Source: Obrimoposthia wandeli
Taxonomy: Eukaryota
Direction of reading: 5' to 3'
Length of the DNA: 64,000 nt
Assembly: GCA_977020255.1 (NCBI GenBank)
Contig: CDROCS010006451.1
Span: 1-64,000 of the forward strand
Translations under genes and position numbers: made by a program
Part shown: positions 1-64,000 of the stretch, piece by piece
How positions within the stretch are numbered: position 1 is the first letter of the stretch
Layout of the letters: each line of letters opens with the position of its first letter
The notes under the pieces: generated by a model
The model's database searches: none
What the model saw: the letters and a program-made list of their open reading frames with translations, nothing else
Told to the model about the DNA's origin: nothing

Positions 1-1982
1 AGTTCTGGCGGCTTGGCCAATAACAAAGCTCATGAAGTTACCGACAAGCCTACCCATTTTTAATTGAAGTAAAGGCGAAAAAATCAAACTCCATTTGTGA
101 CAATATAGCTCTTCTAGCGCGATCAATACTGCAATACGCTTACAGCTCCATCGATCAATTTCCTTGCAGAGCCAGCAATCAGATTTTTCTATTTTAGGAA
201 ATGGCACTCGGTTGGACCACGCGACAGGTGCCTTCTTTATGTTCATATATGGTATTTTTATCGCTTTACAGGTCGCCCTTTATTTCAGCCTTCTCTATTG
301 CAGCAGTATTTTCATTTTCATACCCGCTTGCTTAGCCAGTGGGCGATATATGGTTTCAAAGCCAAGATGGAAAAAACGAACTCATTCTGGATCAGTATTA
401 TGGTGTTCGCAATATTACAAATACTGCTAACTATTATAAATTGAGCTGGGGCTCAGAAAAATTCTAAGAATATTTACGCTTCCTGAATAGCATTTAGTCA
501 TGAATTGCTTATCAATTCCGATTTACTTATTTTTTGCCAGGCACAATGACACCGTGTTTATGTTTGCCACCATTGTAATAACCATAATATTTCACTGGCT
601 GGAATATTATTACTTACAAAAGTGAAAAATGAACGCGCTAATTTTTCTTATTTGTAGGCCACATTGTTATTGGTTGTGGTGTTTTTACTCAGCTCCCCTG
701 GATGACCCATAACATCCTAAGTTTCGATTTCATTAATAATTCTACCTGGCATCATTTTACCCCTGGTAATGATTATTGTACGGTATTTGCCAACCTAAGT
801 ATTGTCGAGAGCCATCGCAAGAAACGTAACCGCCAAATAAACAATAGCGATGTTATTTTGCCAGATGTATTAGCGAACTAGGCCATGAATTCCGCACTCT
901 ATTAACGGTGTAATGGGTATGAGGAATTATTATCTGATACTCATTTAACCCATACCCAACGAGATTATTTAGAAACCATCAGTCTTGCGGGCCAAGATTT
1001 ATTACAATCTCAGAAATGTCTGACTTTGCAAAATTACAAAGCGGACGAATAAATCTTTGATCATCGCGCATTTGATTTAACGAACTGCTTAACCCAATGC
1101 ATTTAGAATCGCTATCAACAAGAAGCCAACCGCAAGCAAATTGAATTAGTACTCGATATTGCCGATGACATCTATCCGCGCTACTTTCATGATAAAGACC
1201 GCCTACAAACCATTATCACCAATTTAATTGCTCAATCACTTCGCCATACTGAAAGTGGAGAATTAGAATTAAGAGTTTTCCGTGTAGGCTTAAATAAACA
1301 CGAAGGTATCTTCTTTCAAGTTCAGCTCACCGGCAGTTTAATTGAGCATGATGAATTACGACGCTTATTCCGCACAATGGCTGGCCCTCAAGAACAATCT
1401 GAAAATCTCAATTTAGATCAGGGATTAGGCTTGATAATTGTTAAACGCTTAGTTGGGCTGATGGAAGGCTCTATCGAAGTAGAAACACTGACTCACCACG
1501 GCTGCTCTATTACACTTTTCCTTCCTATCAAGGAAGAGCTGGACGAGAGAGTTGAAGAAGATCCTGACTTACTCTCAGGCCAAAGAATCTTAATCGTCGA
1601 TGATAACAGCACCTTTCGTGGTGTGATTGAAAAACAAGTAAAGCGCTGGGGCATGCGCGCAGACAGTACTTATAGCGGCAAAGAGGCACTCGCCCTAATG
1701 CGCAATAAAGCCAACTTAGGCGAACCTTACGACTATATTGTTATCGATCATGACATGCCGATAATGAATGGTATTCAGCTCACGGAAAAGCTGATGGCTG
1801 ATAATGATATAGAGCCAAAGCCCATGCGAATAATGCTTACCGGCTTAGGCATAGGCAGCGCTAGAACCACAGGCGAAAGCAAAGGGCATCCAAAAATAGT
1901 TATTAAACCCGTGAGTGGACGTCACTTGAAAGAAGTTTTATTGGGGTTTCATAAACTGATCAAACCGCTGATAATGAAATAG
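1..1982 (+). CDS. RetS-like hybrid sensor kinase (membrane region, HisKA, degenerate HATPase, one REC); 5' partial, many frameshifts
   Basis: Intact C-terminal ORF 1377-1982 has GLGLIIVKRLVGLM and a REC domain (ILIVDDN...SGKEAL...VIDHDMP...MLTG...KP). Upstream pieces read across frames as an H-box (GHEFRT..NGVMGM..ELL..T.LT..QRDYLETI), then AFDL..CL and RLQTIITNLIAQSLRHTESG. Hydrophobic segments at about 160-800. Confidence 0.75.
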
Positions 1983-2070
1983 CGTGCTGTCATGCTTTTA
2001 TCTTGGCCTTTCGCAAATTGAATAATCATTATACTTAGCCATGTAATCATGTTTAAACAATAGGCGTTTC

Positions 2071-2729
2071 ATGCGTCACTTATCGCCTTTCGACAAATTT
2101 ATTCAAAACGCTGATTTAGCTCGCCAATACCTCAATCCCCGGCGCCGCTATCAGCAGCGCCCTTCACCTGCTCAAGCTTCTTGCTGATACCAGACAGCCA
2201 GTACGAGTTAGGCGACCAAGAACGTAAACCACGCCGCTGGGGCTTAATGCGCACAACCATACTGGCGTGAAGTGTGCACAAGCGCTTTATCAAGGCCACA
2301 AGCATTAACGGCTAAGCTTGCCTGAAGTACGCTTTTAGCGATGGATGAAGCCGCGGCAGAAGAGATTGATCACCTAGTATGGTGAAGATCGCATTACTCA
2401 GTTAGGTAGCCATACCAGCATATTAAACCCCTGCATTCTATGGCGTTTATATCTTTTTGGTATATTGGTGCTATTGCGGTGCAATCAGCGTGATAAGGTC
2501 AGCTTGGGCTTTGTAGCAGAGAATCGAACGCCAAGTGTGTGTAATCATTCCAAGCGAACATATGACGTCTTTAACACAAGAGAAAAGAGCAAAGCGATTT
2601 TGGCAGATGCTGATGATGAAGCTAATGACGTTACTGCGGCTATTGATGCCGGTGGTTATGAGTTTCACAATCCGTTTCGCAATGACAGGTTTGAGTAAAA
2701 TAATGACTAAAAAGCGTTTATAAATATAA
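2071..2729 (+). CDS. coq7: Demethoxyubiquinone hydroxylase Coq7 (di-iron), heavily frameshifted
   Basis: Read across frames: MRHLSPFDKFIQNAD; GLMR.NHTG.VCAQALYQG; AKLPEV..AMDEAAAEEIDHLVW; QLGSHTSILNP; SDKVSLGFVAE; SKAILA; AAIDAGGYEF; FAMTGLSKIMTK. Confidence 0.85.
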
Positions 2730-2898
2730 GTGATTGGCCCAATAAATGTGACTTTAGAAACGCCAACGCCAGCAATTGCAACGCTAAATAATAGTAAAAA
2801 GCTCAAGTTTAATAAAAGACTTGGCTTCCAATCTTGACACCAGCATTACCACCGAACAATCAGCTAACATTATCTCAAGCTACATCTTAAAAACAGAA

Positions 2899-3401
2899 CT
2901 ACAAACTAAGAGCACTGCCGCAAGAAATACCAGAACACTGGTACGCACGGTTTCTAATACACAGCTTGGGCCGATGGCTTCGATAAACGCTTTAGCTTAT
3001 CGGTAGCACCGGCATTAACTGATCGTATAGAACACTGCTGCTGATATCAACGATCTGGCCACGGAATACATCCGCAGTACGTTTGATTTCACAGCACGCT
3101 GAGCGCCAACAGCCTTCACTTTAATCAACATGAGCTCACGTCACTATGCGGACCTTCTGTTAGATTAACCAGCTTAACGACTTCAATAAGGCGATTAAGT
3201 TGCTTAGTAATCTGCTCAATCTTGCTCTCATTACCAATCGTCGTCATGGTAAGGCGAGACAAGCTATCATCTTCCGTTGGTGCAACCGCGGCGTTTCAAT
3301 GTTGTAACCGCGCTGGAGTCAAGCCCACTACGCGAGACACAAGGCACCCGGTTCGTTTTCTCCAACAAAAATGGAGATACGTGACGTTGTGACTGACTCA
3401 T
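2899..3401 (-). CDS. ilvH: Acetolactate synthase small (regulatory) subunit, frameshifted
   Basis: Minus strand: MSQSQRH.SI.LENEPGAL..VVGL; VAPTEDDSLSRLTMTTIGNESKIEQITKQLNRLIEVVKLVNLTEG; RELMLIKVKAVGAQRA; GQIVDISSSV. Start overlaps the ilvI stop (TAATG). Confidence 0.9.
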
Positions 3402-5127
3402 TATGTGCGCCCGTTTTATTCAACGCTATCGCGCATGGAACCTTAAAGGCACCTGCATTGGGATATACGTGTTCTTTTCTATCAACTTTAACGTCTAGAA
3501 AACCAAACGACGTTGTATTTCTTTATTAAACGTATTCCTAATGCTTGCGGTAACTCATCACGATCAGTAACGCGAATACCCACATGACCATAAGATTCAA
3601 CCAACTTAACGAAATCAGGTAATGATTCCATGTAAGAGTTTGAGTGACGTCCTTCGTAGTTCATGTCCTGCCACTGGCGAACCATGCCCAACGAGCCATT
3701 ATTCAAACATAGAATTTTTACTGGAATACCGTACTGTAAGCAGGTCGATAATTCCTGAATGTTCATCTGGATAGAGCCTTCACCAGTAACACAAACAACT
3801 TTATCTTCCGGGAAGTTCATTTTGATGCCCATCGCCGCAGGGAAACCAAAGCCCATGGTGCCTAAGCCACCAGAGTTGATCCACTTATTTGGCTCATCAA
3901 ATGGGTAGTATTGTGCAGCGAACATCTGGTGCTGACCAACGTCAGAAGTTACATAGGCTTTGCCTTCTGTCGCTTCATACATAGCCTGAATTACTTCTTG
4001 TGGCTTCATCAAACCATCATCGTTTTTCTCAAAACGCATGCCGTGACGTGGACGCCATTCATTAATCTGCTTCCACCAGCTAGCCAATGCTTCTGCATCA
4101 ACCTGAGTATCACTGGTTTTAATCAAAGCCATCATGTCATCAAGAACAGAGCCTACTGGACCTACAATCGGCACATCAGCAGTAATGGTCTTAGAGATAG
4201 ATGATGGATCGATATCAATATGGATGATTTTGGCATCAGGGCAGAACTTACCTGTTGCATTGGTAACACGATCATCAAAACGCGCGCCAATTGCAATAAT
4301 TAAATCTGCGTGATGCATCGTTACGTTCGCTTCGTACGTACCGTGCATACCCAACATACCCAAGAAACGCTCATCAGTACCTGGGAATGAACCCAAACCC
4401 ATTAGCGTATTGGTTACAGGGAAGCCTAAATACCAAACCAATCTTTACGTAGTTTGTCTGAACTTTTATCCAGAATCACACCACCACCGGCATATATGAT
4501 TGGGCGCTTAGCTTCCACAATCATATCAACGGCTTTTTTAATTTGGCCAGAATGCCCACGTTGTGGTGGAGCATAAGAACGAATCTTAACCTTCTTCGGA
4601 TAGTTATATTCGAAGCGTTCGTTTGGCGCAGTCATATCTTTTGGAAGATCAATCACCACAGGACCAGGGCGACCTGTTTCTGCGATATGAAACGCCTTGG
4701 CAATAATCTCTGGGATATCCACAGGATCTGTTACGCGAAAGCTGTGCTTAACGATAGGACGAGAGATACCTAACATGTCAGTTTCTTGGAACGCATCATC
4801 ACCAATTAGGTGAGATGGAACCTGACCACAAATAACAACCATAGGTATAGAGTCGGTCTGAGCCGTCGCAATACCGGTAATAGTATTCGTTGCACCAGGA
4901 CCTGAAGTCACCATGACGACGCCCGCTTTACCCGTTGCACGAGCAAAGCCGTCAGCCATGTGAGCCGCTGCCTGCTCATGACGGACGAGTACATGTTTAA
5001 CATGGCTTTGCTTATAAACCGCATCATACACGTGTAATAAAGAGCCACCTGGGTAGCCATATATGTACTCAACACCAGCATCGTGCAAAGCACGTACTAG
5101 CATGTCACCGCCGGAAAGTAATTCCAC
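3401..5127 (-). CDS. ilvI: Acetolactate synthase large subunit, split by frameshifts near 4435 and 3520
   Basis: ORFs 4426-5127 ([23 protein letters not shown]) and 3488-4441 ([29 protein letters not shown]). C-terminal KEHVYPMQ continues in another frame to the stop at 3401-3403. Confidence 0.95.
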
Positions 5128-5491
5128 CGAACAATCCTCACTATAAATCGATAATCGAATAAATCATTAAGGCTTATTTGGCGATACTCGTTTTAGTTGT
5201 GCAGCGCTTGTCGCCAAGACGATAGCCAAAATGTATAATTTTTAACGCAGAACGTCGCAGCTAGCTAACCGACTTTCGTCAACACACCGTTGTGTAAACA
5301 ATAGGGTATCATCGCTACGAGTTGTAAAGACTGGATGATCGATTCTTGGTCAATCACCGTATTGATTCTAGCCTTGGTTTTAAAGCGAGAACCTGAGGCG
5401 AACAAGGGGATAACCTATTCACACTCTTAACTGTCTCTTCTCATGCACGTCGGTGATCTGCCCGAAATCTAGCATGACGAAAAGCCGCGTA

Positions 5492-5519
5492 ATTTTGACA
5501 TTTTATGGGAATTTGTCAA
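5492..5519 (-). promoter_or_regulatory. Possible sigma70 promoter for ilvIH (TTGACA-N16-CAAAAT)
   Basis: Perfect -35 at 5514-5519 (minus strand) and a 4/6 -10 at 5492-5497; implies a leader of about 350 nt. Confidence 0.35.
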
Positions 5520-5552
5520 TACAATAGTTGGATAATCCCTTGACAAAAACAG

Positions 5553-5561
5553 TGCTATAAT
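5553..5561 (+). promoter_or_regulatory. Extended -10 promoter element TGCTATAAT for the DUF4124 gene
   Basis: Exact TGnTATAAT, 27 nt before the ATG at 5588. Confidence 0.45.
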
Positions 5562-5587
5562 CAAATGTAAATTGAAATAGTTTCTAA

Positions 5588-6057
5588 ATGAGAGTTTTTT
5601 GTATGTTTTCTATTTATCAATATCCACGCTAATGCTGAGTATAGCGCTAGCTTATTTTCAACGGCTAATGCGGCTAAAATTTATCACTGGGTTGATGACA
5701 AAGGTCGGCCACATTACAGCGAGACTTCTCCTAGAGATATCTCATCTGAAGCATTTAATATTAGCGGCAGGTATCGGTTCAGCAGGTAGCGCAACGGCCT
5801 TCAGCACCTCAAAACCCGTTACAAAATGACCAAGCATTAAAAGTGAATGAGGAAGTAACTTTAGTCACAGAGTATAGCCTCAGAAGAAAGGGCTAAATAT
5901 TGTCAAAGTAATCGCGTGCTTTTATTGCAACAAATGAACGGCAATACTCACTAGGGCGTTAAGCAGCCTGATGGCAGCTATCGAAAATTAGGAGCAGACG
6001 GAAATTGAAGATTATCGTGCACAAGCTCTATCTGGCATCGATAACTACTGCCAATAG
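5588..6057 (+). CDS. DUF4124-family secreted protein, frameshifted
   Basis: Across frames: hydrophobic leader, then AAKIYHWVDDKGRPHYSETSP (typical DUF4124 N-terminus) and a C-terminal KYCQ...NYCQ* helical region. Confidence 0.75.
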
Positions 6058-6090
6058 GCTTTATATATTAAGAGCTACTGTACGGCCAGA

Positions 6091-6120
6091 CAGTCTTATT
6101 CTACCAACCAAATAAGACTG
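6091..6120. terminator. Hairpin between convergent DUF4124 gene and pgeF
   Basis: CAGTCTTATT-N10-AATAAGACTG perfect inverted repeat overlapping the pgeF stop. Confidence 0.45.
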
Positions 6121-6898
6121 GCTTGGCGACCAGTGATTGCCTGGCGCCGATAACTGAAAATCGAGCCTCACCTTCTTCTTTTCGTATCCGTCGCGTATAA
6201 ATAGTGAATACCCTTCAGCTCCAGATCCATAAATCACCACCTAAGTGCTCAAGCTGAAGCCTTGCTAAGCGATAAATATCTGCTTGTAAGCGATCTCCTG
6301 ACCCCGCGATAAAACAGCCCTCATCCGCCCAAGCTTCACCATCAGTAAAGCTGATAAAAGCTTGCTTAACATCAGGGCCCACCTCGAACGCAGCTTGAGA
6401 GATAGCCGGACCTAGCCAAGCAATGACTTGATTAAGTGGAATGCTATTATCAGTAAATGTTTGAAGAGTATTCTCTAAAACGCCACTTGCTAAGCCGCGC
6501 CATCCAGCATGCGCTGCCGCGACTTGGCGGCCCTGAAGATCACAAAATAAAACAGGCAGGCAATCAGCCGTCATAACCGCACTGGCTAAAGCAGGTCTTC
6601 TCGTGAAAGTCGCATCCGCTTGAGCTGCATCCGCGATGAGATTAGCGTCTGGGCAATGGATACCATGGATTTGCTGCAACCAACGAATTTCATTGCAGCC
6701 TTGGGCATAATCAACGAGTTGCTGACGATTGGCACTGACATGGCTTGGCAGGTCATTAACATGATCGCCAAGATTGAAAGAGTTATAGGGAGGAATACTT
6801 TGGCCGAAGCGAGCTTGTTGCTCGGTTGTTGAAGATACCTCGCGCTCGGTCACCAATGCTTTTACATTATCGGGGGCCGGCCACTGAGGTATTATCAT
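6096..6898 (-). CDS. pgeF: Peptidoglycan editing factor PgeF/YfiH; C-terminal frameshift
   Basis: NLGDHV, WLQQIHG, ADA...TADCLPVLF, AAAHAGWRGL, AWLGPAIS. Terminal FSYRR...TGRQASLIWL lies in another frame, ending 6096. Confidence 0.92.
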
Positions 6899-6954
6899 TT
6901 GCTGCTCTACTTATTAAAATTCACTTATTTAAAGCTCATCTATTTTAAAGCACT

Positions 6955-7912
6955 TTAAAATTCGATGTCTTCGTAAGTTTCTGACTGCTCATCACTTAGA
7001 GATTGCAAAAGCTTTTGAAAATCTTCCGGTAGCTCTACATCCCAAGTCATGTATTCATCCGTCGTCGGATGCCACAGGCTTAATTCGCGGGCGTGCAGTG
7101 CTTGGCGCTGAAATTCTTGTAGCTCTTGACGCAAGTGCAATGAAATACCTTTAGGCAAACGGAAACGACCAAAATACGTCTGATCACCTACCAAAGGATA
7201 ACCAATGTGCGACATGTGAACACGAATTTGGTGAGTACGACCCGTTTCTAACTTACAACGTATATGGGTATGCGCATTAAACTTCTTTAATACACGATAA
7301 TGAGTAATCGCTTCTTTACCCATACCTTCTGGCGCAACGGCCATTTTAGTACGCGAGGTAGGGTGTCGAGCGATAGGCGCTTCTACAATACCGCCCCCTG
7401 TCATTACACCCATTGTAACGGCTTCGTATTCACGACCGCATTGAAATCTGGATCTTGTAATTGGTTTACAAGCTGAGTTTGGGCTTGCGCGTTTTTGCAA
7501 CAACCATTAATCCGGTGGTATCTTTATCCAAGCGATGCACAATACCCGCACGAGGCACATTTTCGATACCAGGATAGTGATACAGCAAGGCATTCAATAA
7601 CGTGCCGGTATAGTTACCCGCAGCTGGGTGAACCACTAATCCAGACGGCTTGTTGATCACGACAATATCGTCATCTTCGTAGACGACTTCTAATGGAATA
7701 TCTTCCGCTTCCCAGTCGCCTTCGGCTTCTAGAATTACGTCTAGTTCTAGGTTTTCACCGCCGATCATTTTATCGCGAATACGACGGGTTTCGCCGTCTA
7801 CGGTCAACTTCATCGACGATCCACTGCTGCAGACGCGCGAACGTGAGAAGTCGGGAACACTGCGATCTTGTCTCAGACGCTTATTGCCTGTGATTAATGG
7901 GGACGATAACAC
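6955..7912 (-). CDS. rluD: 23S rRNA pseudouridine synthase RluD, frameshifted near 7490; start uncertain
   Basis: S4-like N-terminus; YEDDDIVVINKPSGLVVHP; GIVHRLDKDTTGL; LETGRTHQIRVHM; RQALHA. Confidence 0.95.
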
Positions 7913-8048
7913 TGGCTTGAATAGAATTTGTGACGCCAGAATGAGCTTTAAATGATCTTTAGTGAAGATTAAGACTATGATTTAATGTCGCTTATTAATC
8001 AGCGCCATAATTGTCCACCTAGTATACAGTTAAACGGAATATTCCTCC

Positions 8049-8879
8049 ATGAGAAGCTTTACCCAATCGTTTTTGATTTTATCTTGCTTAGTTTTGGCCG
8101 CATGTTCCAGTAACGACAAGCGCCCTGAAGATCTGAGTGAGCGTGAATTTTACGAGCAAGCGCGTGAAGCGATGGAAGATAATAATTTTTTGATCGCCAG
8201 CGAGCGCTTACAGCAGTTAGAGTCACGCTATCCTTTCGGCCAATATGCGGAGCAAGCTCAACTAGAATTGATTTACACTCAGCATATGATGGCGGATATG
8301 GAGGGGTCTTTAACTTCCGCAGAACGCTTTATCCGTTTACACCCTTTACATGAACAAGTGGACTACGCCTATTACATGCGTGGTTTGTCTGTTTATGAGT
8401 TAGGTTTCAGCTTTGTTGAGCGTTATACGCCTTCAGAACAAGCACGCCGTGACCCTACCCCTTTCCGTGATGCTTTTAATCATTTCGATGAGTTGCTACG
8501 CCGCTACCCTGAGAGCCAATATAACGAAGATGCGCAGAAGCGTATGGTATTTCTACGGGATCGTTTAGCGCAATATGAGATTGGCGTGGGTCGTTTTTAT
8601 ATGAAGCGCCATGCATATTTGGCTGCTGCCCAGCGAGGTGAGCGTGTGATGTTGAGCTATCAAGGAACCAGTGCTGTTGATGATGCTTTGGCTTTGCAGG
8701 TAGAAGCTTATGGGCTTTTAAACCAAGATTTTGAATCTGGCCAAGCCTTAGCGTTGCTAAAATTGAATTATCCTGAGCATGAGCAGCTGGACGAAAAAGG
8801 CAACTTTATCGAAAGCGGCCTAACCAAAGAAGATCGTCGTACATTGATTGGCGTGATGAGCTTTGGGTTGATTGAATAG
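8049..8879 (+). CDS. bamD: Outer membrane protein assembly lipoprotein BamD
   Basis: Lipobox LAAC; TPR helices (LESRYPFGQYAEQAQLELIY); divergent from rluD as usual. Confidence 0.95.
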   Translation: MRSFTQSFLILSCLVLAACSSNDKRPEDLSEREFYEQAREAMEDNNFLIASERLQQLESRYPFGQYAEQAQLELIYTQHMMADMEGSLTSAERFIRLHPLHEQVDYAYYMRGLSVYELGFSFVERYTPSEQARRDPTPFRDAFNHFDELLRRYPESQYNEDAQKRMVFLRDRLAQYEIGVGRFYMKRHAYLAAAQRGERVMLSYQGTSAVDDALALQVEAYGLLNQDFESGQALALLKLNYPEHEQLDEKGNFIESGLTKEDRRTLIGVMSFGLIE

Positions 8880-8981
8880 TTTTTGATAAGTCTAGATTTG
8901 CAAAACACTGCTCTGTATTTCATAGGGCCGTGGTTTGATTTGAAAGCGCCGTTACTCTGAGCCTTGATCGATTCGCTCGAA

Positions 8982-9135
8982 GATCGCCATTGGGTGTTTC
9001 CTTCTTCGGCACATTAAGCCATAAATCCATCCCTGGAGCGCCTCCCGGCCTATACATCCCTGTATAGTCGCTCACTGAGCTGCGAAACTTCGTTTCGGTC
9101 ACGTGAGCCCTAAAACGAAACACCCAATACCGATC
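8982..9135. repeat. Palindromic repeat family R1, copy A
   Basis: Terminal inverted repeat GATCGCCATTGGGTGTTTC / GAAACACCCAATACCGATC; core CCATCCCTGG and CTATACATCCCTGTATAG shared with the other copies. Confidence 0.8.
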
Positions 9136-9224
9136 CGCGAATTCAGAAATCAAACCAGATTAGGAACCTTCCTCAAAAGAAATATGACGGCTATCCATAA
9201 TGGGGCAAACGTCATTACTCTGAC

Positions 9225-10883
9225 TTAACTACCCGCTTTCCAACCATTGGTAATAGGATAACGACGGTCACGACCAAAGCCTCGTGCGGTCATTCTAACG
9301 CCAACAGGCGCTTGGCGACGCTTATACTCTGACAAGTCAACCAATCGCGTTACTCGTATTACGTCTTCGCTCGCAAAGCCTTTGGCGATGATGGCATCAA
9401 CACTCAAATCACCTTCGATGTAGTATTCAAGTATTTGATCCAGAATAGCGTACGGCGGAAGATTATCTTCATCGACTTGATCTGGTGCCAGCTCTGCTGA
9501 AGGTGGACGCGTAATCACTCGCTCTGGAATGATTTCAGCTTCACCTTGGCTTGCGGCTAACTCATTACGGTAGCGCGATAATTTGAAGACCAGAATTTTA
9601 TACACATCTTTCAACGCGCTATAGCCGCCCACCATGTCGCCATACAAGGTGGCGTAACCAACAGCCATCTCACTTTTATTACCCGTAGTGAGTACCATGT
9701 AGCCTTTCTTGTTCGAGATGGCCATCAACATCACACCACGACAGCGCGCTTGCAGGTTCTCTTCCGTCGTATCCGCGGCTAAACCAGAAAACTCGTCTTC
9801 TAACGTGAGCATAAAGGCATCGTACATCGGTTCAATTGGCAAGATTTTATAACTAACACCCAGTGCATCGGCTTCTAGTTTGGCATCTTCCATACTCATA
9901 GAAGAGGTATATTTAAACGGCATCATCACCGCTTCAACTCGGTCTTTACCAATCGCATCAACAGCAATCGCTAAAGTAAGCGCTGAATCGATGCCACCTG
10001 ATAAACCTAAAACAATGCCTTTAAAGCGATTCTTCTCAATATAATCACGCACACCCAAAACCAAGGTATCGTAAATGCTGGCGAGCTCAGATTTGGCCAA
10101 AGCCTTTTGCGGATTTTGTATATTCAATGACTCGTCAAAGTCCACCAGCGTTAATGCGCTTTCATGCTCTGGTGCGCTGGCAACAATATCGCCACGAGCA
10201 TCAACCACAAACGAAGCTCCATCAAAAACCAACTCATCTTGGCCACCCACTTGGTTTACATACACAATCGGTAGCTGATGACGCTGAGCATGATTGCTTA
10301 GCAATTCATGGCGCTGCTGCAGCTTTCCACTATGAAATGGCGAAGCATTGATGTTAATCAGCAATTCAGCGCCTGCCGTTTTCGATTCGGCGACTGGGTG
10401 CTCGTGCCAAATATCTTCACACACGGTTAAGCCGATTTTATGACCTTGCCATTCGAAAACACAGGTTTCACTACCCGCGGTAAAATAGCGCTGCTCATCA
10501 AATACTTGATAATTAGGCAGGCACCGCTTGGCATAACGAGCTACTTGCTCGCCATTCTGCCAAACACCCGCCATATTGAATAACTGACCCTTTTCACTCC
10601 ACGGGTAACCGACCACCACCGTAATATCAGCACTCAAAATTGAGACTTTCTGCAAAGCGGTTTCAATTCTGTGCTGTAAACTGGGGCGTAATAGTAGATC
10701 TTCAGGCGGATAACCAATCAACGCTAACTCTGAAAAAACGACCATTAAGGCCTTATCAGTGCTATTTTTCGCTTTCGCTTCAGCGATAGCAGACGATATT
10801 AGTTCAAGGTTGCCGTCGATATCACCTACTTTAAAGTTGGCTTGGGCGAGGGCGATTGACACTTGTCGTATAGAGGGTTGCAT
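9225..10883 (-). CDS. nadE: Glutamine-dependent NAD+ synthetase
   Basis: CN-hydrolase domain (SEL..GYPPEDL, YAK, CEDIW) fused to a synthetase domain (GLSGGIDS, ENLQAR, TGNKSE, PPSAEL). Confidence 0.96.
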   Translation of the reverse strand: MQPSIRQVSIALAQANFKVGDIDGNLELISSAIAEAKAKNSTDKALMVVFSELALIGYPPEDLLLRPSLQHRIETALQKVSILSADITVVVGYPWSEKGQLFNMAGVWQNGEQVARYAKRCLPNYQVFDEQRYFTAGSETCVFEWQGHKIGLTVCEDIWHEHPVAESKTAGAELLININASPFHSGKLQQRHELLSNHAQRHQLPIVYVNQVGGQDELVFDGASFVVDARGDIVASAPEHESALTLVDFDESLNIQNPQKALAKSELASIYDTLVLGVRDYIEKNRFKGIVLGLSGGIDSALTLAIAVDAIGKDRVEAVMMPFKYTSSMSMEDAKLEADALGVSYKILPIEPMYDAFMLTLEDEFSGLAADTTEENLQARCRGVMLMAISNKKGYMVLTTGNKSEMAVGYATLYGDMVGGYSALKDVYKILVFKLSRYRNELAASQGEAEIIPERVITRPPSAELAPDQVDEDNLPPYAILDQILEYYIEGDLSVDAIIAKGFASEDVIRVTRLVDLSEYKRRQAPVGVRMTARGFGRDRRYPITNGWKAGS

Positions 10884-10919
10884 AGCGATTATCTTTGACC
10901 ACGGGATATTTGCCGCGTA

Positions 10920-12518
10920 TTGTCGAAAAAATCTGAACAGGTTGCAAACGGAACTTTTAAAATGTTGTCAAAACCAGCGGACGTTCTTGTCCAAGGGCAA
11001 AGATTATTACGCTATTACAGCTTCTACACCCTGCTATTAGCATTAATGCTCATCGTTCTCGACAGCTTAGATACTGCCAATAATATTGTCGCTTCTGTCG
11101 ATCAACGCAACTTCTTATTTGCCAATACCGCCTATGTTTTCTGGTCGGTGCTTATGCTGGTTTTTTCCAGCTCCCGCCTCAGCACTCACCCGCAATATGC
11201 AGTTAGCTTCTTTTTTGGTGATATATTACTGCTCATTATCATGATGCAGGCCAGTGGCGGGCTGGAAAGTGGATTCAGCAACCTTATTCTGATCCCTATA
11301 CTTATATCGAACTTACTCGTCACACGATCTCTAGGCTATTCCGTCGCGGCTTGGACAACCATTGCGGTTATCTATACCCAGCATGTTATGCCTTGGACAT
11401 TTGAAGAAAAAGAAGTTTTCACCTCAGGACTATATGGTTTTTTCTGCTTCACCCTCGCATTTTTAACCCAAACGCTCTCCAGCAAACTCAATAGCACGCT
11501 GGATTTAACGTATCGCCAAGCTGAAAATATTTCACGCCTGCGTAAAATCAATAAACACGTTCTACTAGCCTTACCGAATGCCATTATTGCTTGCGATAAA
11601 CACGACCGCATACTGCTGAGCAATGCGACGGCTTACCAGTGGTTCCATACTTTAGAAGGCGATCCACTACCTACCCAGTTATTGGATTTTGTCAAAACCA
11701 GTCATTGCCAAAGCCTGCGCTTTGAACACAATGGCCTGCAATTGATACTGAACAAATCCCCGCTCGTGAATTCTAATGAGGGAGATTATATTTTAGTCAT
11801 GGAAGATAGCAGCCATATTGCCGCCGAAGCACAGCAGATAAAACTAGCATCATTAGGGCGATTAACCGCTAGCATCGCTCATGAGATTCGCAACCCTCTG
11901 AGTGCGTTGCGTCATGCGGCTCAACTATTGGCTGAAGCCCCTGATTTATCTAAAGGTGATATCAAGCTCACACACATCATAGAACAGCACTGCATGCGCA
12001 TTAACCGCACCGTTGAAGATATCTTGCAGATTAGTCGACGCAATCATGCCAATGTCGAAGTTATTAAACTTAAACCGTGGCTAGACCATTTTAACGATTC
12101 ATTTCACCAAGCGCATGATGATAAATTCTCACTCAGCATTACTTGTAGCCCAGATTATTTAGTAAAATTTGATCCTGACCAATTACAACAAGTGCTGCAT
12201 AACATCTGTGGTAATGGTTTACGCTACGCATTATTAAAATCCCCAAAGGATGCACAATTAAAAATAACGGCTAAACAACATATTGATGGTTCTGTTCGCC
12301 TCTATTTAATGGATAATGGCCCTGGGATTAGTGAAGAAAATCAAAAGAATTTATTCGAGCCCTTTTTTACCACAGAGCATTCTGGCACGGGCCTCGGCTT
12401 ATATTTATGCCGTGAAATCTGTGAAGCCAATAAAGCCAGCATTAAATACATTGCTAGCGACCATTTAGCGGAAGATTTAGGCACCTGTTTCAGCCTTAAT
12501 TTTCCAAGAGTGAAGTAG
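10920..12518 (+). CDS. pilS: Sensor histidine kinase PilS (alternative ATG start at 10962)
   Basis: About six TM helices, PAS-like region, LGRLTASIAHEIRNPL, N/G boxes; adjacent to pilR. Confidence 0.9.
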   Translation: MSKKSEQVANGTFKMLSKPADVLVQGQRLLRYYSFYTLLLALMLIVLDSLDTANNIVASVDQRNFLFANTAYVFWSVLMLVFSSSRLSTHPQYAVSFFFGDILLLIIMMQASGGLESGFSNLILIPILISNLLVTRSLGYSVAAWTTIAVIYTQHVMPWTFEEKEVFTSGLYGFFCFTLAFLTQTLSSKLNSTLDLTYRQAENISRLRKINKHVLLALPNAIIACDKHDRILLSNATAYQWFHTLEGDPLPTQLLDFVKTSHCQSLRFEHNGLQLILNKSPLVNSNEGDYILVMEDSSHIAAEAQQIKLASLGRLTASIAHEIRNPLSALRHAAQLLAEAPDLSKGDIKLTHIIEQHCMRINRTVEDILQISRRNHANVEVIKLKPWLDHFNDSFHQAHDDKFSLSITCSPDYLVKFDPDQLQQVLHNICGNGLRYALLKSPKDAQLKITAKQHIDGSVRLYLMDNGPGISEENQKNLFEPFFTTEHSGTGLGLYLCREICEANKASIKYIASDHLAEDLGTCFSLNFPRVK

Positions 12519-12529
12519 GAATTAGCATA

Positions 12530-13882
12530 ATGTACAAAGCATTAATTATTGATGATGAACCCGACATACGCGACCTGATCCAAATAACCTTGGAGCGCAT
12601 GGACATAGACTGCTCTTGCGCCGCTGATTTCAGCCAAGCGATCGCATTATTGGAACAGCAAGAGTTTCATTTTTGTTTAACCGATATGAAATTACCCGAT
12701 GGTAATGGTATGGACTTAATCGCGTTAGCGCAGAAAAAGTATAAAAAAATGCCCATCGCGATGATTACCGCCTTTGGTAATATGGAAACGGCGGTTGCAG
12801 CATTAAAATCAGGGGCTTTTGATTTTATCGCTAAACCCATTGACCTGACCCGCCTACGAGAAGTTGTTACCGCTGCACTGAAACTAACCGAAGTCCCCCT
12901 CGCCTCTCACGCTAATAAAAGTAATACCGTGCGTTTAATTGGCCATTCAAAAGCCATGGCAAAACTTAATAGCCAGATAGAAAAAGTCGCGAGAACTCAG
13001 GCTCCTATTTTTATTCACGGTCAATCTGGCACCGGTAAAGAACTGGTCGCCCAACTCGTTCATTCTTTAGGCGTACGCCGCGATAAACCGTTAATCGCAG
13101 TAAACTGCGGTGCCATTCCTCGTGACTTGATGGAAAGTGAATTTTTTGGCCACATGAAAGGCAGCTTTACTGGCGCTAACTCCGATAAACTCGGTTTCTT
13201 TCGCGCCGCCGAAGGAGGCACTTTATTTCTAGATGAAGTTGCTGAACTTCCTATCGAAATGCAAGCCAAGCTATTGCGCGTGATTCAAGAACAAACAGTG
13301 CGCCCTGTTGGTCATGAACAAGAGTTACCGATTAATGTTCGAATTTTAAGTGCCAGCCACAGAGATTTACACCAGCGCGTCGAAGACGAGTTGTTTCGCC
13401 AAGATTTATACTTTCGCCTAAACGTGATTACAGTCGAAACCCCATCATTAGCGCAACGCCCTGATGACATCCCCCTACTCGCGGAACACTTCATTCAAAA
13501 GTATGCCAAAGAATGGCAAATGCCTTCGTTGAAAATTGCACCCGAAACGCTCACAGCTTTATGTGAATATTCATTTCCTGGTAACGTGCGTGAATTAGAG
13601 AATATTCTACAACGCGCCTTCACGATGTCGGAAAGCGATGAAATCAGCATCGAAGACCTCAACCTACCCAACCATAAAATCAAGCCGGCAATGGAAAGAG
13701 AAATGGAAAGCTCAACCAACATGGCAAATGGCAACCTAGAAGCCTACATAGAGAACATTGAACGCTTAGCGATTAATGAAGCACTGGAAGCTACCCGTTG
13801 GAATAAAACAGCCGCGGCACAGAAACTGGGTATTAGTTTTCGCGCATTACGTTATCGCTGTTCAAAATTGAATATTGAGTGA
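12530..13882 (+). CDS. pilR: Sigma54-dependent response regulator PilR
   Basis: REC, AAA+ (GQSGTGKE, GSFTGA, LFLDE), FPGNVREL, Fis-type HTH. Confidence 0.93.
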   Translation: MYKALIIDDEPDIRDLIQITLERMDIDCSCAADFSQAIALLEQQEFHFCLTDMKLPDGNGMDLIALAQKKYKKMPIAMITAFGNMETAVAALKSGAFDFIAKPIDLTRLREVVTAALKLTEVPLASHANKSNTVRLIGHSKAMAKLNSQIEKVARTQAPIFIHGQSGTGKELVAQLVHSLGVRRDKPLIAVNCGAIPRDLMESEFFGHMKGSFTGANSDKLGFFRAAEGGTLFLDEVAELPIEMQAKLLRVIQEQTVRPVGHEQELPINVRILSASHRDLHQRVEDELFRQDLYFRLNVITVETPSLAQRPDDIPLLAEHFIQKYAKEWQMPSLKIAPETLTALCEYSFPGNVRELENILQRAFTMSESDEISIEDLNLPNHKIKPAMEREMESSTNMANGNLEAYIENIERLAINEALEATRWNKTAAAQKLGISFRALRYRCSKLNIE

Positions 13883-14121
13883 TAAAAAAATCCATAAATT
13901 TCATTCACCAAGCAGTTATTAACTAGCGACTTTAGCCGATAAATTTATCTAATTTTATCAAAAAGTATTAATTACCCCTCAGCCTAAGTCATGGTTCCAT
14001 TAGGACATTAGGCTGAATCTATACACTATCCTGCCCCATCGATATAAAAACCTGCTGTACTCAACTTGTCATTAATTCACAACACGAATTAACACTAGGA
14101 CTACATATCAAGGATGATTGT

Positions 14122-14673
14122 ATGAAGCAGCATAAGCGCATGACAAAAAATGGATTTACACTAATCGAATTAATGGTGACAACCACAATTGCCGTAATGA
14201 TAGGAGGAATTACTAGCAGCAGTATAGAATCAACAAAATACTGGCTCGAACCCAAACGCTTATTCAGTGCTATCCAATCAACTAGATCCTTGTCAATCAC
14301 ACACAATCAATACGCAGTTTTGTGCCCGACTGAAAATGATATTGTATGCAAGAAAGATTGGCAGCTTCCCTTGATGATATTTATTGACACTAACAATAAC
14401 AAACAGCGAGATATTAACGAAAGTATAATCCAGAGAATCACACCTTATACCAACTTAGAGCGTACGATAGAGTACCCACGCACCCAAATCCGATTCAATG
14501 GACTGGGTCAGATTAATGGCTACACAGGAACACTAAAATACTGTTCAGAATACACATCCAAAGGCATTGTATTATCAAGAGTTGGCCGCATTCGTTACAT
14601 TCAACACTTAGACAAACAAGATGACAATTCTAGCTCAACTAGCCTGCCTACATGTCCTCCAGCATTATCTTAA
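14122..14673 (+). CDS. fimT: FimT/GspH-family minor pilin
   Basis: Prepilin motif NG-FTLIELM; GspH-like C-terminus (IRFNGLG...GTLKYC...GRIR). Confidence 0.75.
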   Translation: MKQHKRMTKNGFTLIELMVTTTIAVMIGGITSSSIESTKYWLEPKRLFSAIQSTRSLSITHNQYAVLCPTENDIVCKKDWQLPLMIFIDTNNNKQRDINESIIQRITPYTNLERTIEYPRTQIRFNGLGQINGYTGTLKYCSEYTSKGIVLSRVGRIRYIQHLDKQDDNSSSTSLPTCPPALS

Positions 14674-14779
14674 ATTCCAAATTCTACATAATAATAGGCA
14701 AGCACCATTTAATCTTAATGAATGTACCGCTTATCCTACAAGACTCTCTGAGTATTATTATTTAGGTAATAATACTCAG

Positions 14780-15322
14780 ATGAAAAAAACTAATGCATTT
14801 ACCCTTATCGAACTTATGATTGTTATGGCCATTGTTGGCATTATTGCCTTTATTGCAATGCCGAATATGCGAGCAATGATCTCGAATAGCAAAAGTAATT
14901 CCGTCAGCAAACAGCTAATGATTGATATTATGTATACGCGTAACGTAGCGATTACCAATCAAGCTAATGCTCAAATGATCCCGTTAGATCGAACCCTAGG
15001 CATAGGAACCCTAGCAGGGGGCGGCGGGGTAAATTGGGCTGCAGGCTGGCGGATAATTAATACCGCCGAACCCGGTAGAGTTCTTCGACAAAAAGATAAT
15101 ATGGGGCCAGACCCACAAATCCGCTCTGTTGAAATCGGTAATGTTTTAGACGCGAACAACCCTATAGAATTTAACGACGAAGGCATTTCTGTACGCAATG
15201 GCACGCTCGAAGTTGCAGTATTAGGCTGCGCGGGCGATAACGCTCGTCGACTACGTATCAATTCAGTTGGCCAAGTAATTGGTACTGACATTCTTTGCCC
15301 AGCGGGGTTTGCCACACAATGA
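14780..15322 (+). CDS. fimU: FimU/FimT-family minor pilin (ATG 14780, not the upstream ORF-track start)
   Basis: [22 protein letters not shown]; IEFNDEG...NGTL...INSVGQV. Confidence 0.75.
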   Translation: MKKTNAFTLIELMIVMAIVGIIAFIAMPNMRAMISNSKSNSVSKQLMIDIMYTRNVAITNQANAQMIPLDRTLGIGTLAGGGGVNWAAGWRIINTAEPGRVLRQKDNMGPDPQIRSVEIGNVLDANNPIEFNDEGISVRNGTLEVAVLGCAGDNARRLRINSVGQVIGTDILCPAGFATQ

Positions 15323-15939
15323 CCTCCCTAAATACGCCGTCAAGAAATACATCCTCAGGACTTACCTTAATCGAAGTTCTTGTCACTATGGTGATTACCA
15401 GTATTGGCCTAATGGGGCTGATTTCGCTACAAATGCAGGCGCTAAAAGCTACTCAAGACGCTGGAAATCATAGTCACGCTACCTGGATTCTTAATGATCT
15501 GGCTAGCCGAATAAAAGCTAATAAAGAGTCCTCTCTAAGCTACGCTGGAGCTGGAGCAGTCAACTGCCCAGCTGATCCAACGGTTTTACCCGCAGGAATT
15601 GTTGTCTGCAGTAATTATGCAACAGGTTCAGCGAGAGTTGCCTCTGTAGTATGTACTGGGCCTGAGTTAGCCGCTTGGGATTTATTTGAAGTTGCTTGTG
15701 GCTTACCTCGTGACAACATTAACATTCACGGCAACCCCATTGATACTTTACCAAGCCTACCAGGCCTACCTTGGGGGCCAACACTAACGGTAGGCTGTGT
15801 AACCGTGGGGTGTACAAATGGTGACCCGTTACAAGTAACTTTAACCTGGAGAGCAAGAGTAGACGCAACTGAAGCAACGGAAGCCATTCGCCAAGCGCCT
15901 GATAACCTCCTCCAAGCAGCAAGATTGGTGAACCCATGA
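15319..15939 (+). CDS. pilV: Type IV pilus minor pilin PilV
   Basis: SG-LTLIEVLVTMVITSIGLMGLISLQ; start overlaps the upstream stop (ATGA). Confidence 0.85.
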   Translation: MTSLNTPSRNTSSGLTLIEVLVTMVITSIGLMGLISLQMQALKATQDAGNHSHATWILNDLASRIKANKESSLSYAGAGAVNCPADPTVLPAGIVVCSNYATGSARVASVVCTGPELAAWDLFEVACGLPRDNINIHGNPIDTLPSLPGLPWGPTLTVGCVTVGCTNGDPLQVTLTWRARVDATEATEAIRQAPDNLLQAARLVNP

Positions 15940-16835
15940 ACTATAAAAATACCCAGCGCGGGTTTACCCTAGTTGAACTGATGATCACCTTGGTTCTGTC
16001 TCTACTTGTTACTTACGGTATGGCACAAGTCCTCATTAGTTCAAATCAAAACTCATCAAGCTCTGACGGTGTATCCCAAGCCCAAGAAACAGCTCGATTC
16101 ACGATGACATCTCTGGGCAGGAAAATTAGAAATACTGGAATTAACTCTACAAGTGACCCAACAATCACCTCGAGATCAGCAATGGGGTGCGATGTTGTTA
16201 ACCTTAATGCCAATAATGCTTGTTCTTTCAATAACGATACAGGAGCAACTGAAGCAAATATAACCGTAGCTCCGGGGGTACTTAGTGGTGACCGTCTCGC
16301 CTTATCATGGATTCCGCCATCCAAGGTTGAAACGTACCCAGAATTTTCCCCTGGCGATCCAACCCCAGTTTTTCCAAGTGTTACGACCGACTGCACGGGT
16401 GCAACTATTGCTGGGTTTGTACCTGAGAATATGATCATAAATACCTTTTGGGTAAGCTTTGATCCAGACTCAGGTACTAACTCTTTATTTTGCCAAGGGC
16501 GTCTATTCGACACAGCAACTCTAACGGTAACAGCAACCGGAGCTGCTCAAGTCATTGCCAGCGGCGTAGAGGCCATACAATTTTTATATGGAGAAGCAAC
16601 GAACGCGGCATCAGATGATGTCACCGGCTATGTCAATGCCAATGAAGTCAATGACTGGAACAGGATTTTTGCTATAAAAGTAGCCGTCATGACACGCTCT
16701 CTGGGTGATATTACAAACAGTGTAAGCACTAAACAATACGTCATGCTGGATTCTGATATCTACACGTTTACCGACGCCATTAATCGTCAAGTCTTCAGTT
16801 CAACCTTTTTCATTCGTAACCCTGGAGATGAATAA
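15936..16835 (+). CDS. pilW: Type IV pilus minor pilin PilW
   Basis: QRG-FTLVELMITL; C-terminal GVEAIQFLYGE...AIKVAVMTRS...FSSTF typical of PilW. Confidence 0.87.
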   Translation: MNYKNTQRGFTLVELMITLVLSLLVTYGMAQVLISSNQNSSSSDGVSQAQETARFTMTSLGRKIRNTGINSTSDPTITSRSAMGCDVVNLNANNACSFNNDTGATEANITVAPGVLSGDRLALSWIPPSKVETYPEFSPGDPTPVFPSVTTDCTGATIAGFVPENMIINTFWVSFDPDSGTNSLFCQGRLFDTATLTVTATGAAQVIASGVEAIQFLYGEATNAASDDVTGYVNANEVNDWNRIFAIKVAVMTRSLGDITNSVSTKQYVMLDSDIYTFTDAINRQVFSSTFFIRNPGDE

Positions 16836-17385
16836 CATGCGATATGTATCATTACAGAAGCAATCTGGGGCGGCCTTAGCCATTAGCCTTGTAATTCTAT
16901 CCGCTATCACCTTGCTTGCAGCGATGAATATGCAGCGCGCCGGCTTACAAACTCGTATTACTTCGAATATTTATCATAAAGAAATCACGTTCAATACGGT
17001 ATTAAGTGATCAAGAGACTTGGTTTTCCAGATTATCAGATGCGGACTTAAGCGACCCCATCCTTAGCGACCCTATTAGACAATTTAACTTAAATAACGAC
17101 ACTAAAACCTATACGCCCGTTATTTTAAACCAACTCAACCAGTCAGGGTCGAACTTTGCTGTACAAGTTGATAATCAATTAATAATGACGGACGCAGTTA
17201 AAGGTCAAAACTCCTTAGCCGAAGGAGAGGAAGCAGGTAATCGAATTTTATTTATTTACAACCTTTGGTCAAGAGGTGATATCGCTGGTCGAGCTGTAAA
17301 TAGTTCAACCTCTGTATATCAATTATCAGGCATTAGCTTCCCTGCCTTAAATTCTACTAGTAATTCTCTCTATTCTGCACCTTAA
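16828..17385 (+). CDS. pilX: Type IV pilus minor pilin PilX
   Basis: QSG-AALAISLVIL with no Glu at +5 (PilX hallmark); position after pilW. Confidence 0.85.
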   Translation: MNNMRYVSLQKQSGAALAISLVILSAITLLAAMNMQRAGLQTRITSNIYHKEITFNTVLSDQETWFSRLSDADLSDPILSDPIRQFNLNNDTKTYTPVILNQLNQSGSNFAVQVDNQLIMTDAVKGQNSLAEGEEAGNRILFIYNLWSRGDIAGRAVNSSTSVYQLSGISFPALNSTSNSLYSAP

Positions 17386-17405
17386 CCCACAAAAGGATAA
17401 GTCTA

Positions 17406-17759
17406 ATGAAATACCTATTTTCTTTACTCATAATACTGCTTGCACTGCCAAGTCAAGCAGATATCGTTTCTCATGATCTAGTCGGTAAGGCGTCTGATAT
17501 TCGCCTCACTAGTAGCTATCAAGAGAAAACAGGGCTTGGCCAAATTCAAGTTAAATTATGCCCATCCTGTAATAACTACAGCCTTACCATCACCCCTGAA
17601 ACAGATATTTCTAAAGATGGTAAGGCACTGCATCCGAGCCAGTTTAAGATGCATTTGAAGGCAAATGGACAAGCGCCTATGCGTTTACAATTCCATAAAG
17701 ACAGAAAGACCATTTTCTACATCAGCCTTTCCTCTCAAAATAAGGAAAATCTCCAATGA
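17406..17759 (+). CDS. Small secreted hypothetical protein (PilY2-like position)
   Basis: Signal peptide ending SQA, CPSC motif, RBS AAGGA; stop overlaps the pilY1 start. Confidence 0.7.
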   Translation: MKYLFSLLIILLALPSQADIVSHDLVGKASDIRLTSSYQEKTGLGQIQVKLCPSCNNYSLTITPETDISKDGKALHPSQFKMHLKANGQAPMRLQFHKDRKTIFYISLSSQNKENLQ

Positions 17760-20700
17760 AAAACCTTATTACTAGCTATCGCAGCATAGCGACTTACAGC
17801 CGTGCTGACCTGTGAGGAAGTTGTTTTTCTAGCAGGCCGACTTTGACATTGAAATATACAGAGGCACTCAATCATCGGTTAAGCCTGTTTCAATAATGGT
17901 TATCGATACCTCTCGAAGTATGTCCTATTGGGCCCGGGAACAGTGGCCTGATTACAAACCAAATTTAGATTACAAAGCCATATACCCAATAACTCCTGAT
18001 GGCAATAATATCGATTACCTAGACCCTGATTTATACTACTTTCACGACGATGACTATTCCGGTAATGAACTTTCTAGCAGTGATCTAACTAGCTTAAGAC
18101 AGCACCCATTCCCCATAGCTGCGTTAAAATGTGATGCAGCACAAAGTAGCATTCAATCTGAAGGCTTTTACGCAGATAACTTCAAGCGTTGGAACCCATC
18201 GACGCTAGTTTGGGATCCATCATTAAGTTATCAAGAAAGCTACCGCACTTGGTGGGGAGGTACTCGATATAGATGGGTAACACCAGATACACCTCTAGGT
18301 GAGGATAGTAACTTTGCCGCCATTGTTGATTGTAAAACTGACGAAACTGACTCCGCCAACAAATACATAAAAGCCGACCCTAGTCGTAACAGCCAATACT
18401 TATCCTACAAAGATGATGAATATTCCGACGCTTGGAGAAATTATTTTCCATATATCTACAGTGGCAATTACCTAAACTATTTAGTGTATAGAGCAGAATA
18501 CAAAGACCAACTTGTTGGTGTTAAAAAATCAAGAATGCAAATCACCAAAGCTGCTGCCAAATTTATTGTTGAAACAACCGGTGGGATTAAATTAGGCTTG
18601 GCCCGCTTTGACCTTGATAGCGGTGGTGGCATGATCGATTTGGCGTCAATAGATATTGAAAGATTGCGTGACATAGATAGCAATGGGACGGATACTGTAT
18701 TTAATACAATGATCGATTCTTACGTACCGTGGGGCGGAACGCCATTAACTGAATCGTTTTACGAAGCAGCCCGATACCTTAGAGGAGATAGTGTTTTATA
18801 TGGTACAAATTCTACTAGCCGACGCTTAAAATCTGGCTACACATTTAATGACCTAAGTCGAGATAGTAGCAGCGGTATTCTGAAAGCAGAGAACTACAAT
18901 TATAATCGCACGACTGTAGTAAATAACCCAAGCACCAGTGCTTCTCGAGTAGGCAATACTTATAGCTCTCCCATTGACTCTGCCTGCAATGCTACCACTA
19001 ATTTGGTTCTATTTACTGATGGAGTCCCTCAAAGTGATGAGGGAGCGAACTCAAGAATCCATACATTGTTATCAGACGCAAATATCAACTTCAGGACTGA
19101 GCCAGGTTTAAATGCCTACGACCTAACTGTGTTAAGTAACTCTTGCTCAGGTAGTGGCGGCTGTGCGGAAGAGCTTGCTTATTATCTCGCGAATGTCGAC
19201 CAACGCCCTCTTTTAGCTGGAAAGCAAACTATTAATACCCATGTAATTGGTGGTTTTTTTGATGAGAGCTCATCTGGTAATACCCTGCAGTACATTGAAA
19301 ACATTGCACGGTATGGACAAGGCACTTATGCTGCCGCGTCAAATAAAGAAGACATTGCTAAAGCCTTCAGAACGGCAGTCACCGCAGGGCACGATAAGCC
19401 GGTTACTTTCGTAGCCCCAGCAGTGTCTGTTAACTCCTATAATAGTTTAGAACACCTAGACAGCCTATTTTACGCGATGTTTGTTCCTGCCACAGATAAC
19501 AACTGGAAAGGTAATCTTAAAAGTTATCGCTTAGCCCCTAATGGCACAGTAGTGGATGCAGAAGGCGACTCTGCTATTGACTTATCCAGCGGCCGTTTCA
19601 AGGAAGCTAGCCGCAGTTATTGGACAGCAGAAGGAAGCACTGATGGCGATAGTGTTTTAAAAGGCGGAGCTGCAGCTAACTTAACGAAAGAACATAATAT
19701 CCTCACTCACTTAAGTGGCACAAAAAGCGCTTTGGATACCGCTATATCGACAAGCACTATCAGCAAAAATATTCTTGGTCTATCTAATCTAGCAACAGGT
19801 GAAGAGCATACAGCCCTTATTGACTGGCTGAATAGAAAAGAAGGAGAAAATACTCGCCTTCAAATAGAGGACCCACTGCACAGTCGCCCTGTGGTTGTAA
19901 ACTATGGTTATGACAAAGACGAGAGTACCGGTACAGTCACCGCTAAGGGTGTGGTATTTATGGGGACAAATAGTGGTTACTTACATGCTATTGATGCAGA
20001 TAAGCAAAACTTTAAGGAGTATTTTTCATACATCCCTAAGGAGCTCCTAGAAAATGCAAACCTATATCATACTTCTGATCTATACGAACCAAAGCCCTAT
20101 GGTGTTGATGGCCCGATCAACTATTGGCATGCCGATGCAAACCAAAATGCACAAGTTGATAACGGCGAGAAAGTATATCTTTATTTCGGTCTACGCCGCG
20201 GTGGTCGTCATTATTACGCGCTTGATATCAGTGATCCTGAAAATCCAAAATTTCTATGGCAAATAAACGGTGGCCAAGGTGGAGACTTCGATAAGATGGG
20301 AGAATCTTGGTCCCCAATGTCATTAGCCAAAGTTAGGTGGGGGGATTCTGGCAAAACCAAGGTCGTTTTATTATTTGGTGGTGGCTATGACGCCCAAGAA
20401 GATAATCGTGCTACCCGTGCTCCTCATGATATGGGTAACTCAGTTTATATGATCGACCCCGAAACAGGTAAGCTACTGTGGAGTGCAAGTGACTCTAGCG
20501 CATCAACAACACTGACAGATATGACCAGTGCTATCACGAGTGAGATAAAAACAATTGATTTTGACGGTGACCAGATCACTGATTATTTCTTCGTAAGTGA
20601 CCTAGGCGGTCGCGTATGGCGCTTTGACCTAAACGCGGATATAACTACACCGATTAGCAAAACAAATTTCATTTCAGGCGCTGGAGTTATTTTTGATGCA

Positions 20701-21417
20701 AATAAAAACAATACCAGCTATCAACGTTTCTATGATGCCCCAAGTGTTTCTTATTTCTCTGATAAAGAAACACAGGAAAAGTTTTTAACCGTGTCAATTG
20801 GGTCTGGCTTCCGCGCTCACCCCTTGCAAGTGGCTGGCCAAGATAGCTTTTATATTATCAAAGACCACAACATAACAACCCCTACGGTAGCCTATAATAC
20901 TTTAGATAGGAGCGATCTGTTAGACCTCACTACGACTTCAGCAGCATCGACATACTCTCTAAATGGCTGGAAGCATGATTTAACTGTTGGTGAAAAGGTT
21001 CTATCGCCCTCATTAACAGCGAATGGACACATGTTTTTCACTACATTCTCACCAAAAACATTAGGAACAGATTCGAGTGGTTGTAATGCCGATATCGGCA
21101 AAGCAAAGGCTTATAGCATTGCTTTCAATCCATCAGCACCAACAATAAGTTCTGAAATTATTATCACTGATGGACCGCCTCCAGCACCGATTGAGCTAAC
21201 AGTTTCTCCACAAGGGCAAAAAGCATTTTGTGAAGAACATCCTAGTCATGATAGCTGTATTGAAGAAGACCCTGATTGCGAAGATAGCGATGATTGTCCT
21301 AAGCCACTACCTGATTGTGAAGCCTCAATTTCTGTGATACTCAGTGGTACTAGCATCATTGCAGGCGGGTCTGACCAATGCGAATTACTTAAGAGAAATT
21401 TTTGGCGCTCACTATAG
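17756..21417 (+). CDS. pilY1: PilY1 tip adhesin (vWA plus beta-propeller); signal-peptide region frameshifted, main ORF 17896-21417
   Basis: MIDAS-like VIDTSRS, TPL, LFTDG; DPLHSRP, GTNSGYLHA, YGVDG, FGLRRGG, GESWSP; Ca-loop DFDGDQITD. Confidence 0.92.
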
Positions 21418-21498
21418 ATCCAAAAATATTATATCAATAACAGCAAGGCAAAATAGCATCTCGATTTATCGAGGTGCGATTCGGCCTTTTACAGCAGG

Positions 21499-22023
21499 TT
21501 GAAAATGAAACAACGCGGATTTACCTTAATAGAACTGATGATTGTGATTGCCATTATTGGCATTCTTGTAAGTGTCGCCATGCCTGTTTATCGACATTAT
21601 ATTTTAGATAGTCAGCGTGAAGATACTATGACTAAGCTATTGCAAGTCGTACAACTTCAAGAGCGCTTCTATCTCAATAACGCAAGATATTCTCTGACAA
21701 TGCTTGGTCTTAACTATGGCGTTGACGCACTCGGCCAATGGGTCATAACGTATAACGAAATTGATACTTACGGTGTCCGTATAGGGCTATGTGATAATAA
21801 TGTGATTTACCCCGATGGCCCGCCAGCAACCGAATGCTTTAATGTGATAGCAACACCGATCAGCGGGATAGCTGATGAAGACGCTTTCATGGGCCTACTA
21901 GCAACTGATAGCCGAGGGCGAAAGGTTTGGGATTTCAGTAAAACAGTCATTCGAGACTGGGATGGAAATGATCTACTCAACGCTAGATGCCCTGAGTGTA
22001 TTACTGCACGCACTACTTATTAA
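21499..22023 (+). CDS. pilE: Type IV minor pilin PilE
   Basis: [27 protein letters not shown]; QERFY..N..Y; last gene of the cluster. Confidence 0.85.
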
Positions 22024-22069
22024 CTTCATCAACCCCCAAGCTTGAAATAGCGCGTTGAAAAACACCTTC

Positions 22070-22098
22070 TAAATCAGAGCGCCTCACGCTCTGATTTA
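22070..22098. terminator. Bidirectional hairpin between convergent pilE and ispH
   Basis: TAAATCAGAGCG-CCTCA-CGCTCTGATTTA perfect 12-bp stem. Confidence 0.7.
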
Positions 22099-22103
22099 AA
22101 ATA

Positions 22104-23048
22104 TCAAACTTCAACCAATCTAAGCTCTTTCGGCAAAGAAAACACAACATTCTCTTCCTGCCCTAGCAGCTCTTCAGGCATTTCTCCGCCCCATTCCTTT
22201 AGACGATCAACCACAGACTGCACCAATACTTCTGGAGCCGAAGCACCGGCAGTAATACCAATGCTTTCGACACCGTCTAGCCACTCTTTCTGAATCTCTT
22301 CTGCATTATCAATTAAGTAAGCCTTAGCGCCCATACGCTCACCCAGTTCGCGTAAGCGATTAGAATTGGAGCTATTAGGCGAGCCAACTACCAACAATAG
22401 CTCAGTGCCTTTTGCGAGTACTTTCACCGCGTCTTGACGGTTCTGCGTCGCGTAACAGATATCGTCTTTACGAGGCCCTTCGATTTTTTCAAACTTGGCG
22501 CGCAAAGCTTCAATAACCTTGGCGGTATCATCCATGGAAAGCGTGGTTTGCGTCACGTAATAAAGTGCAGCAGGATTTTTAACTTCTAACGCAGCAACAT
22601 CCTTTTCATCTTCAACCAGATAAATATCACCACCGTTAGAATGGTCATACTGGCCCATAGTGCCTTCAACTTCTGGATGGCCTTTGTGCCCAATTAAAAT
22701 ACACTCACTACCATCAGCACTATAACGGCTAACTTCTAGATGTACTTTAGTTACTAGGGGGCATGTTGCATCGAAGACTTTTAAGCCACGATTAGTCGCT
22801 TCTTGGCGCACGGTTTGTGAAACACCATGGGCAGAAAAGATAACAATACTGTCGTCAGGTACTTCATGCAGCTCATCAATGAATAAGGCGCCACGTTCAC
22901 GTAAACCATTCACGACAAACTTATTATGAACAACTTCATGGCGTACATAAATCGGCGGTTCAAATAAATCTAGCGCACGATTTACAATATCAATTGCGCG
23001 GTCTACACCGGCACAGAAACCACGAGGGTTCGCCATTTTGATTTTCAT
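22104..23048 (-). CDS. ispH: 4-hydroxy-3-methylbut-2-enyl diphosphate reductase
   Basis: [42 protein letters not shown]. Confidence 0.98.
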
Positions 23049-23050
23049 AT

Positions 23051-23523
23051 TTAAGCTTCCACAGTCAGAATCTGAACTTCAAATTCTAAATCTTTACCCG
23101 CTAGCGGGTGATTAAAATCAACCATCACATAATCGCGTTCGATCGATTTAATCACACCCGGTAATTCAGCTTTAGCGGCATCGGCAAATGAAACCACCAA
23201 ACCAGGAGAAAGAGGCATATCCACAGCAAAGCTAGAACGCTTCATTTCTTGAATATTCTGCGGGTTCGTTTGCCCGAATGCTTTTTCGGCAGGAACCTGG
23301 GCGTTTCTATGATCGTTTGTGTTAGGCTGATTAAAAATTCTTTTCGAAACCCTTGCAATAAATTACCATCGCTCACGACCGCCAGCTGGCTTTGTATTAA
23401 AGGCTTTCAGAACCCAATCTCGTCTTTTTTACGTGTCCCATCCGTTGCAATACCGTCCATGCGTAATGCAAAGTGCATAGAAATTTTAGAATCAGCAGCA
23501 ATCGTTTGAATAGAATTAGACAT
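23051..23523 (-). CDS. fkpB: FKBP-type peptidyl-prolyl isomerase FkpB/SlpA; 5' half frameshifted
   Basis: Start [20 protein letters not shown]; C-terminal [20 protein letters not shown]; conserved position between lspA and ispH. Confidence 0.9.
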
Positions 23524-24074
23524 TATTCTTTACCTTTTTCTTTAGAGGACAACTCAGCTTCTGCGTTCGCAGCCGCCTTCTCACGACGCGCTTCAAAAAA
23601 CACGTCTAGACCCAACATAACGGCACCAATGCTAATGGCGCTATCGGCAATATTAAAAGCAGGAAAATAAGATCCCGCCCAATGCACAGATATAAAATCG
23701 ATGACATGTCCATAGACCAAGCGATCAACCAAATTGCCTAGCGCGCCACCTAAAACCAAGGCAAGCGCCACAGCTAACCATTTATTTTCACGGGGTAATT
23801 TAGACAACCAACCTATCAACATGATGCTTACACCGACAGCAATCGCAGTAAAGAACCAACGCTGCCAACCGTCTTCACCCGCCAAAAAGCTGAATGCAGC
23901 GCCAGGGTTATACAGCAGTGTTAAATCAAATACTGGCAAGATCGGCACAGGCTGACCATAGCTTAAAAAGTTTTCTGCTAACTGTTTGGTAATGAGGTCA
24001 AATGCAATCACGAAGACCGACAACCACAACCAAATAAGAGCAGAGGGCTCACCGGCCTTACGTTCTTGATTCAT
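23523..24074 (-). CDS. lspA: Lipoprotein signal peptidase II
   Basis: NPGAAFSFL, GGALGNLVDR, VIDFI, FNIADSAI. Confidence 0.97.
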   Translation of the reverse strand: MNQERKAGEPSALIWLWLSVFVIAFDLITKQLAENFLSYGQPVPILPVFDLTLLYNPGAAFSFLAGEDGWQRWFFTAIAVGVSIMLIGWLSKLPRENKWLAVALALVLGGALGNLVDRLVYGHVIDFISVHWAGSYFPAFNIADSAISIGAVMLGLDVFFEARREKAAANAEAELSSKEKGKE

Positions 24075-24106
24075 TTTATATTCTCTATTTTTTCAATATA
24101 TCTAGC

Positions 24107-27083
24107 TTATGCGAAATGTGACGTGCCTCGCCGGTCATCTCGCAATACCTGTTACAAGCCACCCGACTACAGGGTAGCGTGCCTGTGCAAAACCCACCGT
24201 CACGTTGTGGTGCCAGCAACGCTCGCACTTGTCAGCTGTTGAAGCCGTTAACGATAAACGTAAACCTGCAACATCCGTTTTCTGAGTTGCTTCTTCATCA
24301 GCAGACTCTAAAGTCTCAACATCGGCTTTCGAAGTAATCGTCACAAAACGCAGTTCTTCGCCTAATTTTTCTAACTGAGCTTTTAATGCTTCATCAGCGT
24401 ATAAAGTCACGTCTGCCGCTAAACTAGAACCTACTGTTTTTTCTGAACGAGCTTCTTCTAGCACTTTATTCACAGCGGTTTTAACGGCCATGATTTCACG
24501 CCAGTAAGCATCGTCTAAAGTAAGATTGTTAACTTCAGGCAATTCATACCACTGCGCTAACAACACTGACTTTTCACGCTCAATATCATTACCCTGTGCA
24601 TCAACAGCAACAGGCAATACAGCCCAAATTTCTTCGGCGGTGAAACTCAGTACCGGAGCAACCCAACGAACCATTGCTTCCGCAATATGATACAAAGCAG
24701 TCTGGGCGCTTCGACGAGCAAGGCCATCAGCCTTACAGGTGTACTGCCGATCTTTGATGATATCTAGATAGAAAGCACCCAATTCGCCAACGCTGAAGTT
24801 CATCAATAACTTAGTTAAGCCACTGAAGTTATAATCGGTATAAAGTTCTTTAACTTGCTTATCAATGTTCACCGCGCGATCTAAGATCCACGCATCCAAT
24901 GGCAACATATCTTCAACCGCGACCAAATCCGTTTTAGGATTAAAGCCAGCGATGTTAGCCAATAAGAAACGACAAGTATTACGAATACGACGATAAGAAT
25001 CGGCGTTACGCTTTAAGATTTCATCGGAAACTGTCATCTCAGTGCTGTAGTCAGTATCGGCTACCCACCAGCGTAAAATATCAGCGCCTAGTTTATCCAT
25101 CACATCGATTGGCGATACGGTATTACCGATCGACTTCGACATCTTGCGACCTTTCGCATCCACTGTGAAACCGTGAGTCAAAGCCGTTTTATAAGGTGCT
25201 TTGCCTTTGGCAGCAACGGAAGTCAATAATGACGACTGGAACCAACCACGGTGTTGATCTGAGCCTTCAAGATACAAATCAGCAGGCGATTGCAAACCAT
25301 CACGCTCATCTAGAACGGCCGCGTGCGTTACACCCGAGTCGAACCATACGTCTAAGGTATCAGTCACTTTTACATAATTCTCAGCATCTGCGGCGCTAAG
25401 AAGATCTTGTACTTCTAATTCAAACCACGCATCAATACCTTTCTCTTCAACTTTCAACGCCACCTTTTCGATCAAGGCTTTACTGTCAGGGTGAAGTGCA
25501 GACGTTTCTTTATGAACGAATAAAGCAATCGGTACGCCCCAAGTACGCTGACGAGAAATACACCAATCAGGACGACCCGTCATCATGCCTTCAATACGCG
25601 CTTTGCCCCACGTTGGACGCCATTCGATATCGTTCTCAACAGCATCCATCGCTTGTGACAATAAAGACGTTTCCGCTTTTTCAGCTTCCATCGCGATAAA
25701 CCACTGTGGCGTCGCGCGGAAAATAATTGGCGTTTTATGGCGCCAGCAATGTGGATAGCTGTGCTCAATTTTTAATTTCTTAATTAACGAATCAACCGCA
25801 CCGATTGAAGGATCACCCAAGATGCCCAATACGCGGAACACACCTTTATCAGCAACCGACAAACCGGTAAGTTCTAAGCTTTCTAATGCGGGAGTGCTGA
25901 TAAAGTTGCCTTCAGCACTGACCAACATCGATTCGGACGTAATTCCATATTGATTACACACAACATAATCGTCTGCACCGTGCATTGGCGCGGTATGTAC
26001 AGAACCGGTGCCTGCATCAGCCGTTACGTGATGACCAGTGATGACTGGAACTGTTTTAGCAGCATCACCTATTGTCATAAACGGATGCGTCACAGCGAAA
26101 GGTGCTGAGTCTTGCTCAGGTAACTGACCAAAAGCAGAACCTGCAGCATTGGCAATCACATTAAAGTCTGTGATGCCATAACGGCCCATTGCATCTTCGA
26201 CTAATGCCGTTGCTAAAACTAAGATTTCGCTTTGATCACTTTCAGTATTAATGTGAACCAAGGAATATTCTAATTCAGGATGAACCGATACCGCTTCGTT
26301 AGCAGGTAAGGTCCAAGGCGTTGTTGTCCAGATAACCATGTTTGCAGTCTTGCTAGCAAAAGATGCATCTGCACCAAAGGCAGCCAACAAAGCAGCCGTA
26401 TCGGTGAAAGCAAATTTAACATCGATAGAGATCGACTTTTTATCTTGGTATTCAACTTCCGCTTCTGCCAATGCAGAACCACAATCCATGCACCAGTTAA
26501 CCGGTTTAAAGCCTTTTTCTAGGTGGCCGTTATCGGCGATCTTACCTAGGGTACGAATGATGTTGGCTTCAAATTTGAAATCCATAGTTAGGTAAGGGTT
26601 TTCCCAATCACCTAAAACCATCAAACGTTTAAAACCTTCACGCTGGCCATTCACTTGCTTGGCTGCGTATTCGCGACAATGCTGGCGGAACTCGGCAGGG
26701 GTTACTTTATCTCCAGCTTTACCCACCAGCTCTTCAACTTTCAATTCAATCGGTAAACCGTGGCAATCCCAACCAGGAACGTACGGCGCATCAAAGCCAG
26801 ACATCGTCTTAGACTTGATAATGATGTCTTTTAATACCTTGTTCACCGCGTGGCCGATGTGAATATCACCGTTCGCGTACGGAGGGCCATCGTGCAAAAT
26901 AAACTGTTCACAACCAGAGCGGGCAGCTCGAATTTGTTGGTACAAACCCATTTCTTGCCATTGGGCTAATAATTCAGGCTCACGCTTCGCCAGATTCCCA
27001 CGCATTGGGAAATCGGTTTCTGGTAAGTTCAACGTCGCCTTATATTGGCTCTCAACTTTTCCCGCTTGGTCTTTATTGCTCAT
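24107..27083 (-). CDS. ileS: Isoleucyl-tRNA synthetase; frameshift in the last about 25 codons
   Basis: [36 protein letters not shown]; true end GEARHFA* at 24107 in another frame. Confidence 0.98.
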
Positions 27084-27182
27084 TTTTATTCCAACTATAA
27101 TCTGCTGTTAAGCACTTATGTTTTTAAAATTTAAATCTGTGTGTTCGTTACTCGATCGTTGCACTGTCGATCGCTTCAGTTA

Positions 27183-28199
27183 TTAGCTGAGGGAAAAGTA
27201 TTCCCGCGCAACCTGCATATCATTGCCGATGGCTGCTTTCAGCTCATCCAAGCCATTAAACTTTTTCTCTTCGCGTATCTTCTGGCAAAACTCAATACTT
27301 AAGCGCTTGCCATAAAGGTCGCCTTTTTCCGCAGAACTAGGGAAGTCAAAAATGTGCACTTCCAACGAAGGTTCAGGTATTCCGGCAACCGTAGGTTTTA
27401 CCCCGATGTTTGCAACACCCTGCCATTCTTTCTCTTTAACGCTTCCTTCGTGACCAAGTGCTTGGCTTTCATTGCACTGGTCTACTGTAATTTCGATCGC
27501 TTTCACCGCATAAACACCCGTCATCGGTAGTTTATTACGCTGTAAAATAACATTCGCGGTGGGTACGCCAATCGTGCGCCCCAACTGGCGGCCATAACCA
27601 ATACGGCCACTCATGCGATAAGGACGACCCAGCAACTTACTTGCGCCAGCTAAATCGTTGGCACTTAAATACTCTCGAATACGGGTACTACTTACGCGTT
27701 CTCCAACTAACTCGAAGGTTTGGGTATCTTCAACGCTGAAGCCCCCCTTTCCATTAATTTGAGCTTGGTCACCCGCTTGCTGTAATAACTGGTAATCACC
27801 GGTCCGATCACAGCCAAAACGAAAATCATCACCGACGATCAAATGGCTAATTTTTAGGCCATCCAACAAGATGCTCTGAATGAATTGATCGGCACTCATC
27901 GAGCGTAATTTTTGGTTAAATGGCAGACACAATACATAGTCAATGCCAAAACGAGCGAGGTCTTGTAACTTCTCGCTCATATTTGCTAGGCGTGCAGGGG
28001 CTTGATCCGGTGCAAAAAACTCACGCGGTTGAGGTTCAAACATCATAACCACCGTTGGTAGCTGATGCTCCTCACCCTGTTTTTTCAGTTGCTGCAGAAT
28101 CGCCTGATGCCCTAAATGAACACCGTCGAAGTTGCCAATAGTCGCAACGCAGCCCGAAAAGTCGGATGGAATGTTGTATAACCCACGAATAAGGCGCAT
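27183..28199 (-). CDS. ribF: Riboflavin kinase / FAD synthetase
   Basis: TIGNFDGVHLGH, VGDDFRFG, VSSTRIR, GRTIGVPTAN, ANIGVKPT, EVHIFDF. Confidence 0.97.
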   Translation of the reverse strand: MRLIRGLYNIPSDFSGCVATIGNFDGVHLGHQAILQQLKKQGEEHQLPTVVMMFEPQPREFFAPDQAPARLANMSEKLQDLARFGIDYVLCLPFNQKLRSMSADQFIQSILLDGLKISHLIVGDDFRFGCDRTGDYQLLQQAGDQAQINGKGGFSVEDTQTFELVGERVSSTRIREYLSANDLAGASKLLGRPYRMSGRIGYGRQLGRTIGVPTANVILQRNKLPMTGVYAVKAIEITVDQCNESQALGHEGSVKEKEWQGVANIGVKPTVAGIPEPSLEVHIFDFPSSAEKGDLYGKRLSIEFCQKIREEKKFNGLDELKAAIGNDMQVAREYFSLS

Positions 28200-28291
28200 A
28201 CCGCCGATAAACCTCGCCTAAAATAACTGCGGGATTATAGCGACTTGACCAGCAAGTGAACAGGTATTTTGACCGCTATGGGAATAGATGA

Positions 28292-29905
28292 CTAAAAGCG
28301 AGCGCCTTTCAAATGCCTAGGTCTCAAACCAAATATCACCAAGGTCATTAAGTAAGTACCCACTCCCGCGCTAACTATCGCTGACATCCAGCCAATGCGT
28401 GTCCAAGTGCCCCACTCCAGCCATTGCTGCGCATCACCCATCATGAAGTAGATCACAGCGAACAAAGCGATATTAGCGATTAGTACCTTAAAGGCAAAAG
28501 CGAGCCAACCCGGTTGAGCTTTATAGTGCCCCGTCGCTTTTAAACCGCGATAAAGCATATAAGCATTGAAGAACGCCGATAACGACGTCGCTAGTGCTAA
28601 GCCTGCATGTTGAAAAGGGCCGACTAATGCGAGGTTCAAAACCATGTTCACAACCATGGCCTGAATACCAATTTTTACAGGGGTCTTCGTATCTTGGCGG
28701 GCGTAATAACCCGGTGCCAAGACTTTAATTAGCATAAAGGCAAACAAGCCCGTGCCGTAAGCCTGTAGGCTTAATGTCATCTTGCCAATATCGTACGCCG
28801 TGATTTCACCATGGAAAAAGATCGTCGCCATTAAAGGCGTCGCTAATACGACCAAGGCCAAGGCCGCAGGCAAGGCTAACAAGAAAATCATCCGTGTCGC
28901 CCAATCAAGGGTTTGCGCAAAGTGCTCTGAATTATCTTCCGCATGCTTCTTCGACAATGCCGGTAAAATTACCACGCCAATAGCGATGGCAAAGATTCCT
29001 AGTGGCAAGTTATTCAAGCGATCGGAATAATATAACCAACTGACACTTCCAGGCTCAAGGAAGGACGCTAGCAAGGTATCGAGTAATAGATTGATCTGGC
29101 TAACAGACACCCCAAACAAAGCAGGCCCCATTAAGCGCAGTATTCTGCCAACGCCTTCTTGCTTAGGTTGATATGTCGGCGGTACTAACAAACCAAGACG
29201 AGCAATAAACGGCAACTGAAACAAAAACTGCAATGCCCCCGCCATAAAGACACCCCAGGCTAAGGCGTATAACGGTTCGATAAACCAGCTCGTCATCACT
29301 AAGGTCGAGAAAATCAAACATATATTGAGCAATACGGGGGTAAATGCTGGCACCGCAAAGCGGCCATAAGCATTTAAGATGCTACCCGCAAACGCGGTGA
29401 GGGAGATAAACAGTAAATAAGGAAAGGTTATACGAATCAAGTTACCGGTTAGGGCAAACTTTTCTGCATCATCACTGAAACCTGGGGCAAATACATAGGG
29501 CAGCCAAGGGGCTAATAGCATTGCAACGACGGTGACTAAAAACAGTATCAAACCCAAGACGCCAGAGACACTGGCGATCAGCATCTTAACTTCAGCGACA
29601 CTGCGCTGTGTCTTGTATTCGGAAAGCACCGGCACGAAGGCGACTGAAAATGCGCCTTCGGCAAACAAGCGGCGTAAAAAATTAGGTATTTTAAACGCTA
29701 CTAGGAAGGCATCCGCGCGAGCACCAAAATACTGAGCCACCACGACATCACGTACTAAGCCTAATACTCGACTCAGTAAGGTCATAATACTGACAATGCT
29801 AGAAGACTTAATTAATGAGCCTTCTTTACTCTGGGGAGATTTTCCTTGCGAAGGCTCGTTTGAACGATCGCTTAGATTACCGCTTGGTTTGTCAGTTTGA
29901 GACAT
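28292..29905 (-). CDS. murJ: Lipid II flippase MurJ
   Basis: SRVLGLVRD, FKIPNFLRRLFAEGAFS, multiple TM helices, YYARQDTKTPV. Confidence 0.97.
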   Translation of the reverse strand: MSQTDKPSGNLSDRSNEPSQGKSPQSKEGSLIKSSSIVSIMTLLSRVLGLVRDVVVAQYFGARADAFLVAFKIPNFLRRLFAEGAFSVAFVPVLSEYKTQRSVAEVKMLIASVSGVLGLILFLVTVVAMLLAPWLPYVFAPGFSDDAEKFALTGNLIRITFPYLLFISLTAFAGSILNAYGRFAVPAFTPVLLNICLIFSTLVMTSWFIEPLYALAWGVFMAGALQFLFQLPFIARLGLLVPPTYQPKQEGVGRILRLMGPALFGVSVSQINLLLDTLLASFLEPGSVSWLYYSDRLNNLPLGIFAIAIGVVILPALSKKHAEDNSEHFAQTLDWATRMIFLLALPAALALVVLATPLMATIFFHGEITAYDIGKMTLSLQAYGTGLFAFMLIKVLAPGYYARQDTKTPVKIGIQAMVVNMVLNLALVGPFQHAGLALATSLSAFFNAYMLYRGLKATGHYKAQPGWLAFAFKVLIANIALFAVIYFMMGDAQQWLEWGTWTRIGWMSAIVSAGVGTYLMTLVIFGLRPRHLKGARF

Positions 29906-29942
29906 GTCGCTTCCGTGCTATTCAATACTTAAGAGAAGCGAT

Positions 29943-30185
29943 TTATTCTTCTGAGGCGCGTTTCACACGAATCACTTGGCCAGAAATTTCATTGGCATTA
30001 AGTGATTTCATGGCGGCTTTGCCGTTACCTGGTGCTGGCATTACTACAAAACCGAAACCTTTGGATTCTCCGGTTTTAGCATCCATTACCAAAGAACACT
30101 CAGCAACTTCACCAAAAGGGGCAAATAAAGCAGCTAGCTCTTCTTCTGTGATAGTACGAGCAAGATTACGGATTAATAGTTTCAT
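29943..30185 (-). CDS. Small RNA-recognition-motif (RRM) RNA-binding protein
   Basis: RNP2-like LLIRNL, RNP1 KGFGFVVM, single 80-aa RRM domain. Confidence 0.9.
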   Translation of the reverse strand: MKLLIRNLARTITEEELAALFAPFGEVAECSLVMDAKTGESKGFGFVVMPAPGNGKAAMKSLNANEISGQVIRVKRASEE

Positions 30186-30385
30186 GGGATGGCCTGATAA
30201 AGATGTTTAAAAAAAAGGTAAATAATTGGTTGCATATCTTACCAGAAAATACGTCAACTGCTTAGCCAATATCGACTAGGCATGCTGTTTAAAAAACGAA
30301 CAATCTAACAACAAGAGCGAAATACCTGCATAGGAATAGGATAACAATAGCCCTTAAAAAGTTATTCCCTTAGTTATGCTTGTAG

Positions 30386-30408
30386 TTATCCACACTATCT
30401 GTGGATAT
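30386..30408. promoter_or_regulatory. DnaA-box pair, opposite orientation, 5-bp spacer
   Basis: TTATCCACA (30386-30394, perfect) - CTATC - TGTGGATAT (30400-30408, one mismatch). Confidence 0.75.
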
Positions 30409-30644
30409 AAATATGATAACTTCCAATATTGTTTCTAAATAACCTTAAATATTTTTAATAACAAGTCTTGTATTGCATTAATATCAAAATAATTCGATCT
30501 ATTTATACACCCTCATTTTTCTTTTAAAAAAGCCCGCAACCCATTGACTTTGCTAGGTTTAAGCAAATTCAAACAATTGTTCGAAAAAGCAACAATCTAA
30601 CTAAGTAGCCCGTATTACTAGGGCTGCAGCATGTTATAAAAACT

Positions 30645-30679
30645 TTATACCCATACTTATACACAGATCGTGTTGGTAA
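30645..30679. promoter_or_regulatory. DnaA-box triplet
   Basis: TTATACCCA (30645-30653), TTATACACA (30657-30665, perfect TTATNCACA), GATCG spacer, reversed TGTTGGTAA (30671-30679, two mismatches). Confidence 0.65.
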
Positions 30680-31091
30680 CTTATTAATGGCCATTAAAAT
30701 GGCAACATTTCTCTCGCTTCAGACAATAAGTACCCTGCCTCAACTAGGTATGATCAAGAAAAGAAGCCATAAATAGCAAAAGAACCGTCGCCCTCTTTTG
30801 GGTAAGTAATTATGTATAACGAGCCTGTCTCAAACAGGATCCAGTCTAATGGAAATTATCTTTCAGTTGGTTGATAGCTCGCTAGAGCATGTTTTCGCAG
30901 GTAGTCAGAAGGGAAATATAGGCGTTAGTATAATACTAACGTAATGAAGGTCTAATCATTAGCTACTAAGAGGATAACTGTGGGATTTCTGTTGAAGATG
31001 TTTTATTTAATAATTAATCTGTTTTGATAGTAAACAATAAATTCACTCTCATAACAGATTAATTAGTTTTAATGCAATCGTAGAGAAAATG

Positions 31092-31808
31092 CTAAAGCAA
31101 TACCTTCATAGCATCGATCATCGATGGATTCTTTTCTGCTAGGGCATCAATCGCAGGCTTATGTAAGCGACGCTTGTGTTCAGCAAAAATAGCACGTCCT
31201 TTAGTGAAAGTTTTAGCATACGCTAAAGCGCCCTCAAACAAAGCCTCAGCACCATCAAATGCTTGATCAATCACCTTATCTTCTTTTAGCTCTTCTGCTG
31301 ATAGGCGACGTCCTGAAAGTATCATTTCATTAAAACGATAGATCGGCATCGCTTTTAAAATCACATCAATCAAGCCTGGAAGAAAGGGAACACTCATATC
31401 AACTTCAGGGAAGCAGAAAAAGCCACGATCAGAACGCATAAAGCGGAAATCACAAGCGCAGGCGATAACACAACCATTGCCAAAAGTATGACCACTAATC
31501 GCAGCGATAATAGGCATTGGATATTGCATCATCGCGGTGTAACACGCATCCATTGTGTGCAAAAATTCTTTCACATCATCATGCTTACCACTTTGAATAC
31601 TGCCCATCATCCAAGGGACATCAATGCCCTGGCTCCAGTTCTTTTCATCGCTCGAGGTAAGGATGAGTGCTTTATTTGACTTGTCTTCTTCTACTTGTTT
31701 TAACAAGCTTAAAAGCTGTTGGGCAAACTCTAGGTTATTGGCGTTCTTGCCATTATCCATGGAAATAATCGCAACCTTGCCTTCATTGCGCAAACTTATT
31801 AAAGACAT
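31092..31808 (-). CDS. Enoyl-CoA hydratase/isomerase (crotonase) family protein
   Basis: SQGID oxyanion motif, IAAISGHTFGNG, CDFRFM, FPEVD. Confidence 0.9.
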   Translation of the reverse strand: MSLISLRNEGKVAIISMDNGKNANNLEFAQQLLSLLKQVEEDKSNKALILTSSDEKNWSQGIDVPWMMGSIQSGKHDDVKEFLHTMDACYTAMMQYPMPIIAAISGHTFGNGCVIACACDFRFMRSDRGFFCFPEVDMSVPFLPGLIDVILKAMPIYRFNEMILSGRRLSAEELKEDKVIDQAFDGAEALFEGALAYAKTFTKGRAIFAEHKRRLHKPAIDALAEKNPSMIDAMKVLL

Positions 31809-31848
31809 ATTTAGTTACTCTTTAAGTCAATACTTTAAAAGAAAAAGA

Positions 31849-31850
<2 letters not shown>

Positions 31851-31880
<30 letters not shown>

Positions 31881-32004
31881 AGAGCGGAGGAAAGATAAGA
31901 AGAAATGATAAAATATCAATAGAAGCATTACCTTCACTCTAAATCTTCATGCCCTTCTTCGCTTTTCTCTGTGTAGCGAAGCGTCTCTGTGCCTCTGTGG
32001 TGAA
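31851..32004. repeat. CACAGAG repeat family R2, convergent inverted pair
   Basis: TTCACCACAGAGGCACAGAGTACACAGAGAA (31851-31881) and its reverse complement with a GCGAAGC insert (31965-32004). Confidence 0.85.
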
Positions 32005-32019
32005 TTTTCTTTTCACTTT

Positions 32020-32904
32020 TTATTCGTCAGCCAAACCCGCAAGTGGAGCCACTGTCCCACGCACATAAGCATCCGCATCCTGCACAAACAAATCAGGCAT
32101 TAAGTCTTTCTTATCACTTTCAGGATTCGCACGATATTGTTCAAAGTTTTCAACACCCTGAGTACGTAAGAAATCTTCATCAATCAATAACTGACCGGTG
32201 ACTTCACGGTTCTCAGTTTTCAAAAGTGCAAACGCAGCATCTGCCATAATCTTAGGAGCACGAGCACGATCAAATGATTGCTTACCGCCAAAAGACGTTG
32301 CTGCCGTATGAATAACAGTTCGAGGCCATAGCGCATTTACCGCGATACCATAACGCTTAAATTCATCCGACATTCCCATCGTCAACATAGACATGCCATA
32401 TTTAGTTAATGTGTATGGAGAATGATTACGCATCCAGCGACGATCTAAATCTAACGGCGGCGAGAAACTTAGGATGTGGCCATGATCAGATTTTTTCAGA
32501 TGCGGTAACGCTTTCTGGCTTAATAAGAAAACAGCACGGAAGTTAACCTGCATCATCAAATCGAGTTTCTTCAACGGCGTTGATTCAACACCGGCTAACG
32601 CAATAGCTCCGGCGTTATTAATAATGGCATCGATACCACCAAACTTCTCTACCGTTTGAGCAATTAGATTATCAATGTCTTCTTCACTACGCACATCAAC
32701 TTTAACAGCTAGACCTTGGCCGCCCGCTTCTTCAACTTCTTTCACTACCGAGTGAATCGTACCTTCCAATTTTGGATGAGGCTGATCCGACTTAGCCGCG
32801 ATCACAATATTGGCACCTTCAGCGGCACACGCTAAAGCAACTTCACGACCGATACCACGGCTAGCGCCCGTGATGATAATTGTTTTGTTTTTCAATGAAC
32901 TCAT
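32020..32904 (-). CDS. atuG: Short-chain dehydrogenase, AtuG-like
   Basis: TGASRGIG, NNAG, YTLTKYGMS, NALWPRT; follows atuF. Confidence 0.8.
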   Translation of the reverse strand: MSSLKNKTIIITGASRGIGREVALACAAEGANIVIAAKSDQPHPKLEGTIHSVVKEVEEAGGQGLAVKVDVRSEEDIDNLIAQTVEKFGGIDAIINNAGAIALAGVESTPLKKLDLMMQVNFRAVFLLSQKALPHLKKSDHGHILSFSPPLDLDRRWMRNHSPYTLTKYGMSMLTMGMSDEFKRYGIAVNALWPRTVIHTAATSFGGKQSFDRARAPKIMADAAFALLKTENREVTGQLLIDEDFLRTQGVENFEQYRANPESDKKDLMPDLFVQDADAYVRGTVAPLAGLADE

Positions 32905-32983
32905 AATAAATTCCTTAACTTATAATTATACTAAATTCCGCATGCTTTCATTCACGCCGAGACGCTAAATTTTAGCAAGCCCT

Positions 32984-33081
32984 GCATTAGGTAATTCATT
33001 CTTTGCCACGCCGTAAACTCATCCCTGAGGGCTCTCTACAGCTCCCTGCTGTAGAAGGGCTTTGAACGAATTACCTAATAC
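32984..33081. repeat. Repeat family R1, copy B
   Basis: Arms GCATTAGGTAATTC / GAATTACCTAATAC; core CGCCGTAAACTCATCCCTGAGGGCTC-TCTACAGCTCCCTGCTGTAGA. Confidence 0.85.
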
Positions 33082-33199
33082 AAGGCCACAATTTTCTTTT
33101 CAGATTCTAGACCGAGAATAAAATAAATTTGACGGCTAACACTGTTCCATACATCTAGAGCTTCTAACATTCATGATATTTAATTTTGGAACACTGCTA

Positions 33200-33331
33200 G
33201 CACTTCGCGTATCGGAATTGGGTGCGGCGTTAAAGACCGTCTAAAAGACGGATCTTTTAGCCGAGCCTCCATGGATGGATTTACGGCGTGTCGCCTAACG
33301 ACGTATCCAATCCCGATAGCAAGCGAAGTGC
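33200..33331. repeat. Repeat family R1, copy C (inverted relative to B)
   Basis: Arms GCACTTCGCGTATCGGAATTGG / CCAATCCCGATAGCAAGCGAAGTGC; core GAGCCTCCATGGATGGATTTACGGCG. Confidence 0.85.
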
Positions 33332-33349
33332 GATTCATAAACCAAATTT

Positions 33350-35333
33350 TTACTCTGTATCTTCAGCCAAAATCTGTATCAATTTCTGACGACCTTTTAC
33401 TTGATCACCCGCTTGTACTAATACTTCTGTAATCGTACCAGCAACACCTGCTTTCAATGGGTGTTCCATCTTCATCGCTTCTAATACGGCTAAGGTCTGG
33501 CCAACTTCTACAACATCACCGATCTTCACCATCACATCAACCATACCACCATCCATCGAGGCTAATACTTGATCTGATCCACCTTTGTTTTTCTTCTCTG
33601 ACTGCAAACTGATATCGGTAAAGGTTAAGTTACCATAACGGGCTGCCAAGTGAACTTGATCACAGCCTAGCGCATCACCTGCACCTTTTGTTTGGCTATA
33701 AGTAATACTGCGAACGATATCATCATGTAAATACTTTAAGGTATTTTCAGATTGTTCGACGACCTTAATCGTTTGTTTTGGCTTGACTTGTTGCTCTTCA
33801 TTATCAGAAACAAATTCTACAATGACTGTATTTTCACTAGTCGTTAATGCGAGTTCAAATGTTTGATCTTCGCACGACAATTTAATAACACGACTACCCG
33901 TTCTATTATTCTGCCAACCTGTTCCCGTGCTCACTTTAGAATTCAAAGCACATAAAATAGACGCGGCCAAAGCCACTTCGGTATCTTTAGCTTGTAATGG
34001 CTGCAAGCTAGGATCTTGGCTAAAATCGTCACCAATAAATGCTGTCGTCGCGTCACCCTGTATGAAGGTATCATTGCGAATGAGCGCTGAAAAGCACGGT
34101 TATCTTTATTCTGCCCCAGCCCGTATTTCGAGTACTGGCGGCGACGCGCTTCTTCGCGGTTTTCACCATAGGCAATAATTTTTGCCAGCATCGGATCATA
34201 AAACGGGCTAACCGTTTGACCTTGCTGAACTCCCGATTTAATGCCTGAATCAATACGAATGCCATCGCCAGAAGCAGGCTGCCACAAGTTTAATAAACCG
34301 GTTTGTGGAGACCAAAATTCGCACCAAGTCTTCGACGTATAAACACTTCCATCATGACCTGTTAACATCACATCTTCTTTCAATAATATGGCTTATGTAG
34401 CAACAGCATACTGCATCACCAAATTAAACTGTGATCAACTCAGTCCCCAGGTTAACCGCTGCAACCGCGTATTCATTTCTAGAAAGTAAAAGTTACCTTT
34501 ACTGTCCGCTAAACTGGCAATTGCCCGCACCATGGTTACCGAACTTTGCTGCGATAACCGCCGCTTCACCCATCATCAACAGCGCGTTTCTGGATTAACA
34601 AAAGGCGAAGGCTGCTAACGCTTTTTGCGTTGACGACGCTGTACCGAACAGTCACGTTCGCCCAGAACAAGCCATATTCACCCGTAGCGTAAAATAAACA
34701 CTTGAATTTCTATTGCGGTTTGCATCACTGCTTTTCAATAATCAGTTTCGCGCTACCATGCATTCCCAACACACTTCCGAGCGGGCTGACTTAATTAATT
34801 CTCAAAGGTCATTCACATGGTCACTAAGCATAATTACACCACCACCAACTGGCTTTAACATCTGGCATGCCGATTTCGATGGCTGCATTTTTTAATACAT
34901 CATCAGTTTGATCAGCACCGGCTTCATATCAGAAGAATGCCGTTACGCTGCAGCAATCATGGCAATTTTGGATAGCCGCTTACTGCATTAAATCCAATGC
35001 GCCAGGACGGGCCACAATAAACGTAATATTGGCATCAACACAGGCTTTTGCGAAAGCGGAGTTTTCAGATAAGAATCCATAACCTGGGTGAATCGCATCC
35101 GCGCCTGTTTTCTTCGCGGCAGCAATTAATTTGTCAGCGACTAAGTAACTTTCGCCAACCGGTGCCGCCAGCTAAATCTTCATCTGCAATGCTTTGCCGA
35201 GGGGCATCGCATGAAGCTGAAAATACGCAACCGTGCGATACCCTAAAGATTGCGCAGAACGAATAACGCGTACTGCAATTTCGCCACGGTTAGCGACAAG
35301 AACTTTACTCATTTTATTTAAAGAAGAACTCAT
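33350..35333 (-). CDS. atuF: Geranyl-CoA carboxylase alpha (biotin) subunit, multiply frameshifted
   Basis: N-terminus [18 protein letters not shown] at 35333; HPGYGFLSE; IRIDSGI...[13 protein letters not shown]; C-terminal EAMKMEH biotin site. Confidence 0.88.
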
Positions 35334-36146
35334 TATTTGGTTTCCTCTGTTACTGGCTCTAGTAGCGATGGTGTATCAGCCCAAGCCGGTAAACGTTTTT
35401 GCATAAAAGCAGCACCGCCTTCACGACCTTCACCCATCACAGCATCAGAAAAATCGATAGCGGCTTGATCTAATAACGATTCAATATCTTGTTTGTCGAC
35501 ATTATGAATCAAGGCCTTGGTCACCTGAGATGCTCGTGGTGCACATTTAAGCGCCAGCTTCACTGCTTTCGAGACGGCTTCTTCAAGCTGCTCGTTGTCT
35601 CGCGCCTGATGTAGTAACCTAGGCTCATTGCTTCTTGAGCTGGTGGAGTGCAATGGCCATTCGACGCGTTTGCGTCAAGCCAATGCGTTTAACCACAAAC
35701 GGCGCTATTTGTGCAGGAATAATACCTAACGACGTTTCAGGTAATCCAAACTGAGTTTTCTCAACGGCTATCGCTAAATCAGAAACACACGCTAAACCAA
35801 AACCTCCGCCGAGCACTGCGCCTTCTAAAGCACAAATAACCGCAGCAGGCAGATGATCAGCTTTCGTAATCAAGCGACCAAAAGCACGATTAAGTTCGAT
35901 TAAAGCTTGCTTATCAGCGCCTGCTGATTGCATGTCTTTAATATCACCACCGGCGCAGAAGTTGCCATTACCACCGCTAATAATTAATACACGATAGTAT
36001 TCGTCTTCAACTTTTTCCATCACCGACATTAGCTCATTGACCATTTTCAGGTTCATGGCATTCGCCTGTTTAGGACGGTTTAGCATGACTCGTAAGACAG
36101 GGCTTTGGTCCTGCACTACCAGCGTTTCAAATTCTTGTTGGCTCAT
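35333..36146 (-). CDS. atuE: Isohexenylglutaconyl-CoA hydratase AtuE, frameshift near 35640
   Basis: LNRPKQANAM, FCAGGDI, LEGAVLGGGFGL, GLPETSLGIIPAQIAPFVVKRIG; C-terminal EGREGGAAFMQKRLPAW. Confidence 0.85.
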
Positions 36147-36194
36147 ATCTCGCTACTCTCAATCATTTAGGCAATACAATACAACTTGCCCGTC

Positions 36195-36321
36195 AATGTG
36201 CTTGCGCTCAGCATGGAATTCATCCTTGTTCGGTCGCTGTGAATACTTCCCTGTAAGCTCTGCTATAGCATCCCTGCTATAGAAGCCCTCCAACGATAAA
36301 CTCCATACTTCACCGCACATT
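36195..36321. repeat. Repeat family R1, copy D
   Basis: Core CGCTGTGAATACTTCCCTGTAAGCTC-TGCTATAGCATCCCTGCTATAG; arms AATGTGC / GCACATT. Confidence 0.8.
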
Positions 36322-36372
36322 AACTATTTTTCTGGTTAATTCTACGGACAATAACAAAGAACTTAGTTAATT

Positions 36373-37530
36373 TTACTTACGCTTTTTAGGCAAGATATCC
36401 ATGTATTTACAAATAATGCCGATCATAATTTCATCCGCACCACCGCCGATGGAACCCAAACGATTATCACGATATAAACGAGAAACAACGTTATCCCACA
36501 TGAAGCCCATACCGCCCCAATATTGCAGGCAGGCATCCGTTACTTCACGAGATAGACGACCCGATTTCAATTTAGCCATAGACGCTAAACGAGTCATGTC
36601 TTCGCCCTGTAAGAAACCTTCACATGCTTGGTAAGTCATGCAACGTAATGCTTCAATTTCAGTTTGCAATTCTGCTAAACGGAAATGAACCACTTGGTTA
36701 TCAATAATTGGCTGACCAAAAGTTTTACGCTCTCGGGTATATTCAATCGTTGAGTTAATACAAAGTTCCATGCCTTTTAAAGACATCGCTGCAACGTACA
36801 TACGTTCTTTTTGGAACTGCATCATTTGCATCATGAAACCAGCACCTTCCGTACCGATTAGGTTTTTCTGTGGTACACGAACATTGTCGAAAAATATTTG
36901 TGCAGTATCAGAAGAACGCATACCTAACTTGTCTAACTTCTCAGAGAAGCTAATACCTTCTAAATTTGTCGGTACTACAATTAAGGATTTATTTTTATGC
37001 GGTTTATCATCCGATGTATTCACCAGTAAGCACACAAAATCTGCTTGCGTTGCGTTGGTGATCCACATTTTAGAACCGTTGATAATGTAATCATCGCCGT
37101 CTTTTGTAGCGTTCGTAGTAATCGCTGCAACGTCAGAACCTGCACCCGGCTCACTCACAGCAATCGCTGCAACCATGTCACCCGCAACAGCAGGTGCCAA
37201 GAAAGTTTCTTGCACATATTCGCTACCAAATTGCGCTAAAGCAGGCGTAGCCATACAAGTCTGCACGCCGATAGCCATTGGTACGCCACCACAAGTGATG
37301 CCACCAAATTCTTCTGCGGCTGCCATTTCATATGAGAAGTCTAATCCCATACCACCAGCAGATTCTGGTTTGGATATGCCTAATAAACCTAGGTCACCCA
37401 TTTTCTTGAACAATTCTTTCGCTGGAAAGATACCGTCTTTTTCCCACTGTTCGATATGTGGGTTAATTTCGTTCTCAACAAAGTTACGAACGGTTCTTTT
37501 AATTTCTTTGTGTTCTTGAGTCAGGATCAT
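36373..37530 (-). CDS. atuD: Citronellyl-CoA dehydrogenase AtuD (acyl-CoA dehydrogenase)
   Basis: AIAVSEPGAGSDV, NGSKMWITN, KLGMRSSDT, LQYWGGMG, IGGGADEIM; position in the atu cluster. Confidence 0.88.
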   Translation of the reverse strand: MILTQEHKEIKRTVRNFVENEINPHIEQWEKDGIFPAKELFKKMGDLGLLGISKPESAGGMGLDFSYEMAAAEEFGGITCGGVPMAIGVQTCMATPALAQFGSEYVQETFLAPAVAGDMVAAIAVSEPGAGSDVAAITTNATKDGDDYIINGSKMWITNATQADFVCLLVNTSDDKPHKNKSLIVVPTNLEGISFSEKLDKLGMRSSDTAQIFFDNVRVPQKNLIGTEGAGFMMQMMQFQKERMYVAAMSLKGMELCINSTIEYTRERKTFGQPIIDNQVVHFRLAELQTEIEALRCMTYQACEGFLQGEDMTRLASMAKLKSGRLSREVTDACLQYWGGMGFMWDNVVSRLYRDNRLGSIGGGADEIMIGIICKYMDILPKKRK

Positions 37531-37629
37531 TTTGTTATTCCTATTCTTTTAATCTTTAATTTTATAATTTCGTACGCGCTAAAATAGTTGATATTCATAA
37601 CACCGCAACTCTAAATATGGGCTTACTCT

Positions 37630-37738
37630 GCATGAGGTAGCTCGTTCTTCGCCACGCCGTAAATACGCCGCTGCGCTCTCCCTGTAGGCTCTCTACAGCT
37701 CCCTGCTGTAGAAGGGCTTCAAACGAGCCACCTAATAC
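37630..37738. repeat. Repeat family R1, copy E (close relative of B)
   Basis: CGCCGTAAATACGCCGCTGCGCTCTCCCTGTAGGCTC-TCTACAGCTCCCTGCTGTAGAAGGGC; arm ends CACCTAATAC. Confidence 0.85.
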
Positions 37739-37901
37739 ATCGCCTCTAATACTTTCTATTCTTCAAAGCCTTCAACAATCTAAATTTTACGACTTCTTGC
37801 TGTTTTTAGGCTTTCTGATTCAGCTCTACATTTCAAATTTTATTACTGTCAAACTTCACGCTTTGAAACGAAATACGTCATCTGAATTTTTATTGCTGCT
37901 A

Positions 37902-38061
37902 GCTTTCGCGTATCGGTATTGGGTGTGGCGTTTAAGGCCGTCAGATCCCAGGGAGCGAAGCGGCGTGAATACCTGCAACGACTGGGGATCTACGAGCCTA
38001 CATGGACGTATTCACGGCGTGCCGCCTAACGACATACCCAATATCGATAGCAAGCGAAAGC
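37902..38061. repeat. Repeat family R1, copy F (close relative of C, inverted relative to E)
   Basis: Arms GCTTTCGCGTATCGGTATTGGGT / ACCCAATATCGATAGCAAGCGAAAGC; core GAGCCTACATGGACGTATTCACGGCG with an inserted module. Confidence 0.85.
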
Positions 38062-38101
38062 GATTTAAAAACCAAAACCGTCAATCGCTCTTTGTAAAAT
38101 A

Positions 38102-39718
38102 CTAAAAACGCGATACACCAAAACTGTTGCCTTGAAGAGAGCGATGCTTCTCTTCATCACACATGTCTAATAGCATCACCAACAACTTACGCGTATCGCG
38201 TGGATCAATTAAACCGTCATCCCAAATGCGTGCTGTGCCGAACAAAGCGGTTGAACCCGCTTCTAATTTCGCCGCTGTCATTTGCTCAATCTGATCAAGC
38301 ATCTTCTCGTCAGGTACTTGACCCATCTTCAGCTGCTTCTCTTCGGTCACAATGCGTAAAACTTTACCCGCTTGTGCGCCGCCCATAACCGCAGTTTTAC
38401 TATTTGGCCAAGCAAAAATAAATCTTGGATCCAAACCGCGACCACACATCGCGTAGTTACCCGCACCATATGATCCGCCAATCACAATCGAGATTTTAGG
38501 AACACGAGCATTGGCAACAGACTGCAACATCTTCGAACCGTGCTTAATGATGCCGCTCTTTTCAGAATCGGTACCGACCATGAAGCCCGTCGTATTGTGT
38601 AAGAATAAAAGTGATACTTGGTTCTGATCACACAGCTGAATAAACTGCGCGGCCTTGTTAGCACCCTTCGCAGTGATCGGCCCATTATTACCAATAATGC
38701 CAACCGCATGACCTGAAATTTTGATAAATCCACACACCGTTTGAATATCGAAGTCTGGTTTAAAATCTTGGAATTCAGAGCCATCCGCAATACGCGCAAC
38801 CACTTCACGCACATCGTAAGGCTTCTTAGAATCACAAGGCACAACGCCTAATAACTCATCAGCACTGAATAATGGTTCGTCGTAAGTTTTTTCTGCACGC
38901 GGCGCAACTTGATCATTCCACGGTAGGCCTGCCATTACTTCACGCGCGATGCGTACACCATCAGCGTCATCTTCGGCTAAATAATCTGCAGTACCGGCTT
39001 CATAGGCATGCAATTCAGCGCCGCCTAATTCTTCATCCGTTGCAATTTCACCCGTCGCTGCTTTTAACAGAGGCGGCCCCGCTAAAAACATTTTTGTTTT
39101 ATTACGCACCGCGATAATGAAATCAGAAAGCCCCGGCTGATAAGCACCACCTGCCGTTGCATTACCATGCACAACCGTGACTTGTGGAATACCTGCCGCT
39201 GACAAACGTGCTTGGTTAGCAAACGCTTGAGCTCCCGGAACAAAAACATCCGTTGCGTACTGTAGATTTGCACCACCGGATTCTGCCAAAGTCACAATCG
39301 GTAACTTATTCGCACGGGCAATTTCTTGAATGCGTAAAGTTTTATCCAAGCCAGCAGGCGAGATAGTTCCGCCTTTAATCGCGCTGTTATTTACTTGAAT
39401 CATGCAACGCGCACCCGCTACATAACCAATGCCAGCAATAATACCGCCACCAGCGCTACTGCCGTCTTTATCGTCATGCATTTTCAAACCGGCTAAAGAA
39501 CACAACTCTAAAAAGTTAGAGCCTGAATCCAATAAAAGATTTAAACGTTCACGCGGCAATAATTTTCCACGCTTACGGAATTTTTCTTTCGCTTGCTCGG
39601 CTTTCGCTAATACTTTTTCTTCTACGTTTCGAAACTCGTCAATCGCGACTTGCATTGCTGCACAATTATTTGCAAATTCTTCACTATGCGTTTCAATTTC
39701 AGAACTTAAAATAGCCAT
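38102..39718 (-). CDS. atuC: Geranyl-CoA carboxylase beta (carboxyltransferase) subunit
   Basis: LLPRERLNLLLD, GGAYQPGLSD, FLAGPPL, YGAGNYAMCG, DDGLIDPRDTR. Confidence 0.9.
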   Translation of the reverse strand: MAILSSEIETHSEEFANNCAAMQVAIDEFRNVEEKVLAKAEQAKEKFRKRGKLLPRERLNLLLDSGSNFLELCSLAGLKMHDDKDGSSAGGGIIAGIGYVAGARCMIQVNNSAIKGGTISPAGLDKTLRIQEIARANKLPIVTLAESGGANLQYATDVFVPGAQAFANQARLSAAGIPQVTVVHGNATAGGAYQPGLSDFIIAVRNKTKMFLAGPPLLKAATGEIATDEELGGAELHAYEAGTADYLAEDDADGVRIAREVMAGLPWNDQVAPRAEKTYDEPLFSADELLGVVPCDSKKPYDVREVVARIADGSEFQDFKPDFDIQTVCGFIKISGHAVGIIGNNGPITAKGANKAAQFIQLCDQNQVSLLFLHNTTGFMVGTDSEKSGIIKHGSKMLQSVANARVPKISIVIGGSYGAGNYAMCGRGLDPRFIFAWPNSKTAVMGGAQAGKVLRIVTEEKQLKMGQVPDEKMLDQIEQMTAAKLEAGSTALFGTARIWDDGLIDPRDTRKLLVMLLDMCDEEKHRSLQGNSFGVSRF

Positions 39719-41583
39719 TAGACTGTTGCCCCATCTTCTGTATTAGAACTAGCCGTTAAAATAAGTGCTTGGTAATTTTCTTCTGCTTGCTTCGCTATTT
39801 CTGCTGGAACTGGAATTGGCATATCTAATAACTGCTGTGCCATTGCTTTACCTTGAGGATCTATTCTTAAACTGGCGATACCGCCACCACCCAATGCTTG
39901 TTCCAACATTAAGTTAAACGCGTTCAGTCCAGGTAAGGAATACAACTTCACATCACTTTTTTCACTCATAACATGAGATAAATACTGACGGATTTTATCG
40001 GGCTGTACCGCATTTTGAATATAAGTAAGATAAGCTGGATCGCGCGCAAGAATGCCTACATTACAGTGATCACCTTTATCACCACTTCGCGCCATGGCTA
40101 AATTAATCAGCGACGTTGAGGCATCACAAGAAGCTACCTTAATTTCAGCTTCGATTTCAACTAAGGCCGCGGAAGCATTCATAAAGTTTTCTAAAGACTC
40201 GCCTTTAGCAATAGCCACTACAGGGCTTTGATCATTTAAATTATATGAAACTTCAATTTGATCTTTTGGCCACAAGAAAGAGAATAAACGAATCATAGGG
40301 CTAGGCTTAGGTCGACCGCCCACTAATCCTGTTAATCCCGGTGCCATTGCCGTCGCTGCTTGAGCAATTTCACGTGCAAACAGTCCTAGCGCTTTTTTAT
40401 CTTGGTGATGAACGGCAATCTTAACGACGACTTCGCGATTGTTTAGAGATTGAGAATGCTCACCATAAGTTGTTTCGCTACCCAATACTTCAATATCGGT
40501 TGCCGTAAAAGCTTCTAAACCCATCGCTTGGAAAATAAAACTCACACGTTCAATAATGCTTTCTGCAACGCGCTGACCTTTTTCAACCGCTTGACGCCCG
40601 CCAATCATGAAAGAAGCATTACAACGAAAGCCATCAATATAAGTTGCGCTAACTTTATAATGATCTGATGGTGCACAACCTTTAGCACCAGAAACCAAAA
40701 CATGACCGTCATCTAATTGCTCTAGCTGCACTTGAGTAAAGTCACAGGTCACATCAGGCAATAGGTATTGTGAAGGATCACCAATTTCATAAAGAATTTG
40801 CTCGCCAACAGTCCCAACAGAAACTAAACCGCCAGTACCTTCTGGCTTGCTCACGATGAAAGAGCCATCACTGACACATTCTACAATCGGGAAACCCATG
40901 TTGGCGTAGCCTTCTTGTACTAGCTGCCAATCGGTAAAATTACCGCCTGTGCATTGCGCGCCACATTCAATCACATGGCCCGCTAACGAACCTTGTGCCA
41001 ATTGATCGTAATCAGTTTCAGTCCAATCAAACTCATGCATTAATGGCCCAAGCACGACTGCGCTATCAACCACACGGCCCGTGATCACAATATCAGCACC
41101 CGCATCAAGCGCATCACGTACAGCACTCGCGCCAAGATAACTGTTTACGCTTAAGCACTGCTCTGGAAACTCTTCCCCAGAAAACATTTCAACAACTCCT
41201 GCTTCCGCGAACTCTTGCTGACGCTTAACTAGGTTATCGCCTTCAACGGCCGCTACCTTTAAGTTCATGCCTGCCTTATCAATCGCAGCCTGTAACGCGG
41301 CTACACAGCCACGCACGTTGACGCCACCGGCATTACTCACGACTTTAATGCCCTGCTCAGCAATCGGCTTTAGCAAGCGCTCTATCGTCGCTACAAAATC
41401 TGGCGCAAAACCCGCTTCAGGGTTCTTCATACGCGCACCTGCCATAATCGACATGGTCACTTCGGCAAGGTAATCAAAAACCAAATAATCAATCTGGCCT
41501 TGCTTCACTAACTGTTGCGCCGCCATTGAGGTATCACCCCAAAACGCCGATGCACAACCAATACGTACTTTCTTTACAATCAT
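39718..41583 (-). CDS. atuA: Acyclic terpene utilization protein AtuA
   Basis: [48 protein letters not shown]. Confidence 0.93.
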
Positions 41584-41641
41584 ATTCAGACCCTAAAATA
41601 CTCACGCCAAATTCATAGTAAAATATCAATGACTCAAGACT

Positions 41642-41659
41642 ACCAAGCAAGCGCTTGGT
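41642..41659. promoter_or_regulatory. Candidate AtuR operator ACCAAGC-N4-GCTTGGT
   Basis: Perfect 7-bp arms in the atuA/atuR divergent gap, lying in the spacer of a possible atuA promoter TTTACA-N18-TAGTCT (minus strand, 41637-41666). Confidence 0.65.
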
Positions 41660-41733
41660 TTGTAAAGTATTCAATTCAATGTTATCTATACTTAGTAAGT
41701 ATATAAAAGACTAAAAATTGAGTATTTCTACTA

Positions 41734-42363
41734 ATGACCCAAAGTACGCCTAAGCCTTCCGCTGCCCATCAACAATTGATCGACCAAGGCATCATCAATG
41801 CTCCCGATAGTGCTAAGGGCCGTTTATTGCAGGGCGCAGCGACGCTTTTTAAAGAAAAGGGCTATGAACGCACCACCGTAAGAGACCTAGGTAAAGCGGT
41901 TGGCATTCAATCAGGCAGCCTGTTTCATCACTTTCCAAACAAAGAAGCCATCTTACGAGCGGTGATGGAAGAAACCATCTTGCTCAATACCGAGTTAATG
42001 AAAGCGGCCTTATCACAAAGTGATACACCGGAAGACAAAGTTTTAGCCCTTATCCAGTGCGAACTAGAATCAGTATTAGGTGAAACCGGTGCCGCTATGA
42101 CGGTATTGGTTTATGAATGGCGCTCTCTCAAAGATGAAAGCCAACAGCACATACTTAAATTGCGTAGCATTTATGAAAATTTATGGATTAGTGCTTTAAC
42201 CGAAGCCAAAGAGGCAGGTTTAGTGGTTATAGACCCTTCTGTTTTGAGACGATTACTCACCGGAGCATTAAGCTGGACAGTCAATTGGTATCGCCAAGAA
42301 GGGGATATGACCGTCGATCAACTGGCAAAAATGACACTTAGCCTAGCGATTAAGCCCGCATAA
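41734..42363 (+). CDS. atuR: TetR-family repressor AtuR
   Basis: TetR HTH (LFKEKGYERTTVRDL...GSLFHHF); divergent from atuA. Confidence 0.88.
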   Translation: MTQSTPKPSAAHQQLIDQGIINAPDSAKGRLLQGAATLFKEKGYERTTVRDLGKAVGIQSGSLFHHFPNKEAILRAVMEETILLNTELMKAALSQSDTPEDKVLALIQCELESVLGETGAAMTVLVYEWRSLKDESQQHILKLRSIYENLWISALTEAKEAGLVVIDPSVLRRLLTGALSWTVNWYRQEGDMTVDQLAKMTLSLAIKPA

Positions 42364-42479
42364 TTCTTCGAATCATTAGATAGTCAGTCAAAAAATATAA
42401 ATAAGTCATTGATATTCATGGGATTTTTGTTAACTTACCCACTAATATTCAAAGACGCGAGTTTTTCCTTAATTGCCTG

Positions 42480-42508
42480 TTGACATTACAGGCTCTACTC
42501 AGGATAAT
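42480..42508 (+). promoter_or_regulatory. Sigma70 promoter of rpsT
   Basis: TTGACA-N17-GATAAT, 43 nt upstream of the ATG. Confidence 0.8.
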
Positions 42509-42551
42509 TCACGCCCTAAATTTTACTAAATAATTCCCAAAGGAGCCGACT

Positions 42552-42818
42552 ATGGCAAATTCCGCTGGTTCGAAAAAACGCGCACGCCAGGCTGTAGTAC
42601 GTCGCTCTCGTAACGTAAGCCTACGTTCTATGGTTCGTACTTCTATCAAGAAAGTACAAGCTGGTATTGATGCAAACAACTATGAAGATGCACAGCTTGC
42701 ATTGACTAATGCTATGCCTTACATCGACAAGATGGTTACTAAAGGTATTTTGCACAAGAACAAAGCTGCTCGTACTAAGAGCCGTTTAAATACTACAGTT
42801 TTAGCTCTTAAAGGCTAA
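42552..42818 (+). CDS. rpsT: 30S ribosomal protein S20
   Basis: MANSAGSKKRARQ...RS.VRT.IKKV...LHKNKAARTKSRL. Confidence 0.98.
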   Translation: MANSAGSKKRARQAVVRRSRNVSLRSMVRTSIKKVQAGIDANNYEDAQLALTNAMPYIDKMVTKGILHKNKAARTKSRLNTTVLALKG

Positions 42819-42877
42819 TCTCTGTGTATTTATCTTAAGTCCAAAATCACTCAGCGGAGTGAGCTTAGGTCTTAAAT

Positions 42878-42905
42878 AAAAAAACCAGCTTCGGCTGGTT
42901 TTTTT
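42878..42905 (+). terminator. Rho-independent terminator of rpsT
   Basis: AAAAAAACCAGC-TTCG-GCTGGTTTTTTT. Confidence 0.9.
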
Positions 42906-43023
42906 GTGTCTGTAATAAATCAACCACAAACAAGTCATTCGTTCCTCAACGCCAGAAACTACAAAATTTCAGCTATTATTAAGCTATTCAAGAAAATAGC
43001 CTAATAGGAGTGCCTTACCACTC

Positions 43024-43785
43024 ATGTTTAACATGCCTCAAGTTATCTTATTACTTCTTATAACCAGTACCAGCCTTTTCCATACTACGACCTCTTGGGC
43101 TGATGATACTGCTCCCAAAGGCCTGACACTGACCATGGGCACCTCAAATGGACCTCCTTATATGATTCAAGAAACAGAATCAGGTCTCGATATTGACATC
43201 CCCAGAGCCGCCATGGCAAAAATTGGCTTCCCGCTAAGGCTCGAATTTTACCCTCTATCTCGGGCTATTCATGAACTACAAATGAACCGTATTCACTTAA
43301 CGGCACCCTTTTTCACCTCCGCGCCAAAAGGTATCTTTGTTTCAGATCCGCACATCGAATACCGGCCCAGCGTTATTACACTGACGACTATCAATGACCT
43401 CCAGAATATTTCAGAGCTCAATGACTACACTATTGCGACTTTTCAAGGAGCGACTGGCTATTTCGGAGATGAGTTTTATTACGCAAGTAAAAATGCTCCA
43501 GATTATGTTGAATCTCACGATATGAAAATGCTAGTTGATTTATTAATGAGCGAGCGCTATCAAGTTATTGTTCTAGATTATTGGATATTCCGATTTTTCC
43601 TCTCTAAATCCAAATATGCAGACCAACTTAATCAAGTAAACTTTCATGAGCTATTACCCCGCGTACCGGCTGCTGTTGCCTTCAACAATAAAGAGCTACG
43701 CGACAAATATAATAAAGGGCTACGCATGATAAAAGAAGACGGAAGCTATGAAGAAATCATCAATCGCTACCAACGAAACGAATGA
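43024..43785 (+). CDS. Periplasmic solute-binding protein (family 3-like), orphan
   Basis: Signal peptide, PPYM...GLDIDI, two-lobe SBP pattern, C-terminal N.GL..IK.DGSY..I. Confidence 0.8.
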   Translation: MFNMPQVILLLLITSTSLFHTTTSWADDTAPKGLTLTMGTSNGPPYMIQETESGLDIDIPRAAMAKIGFPLRLEFYPLSRAIHELQMNRIHLTAPFFTSAPKGIFVSDPHIEYRPSVITLTTINDLQNISELNDYTIATFQGATGYFGDEFYYASKNAPDYVESHDMKMLVDLLMSERYQVIVLDYWIFRFFLSKSKYADQLNQVNFHELLPRVPAAVAFNNKELRDKYNKGLRMIKEDGSYEEIINRYQRNE

Positions 43786-43898
43786 ATCTTTTAGCAATTG
43801 GATGCACCAAAATAAAATTCAATTTTAATCATCATCAAAGATCTATTTATGTAGAATAAACGCCATGTAATTTAATTGGCGAAGAACGGAATAGATAA

Positions 43899-45587
43899 AT
43901 GGATCCCTACAAAGATATCTGCACCACCCCACTCGAAATGCTTTACCAGTGGAATGAACAAGTTCCAGATCGAGTTTTCTTACGCCAGCCAGTCAATGGC
44001 CAATACAAAACCTATACCTGGGCAAAGGTGAATGACCAAGCTCGCCGCCTAGCCTCTGCACTGTTAGCACAAGGCCTAAGCAAAGGCGACCGTGTCGCTA
44101 TTTTATCGAAGAACTGCGCCGAATGGTTCATCAGTGACTATGCGATTCAGCTGGCAGGCCTGATCAGCGTTCCACTCTACCCAATGCAAACTCCAGATGC
44201 GCTAGAGTACGTATTAACCCATAGCGACTCAAAAGTGATCATCATCGGTAAGCTCGATGGTGCTACCGCGATGGAGCCGGGTATACCAGAAAATGTCATT
44301 CGCATAGCAATGCCTTATGACATGGATATGCGTATTGATCATCAATGGGATAGCCTACTTAGCAATATCGAGCCAAGCGCTGTAAAGCCAGTTCATCCAA
44401 TGGATGATTTAATGACAATCATCTACACCTCGGGTACAACGGGTAACCCTAAAGGGGTTATGCATACCTATCGTAGTTTCAGCTCGGGCGTAGGAAATGC
44501 AACTCGAGTATTAAAGATTAATAAAGACGATCGCTACTTATCTTTTTTACCACTGTCTCATATTGCAGAACGTTTTATGGTGCTGGGCTGCTCCACTTAC
44601 GGTTGCAGTGATGTTTCTTTCGTCGAGTCTTTAGATACCTTTGGCGAGAACCTACAAACGACGCGGCCAACGTTATTATTTGCTGTTCCGAGAATTTGGC
44701 AAAAGTTTCAACAAAAAGTTAATCATAAATTACCGCAAGAAAAGCTAGAAAAATTATTGCGTATTCCGCTAATCAACAAACTGATTCGGAAGAAGATTCA
44801 AAAAGGGATGGGGCTGGATAAATCACGTATGTTGATTTCAGGCGCGTCTCCTATCGCACTGGATTTATTGCAATGGTACAAGGACATAGGCTTCGAAATT
44901 AACGAAGGCTATGGTATGACAGAAAACCTAGCGTACGGCCCCGCGTTAAATTTACCGGGCGCGGTAAAAATAGGGTCCGTTGGCTCAATCACCGCGATGC
45001 CGAATACTGAAATAAAAATAACTGACGAAGGGGAAATCATCACTCGCTCCCCAACGTTAATGACAGGCTATTATTTAGAACCTGAAAAAACTACTGAAAC
45101 CCTTCGTGACGGCTGGCTGCATACCGGTGATAAAGGCGAAATTGATAGTGAAGGTTATCTAACGATTACCGGCCGCATTAAAGACGTATTTAAAACCAGT
45201 AAAGGTAAATTTATTCAACCAAATAAAATTGAATGTTTATTACAACACAACCCTTTAATCGAACAGGTGTGTGTTCTCGGTTCTGGTGCACCACAACCAG
45301 TGTGCTTAATTGAACTGTCCGAAGCGGGCAAGCAATTGGCACAGGAAGATAAGCAAGCTATCGAAACCCGCCTAAAAGAAGCTCTAAAACAGGTAAACCA
45401 AGAGGTTGAACATCACGAAATGCTTGACCGTGCACTGATCATTTCAGATACCTGGACGACTGAAAATGGTTTATTAACGCCTACCATGAAGATCAAACGC
45501 AACGTGGTAGAAAAATACTACACCGCATTATGCGATCAACACAGTACGGATAAGAACGAAGTAATTTGGGCTACCTCTCAACTATAA
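43899..45587 (+). CDS. Long-chain fatty acyl-CoA synthetase (AMP-binding)
   Basis: YTSGTTGNPKG, EGYGMTE, WLHTGD, ITGRIKD, TPTMKIKR. Confidence 0.93.
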   Translation: MDPYKDICTTPLEMLYQWNEQVPDRVFLRQPVNGQYKTYTWAKVNDQARRLASALLAQGLSKGDRVAILSKNCAEWFISDYAIQLAGLISVPLYPMQTPDALEYVLTHSDSKVIIIGKLDGATAMEPGIPENVIRIAMPYDMDMRIDHQWDSLLSNIEPSAVKPVHPMDDLMTIIYTSGTTGNPKGVMHTYRSFSSGVGNATRVLKINKDDRYLSFLPLSHIAERFMVLGCSTYGCSDVSFVESLDTFGENLQTTRPTLLFAVPRIWQKFQQKVNHKLPQEKLEKLLRIPLINKLIRKKIQKGMGLDKSRMLISGASPIALDLLQWYKDIGFEINEGYGMTENLAYGPALNLPGAVKIGSVGSITAMPNTEIKITDEGEIITRSPTLMTGYYLEPEKTTETLRDGWLHTGDKGEIDSEGYLTITGRIKDVFKTSKGKFIQPNKIECLLQHNPLIEQVCVLGSGAPQPVCLIELSEAGKQLAQEDKQAIETRLKEALKQVNQEVEHHEMLDRALIISDTWTTENGLLTPTMKIKRNVVEKYYTALCDQHSTDKNEVIWATSQL

Positions 45588-45605
45588 GATAGTCCTAACA
45601 AAAGC

Positions 45606-45649
45606 AGCCAAGGTTAAATTATTATTGATTTTAACCTTGGCTTCTTTTT
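45606..45649. terminator. Hairpin downstream of the acyl-CoA synthetase
   Basis: AGCCAAGGTTAAA ... TTTAACCTTGGCT followed by TCTTTTT. Confidence 0.65.
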
Positions 45650-45656
45650 AATCTTT

Positions 45657-45757
45657 CCTCTGTGAAGCGCAACGCTCTGTGCCCTCTGTGGTGAAATTTC
45701 TTTTCTTCTAGCAATACAAAAAGCGTTTCACCACAGAGGCACCGAGAACACAGAGAA
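45657..45757. repeat. CACAGAG repeat family R2, divergent inverted pair
   Basis: CTCTGTGAAGCGCAACGCTCTGTGCCCTCTGTGGTGAAA, then TTTCACCACAGAGGCACCGAGAACACAGAG. Confidence 0.85.
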
Positions 45758-45783
45758 AAGCCGAAACCCTCACTTAAAGAGAG

Positions 45784-45984
45784 CTAACTCTTCTTTCGTA
45801 ACGCCGTCACAACCTCACCACCGATGCCCCAATTATCCGTATTCACCTCGTCAATCACCACAACCGTCGTCGCTGGGTTCTTATTTAATACATCCACCAA
45901 CAACTGAGTCACCCCCGCTATCAATTCAGCCTTTTGCTCTCGGGTCACTTGCTCATCAGTAATTTTAATATTCACGTAAGGCAT
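45784..45984 (-). CDS. 4-oxalocrotonate tautomerase family protein
   Basis: N-terminal Pro after Met (PYVNIK), EQKAELI, NWGIGG; 66 aa. Confidence 0.92.
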   Translation of the reverse strand: MPYVNIKITDEQVTREQKAELIAGVTQLLVDVLNKNPATTVVVIDEVNTDNWGIGGEVVTALRKKS

Positions 45985-46016
45985 AATATTTTCTCTTTAT
46001 CAGTACATTCAAATGT

Positions 46017-46949
46017 TTAATTTGTTTTTAACATTTCGTTTACCGTCTTCTTACGGCTTAATAATCGACTGTGAGCAAGCCAAGCTCCCAGACTCACCAA
46101 AATCAACCCCATAATGAGCGCTTCGGAAACGGGCTCATTAAATATCACAATAGCAGCGATGCCAGAAATCACAGGCACAATAGACATCACCGCGCCCATT
46201 TCAGAGGGACCAATTTTTTGTACGGCTTTGACATAAAAGATCATCTGTATAATCGTCGCCATAATCCCTTGATAGAAAGCTTGTAATAAAATATCGCTCC
46301 AACTCGCTTGCGATAAAGCCTTCGGTAAAAAGGCCACATAAATCGGCAGATAGAATAGACACGTCAGTAATGCCAAGCTCACAGTGACTTGCCAAGGCGT
46401 AATCTGCCAGCGCTTAATCAGCACTGAAAACAAAGCCCACAAAAAAGCGGCAGCCACCAGCCAACCATCGCCTAACAAAGTCGTAATATTGACATCGACG
46501 CCGCCGCTGAATACGCCTAGCTCACCCATGAATAGAACCAGAATCCCAAGGGTGATAACGACGATCCCTAACCACTTCTGCAGCCCATGAGATTCTTTAT
46601 TAACTAAAAATGATAATACGATAATGAAAAGCGGCATCATGCCCGGCAACAAAATCGCAGCATGAGATGCCGACGCCAACTGAAAGCCACTAAAGGCACA
46701 CAGAGCATAAGCCAAACCGCCAATCGCACTACAAACCAGCAAGCGCGGGGTGAATAATTTAAAGCGAAATTTAAACCACCAGATAGGCAGTAAAATAGTC
46801 GCACACGTTATGTAGCGAATAGCGATTACATCAAATGCAAGTAGCTCACTCATACCGCCCATTTTGGATACCAGTATGAACCCGGCCCAAATCAGTGCCG
46901 CCATTAAAGCATAGGCATAGCCTTGTTTTTTCAATACTGAACCTTTCAT
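46017..46949 (-). CDS. DMT (EamA) family exporter
   Basis: About ten TM helices in two EamA repeats; likely ATG at 46949. Confidence 0.88.
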   Translation of the reverse strand: MKGSVLKKQGYAYALMAALIWAGFILVSKMGGMSELLAFDVIAIRYITCATILLPIWWFKFRFKLFTPRLLVCSAIGGLAYALCAFSGFQLASASHAAILLPGMMPLFIIVLSFLVNKESHGLQKWLGIVVITLGILVLFMGELGVFSGGVDVNITTLLGDGWLVAAAFLWALFSVLIKRWQITPWQVTVSLALLTCLFYLPIYVAFLPKALSQASWSDILLQAFYQGIMATIIQMIFYVKAVQKIGPSEMGAVMSIVPVISGIAAIVIFNEPVSEALIMGLILVSLGAWLAHSRLLSRKKTVNEMLKTN

Positions 46950-47030
46950 ACGACCCACCTTTCATTCGTCCATGCACTCACTTTATCCTCTCTCATTAGT
47001 TATTAAAAATGAAAAATAGAGAACGAATCA

Positions 47031-47045
47031 TTCAGTATTTGTGAA
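47031..47045. promoter_or_regulatory. LysR-type box TTCA-N7-TGAA upstream of the DMT-tautomerase operon
   Basis: TTCAGTATTTGTGAA; same pattern as two boxes upstream of the LysR gene. Confidence 0.55.
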
Positions 47046-47171
47046 CATGCAGGTATTAAAGAATCCTCAAATATTAAGAATGCGTAAATTATTAGAATGT
47101 TTAGCTTTTTAGAAACTGCAGAAAAAGAAGAGAGAATAATATGAATTACAATTCAGCGTTGGAGCTAAGCA

Positions 47172-49109
47172 CTAATAGCCCCAACGTAAACCAACTAAAA
47201 AGCTGGTGCCTCTGTTGGGCACACCCTGATCATTACCCGAGCCAAGCGCCACACTATTATAACGTTCATCGGTGATATTATTTAAACGTAAACTCAGCTC
47301 TAGCTTGTGCGGCAAAAACCAGCGCACATTAGCATCTAAAAAACTGCGCGCTTTAACATTACGGGTTTCATTTACCGAATTTTTAACATAAGCATCATCT
47401 TTACCGCCGTGCTGATTCAACATCAAAGCGCTACTCCATGTGGCACTTTGATAAATCAAACTCATGCCGGTAAAAAATTCTGCCTCAGAATTAACCTGTG
47501 AAGGGCCGTCAAATATCCAGCTAGCGTTGATATTAGAATGTAGCTTTTCGCTCCATTGCCTATACCACTCTAACTCCAGTCCAGCTAACGTTTCATCTCC
47601 GGTATTATAACGTTCAATAGGCGTAGTTTGAGCATTACTAATAACATCACTCAGCTCCGTATAAAATAACGTGCTGGCTAGGTAGTCTTGAGCTTGTCGG
47701 CTTTGCCAAATTAACTCTGTTGTGCGCGCAACTTCAGGTTTAAGGTTTGGATTCGCGACGACAGCTGCACTGTTCTGGACGTCCGTTTCAACACGACTAG
47801 GCGCGCGATAAGATTCACCATATAACCACTTAAACGCGTGTTTCTCTGTCAGCTGATAAATCAAACCTCCTCTAGGGCTTTGATGCGAGCCAAAGTTGCT
47901 ATAGTCATCATGGCGTAGACCCAAAACATACTCTAAATTACGGCTAATATAGCCTTGATACTGGGCAAATACGCCATAAATGGTTCTATCCGTTAGTGGC
48001 GCTTGCGCGAGATAAGTATCTAATGCACCGTACAAATTAGCATCACTGTCAGTAATTTTAGGCTGGCGCCATTCCACTCCTAGCAGCGCATGACTACCTT
48101 GATCGCCATTATAATTTAGGATCCATTCCAGTTGTGGTTCTTGCTCTTCAATTTCGCCCTCAATACCATATACAAAGGGTCCATTGGGGTCGGTTAACAA
48201 TGCCGCTATTTCAAAACGACGCTGGGTTAAGTTGGCTTTACTACTTAGCGAAAATTGCTCATTAAACCGATAATCGTATTGCATATTAATATAGCTAATC
48301 GTGGCATTTATCCCCTTTTTATTCTCGGATAAAAATCCACCAGTATAAAATTGTTCAGTTTTGGTCTCGCTATGATGCAGGCTTACCTTAAAGTCTTGAT
48401 AAGCCCCTTTGAAATGAATTTCTTTAAATTGATAAGGATCATCAATACTGACAAAGGAATCCGATAACGGATTGTAAGCTTGTAAGTTTTGGCCTTCATC
48501 GTTAATACTACTAACAAACAACTGACTCTGGCCAAAGTCTCCATTATGTAACCATTGGAAATAGCCTTCTCGCTGGCCATTATCCCCCAAGGCTACACTC
48601 GCTTCATTCTGTGCCTGGGTAATTAAATTAATAACTCCCATATAAGCATTGGAGCCATAAATAGCCGAACCTGGGCCGCGAATAAATTCCACTCGCTCGA
48701 CCTTATCTAAATTATTCAGCGCATAATTAAAAGCCCCAGTAAAATCAGTATTAACTCGTTCGCCATCCAATAATATAAGTATCTCTCTGCTATTAGCTGA
48801 AGAGCTAAAGCCGCGACTTGAAAAATTATGCGCAACGCCATCATCTATTCGCTGCGACTGAAAGCCTGGGACAAAATTCATTAGATAATCAAGCCGAGTA
48901 ATACCCATCGCGCGAATTTGCTCACGGGTATACACAGTGACCGAAGCGGGTACCGACTCTAAACTTTGCTCATGTAATGTGGCGCTAACGACTTTAACGT
49001 TCATTAAATTATCAAGTGACATATTGAATAGAGCATCTATTTGGGCATCATTTTTGGCCAATACAAGGCCGTTCCAAACAAGTAATAAAAAGATTAAGGC
49101 TGTACGCAT
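47172..49109 (-). CDS. TonB-dependent outer membrane receptor
   Basis: Signal peptide, plug (VERVEFIRGPGSAIYGSNA.GVINLIT), barrel strands, C-terminal RGTSFLVGLRWGY. Confidence 0.9.
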   Translation of the reverse strand: MRTALIFLLLVWNGLVLAKNDAQIDALFNMSLDNLMNVKVVSATLHEQSLESVPASVTVYTREQIRAMGITRLDYLMNFVPGFQSQRIDDGVAHNFSSRGFSSSANSREILILLDGERVNTDFTGAFNYALNNLDKVERVEFIRGPGSAIYGSNAYMGVINLITQAQNEASVALGDNGQREGYFQWLHNGDFGQSQLFVSSINDEGQNLQAYNPLSDSFVSIDDPYQFKEIHFKGAYQDFKVSLHHSETKTEQFYTGGFLSENKKGINATISYINMQYDYRFNEQFSLSSKANLTQRRFEIAALLTDPNGPFVYGIEGEIEEQEPQLEWILNYNGDQGSHALLGVEWRQPKITDSDANLYGALDTYLAQAPLTDRTIYGVFAQYQGYISRNLEYVLGLRHDDYSNFGSHQSPRGGLIYQLTEKHAFKWLYGESYRAPSRVETDVQNSAAVVANPNLKPEVARTTELIWQSRQAQDYLASTLFYTELSDVISNAQTTPIERYNTGDETLAGLELEWYRQWSEKLHSNINASWIFDGPSQVNSEAEFFTGMSLIYQSATWSSALMLNQHGGKDDAYVKNSVNETRNVKARSFLDANVRWFLPHKLELSLRLNNITDERYNSVALGSGNDQGVPNRGTSFLVGLRWGY

Positions 49110-49258
49110 GACTATCCCCTTAAATGTTAATACCCCTTTAAAAGACTAGACTAAAAGTACCAAGCCACCAGTGTCTAGATAGTGATACTCATATTTGCTT
49201 TCAACCTACCACCTGTCTTAACTCTCTTTCCTATGCCTTCATTACAACCTCCTTACCA

Positions 49259-49305
49259 TTCATAAAAAGTGAATATTAATAATGAAATACTTCATATATA
49301 GTGAA
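49259..49305. promoter_or_regulatory. Two LysR-type boxes upstream of the LysR gene
   Basis: TTCATAAAAAGTGAA (49259-49273) and TTCATATATAGTGAA (49291-49305). Confidence 0.55.
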
Positions 49306-49335
49306 TTAATTAAGTGATAAGAGCGCAGATACAAT

Positions 49336-50184
49336 ATGGAACTTTCAGATTTAAGAGTTTTTCAAGAAGTCGTTCTGTCAGGAGGCATAACGGCCGCCGC
49401 AAAAAAGCTCCATCGTGTACCGTCAAATATCACCGCCCGTATTCAAAAATTAGAACAAGAGCTTGATACCCCTTTATTTTTACGAGAAAAAAACCGTCTA
49501 CGCATCTCCCCTGCAGGAGAGCAGTTATTACCCTATGCCAAACAGATGATCAATCTATCTCAGCAAGCGATTAACGAGTTGCAGCAAACTGCCCCTAAAG
49601 GACGCTTAACCATCGGGGCCATGGAAGCGGTTGCCGCAACTCGGCTAACCGAGCCGTTGATGCGTTTTCACAAAGAATATCCAGACGTTGACCTGCAGAT
49701 TGAAACGGGCCCAACAGGCCAGCTAATCGAGAAAGTATTAGCTGGCAAGGTAGATCTTGCCCTAGTCGCCGACCCGGGAAAAGATGCACGCCTTGAGATT
49801 AGCAATATCGTTGAAGAAGAAATGGTTTTGGTTTCTGATTTAAAACATAAAAAAATCACCTCTACAGATGATCTAGGCCCAGAGCCAACCCTTTTAAGTT
49901 TTAACCATTTATGCGCTTATCGTAGCCGCATGCAAAATTGGGCCAAAGAAGGGGAAGTAGTAGCCAAAGTCATTGAAATTAGCTCCTACCATACATTATT
50001 GAGCTGTGTGACCGCCGGAATGGGAATAGGTATCATACCAAAGGTACTATTAGACAACTACCCTTTCGCCAGTAGTCTTCAGCAGCATTCGCTGCCAAAA
50101 CAGTGGCGCTACAGCACCACTGCAATTATCTGGCGTAAAGATAGCTTAAAACCCAGCATGAGCGCTTTCAGAGACTTTATCTAA
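49336..50184 (+). CDS. LysR-family transcriptional regulator
   Basis: LysR HTH (GGITAAAKKLHRVPSNITARIQKLE) plus substrate-binding domain. Confidence 0.95.
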   Translation: MELSDLRVFQEVVLSGGITAAAKKLHRVPSNITARIQKLEQELDTPLFLREKNRLRISPAGEQLLPYAKQMINLSQQAINELQQTAPKGRLTIGAMEAVAATRLTEPLMRFHKEYPDVDLQIETGPTGQLIEKVLAGKVDLALVADPGKDARLEISNIVEEEMVLVSDLKHKKITSTDDLGPEPTLLSFNHLCAYRSRMQNWAKEGEVVAKVIEISSYHTLLSCVTAGMGIGIIPKVLLDNYPFASSLQQHSLPKQWRYSTTAIIWRKDSLKPSMSAFRDFI

Positions 50185-50188
50185 AGCG

Positions 50189-50620
50189 CTATTTTGCTGG
50201 CCCAACCGAGAAGTGAGCAATACGGTTACCCACTAACAAAGCCAAGATAAAGATCAAAATATCTTCCTGCCCTGTCATGATATTCAATAAGGCAGGGCCA
50301 GGGCATAAGCCGACCATTCCCCAACCAATGCCAAATAAAGCAGCACCTATGAATAATCGAGCATCTAGAACCGTTAAACTAGGCTTATGAAAAATTGAAT
50401 GGAACCAAGGCTGCTTCATTTTATGTGAGCATGCATAAGCCACAGCAAAAATAGCAATCGCTGCCGCCATCACCGCAATAAGCTCAGGCCGCCAATCACC
50501 AAAGATATCAAGAAAGCCCCGCACTTTTTCAGGATTAGACATGCCTGAAAGTAACAGCCCTAAACCGAACAATACCCCAGCCACCAGTGGAGTAATCGTC
50601 TTCATCACTTTATGATTCAT
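50189..50620 (-). CDS. YeeE/YedE-family membrane protein (sulfur-transport type), second gene
   Basis: LFGLGLLLSGMSNPEKVRGFLD, FGIGWGMVGLCPGP. Confidence 0.88.
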   Translation of the reverse strand: MNHKVMKTITPLVAGVLFGLGLLLSGMSNPEKVRGFLDIFGDWRPELIAVMAAAIAIFAVAYACSHKMKQPWFHSIFHKPSLTVLDARLFIGAALFGIGWGMVGLCPGPALLNIMTGQEDILIFILALLVGNRIAHFSVGPAK

Positions 50621-50621
50621 T

Positions 50622-51038
50622 TTATAGTCCTAGCGAATGCGGTAAGTTATTCATAATAAGAACCGTCAACATACCAAACGCAATGAAGGTACACGTCGCG
50701 ATCATAGAGCGAATCGACAGTCGCCCATTACCACAAACACCGTGCCCCGATGTGCAGCCATTACCGATATAGGTGCCCGCACCCACAAGAATACCTGCGA
50801 CCGCAATAACGACTTTATTAGTCGTCATCTGCATGTCAGGGGTTCCGGCGAAATAAACATATAATGGATATGCCAGTAACAAGCCAATGAAAAAATATAG
50901 GCTCCAGTATCGATGACCTTGGCGTAATAAAAACAGATTAGCGACGACACCTGAGATGCCACCGATACGACCAATACCCAACCATAAGGCTGCCGCGGCA
51001 AGACCAATTAAGGCGCCACCGGCTAGTTCATTTAACAT
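50622..51038 (-). CDS. YeeE/YedE-family membrane protein, first gene
   Basis: GGALIGL...GRIGGISG, GNGCTSGHGVCG.GR.S.RS. Confidence 0.9.
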   Translation of the reverse strand: MLNELAGGALIGLAAAALWLGIGRIGGISGVVANLFLLRQGHRYWSLYFFIGLLLAYPLYVYFAGTPDMQMTTNKVVIAVAGILVGAGTYIGNGCTSGHGVCGNGRLSIRSMIATCTFIAFGMLTVLIMNNLPHSLGL

Positions 51039-51198
51039 AATACTCGCTCCTATATATCTACATGCTTATATAATACCACGCTCCTCCATAACCGAGCAGG
51101 CTGCCTTATTATTTATATTTAACAGCACTTACTAGACTGGGCGTCTCGCTTTCAAGTAAAATAACAAATTAATCAATATGAAGTAAGGATACTCACCA

Positions 51199-54100
51199 GT
51201 GCTTTCAATAAAGGCTTTACGCAACCTGTGGCTTTTCATTAGCCTAGGCCTCGCCACCCTGTTTCTTCCCAATACGAGCTTTGCCGCATTACTCGATGTT
51301 CAACAGAAAAATGACATTGTTTATTTTCTCTTTGCCGCACCGAATAAGATTGTCCGCTATGACCTCAATAGTAATGAGTTTTTAGCAAAAATTTCACTGG
51401 CTAAAATCCCTACCGCTTTCCATGTCGGTGAAACAAAGATATACACAAGCTATGGCAAAGATTTAACTCAGTCAGATATTAGCGGCAATACTTCGAGCAG
51501 TATTTTTCAAGCAGTTCACGAAATTGAAAAGCTAACCCTACTAGGTAATTATCTTTATTGTGTTAATAGCGATAATCGAATCGATATCATATCAACTGCT
51601 ACTTACAATAAAATTCAAAACAACTATTATTCAAGCACTGTGACAGATTTAGTCGCTTCGTCGACACAGCAATCAATCTTCTCTGTAAAAGGCTACTCCT
51701 ATACTCCCAGTAAAATGACATTAGATGAAACAGGAAAAATAACACACAGTATTAACTCACCGTTCAGTTCATCAGGTCCTCATGCCAGCAATGTGTACCT
51801 TCATCCAAACGAAAATGTAATTTACACCAATAAAGGTTCCATATATTCAGCGGAAGATCTTAGCTTCAAAGGGACTCTAACAGGCAGTTTTACAGACATA
51901 GCATTCTTGGGTAATCGCCCCGTCGTCATTCGAGAAAATAACGTTTTCATCTACTCTGAAAATAACCTAGATAGCAAAAGCTTTATTTTAGATCACATGC
52001 CAAGCCATGTAGCGGCTAAAGATCAGATCATCACCAGCTTTGTAACAACGAACAGTCTAGTTTCAGCCCATCAGACCAATATTGATCAACTTGTAGAACC
52101 TACGATCATACCCGCCATGGACCCTACAACTAGTGTTTATCAAACTGATTTGATAACTACTGATAACAACAATGTTGTATACCTAGTGGATCAAGAGAAC
52201 CCAGCAATACATCGCAGGAAAGCAGCAGAAAAAGAATTCGCCAGTAGTTGGGGACTGGTAGAGACACCTAATTGGATCACTTATTCCGCATCACACGAAA
52301 GACTCTACCTAGGTTATGAATCAGGAAAAATCACCTATTTCGATACCACTAAAACCGGTGCTACCGAAGAAGTTCACTTCATCAGTTTAACCAATGCAAT
52401 ACGCGCACTCGTTTCAGCAGGGGATTATTTATTCGCCAAAGATGCCCAATATAGCTCCCAGACCCATAGCTACAGCATTGATAAACAAGGTATTATTATT
52501 GACAACCGCAGTAATAACGAAAACTCTGAAGAGTACGTATGGAATCATCTAAATGGCTACATTTACCAAATAAATACACGCTACATAAGATGGACTGAAT
52601 TATTGTCCAGTGATGGTAATTTTGGTATTTACAAGGGTAGTAATTACAATTCAGATAATACCTATAAATTCCCACTACGAATAAGCCCCAATGGCCAAAT
52701 ACTATTATTAGGCTCTGGAGAGATCATTGGTACAAATAACCAAACAGTTCTTAATAACTTAACCAACCCTATTGACGATGCAGCTTGGATCAATGGCAAC
52801 TTAGCGACCATAAAAAAAGGCACGAACACCTTACAGTTTTGGCAGGATGATTACTTATTATCATCTGAACATCAACTTTCAAAAACAAAAAATACTCGCT
52901 TATTTAACTTGAATGAAAAACTATTAATTGTTAAACAATCCGATACTCGCCCGATATTCATTTATACCGATGTAGTCACTATTTCAGATAGCGACGACGA
53001 TTCAATTAACGACTTTGATGATAATTGTGAATTCATAAGCAATGTAGAGCAAGCCGATTTAGATCAAGATGATATTGGTGATGTCTGTGATGAGGATAGC
53101 GATAACGACTTAATTCCTAATACAATAGAGACTGCAGCTGGATTAGACGTATTAAACAAAGATGATGCTTTATTAGACTTAGATGGCGATGGTTTTAACA
53201 ATTTTTCTGAATATTTATATACGACTGATATAAATGATAGTGAATCCAAGCCTGCAGCGATAACGGTACTCGCTGAAACGTTCGATAGTGGCATTCTTAA
53301 AGGAATATATACGCTCAATCCAAATAATGAATTGGTAATTATTCAAGAAGAAGATACGCACTATCTATCAACTCTCGTACCGCAAGACCCAGATCAATCG
53401 ACCAGTTTTTATTACACCGGAAATTTTGAACAGGGTTTATTAGAATTAAGATATCACCTTGATGGTTATCGTAGTTATAGCCTAGAAATCATTATTGATG
53501 GAGAGGCTGAAAACCCTAAAAACACATTCGGAGGCTGGGAAATCATTTTTCTGAATCTCGACTCTGGCGCACATACCATCGAGTTTAAATTTACCTTCTC
53601 ATCTGAACCCAACTCATCTAGCCAATATAATGCTCTGTTAAAAATCGATTATATTAATTACGGTTTGGATGCTGATAGCGACAAGGTTCTCGACACATTA
53701 GACAACTGCCCATCCGTTTCGAATAACTATCAACAAGATTCAGATAATGATGGTCTAGGCAACGAATGTGATAACGACCCTTATGGCCGAGACAAAGATT
53801 CTGATGGCTATGGGGATAACCGAGACAACTGTCCGGATGACTACAACCCAGACCAGCTAAACATTGATAATGATTATTACGGCGATGCCTGTGACGACGT
53901 CGATGATCGACCTAGTGATGTCGATCAAGATGGTATTCCAGATCATTCTGATAACTGTCCAAATACAGCCAACCCAGAGCAAGCCAATTTTGATCTTGAT
54001 TTCCTCGGTGACAGCTGTGATCTAGATAGCGATAACGATGGGCTATTAAATACAATTGAAGACCAATACGACTTCCTGAATGCATTTGATGCGACGGATG

Positions 54101-54783
54101 CTTATCTTGATTTCGATAACGATGGCGCTATAAATCAGTACGAATTAAATAATGACTTACCCGCAGATGAAGCCAATATATTCGAAGCGATTAATTTATT
54201 AGAGTACTACCCTGTTGGGGATTTAGATTATTTCTATGTATCTGATAATCAATTTATTCGTACATCAATGGAGACTACGGAAATAGCTGGCCGCTTTAAA
54301 TTATCTTTCAGTAACGATACAGAGTGGCTTATTGAAAGAAGAAACAGTGGAATTTATTTGGTATCTTATACTGACCTTAAAAATGAAGTCAGCTACAGTT
54401 TCGAGAACTACCTGATCCTTCCTAACAGCCTTAAACCTGGCCATAAATTCACCTTAGCCGGCAAGCAAATTAGAGAAGGTGCTAGCGATTATTCTGAGGC
54501 CGAAAATACATTTTATTTAAAAGAAATTGGTGAAAAAGCGTGGAGAGATAAGACCTACCCTTCTGTCACGATTGTAGTTAATGGCATCGAAAGGATCTAC
54601 CTAAAAGGAATCGGAGAGCTCTCCTACCAGCAGCTCGAACTCGATAGCGTAAACTTCGACTTCATTAAAGTACCCGAAGTCGTAGCCCCAGAACAGAGTG
54701 AAACAAAAGCAGGTGCACTTGCTCCGTTTATATTCTTTTTGTTCTCTATGATGGCAATTGCCACACGAGTACGACGCAACTAA
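51199..54783 (+). CDS. Large secreted/surface protein with thrombospondin type-3 Ca-binding repeats and a C-terminal GlyGly-CTERM-like anchor
   Basis: Signal peptide ending SFA; DxDxDxxxDxxDNC...Q.D.D.D..GD.CD repeats; C-terminal KAGALAPFIFFLFSMMAIATRVRRN. Confidence 0.85.
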   Translation: MLSIKALRNLWLFISLGLATLFLPNTSFAALLDVQQKNDIVYFLFAAPNKIVRYDLNSNEFLAKISLAKIPTAFHVGETKIYTSYGKDLTQSDISGNTSSSIFQAVHEIEKLTLLGNYLYCVNSDNRIDIISTATYNKIQNNYYSSTVTDLVASSTQQSIFSVKGYSYTPSKMTLDETGKITHSINSPFSSSGPHASNVYLHPNENVIYTNKGSIYSAEDLSFKGTLTGSFTDIAFLGNRPVVIRENNVFIYSENNLDSKSFILDHMPSHVAAKDQIITSFVTTNSLVSAHQTNIDQLVEPTIIPAMDPTTSVYQTDLITTDNNNVVYLVDQENPAIHRRKAAEKEFASSWGLVETPNWITYSASHERLYLGYESGKITYFDTTKTGATEEVHFISLTNAIRALVSAGDYLFAKDAQYSSQTHSYSIDKQGIIIDNRSNNENSEEYVWNHLNGYIYQINTRYIRWTELLSSDGNFGIYKGSNYNSDNTYKFPLRISPNGQILLLGSGEIIGTNNQTVLNNLTNPIDDAAWINGNLATIKKGTNTLQFWQDDYLLSSEHQLSKTKNTRLFNLNEKLLIVKQSDTRPIFIYTDVVTISDSDDDSINDFDDNCEFISNVEQADLDQDDIGDVCDEDSDNDLIPNTIETAAGLDVLNKDDALLDLDGDGFNNFSEYLYTTDINDSESKPAAITVLAETFDSGILKGIYTLNPNNELVIIQEEDTHYLSTLVPQDPDQSTSFYYTGNFEQGLLELRYHLDGYRSYSLEIIIDGEAENPKNTFGGWEIIFLNLDSGAHTIEFKFTFSSEPNSSSQYNALLKIDYINYGLDADSDKVLDTLDNCPSVSNNYQQDSDNDGLGNECDNDPYGRDKDSDGYGDNRDNCPDDYNPDQLNIDNDYYGDACDDVDDRPSDVDQDGIPDHSDNCPNTANPEQANFDLDFLGDSCDLDSDNDGLLNTIEDQYDFLNAFDATDAYLDFDNDGAINQYELNNDLPADEANIFEAINLLEYYPVGDLDYFYVSDNQFIRTSMETTEIAGRFKLSFSNDTEWLIERRNSGIYLVSYTDLKNEVSYSFENYLILPNSLKPGHKFTLAGKQIREGASDYSEAENTFYLKEIGEKAWRDKTYPSVTIVVNGIERIYLKGIGELSYQQLELDSVNFDFIKVPEVVAPEQSETKAGALAPFIFFLFSMMAIATRVRRN

Positions 54784-54790
54784 ATTTTAT

Positions 54791-54823
54791 TGCAGGTCAT
54801 GTCATAAAAGTACATGGCCTGCA
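54791..54823 (+). terminator. Hairpin downstream of the TSP3 protein gene
   Basis: TGCAGGTCATGT...ACATGGCCTGCA inverted repeat, no clear U-tract. Confidence 0.45.
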
Positions 54824-54922
54824 TTAACATGATACATAGCAATCTTTGCACTACCTTACTTGCTCACCCAGTCCAAATATGAATTAATACAGCCTCATAT
54901 TTCTCTTCTAGGTCTAACCCCT

Positions 54923-55267
54923 GTGAAAATAAAGCACCTATTGGCGCTACTTATTATTATCACGAATACGCTCATCAATAGCGTATGGGCTTCTGTGCAC
55001 CTGGTTGCCGGAGATCACGACACCTTAGAAAGTCCTCACCTACATGTAGTTCCCGATTTAAAGACCCTACTCGACTTTGGCCAAGACATTGATGACAGTC
55101 TCCAAGGCGAAACCGAAGAAACACATTTTCATGTGTTAAGTGACTTAACAACCCAGTATTCTGGCAACGATAGCTTTAAAGCGAGCTTAAACATCAGTAG
55201 CTCCATTCCAAACTATCTTACACTCACCTATAGCCCACCGATTCCACCTCCAACCGCACACTCATAA
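54923..55267 (+). CDS. Small His-rich exported leader protein upstream of czcCBA (CzcI/DUF2946-like position)
   Basis: GTG start gives a signal peptide ending VWA; motifs HLVAGDH, PHLH, THFH; C-terminal YSPPIPPPTAHS. The ORF track starts it at TTG 54860. Confidence 0.7.
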   Translation: MKIKHLLALLIIITNTLINSVWASVHLVAGDHDTLESPHLHVVPDLKTLLDFGQDIDDSLQGETEETHFHVLSDLTTQYSGNDSFKASLNISSSIPNYLTLTYSPPIPPPTAHS

Positions 55268-55331
55268 ATACTCACGTTTAAACCACCCAAATAATCATTT
55301 ATTTCATAGCGTTATGCTATGTGGGATATTT

Positions 55332-56603
55332 ATGAACAAACACCTAATGCGTGCCCGTGTGGGCCTGCTAGTGATGGTGTGTAGCTTGCCTGCAATCAGT
55401 TTCGCTACTGCTAATGTCACAACAAGCGAAACCGAGGCCCAACAAGCTTCAGCGTCTCTATCGCTAAAACAAGCACTGCAGTTAACCCTGCAACAAAATC
55501 CTCAACTGAAAGCGTACCCTTATTATGTACGCCAGTTAGATGGTGATGTGACTCAAGCCAAATTAAGCCCAGTCCCTAGGGCAGAAATTGAACTTAGTTC
55601 AGATGAAGCGACCCTCACCTTAAGTCAGAATTTTGAATTCGGTGATAAACGACAATCCAGAGTTGGTTTCACTAACGCTAAACAAGCACAACTACAAGCC
55701 GAGTTTGAGATTGCTAAGCTGGATGTCCTCGCCGAAACCAGCCGTCGTTACTACCGACTACTCGCGTTACAGCAACAGAAAACCTTACTTTCAATACGCA
55801 TAGGCCAAGAAAAACGCGCATTGAAAATCATTAATAAACGCGCCAAAGCTGGGGCCGTTGCCCAAGCTGATGTTGCGAATATGGCGCTAGGGTTAGCACG
55901 CTCTAATAATAACTTAGAGCAGCTACAGTTCAGTATCAAATTGCAGAAAGATGCCCTAGCCGCAATGTGGTTAGGCCAGCATAGCTTCTCGCAATTATTG
56001 GGTAATTTATCCAAGTTACCGCCGCTGCCCGATGATGACGCTTTAACAAACATCATCACCCAAGGCATTAATCAGCTACCAGACTATCGCTATCAAGTTT
56101 CACTTTCTCGCTTAGCCGATAGCCGCGTTTCCTTAACTCAAGCCAATGGCAGCGCAGATTTAAATCTGGGTTTAGGTATGCGTCATAACGACATCAGTGG
56201 CGATCAGAGCTTAGTATTAACCGCTTCCATGCCGCTTAACTTTAGCAATCCTAATCGCGGTCGTATTGCCAGTGCTCAAGCTCAGCAAGCTTTAAGCTAT
56301 GAACAGCTTGAAATAAAGCGCCAGCAATTAAGTATTGAGCTCACTCGCATCCAGACCAATCTAGAAAAAGAGCTACGTTTAGCGAAGCGTATTAAAAAAC
56401 ACTTATTACCCCTTGCTAGCGAACTCCTAAGCACCACCCAAAAAGCCTATCGTCAAGGTCAATATACTGTATTGCAGTGGATCGATGCGCAAAACCAAGT
56501 GTTCAATTTAGAGCAGGACTTAATCAATAGCCAAGTCCGTATTTTCAATCAAGTATTAGAACTGGAACGCATTTTAGGCCAGTCAATTGTTACTGCTCAA
56601 TAA
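55332..56603 (+). CDS. czcC: Heavy-metal efflux outer membrane factor (TolC family)
   Basis: OMF helical repeats, NRGRIASA, AYRQGQYTVLQWIDAQ; first gene of an RND trio. ATG 55332 with RBS GGGA (ORF track starts 55314). Confidence 0.88.
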   Translation: MNKHLMRARVGLLVMVCSLPAISFATANVTTSETEAQQASASLSLKQALQLTLQQNPQLKAYPYYVRQLDGDVTQAKLSPVPRAEIELSSDEATLTLSQNFEFGDKRQSRVGFTNAKQAQLQAEFEIAKLDVLAETSRRYYRLLALQQQKTLLSIRIGQEKRALKIINKRAKAGAVAQADVANMALGLARSNNNLEQLQFSIKLQKDALAAMWLGQHSFSQLLGNLSKLPPLPDDDALTNIITQGINQLPDYRYQVSLSRLADSRVSLTQANGSADLNLGLGMRHNDISGDQSLVLTASMPLNFSNPNRGRIASAQAQQALSYEQLEIKRQQLSIELTRIQTNLEKELRLAKRIKKHLLPLASELLSTTQKAYRQGQYTVLQWIDAQNQVFNLEQDLINSQVRIFNQVLELERILGQSIVTAQ

Positions 56604-56613
56604 GGTATTTCTG

Positions 56614-57669
56614 ATGAATTTATTAAACGATATAACCCGTAAAGCATTTTTAATTTTAGCCCTAACGTCTACAGGCTTTATAAGTAGTGTGAGTTCTAGT
56701 GACGACCACGAAGAACATAAAGATCAAGCTGAGCATACCGAACACAACGAAGAGCATAATGAAGAAGAAGGTCATGATGACGCTGACCATGAAGATAGTG
56801 ATCATATTGAAAAAGATGACGGCCATGGTCACGGCCACGGTGGCGAAGATGAACACTCCGAAAGTACGGAAATTTCTTCTTATTACATCAAGGTTTCCGG
56901 CATCAAATCAGAAGCTGCAAGTTCACAAAAACTGATGCAAGTGGACACCCTATTCGGAGTGATTTCGCCAGTGCAAGACCAAGTCTTTAGCCTTCATGCC
57001 GCATTCCCAAGCATGATCGAAAAAGTCTTTGTTCAAGTCGGCGACCAAGTGAAGAAAGGGCAAACTATTGCTCGCTTAACCAACATCAAAACCTTGCAAA
57101 GCTACTCCCTTAAAAGCCCATCACAAGGTGAAGTCACTTCGCGTTCGGTCAATACCGGTGATCGCGTAGACGCTGAAGAAATCATACAAGTCAGTGATTT
57201 ATCCAAAGTCTGGGTTAACCTTTCCGCCTTCCCTGAAAATGTTGAGCGTTTAAAGAAAGGCCAGCGTGCAAAAATTTATGATCTTCATGATCACGAAAAT
57301 TCAATCGGAGAAATTAGTTACATAGCCCCACAAATGAGCGGCGGTCACATTGCTCGAGCACGTGCAATTATTTCGAACAACAAAGGCCACTGGCGTCCAG
57401 GTATGCACGTAAAAGCCGATGTAGAAGTTTCAACTCGCAACGTGCCTATCGCAGTAAAGGTTGATGCCTTGCAAACGATGGAAAATAAAACCGTCGTCTT
57501 CAAGCGTCACGACAATACCTTCGAAGTGACTCCAGTAGAAGTAGGTGAACAAGATGGGCAATGGGCAGAAATACTTTCAGGCTTAGACGCAGACAGTGAA
57601 TACGTCAGCGAAAATAGTTTTCTAGTGAAAGCCGACATCCTAAAGAGTGGAGCAAGTCATGACCATTAA
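56614..57669 (+). CDS. czcB: Heavy-metal efflux membrane fusion protein with His/acid-rich N-terminus
   Basis: VGDQVKKGQ, WRPGMHV, EILSGL, C-terminal ILKSGASHDH; N-terminal His-rich tract. Confidence 0.88.
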   Translation: MNLLNDITRKAFLILALTSTGFISSVSSSDDHEEHKDQAEHTEHNEEHNEEEGHDDADHEDSDHIEKDDGHGHGHGGEDEHSESTEISSYYIKVSGIKSEAASSQKLMQVDTLFGVISPVQDQVFSLHAAFPSMIEKVFVQVGDQVKKGQTIARLTNIKTLQSYSLKSPSQGEVTSRSVNTGDRVDAEEIIQVSDLSKVWVNLSAFPENVERLKKGQRAKIYDLHDHENSIGEISYIAPQMSGGHIARARAIISNNKGHWRPGMHVKADVEVSTRNVPIAVKVDALQTMENKTVVFKRHDNTFEVTPVEVGEQDGQWAEILSGLDADSEYVSENSFLVKADILKSGASHDH

Positions 57670-57711
57670 TCACTCGCCCACTTTTACCCTTGATAGCTTA
57701 AGGAAAACATT

Positions 57712-60700
57712 ATGATTAACCATTTAATCGCCTTCGCTATCGAAAGGCGCTGGCTAGTAATGACCATGACATTATTATTAGCCGTTCTGGGTATCTATAA
57801 AACAACCCAGTTACCAATTGATGCCGTACCCGATATCACCAACGTACAAGTACAAATTAATAGCTCAGCTCCCGGATACTCTCCCCTAGAGGCCGAGCAA
57901 CGTATTAGCTATAGCATTGAAAATGCCATGGCAGGAATTCCGAAACTGGATTATACCCGCTCACTATCACGCTATGGGCTTTCACAAGTCACCGTGATCT
58001 TTGAAGAAGGCACTGATATCTATTGGGCACGCCAGCAAATCAGTGAACGCCTTCAAGGTATTCAAGGTGAATTACCTGCGGGTATTGAACCCAATCTTGG
58101 CCCTGTTGCCAGTGGCCTCGGTGAAATTTTCACTTATGCAGTACAAGCAGAAGTTGATGCTGTCACCGATGAAGGTAAACCTTATAGCGCTGAGGATCTC
58201 AGAACCATCCAAGACTGGATCATTCGACCACAGTTAGTGAAAGTCCCCGGTATTACTGAAATTAATAGCATGGGCGGCTATGCCCGCGAATATCAAGTGG
58301 CCCCAATTCCGGGAAAACTTTTTGCTTATAAAGTCACCATGAATGAACTGGTAGAAACGCTAAGAAAGAACAATCAGAATTCTGGTGCAGGTTACATCGA
58401 ACGTAACGGCGAGCAATGGCTAATTCGTTCACCTGGCCAGCTGAATAACTTAGAAGAAATTGCGCAACTGGTGGTTACTCGTCGCGACGATGCCCCGGTA
58501 CGCATTAAAGATTTAGCGGAAGTGAAATACGGCAAAGAACTCAGAACCGGATCAGCTACCTTTAGTGGTGAAGAAACGGTATTGGGTACAGCCTTTATGC
58601 TGCTCGGCGAAAACAGCCGCACAGTATCAAAAGCCGTGGCAAAAAAACTGATCGAGATTAACGACTTTTTACCCCCTGGTATTAATGCCGTTCCTTTATA
58701 TGATCGCACTACTCTAGTCGATAAAACCATTGCCACCGTACGTACCAATTTATTCGAAGGTGCCGTATTAGTGATCGCTGTTTTGTTTGCGCTACTGGGT
58801 AATATTCGGGCGGCACTGATCGTTGCGACGGTCATTCCTTTAAGCATGTTGTTTGCGATTACCGGCATGGCGATGAATCGTGTTTCTGGCAACCTAATGA
58901 GCTTAGGAGCCATCGATTTTGGAATCATTGTTGATGGCGCCGTCATCGTGGTTGAAAATGCGTTACGCCGCTTAGGCTTAGCCCAGAAAAAATACGGCCG
59001 CTTATTAACCCTGCCCGAACGTTTATTGGAAGTCACCGAAAGTACCAAGGAAGTTTTCCGCCCTGCGGTCTTTGGTATGTTAATCATCATGCTGGTGTAC
59101 TTACCTATTTTCGCGCTCGCAGGTGTTGAAGGTAAAATGTTCCATCCCATGGCCTTTACCGTTGTTGCCGCTTTATCCGGCGCGTTGATTTTCTCGATTA
59201 CTTTTGTACCCGCTGCAGTCGCCATTTTGGTAAAAGGTAAAGTAAGCGAAGAAGAAAACATCGTGATGGCAAAAGCACGTCGCCTCTATCAGCCGTTATT
59301 AAAAGCCGCGTTGAATAACAGTCCTATTGTTTTCATTGCTGCGATCATTTTGGTCGGCGCAACAGCGTATCAATCGACTCGCTTAGGCAGTGAATTTTTA
59401 CCGCAATTAGATGAACACGACATTGCCTTACACGCTATGCGCATTCCCGGCACGGGCATAGAGCAAGCCACTGAAATGCAGTTGTTATTAGAAAAACGCA
59501 TTATGGAATTTCCAGAAGTGAAACATGTGTTTTCTAAAATCGGAACTGCCGAAATTGCGACTGATCCTATGCCACCGAATGTTGCCGATACCTTCTTGAT
59601 TTTAAAACCGGTAAAAGATTGGCCTAATCCAGAAAAGCCGAAACAGCAATTAGTTGATCAGATTCGTAACGCCATTGAAGAAATTCCGGGCAATAATTAC
59701 GAACTTACCCAACCGATTGAAATGCGTTTTAACGAACTCATCTCTGGCGTGCGTGCCGATGTCGCCTTAAGAATTTACGGTGATGACTTAGAAACGCTGG
59801 CGCAAATAGGCGGCCAAGTTTCACAGCTATTAGCTAAGGTTGCTGGCGGACAAGACGTGCGTATGGAGCAAGCGAAAGGCCTGCCGATGATTTCAGTTAT
59901 TCCACAAAGAGATCATCTGGCTCTGCTAGGTTTATCCGTTGCCGATGTACAAGAGACTTTGCGCTCGGCTGTCAGTGGCATTGAAACAGGATTGATTTAC
60001 GAAGGTGATCGTCGTTTTAAATTGTTGGTGCGTATGGATGAAAGCTTAAGCAGAGATCCAAAAGCCCTCGCGCAAATTCCTGTGGCTATTCCTTACCCGA
60101 GAAGCCCTGATGACGAAAAATCAGAATTGGATTATGTACCGCTCGGTGAAATCGCCGACATCGTCGAAATCCAAGGTCCGAATCAAATCAATCGCCGCAG
60201 CGGTAAGCGTAATATCGTCGTCAGCGCAAATGTGGAAGACCGCGACCTAGGGTCTTTCATTGCCGAGACACAAGCATTGATGCGTGACGAGCTAAAACTC
60301 CCCGCAGGCTATTGGTTAGAATACGGCGGTACGTTTGAACAGTTAGAATCTGCTAGCCAGCGCTTAAGTATTGTTGTGCCGATTACTCTGATACTTATCA
60401 TAGGCCTGCTCTACAGTGCCTTTGGTTCAATACGCGATAGCTTGATTATTTTCACCGGCGTACCCCTCGCATTAACCGGCGGTATTATCGCGCTCACGTT
60501 AAGAGACATGCCACTATCGATTTCTGCAGGCATTGGCTTTATCGCGCTGTCTGGGGTTGCGGTCTTAAATGGCGTAGTGATGTTATCGTTCATTAAAGAA
60601 CTACGTGAAAGTGGCTTAGAGCTGACTCAAGCGGTATGGCAAGGTGCAAGCCAGCGCTTACGTCCTGTATTGATGACAGCGTTAGTGGCTAGTCTTGGTT

Positions 60701-60858
60701 TTGTACCGATGGCGTTTAATACGGGGACTGGCGCTGAAGTTCAACGACCGTTAGCGACGGTAGTGATTGGTGGGATTATTTCTTCGACGCTATTAACGCT
60801 CGTGGTATTACCGACGCTTTATCAGTGGGTCTATTCTCGTTTCAAAGGCAGGGCTTAA
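57712..60858 (+). CDS. czcA: Heavy-metal RND transporter CzcA/CusA family
   Basis: LPIDAVPDITNVQVQIN, GAIDFGIIVDGAVIVVEN, HPMAFT, RLRPVLMTA, EVQRPLATVVIGG. Confidence 0.95.
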   Translation: MINHLIAFAIERRWLVMTMTLLLAVLGIYKTTQLPIDAVPDITNVQVQINSSAPGYSPLEAEQRISYSIENAMAGIPKLDYTRSLSRYGLSQVTVIFEEGTDIYWARQQISERLQGIQGELPAGIEPNLGPVASGLGEIFTYAVQAEVDAVTDEGKPYSAEDLRTIQDWIIRPQLVKVPGITEINSMGGYAREYQVAPIPGKLFAYKVTMNELVETLRKNNQNSGAGYIERNGEQWLIRSPGQLNNLEEIAQLVVTRRDDAPVRIKDLAEVKYGKELRTGSATFSGEETVLGTAFMLLGENSRTVSKAVAKKLIEINDFLPPGINAVPLYDRTTLVDKTIATVRTNLFEGAVLVIAVLFALLGNIRAALIVATVIPLSMLFAITGMAMNRVSGNLMSLGAIDFGIIVDGAVIVVENALRRLGLAQKKYGRLLTLPERLLEVTESTKEVFRPAVFGMLIIMLVYLPIFALAGVEGKMFHPMAFTVVAALSGALIFSITFVPAAVAILVKGKVSEEENIVMAKARRLYQPLLKAALNNSPIVFIAAIILVGATAYQSTRLGSEFLPQLDEHDIALHAMRIPGTGIEQATEMQLLLEKRIMEFPEVKHVFSKIGTAEIATDPMPPNVADTFLILKPVKDWPNPEKPKQQLVDQIRNAIEEIPGNNYELTQPIEMRFNELISGVRADVALRIYGDDLETLAQIGGQVSQLLAKVAGGQDVRMEQAKGLPMISVIPQRDHLALLGLSVADVQETLRSAVSGIETGLIYEGDRRFKLLVRMDESLSRDPKALAQIPVAIPYPRSPDDEKSELDYVPLGEIADIVEIQGPNQINRRSGKRNIVVSANVEDRDLGSFIAETQALMRDELKLPAGYWLEYGGTFEQLESASQRLSIVVPITLILIIGLLYSAFGSIRDSLIIFTGVPLALTGGIIALTLRDMPLSISAGIGFIALSGVAVLNGVVMLSFIKELRESGLELTQAVWQGASQRLRPVLMTALVASLGFVPMAFNTGTGAEVQRPLATVVIGGIISSTLLTLVVLPTLYQWVYSRFKGRA

Positions 60859-60916
60859 TAGAGAACTTTTAAGCATAAGTTAGAACTGAGTATTAAATTT
60901 ACTGAGTTCTGAAAAC

Positions 60917-60954
60917 AAAAAAGCCCAATCACTTCATAATGATTGGGCTTTTTT
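60917..60954. terminator. Bidirectional Rho-independent terminator between czcA and kdsA
   Basis: AAAAAAGCCCAATCA-N8-TGATTGGGCTTTTTT. Confidence 0.9.
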
Positions 60955-61014
60955 TATTTTAGCGCTCGAGGCTTTTAACTATAAGTGCTTCTGCGATAAA
61001 AAATTAACGAATTA

Positions 61015-61866
<852 letters not shown>

Positions 61867-61983
61867 TTAATTCAAAATAAGTTTGAAAATATAATTTATT
61901 ATTAACTGTGCCGATCGCTAGATTCTTGAAGTTTCTGCAATTCGGTTATTGATTCTTTGTTACAGCGTGCGCTTTTGTTCACC

Positions 61984-62120
61984 CTAGAAGTTGAATTTTA
62001 GGCGGCACGCTGTGAATACGCCGCTTCGCTCTCCCTGTAAGCTCAACGATTCCCAGCCGTTGCAAGTATTCACGGCGCTACGCTCCCTGGAATCGGATGG
62101 CCTTAAAAATTAACTTCTAG
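61984..62120. repeat. Repeat family R1, copy G
   Basis: Arms CTAGAAGTTGAATTTT / AAAATTAACTTCTAG; core CGCTGTGAATACGCCGCTTCGCTCTCCCTGTAAGCTC plus the module shared with F. Confidence 0.85.
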
Positions 62121-62279
62121 CGCTCACAGCTTACTAAGCTCAAAATTCATACAATATTATTTCTTTCAAAACAACAACAGACACTCAGTAAGTTTTAAAA
62201 ATATTTCGCGTATTAATGTAAGCCGTCGGATTAGAAAATAATAATCAATATTCCAATCTGAATTGATTTCTGTGGTGAT

Positions 62280-62380
62280 GTATTAGGTGATTCGTTTCAG
62301 TGGCGTCATCTGGCATGGATGCCAGATACGAGCCTACAGGGAAGTATTCACGGCGTCCCCTGAAAGGAATTACCTAATAC
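62280..62380. repeat. Repeat family R1, copy H (inverted relative to G)
   Basis: Arms GTATTAGGTGATTC / GAATTACCTAATAC; core ATCTGGCATGGATGCCAGAT-ACGAGCCTACAGGGAAGTATTCACGGCG. Confidence 0.85.
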
Positions 62381-62456
62381 GGCGCTTACCAATACCCAGC
62401 ACAACGGCGCTTTTAAAATCAACGAACGTTTTAAAATTAACAGCCGCTTTTTAGCT

Positions 62457-63598
62457 TTAAAGCACCACTAAATTATCAATGTGTATTAATTCTTCTTCGC
62501 CAACGTAACCCAACAACTCTTGCTGTTGCTCGCTGGTTTTGCCACATAATTTTTGTGTTTCGCTTTGGTCGAAATTAATCAAGCCCTTAGCGATCACTCG
62601 GCCCTTGCTATTCAAGCACGCAACCACTTCGCCGCGACGGAAAATACCTTTTACAGCTTTCACGCCGATCGGTAATAAACTATTGCCACCCCTCTTCAAT
62701 GCCTTCACAGCACCATCATCAAGAATGAGTTCTCCGGCATGCTGAAGATGTCCTGCAATCCACTGCTTGCGTGCCACTTCGGGCTCGGTATCAGCGACTA
62801 AAAGCGTACCAATTTTTTCTTTAGCGCGTAAACGGGTTAAAACGTTTTCAATGCGACCACCGACAATCACCGTATCCGCACCTGAACGTGCAGCAACACG
62901 CGCGGCTTTTACTTTAGTGATCATACCACCACGACCTAGCGCACCACCATCACCTGCCATACCGGCAAATGATTCATCCGATGCACGGCCTTCGGTAATT
63001 AACTCAGCATCATCATTATGGCGTGGATCTTTAGTAAATAAGCCATCTTGATCAGTCAGAATAACCAGTGTATCGGCATCAACCAAGTTCGCAACTAAAG
63101 CGCCCAACGTATCATTATCACCAAAACGAACACCCGTAATAACCGTATTTCATTTTCGTTGACGATCGGCACAACGCCCATTTCAATTAACGTGCGCAAA
63201 GTCGAGCGCGCATTAAGATAGCGTTGGCGATTGGATAAATCAGCGTGGGTTAATAAGATTTGTGCGGTGTGTTTATTGTGCTGTTTAAAAGCCGTTTCGT
63301 AAGCTTGAACTAAGCCCATCTGGCCAACAGCCGCGGCCGCTTGTAACTGATGAACTTCACTAGGGCGTGTAGTCCAGCCTAATCGAGTCATGCCTTCGGC
63401 AACGGAGCCTGAAGAGACTAAAACGATTTCAATGCCTTGCGACATCAAGTCACTAATTTGATCAACCCAAGCTTGGATGCCTGGGCGATTAAGACCTTTA
63501 CCATCATTCGTGAGCAGAGCACTGCCAATCTTAATAACCCAGCGCTGCCCCGATACGAGGCGCTCTCTGGCGGTATTTAAATCAACAGCTGGTTTCAT
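62457..63598 (-). CDS. proB: Glutamate 5-kinase with PUA domain, frameshift near 63130
   Basis: [28 protein letters not shown]; then [15 protein letters not shown] and a PUA domain. Confidence 0.96.
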
Positions 63599-63654
63599 TG
63601 CTCTTGCTCTCACGTCTGACTTATTGTCTTTTCAACCTCTCTAAGAAAGAGGGC

Positions 63655-64000
63655 TTATTCTTGAACCCACTCAACTTCTACATCGTAGTCGTCTTCATCG
63701 TCATCTTCCAAACCGGCCTTACGTGCAGCAGCACGCTGACGACGGAATTCAGATAGCTCTTCCATACGATCACGAGACTCTTGCTCAACGGTTTCACGTT
63801 CTTCAACGATCTGGGCCGCAAACTCTTCATCTTCAGCAGCGCGTTCACGGCGCTCTTCGATGTAATCCATGATTTTATTGGTCAGAACCTTTGTTCCAGC
63901 ACCGGTCAATGCAGAGATTTGAAATACCGGACCTTTCCAGCCTGTTCTTTCCAATAAATCTTGGCACAGGGCTTCATGTTCATCTTCTGAAACAAGATCA
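63655..64000 (-). CDS. obgE: GTPase ObgE/CgtA, C-terminal part (runs off the window)
   Basis: VFQISALTG (G5), acidic tail DDDEDDYDVEVEWVQE; directly upstream of proB. Confidence 0.9.
   Translation of the reverse strand, partial: DLVSEDEHEALCQDLLERTGWKGPVFQISALTGAGTKVLTNKIMDYIEERRERAAEDEEFAAQIVEERETVEQESRDRMEELSEFRRQRAAARKAGLEDDDEDDYDVEVEWVQE

Follow-up and report, generated by a model that had tools for sequence, protein, structure and literature searches.

A candidate CutF-type leader peptide upstream of a czcCBA-like metal efflux operon

How might a divalent-metal efflux operon be controlled when no metal regulator gene lies near it? A czcCBA-like operon raises this question in the window, the whole 64,000-nucleotide stretch of contig CDROCS010006451.1 (assembly GCA_977020255.1, Obrimoposthia wandeli) that we analysed. 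An initial annotation had noted that no czcRS or other regulator gene adjoins the operon and had proposed that a small ORF before czcC is an exported, metal-binding leader controlling czcC translation in cis. Our search bears out the first point, with no metal regulator gene found within about 5 kb; the nearest regulator is a LysR gene (49336-50184) adjoining sulphur-transport genes.

The leader ORF and the operon that follows

The locus contains the following features.

54841..54892, + strand: conserved element (candidate promoter or operator) some 30-80 nt upstream of the leader start
54923..55267, + strand: leader ORF, 114 aa, GTG 54923 to TAA 55265-55267, CutF-like/CzcI-like; C-terminus PPIPPPTAHS, then stop
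55332..56603, + strand: czcC-like outer-membrane factor (PF02321 OEP, E = 1.5e-29)
56614..57669, + strand: czcB-like periplasmic adaptor with a His/Asp/Glu-rich N-terminus (HlyD_D23 match)
57712..60858, + strand: czcA-like HME-RND pump (PF00873, 1026 bits) with the motif DFGIIVDGAVIVVEN in its translation

The leader stop is separated from czcC by 64 nt, with czcB and czcA coming next. The operon combines an OEP, a membrane-fusion protein and an RND pump with a divalent-cation signature, as defines HME-RND CzcCBA systems. We take DFGxxxDGAxxxVEN to be this signature of HME-RND pumps, and DFGIIVDGAVIVVEN fits it. The czcB-like protein matches TIGR00999 (CzcB/NccB) at E 4e-35 with 121 bits, below the model's 319-bit cut-off.

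The leader ends in YSPPIPPPTAHS and can be divided into four parts.

54923..54991, + strand: predicted Sec signal peptide, residues 1-23, cleaved between VWA and SVH; K2/K4 n-region, hydrophobic core, V at -3, A at -1
54998..55045, + strand: distal His cluster H26, H32 and P38-H39-L40-H41; H26 is residue 3 of the predicted mature chain, and PHLH lies at 55034-55045
55124..55132, + strand: proximal His motif H68-F69-H70 (HFH), 39 residues before Pro109
55235..55252, + strand: PPIPPP codons, residues 105-110 of 114, a candidate site of EF-P-dependent pausing or arrest; T-A-H-S and the stop come next

The signal peptide, the clustered His motifs and PPIPPP four codons before the stop agree with the initial annotation. 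Reading of the translation assigns n-, h- and c-regions of a Sec signal peptide to residues 1-23 (MKIKHLLALLIIITNTLINSVWA), and AF2 models residues 3-28 as a confident helix (pLDDT about 91). No folded mature domain was predicted by AF2 from 61 sequences, the mean pLDDT being 59.5 with low confidence outside the signal helix. The protein contains no Cys and carries HxH at the position corresponding to the Cys metal motif (CXXC, CxxxC, CxxCH) of DUF2946/CzcI. Pfam and NCBIfam searches with the leader protein gave no match at E up to 1, including DUF2946 (PF11162) and CzcI (PF28244, NF045614), and a family-profile sequence search of the PDB likewise gave none. TTG 54860 was rejected as the leader start, lying within the conserved non-coding element, and relatives begin at the GTG/ATG equivalent to 54923.

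Homologues of the leader comprise 42 close and more than 40 distant sequences. The family occurs in Oleispira, Thalassolituus, Marinobacter and many metagenomic lineages of marine Gammaproteobacteria. Judged from comparison within the Oleispira clade, the leader ORF is a genuine gene under selection because its dN/dS is 0.09 (dS about 1); purifying selection acts throughout, with a dN/dS of 0.07 for the mature region in Oleispira. The amino acids of PPIPPP are invariant in this clade and its Pro codons vary freely at synonymous sites. Distant relatives with 25-35% identity keep the signal peptide, four His residues and PPxPPP. Across 61 sequences, H26, H41, H68, H70, P105, P109 and P110 never vary and H39 hardly does; the family as a whole keeps NSVWAS.H, and A, G or S stands three residues before H26 in 53. 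PPxPPP lies within 2-4 residues of the stop in all 61 relatives, the stop coming two residues after PPP in 37 and the tail having 4 residues in the Oleispira clade. The distance from HxH to PPP is 39-42 aa in every one of the 61, with only about 25% sequence conservation in between, and the H41-H68 linker ranges from 19 to 53. The leader directly precedes OEP-CzcB-CzcA in 11 of the 12 distant loci fetched (10/10 of the distant czc-linked loci) and HupE/UreJ in the remaining one.

None of 75 family-profile matches carries a Pfam domain. Among 21 family members, one matches DUF2946 at E 0.007 and one CzcI at E 0.002, and matches to the CzcI HMM are confined to single members (E 0.002-0.09). Comparison of the leader family with the CzcI family by hhalign gave a probability of 63.6% (E 6.8e-5, 104 collinear columns), as against 9% with a single CzcI sequence. 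On this alignment the two families are possibly remote relatives.

The helix between the leader stop and the czcC start

The stop region of the leader had been proposed to pair with the czcC ribosome-binding site and start codon. Three elements are involved.

55262..55276, + strand: 5' arm of the long-range helix, made up of the last codon UCA, the stop UAA and then AUACUCACG (anti-AUG plus anti-SD)
55305..55321, + strand: inner hairpin CAUAGC / GCUAUG, immediately 5' of the SD; 100% of cells paired
55320..55335, + strand: 3' arm, the czcC translation-initiation region, with SD GGGA 55323-55326 and AUG 55332-55334

Between the 5' arm (TCATAAATACTCACG) and the 3' arm (TGTGGGATATTTATGA) there are 9 Watson-Crick pairs, which a bulged A at 55326 separates from a further 4 Watson-Crick and 2 G-U pairs. 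This agrees with the earlier count, and the inner hairpin was likewise recovered; the presence of GGGA and AUG in the 3' arm held, with their exact placement refined as listed. Folding of 55225-55350 returned the proposed stem as both MFE and centroid structure (-17.6 kcal/mol, z = -2.1, 7/200 shuffles as good). Of all leader and spacer windows, the stop-proximal one pairs best with the czcC start region, above the 343 others (p = 0.003), and this pairing also beats 500 shuffles (p = 0.008). ATG 55314, in frame here, was rejected as the czcC start, being inside the hairpin and out of frame or absent in relatives. In the spacer from the leader stop to czcC a consensus scan predicted no intrinsic terminator, and an attenuation terminator there is not supported. 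An Rfam search of 54700-55450 at permissive thresholds yielded one chance-level match only.

Both arms are nearly invariant in 22 Oleispira/Thalassolituus junctions while synonymous sites are saturated and the spacer varies from 62 to 131 nt. In the Oleispira clade, TCATAAATAC of the 5' arm is almost invariant despite a dS of about 1, and TCA and GCA are the only last codons found; GGGATATTTATGA of the 3' arm is nearly invariant. The outer helix is paired in 94% of cells in this clade, with a weakened lower helix in one relative (L009). An A-U to G-C compensatory change is found at one pair of the inner hairpin in 5 sequences. Compensatory changes in the outer helix were sought within the Oleispira clade and none was found, so that support for the stem consists in invariance. 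The alignment of homologues suggested by the initial annotation thus yielded the conserved PPxPPP and a recurrent stop-proximal anti-SD, with the hoped-for covariation of the outer stem absent in this clade.

This recurrence is seen in distant loci with unalignable spacers, where an anti-SD of CUCC or CUUCC following the stop pairs with a GGAG SD. Most of the distant czc-linked loci have a CUCC-type anti-SD just after the leader stop (combined p about 1e-6). In a fixed-window test the post-stop anti-SD gave a Fisher p of 7e-7 against a position null and 2e-5 against a shuffle null; these statistics come from one pre-set window, a sliding duplex ranking with 16 offsets around the stop having been discarded as noisy. 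In most loci the anti-SD begins 0-4 nt after the stop, and in 5/12 distant loci the MFE structure pairs the SD with bases in or upstream of the Pro codons, not after the stop.

Upstream of the leader, the roughly 50-nt element is nearly invariant in 11 aligned upstream regions, including that of a 53%-identical paralogue (L010), and its flanks diverge. This conservation suggests transcriptional control as well. Taken further, it could mean that the leader has no cis-regulatory role at all, the stem stabilising or processing the mRNA and metal control being purely transcriptional through a trans-acting factor at the upstream element. The invariance of this element across clade and paralogue and the outer helix without covariation are compatible with such an arrangement. 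However, the helix specifically buries SD and AUG, the same arrangement recurs with other sequences in distant loci, both arms are invariant despite saturated synonymous divergence and no regulator gene is nearby. We consider purely transcriptional control quite improbable.

Ribosome position and the sign of the response

A ribosome paused on PPP had been expected to reach the 5' arm and free the czcC RBS. With Pro2 in the P site, the leading edge of the ribosome (+13 to +16) falls at 55259-55262, the first base of the 5' arm, and with Pro2 or Pro3 in the P site the reach is only 55259-55265. The predicted contact is therefore borderline and confined to the edge of the arm. The freeing of the RBS is likewise borderline, since constrained folding with a PPP-stalled ribosome leaves SD and AUG paired as in the free mRNA; the AUG opens only from the next codon after PPP onward or at termination. 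With its P site at 55262, a terminating ribosome covers the 5' arm completely, while the PPP-stalled one touches its edge only. Constrained folding also indicates that the SD can re-pair with CCCA 55286-55289 once the 5' arm is occluded.

Equivalence of the PPP-stalled state to free mRNA, with opening only downstream of PPP, favours a stall-release switch with the sign of CruR. An intrinsic pause at PPIPPP with the helix closed would then be the OFF state, and metal-induced compaction of the exported His segment would pull the chain, free the pause and let the ribosome run to the stop, opening the 5' arm; untranslated czcC could also permit Rho-dependent polarity. CruR is a precedent for metal-relieved arrest combined with Rho-dependent termination, and the lack of Cys in the leader means that the disulfide-versus-Cu argument made for CutF cannot apply. 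PPP pauses are, however, normally resolved by EF-P, and with EF-P present the intrinsic pause may be too brief to provide an OFF state. CutF, which ends PPP-x-x-stop, moreover behaves in the opposite way, removal of the stall (PAP) turning expression off and removal of EF-P turning it on (10.1101/2025.02.05.636593). A stall-release switch consequently appears unlikely.

The geometry can also be accommodated by constitutive translational coupling, in which a ribosome terminating at the leader stop opens the helix. The product would be a mature secreted protein, rich in His and largely disordered, that binds metal in the periplasm and affects CzcCBA in trans as a chaperone or quencher, as has been described for CzcI. 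PPxPPP would then serve not as a sensor but in structure or interaction, or to tune copy number as in CadC. It is the terminating and not the PPP-stalled ribosome that covers the whole 5' arm, the anti-SD is placed relative to the stop, the dN/dS of 0.07 fits a functional mature protein and the hhalign match to CzcI (64%) is collinear. CzcI itself has been described as a periplasmic protein quenching CzcCBA activity in Cupriavidus (PMC10127602) and as a zinc chaperone in Acinetobacter (10.1101/2020.10.20.348086). Yet passive coupling leaves unexplained both the invariant PPxPPP 2-4 residues from the stop and the 39-42 aa HxH-PPP ruler, given the low conservation between the two motifs and the lack of a predicted fold, and CutF, whose layout is the same, works solely in cis and is broken down once exported (PMC9973294). 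We regard coupling with a trans-acting product as possible but doubtful.

The reading that we prefer, and to which we give about an even chance on the basis of sequence comparison and analogy, is that the ORF is a cis-acting leader of the CutF type serving a czcCBA-like operon for divalent-metal efflux. The core of the initial proposal, an exported metal-binding leader acting in cis, fits the comparative evidence of PPxPPP, His residues, signal peptide, ruler and recurrent anti-SD. The leader would be made with its Sec signal peptide and threaded co-translationally into the periplasm. With the ribosome at PPIPPP, the distal His residues (H26, H32, H39, H41) would already be beyond the membrane and the proximal HFH, fixed 39 or more residues behind the peptidyl-transferase centre, would be just exiting the ribosome-translocon conduit. 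Metal bound to the leader His residues, with Ni, Co, Zn or Cu(II) as plausible ligands, would alter the dwell time of the ribosome over PPIPPP-TAHS-stop. On the free mRNA the czcC AUG and SD would be paired with the final leader codon, its stop and the nine bases after it, preventing czcC initiation, and a ribosome held at the end of the leader would keep the 5' arm single-stranded, allowing translation of czcC and, via coupling, of czcBA. What we infer for this leader is that it is exported, binds metal and stalls the ribosome, together with the sign of its response, which follows CutF and what an efflux pump requires.

Relation to known leaders

CutF of Rhodobacter capsulatus (cutFOG), a DUF2946 protein, ends in PPPRL-stop, and a stem-loop with an anti-SD shields the SD of cutO (PMC9973294; 10.1101/2025.02.05.636593). 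Cu induces a stall that turns the detoxifying gene on; signal peptide, metal motif and PPP are all needed, and deletion of efp makes CutF-controlled expression Cu-independent (PMC9973294; 10.1101/2025.02.05.636593). The logic opposite to that of CruR, which the initial annotation held an efflux pump to need, already has a precedent in CutF. The leader resembles CutF in length (114 versus 118 aa), in its Sec signal peptide, in a metal motif about 40 residues before a C-terminal PPP and in an anti-SD helix that shields the SD of the next, same-strand metal-detoxification gene. The stop lies 2 residues after PPP in CutF and most of the leader family, and 4 in Oleispira. In contrast to CutF, the predicted ligands are His only, with no Cys and no Pfam DUF2946 match, the target is a divalent-cation HME-RND pump instead of a multicopper oxidase, and the 5' arm takes in the last codon and stop, masking both AUG and SD. 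CutF-like genes have already been reported upstream of CusC/CzcC-type OEPs, the next gene being most often the OEP of an RND system (PMC9973294). Under the rule-based CutF-like class (Ozturk et al., 2023), the leader has fewer than 150 aa, a C-terminal PPIPPP, a predicted signal peptide and an adjacent OEP, whereas the reported His-only CutF-like clusters precede HupE/UreJ, not czcC. Neither Oleispira nor clusters 14 and 17 are discussed in the supplement of the CutF paper. The leader is a plausible further case of a nascent-peptide metal switch, a mechanism that is itself already established for CutF.

CruR of Bordetella pertussis, a DUF2946 uORF before bfrG, shares with the leader its position as an upstream ORF, a metal motif, a C-terminal Pro-containing arrest motif and post-transcriptional control of a downstream metal-transport gene. 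It differs in having CXXC and RAPP where the leader has PPIPPP, in that Cu relieves its arrest, with Rho-dependent termination as the output, and in being EF-P independent with a dispensable signal peptide and controlling uptake, not efflux. CzcI (Cupriavidus metallidurans pMOL30; PF28244 / NF045614; related to DUF2946) occupies the same place immediately upstream of czcC and is similarly organized: its signal peptide and His-rich motif are followed by a variable linker and another metal motif, from which 38-39 aa lead to a conserved Pro motif close to the stop. CzcI differs in its Cys motifs (YCxHE, DCGxCH), in ending PDRPQWxxLA instead of PPxPPP and in being described as a mature periplasmic protein acting on CzcCBA. 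As proposed for the leader, the exported nascent chains of SecM, MifM and VemP have a C-terminal arrest point that directly precedes a helix sequestering the SD. In these systems translation of the next gene depends on force or translocation status. They differ from the leader in monitoring the export machinery and controlling secA, yidC2 or secDF, and in having unrelated arrest sequences and no metal ligands.

To our knowledge, the exported nascent peptides shown by experiment to sense periplasmic metal and to set translation of the next gene respond to copper only (CutF, CruR). A His-only leader before a Zn/Co/Cd/Ni-type RND pump that has neither a two-component system nor a MerR regulator next to it would carry this principle to other metals and to RND outer-membrane factors, the target class most commonly predicted. 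The distance from metal motif to Pro, 39-42 aa in the leader family, 38-39 in CzcI and about 42 in CutF as derived from numbers in the CutF papers (PMC9973294; 10.1101/2025.02.05.636593), provides a testable design rule, one that may also account for the Cupriavidus czcICBA induction reported to be independent of CzcRS (PMC10127602). More broadly, we tentatively propose that this Cys-free, previously unnamed family of marine Gammaproteobacteria may be a transmembrane nascent-chain sensor of divalent metal (Ni, Co or Zn), in which an amino-terminal X-X-His site produced by signal-peptide cleavage would act together with an HxH one ribosome-translocon length (39-42 aa) from PPxPPP. It could then be the main regulator-free switch of czcCBA, and the 40-residue ruler could be a general design rule that includes CzcI and CutF. 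If true, a ruler common to CzcI and CutF would suggest that classic czcI also works in cis.

The leader and the czc operon

The window carries Oleispira-like gammaproteobacterial DNA, the related loci being in Oleispira and Thalassolituus MAGs. Translation of a 114-codon leader ORF preceding a czcCBA-like operon bears out the signal peptide, histidine motifs and PPIPPP run near the stop described by the initial annotation; the 114-residue chain contains no cysteine. The earlier statement that neither czcRS nor another regulator is adjacent also holds, as no metal regulator gene was found within about 5 kb of the leader. An Rfam search of the leader region found no family.

Features of the leader-czc locus
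54841-54892: upstream element, roughly 50 nt (ATCTTTGCAC..CCTTACTTGC..AAATATGAATTAAT), 5' of the leader
54923-55267, + strand: leader ORF, 114 codons, GTG at 54923 to TAA at 55265-55267
Leader residues 1-23: typical Sec signal peptide (MKIKHLLALLIIITNTLINSVWA)
Leader histidines: H26, H32, PHLH (residues 38-41), HFH (68-70)
Leader C-terminus: YSPPIPPPTAHS, with PPIPPP codons at 55235-55252
55305-55321: inner hairpin, immediately 5' of the czcC SD
55323-55326: czcC Shine-Dalgarno (SD) sequence, GGGA
55332: czcC AUG, 64 nt downstream of the leader
56614-57669: CzcB-type adaptor gene, after czcC
57712-60858: RND pump gene, carrying DFGIIVDGAVIVVEN

The first 23 leader codons (54923-54991) have a dS of 0.50 versus 1.27 in the body, and codons 2-5 (AAA ATA AAG CAC) are invariant in relatives, which suggests RNA-level constraint around the leader start. 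The upstream element hardly varies among 11 relatives, one of them a 53%-identical paralogue, and may represent a promoter plus operator; the leader operon is therefore probably under transcriptional control in addition. An imperfect 12-bp inverted repeat (TGCAGGTCATGT ... ACATGGCCTGCA, 54789-54823), kept in some relatives, lies directly 3' of the stop of a gene for a 1194-aa thrombospondin-type-3-repeat protein and is probably its terminator. Elsewhere in the window, a glutamate 5-kinase (proB-like) frame (62457-63613, minus strand) appears split into two overlapping ORFs (63095-63613 and 62457-63107), owing to a frameshift or to an error in sequencing.

A predicted helix between the leader stop and the czcC start

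The pairing proposed to sequester the czcC SD and AUG was recovered pair for pair: 55262-55276 (5' arm, spanning the leader stop) and 55320-55335 (3' arm) are joined by 9 Watson-Crick pairs and, beyond a bulged A at 55326, by 4 more Watson-Crick and 2 G-U pairs, alongside the inner hairpin. Folding of 55225-55350 gives this helix as both the MFE and the centroid structure (-17.6 kcal/mol, z = -2.1). The czcC start region pairs best with the stop-proximal window (p = 0.003 versus all other leader windows), and more strongly than shuffles do (p = 0.008).

We found 42 close homologues of the leader and fetched 32 loci. The leader evolves under a dN/dS of 0.09 at a dS of about 1, and synonymous substitutions occur freely in its proline codons, which argues that the proline motif is selected at the peptide level. 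Every homologue has TCA as its final sense codon, apart from two relatives with GCA, despite two variable residues preceding it, pointing to RNA-level constraint. Across 22 distinct leader-czcC junctions the spacer (62-131 nt) is mostly unalignable, but there is next to no variation in TCATAAATAC at the leader stop or in GGGATATTTATGA at the start of czcC. Pair counting over these junctions shows 94% of cells paired, with the lower helix weakened in one relative (L009). The expected conservation of PPxPPP and of both stem arms was thus observed, but no change on both sides of the outer helix was found; the only compensatory pair in the structure, A-U to G-C in 5 sequences, lies in the inner hairpin. 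Support for the helix inside the Oleispira clade is consequently conservation, not covariation.

A wider leader family with a constant spacing

Distant relatives, gathered by exhaustive HMMER and profile searches, share 20-35% identity with the leader and are all unnamed or 'hypothetical', one being from Marinobacter lipolyticus. H26, H41, H68, H70, P105, P109 and P110 are invariant in the 61 aligned sequences; the signal-peptide c-region is well conserved (consensus NSVWAS), and L17 is present in at least 90%. The tail after PPP comprises 2 residues in 37 sequences, 4 in 20 from the Oleispira clade and 7 or 8 in three. Eleven of the 12 distant loci fetched have the leader directly before CzcC-type outer-membrane (OEP), CzcB and CzcA genes, and the 53%-identical paralogue, from a Thalassolituus MAG, likewise lies upstream of OEP and adaptor genes. 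In the remaining locus (L046:3001-4117), the gene after family member P0061 is of HupE/UreJ type and not czcC, in agreement with two His-only CutF-like clusters reported upstream of HupE/UreJ (PMC9973294); this context hints at Ni/Co as a ligand for the family.

Spacers of the 12 distant loci (66-275 nt) are mutually unrelated in sequence. Most of these loci have CUCC or CUUCC 0-2 nt after the leader stop, the partner being a GGAG-type OEP SD, and the flanking bases change together with their partners (CUCCGC/GCGGAG, CUCCAA/UUGGAG, CUCCC/GGGAG). In ten distant czc loci, a fixed 16-nt window from the last sense codon paired with the start region better than other windows, with combined p values of 7e-7 (position null) and 2e-5 (shuffle null) over partly non-independent loci. 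In 5 of the 12 distant loci, the MFE fold pairs the SD with a segment within or upstream of the proline codons, themselves CCUCC-like. Of the readings weighed here, one in which the leader has no role in cis is the least probable.

H70 and P109 are separated by 39-42 residues in 61/61 sequences, and the H41-H68 linker varies from 19 to 53. This constant length is not accounted for by the predicted fold, since in AF2 models (61-sequence input) the signal helix alone is confident and the mature part has a pLDDT of 40-60 without secondary structure. A, G or S occupies the third residue before H26 in 53/61 sequences; cleavage at that position would give a new N-terminal X-X-His, reminiscent of the Cu(II)/Ni(II) sites formed by protein N-termini.

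Ribosome geometry, the CutF precedent and a comparison with CzcI

The mechanism put forward initially is not new: experiments have established it for Rhodobacter capsulatus CutF. This protein starts with a Sec signal peptide, contains CxxxC and terminates in PEPEGPPPRL-stop, and in the stem-loop that follows, the anti-SD CTTC masks the SD of cutO; CutF acts in cis only and requires signal peptide, metal motif and PPP. Copper induces its stalling, PPP-to-PAP abolishes induction, and efp deletion renders expression Cu-independent (PMC9973294; 10.1101/2025.02.05.636593). An efflux or detoxification logic opposite to that of CruR, as suggested for the leader, accordingly exists, but had already been established in this system. 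Published values for CutF (118 aa overall with a 90-aa mature form, C41xxxC45 counted from the mature N-terminus, PPP at 114-116; PMC9973294; 10.1101/2025.02.05.636593) place its metal motif about 42 residues before PPP, like the leader family.

We computed accessibility by constrained partition-function folding with the ribosome at successive P-site codons. With Pro2 in the P site (55247), the leading edge (+13 to +16, 55259-55262) gets no further than the base at which the 5' arm begins, and SD and AUG accessibility is unchanged at Pro1 or Pro2. The AUG opens (0.00 to about 0.5) no earlier than Pro3 if the generous reach is assumed, and otherwise once the Thr codon is in the P site; opening is largest (0.72) with a terminating ribosome. 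When the 5' arm is occluded, another candidate anti-SD, CCCA at 55286-55289, can take up the UGGG of the SD; only part of the clade has it in the spacer. The initial interpretation is partly supported: its comparative evidence is good, and its proposed step in which a PPP stall would free the ribosome-binding site is geometrically borderline.

Judged solely by modelled geometry, opening caused by a stall is no better a fit than plain termination-coupled unwinding or release from a stall. Passive coupling together with a functional mature protein, consistent with maximal AUG opening at termination, is a less probable but serious reading; expression triggered by stall release, suggested by an AUG that opens only downstream of Pro2, is improbable. 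Against both stands the experimental result that stalling turns expression on in CutF, which shares the PPP-x-x-stop layout with most of the leader family. Oleispira has two extra tail codons, but its 5' arm is shifted into the last codon, so that PPP and the helix are 10 nt apart, a spacing similar to the 5-9 nt of two-residue-tail loci. On these two grounds we favour, at about even odds, a CutF-type regulator of czcC in which stalling would turn expression on.

Pfam and NCBIfam searches of the leader family gave no match; single members matched DUF2946 (E 0.007) and CzcI (E 0.002) weakly. We collected the family of pMOL30 czcI, with members carrying PF28244 or PF11162. In CzcI proteins the signal peptide is followed by HLGHHEHxH and, after a linker of variable length, by DCGxCH; exactly 38-39 residues then lead to PDRPQW, and the stop comes three residues later. 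Profile-profile comparison with the leader family was collinear over 104 columns (63.6% probability, E 6.8e-5), which hints at homology without proving it. The CxxCH-to-PDRPQ spacing of 38-39 residues (29/29 proteins, alignment A7) parallels the 39-42 of the leader family and about 42 of CutF. CzcI has been described as a mature periplasmic protein damping CzcCBA, and czcICBA induction as CzcRS-independent (PMC10127602). At the pMOL30 czcI-czcC junction of Cupriavidus metallidurans (L051:15470-15620; MFE -47.8 kcal/mol, z = -2.0, a single sequence only), the predicted fold pairs the czcI codons directly ahead of the conserved APDRPQW motif with the start region of czcC, and classic czcI may thus also act in cis.

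The CutF authors class a protein as CutF-like if it is shorter than 150 aa, has a signal peptide, carries PP within its final 15 residues and is encoded next to a gene on the same strand; that neighbour was most commonly an RND-system OEP (CusC, CzcC or SilC) (PMC9973294). The Oleispira leader has all four properties, and the helix besides. Judged by its sequence, it is an unnamed, His-only addition to a known CutF-like, CzcI-like kind, and the family-wide stop-proximal anti-SD and the HxH-to-PPP ruler are the most useful additions of this analysis.
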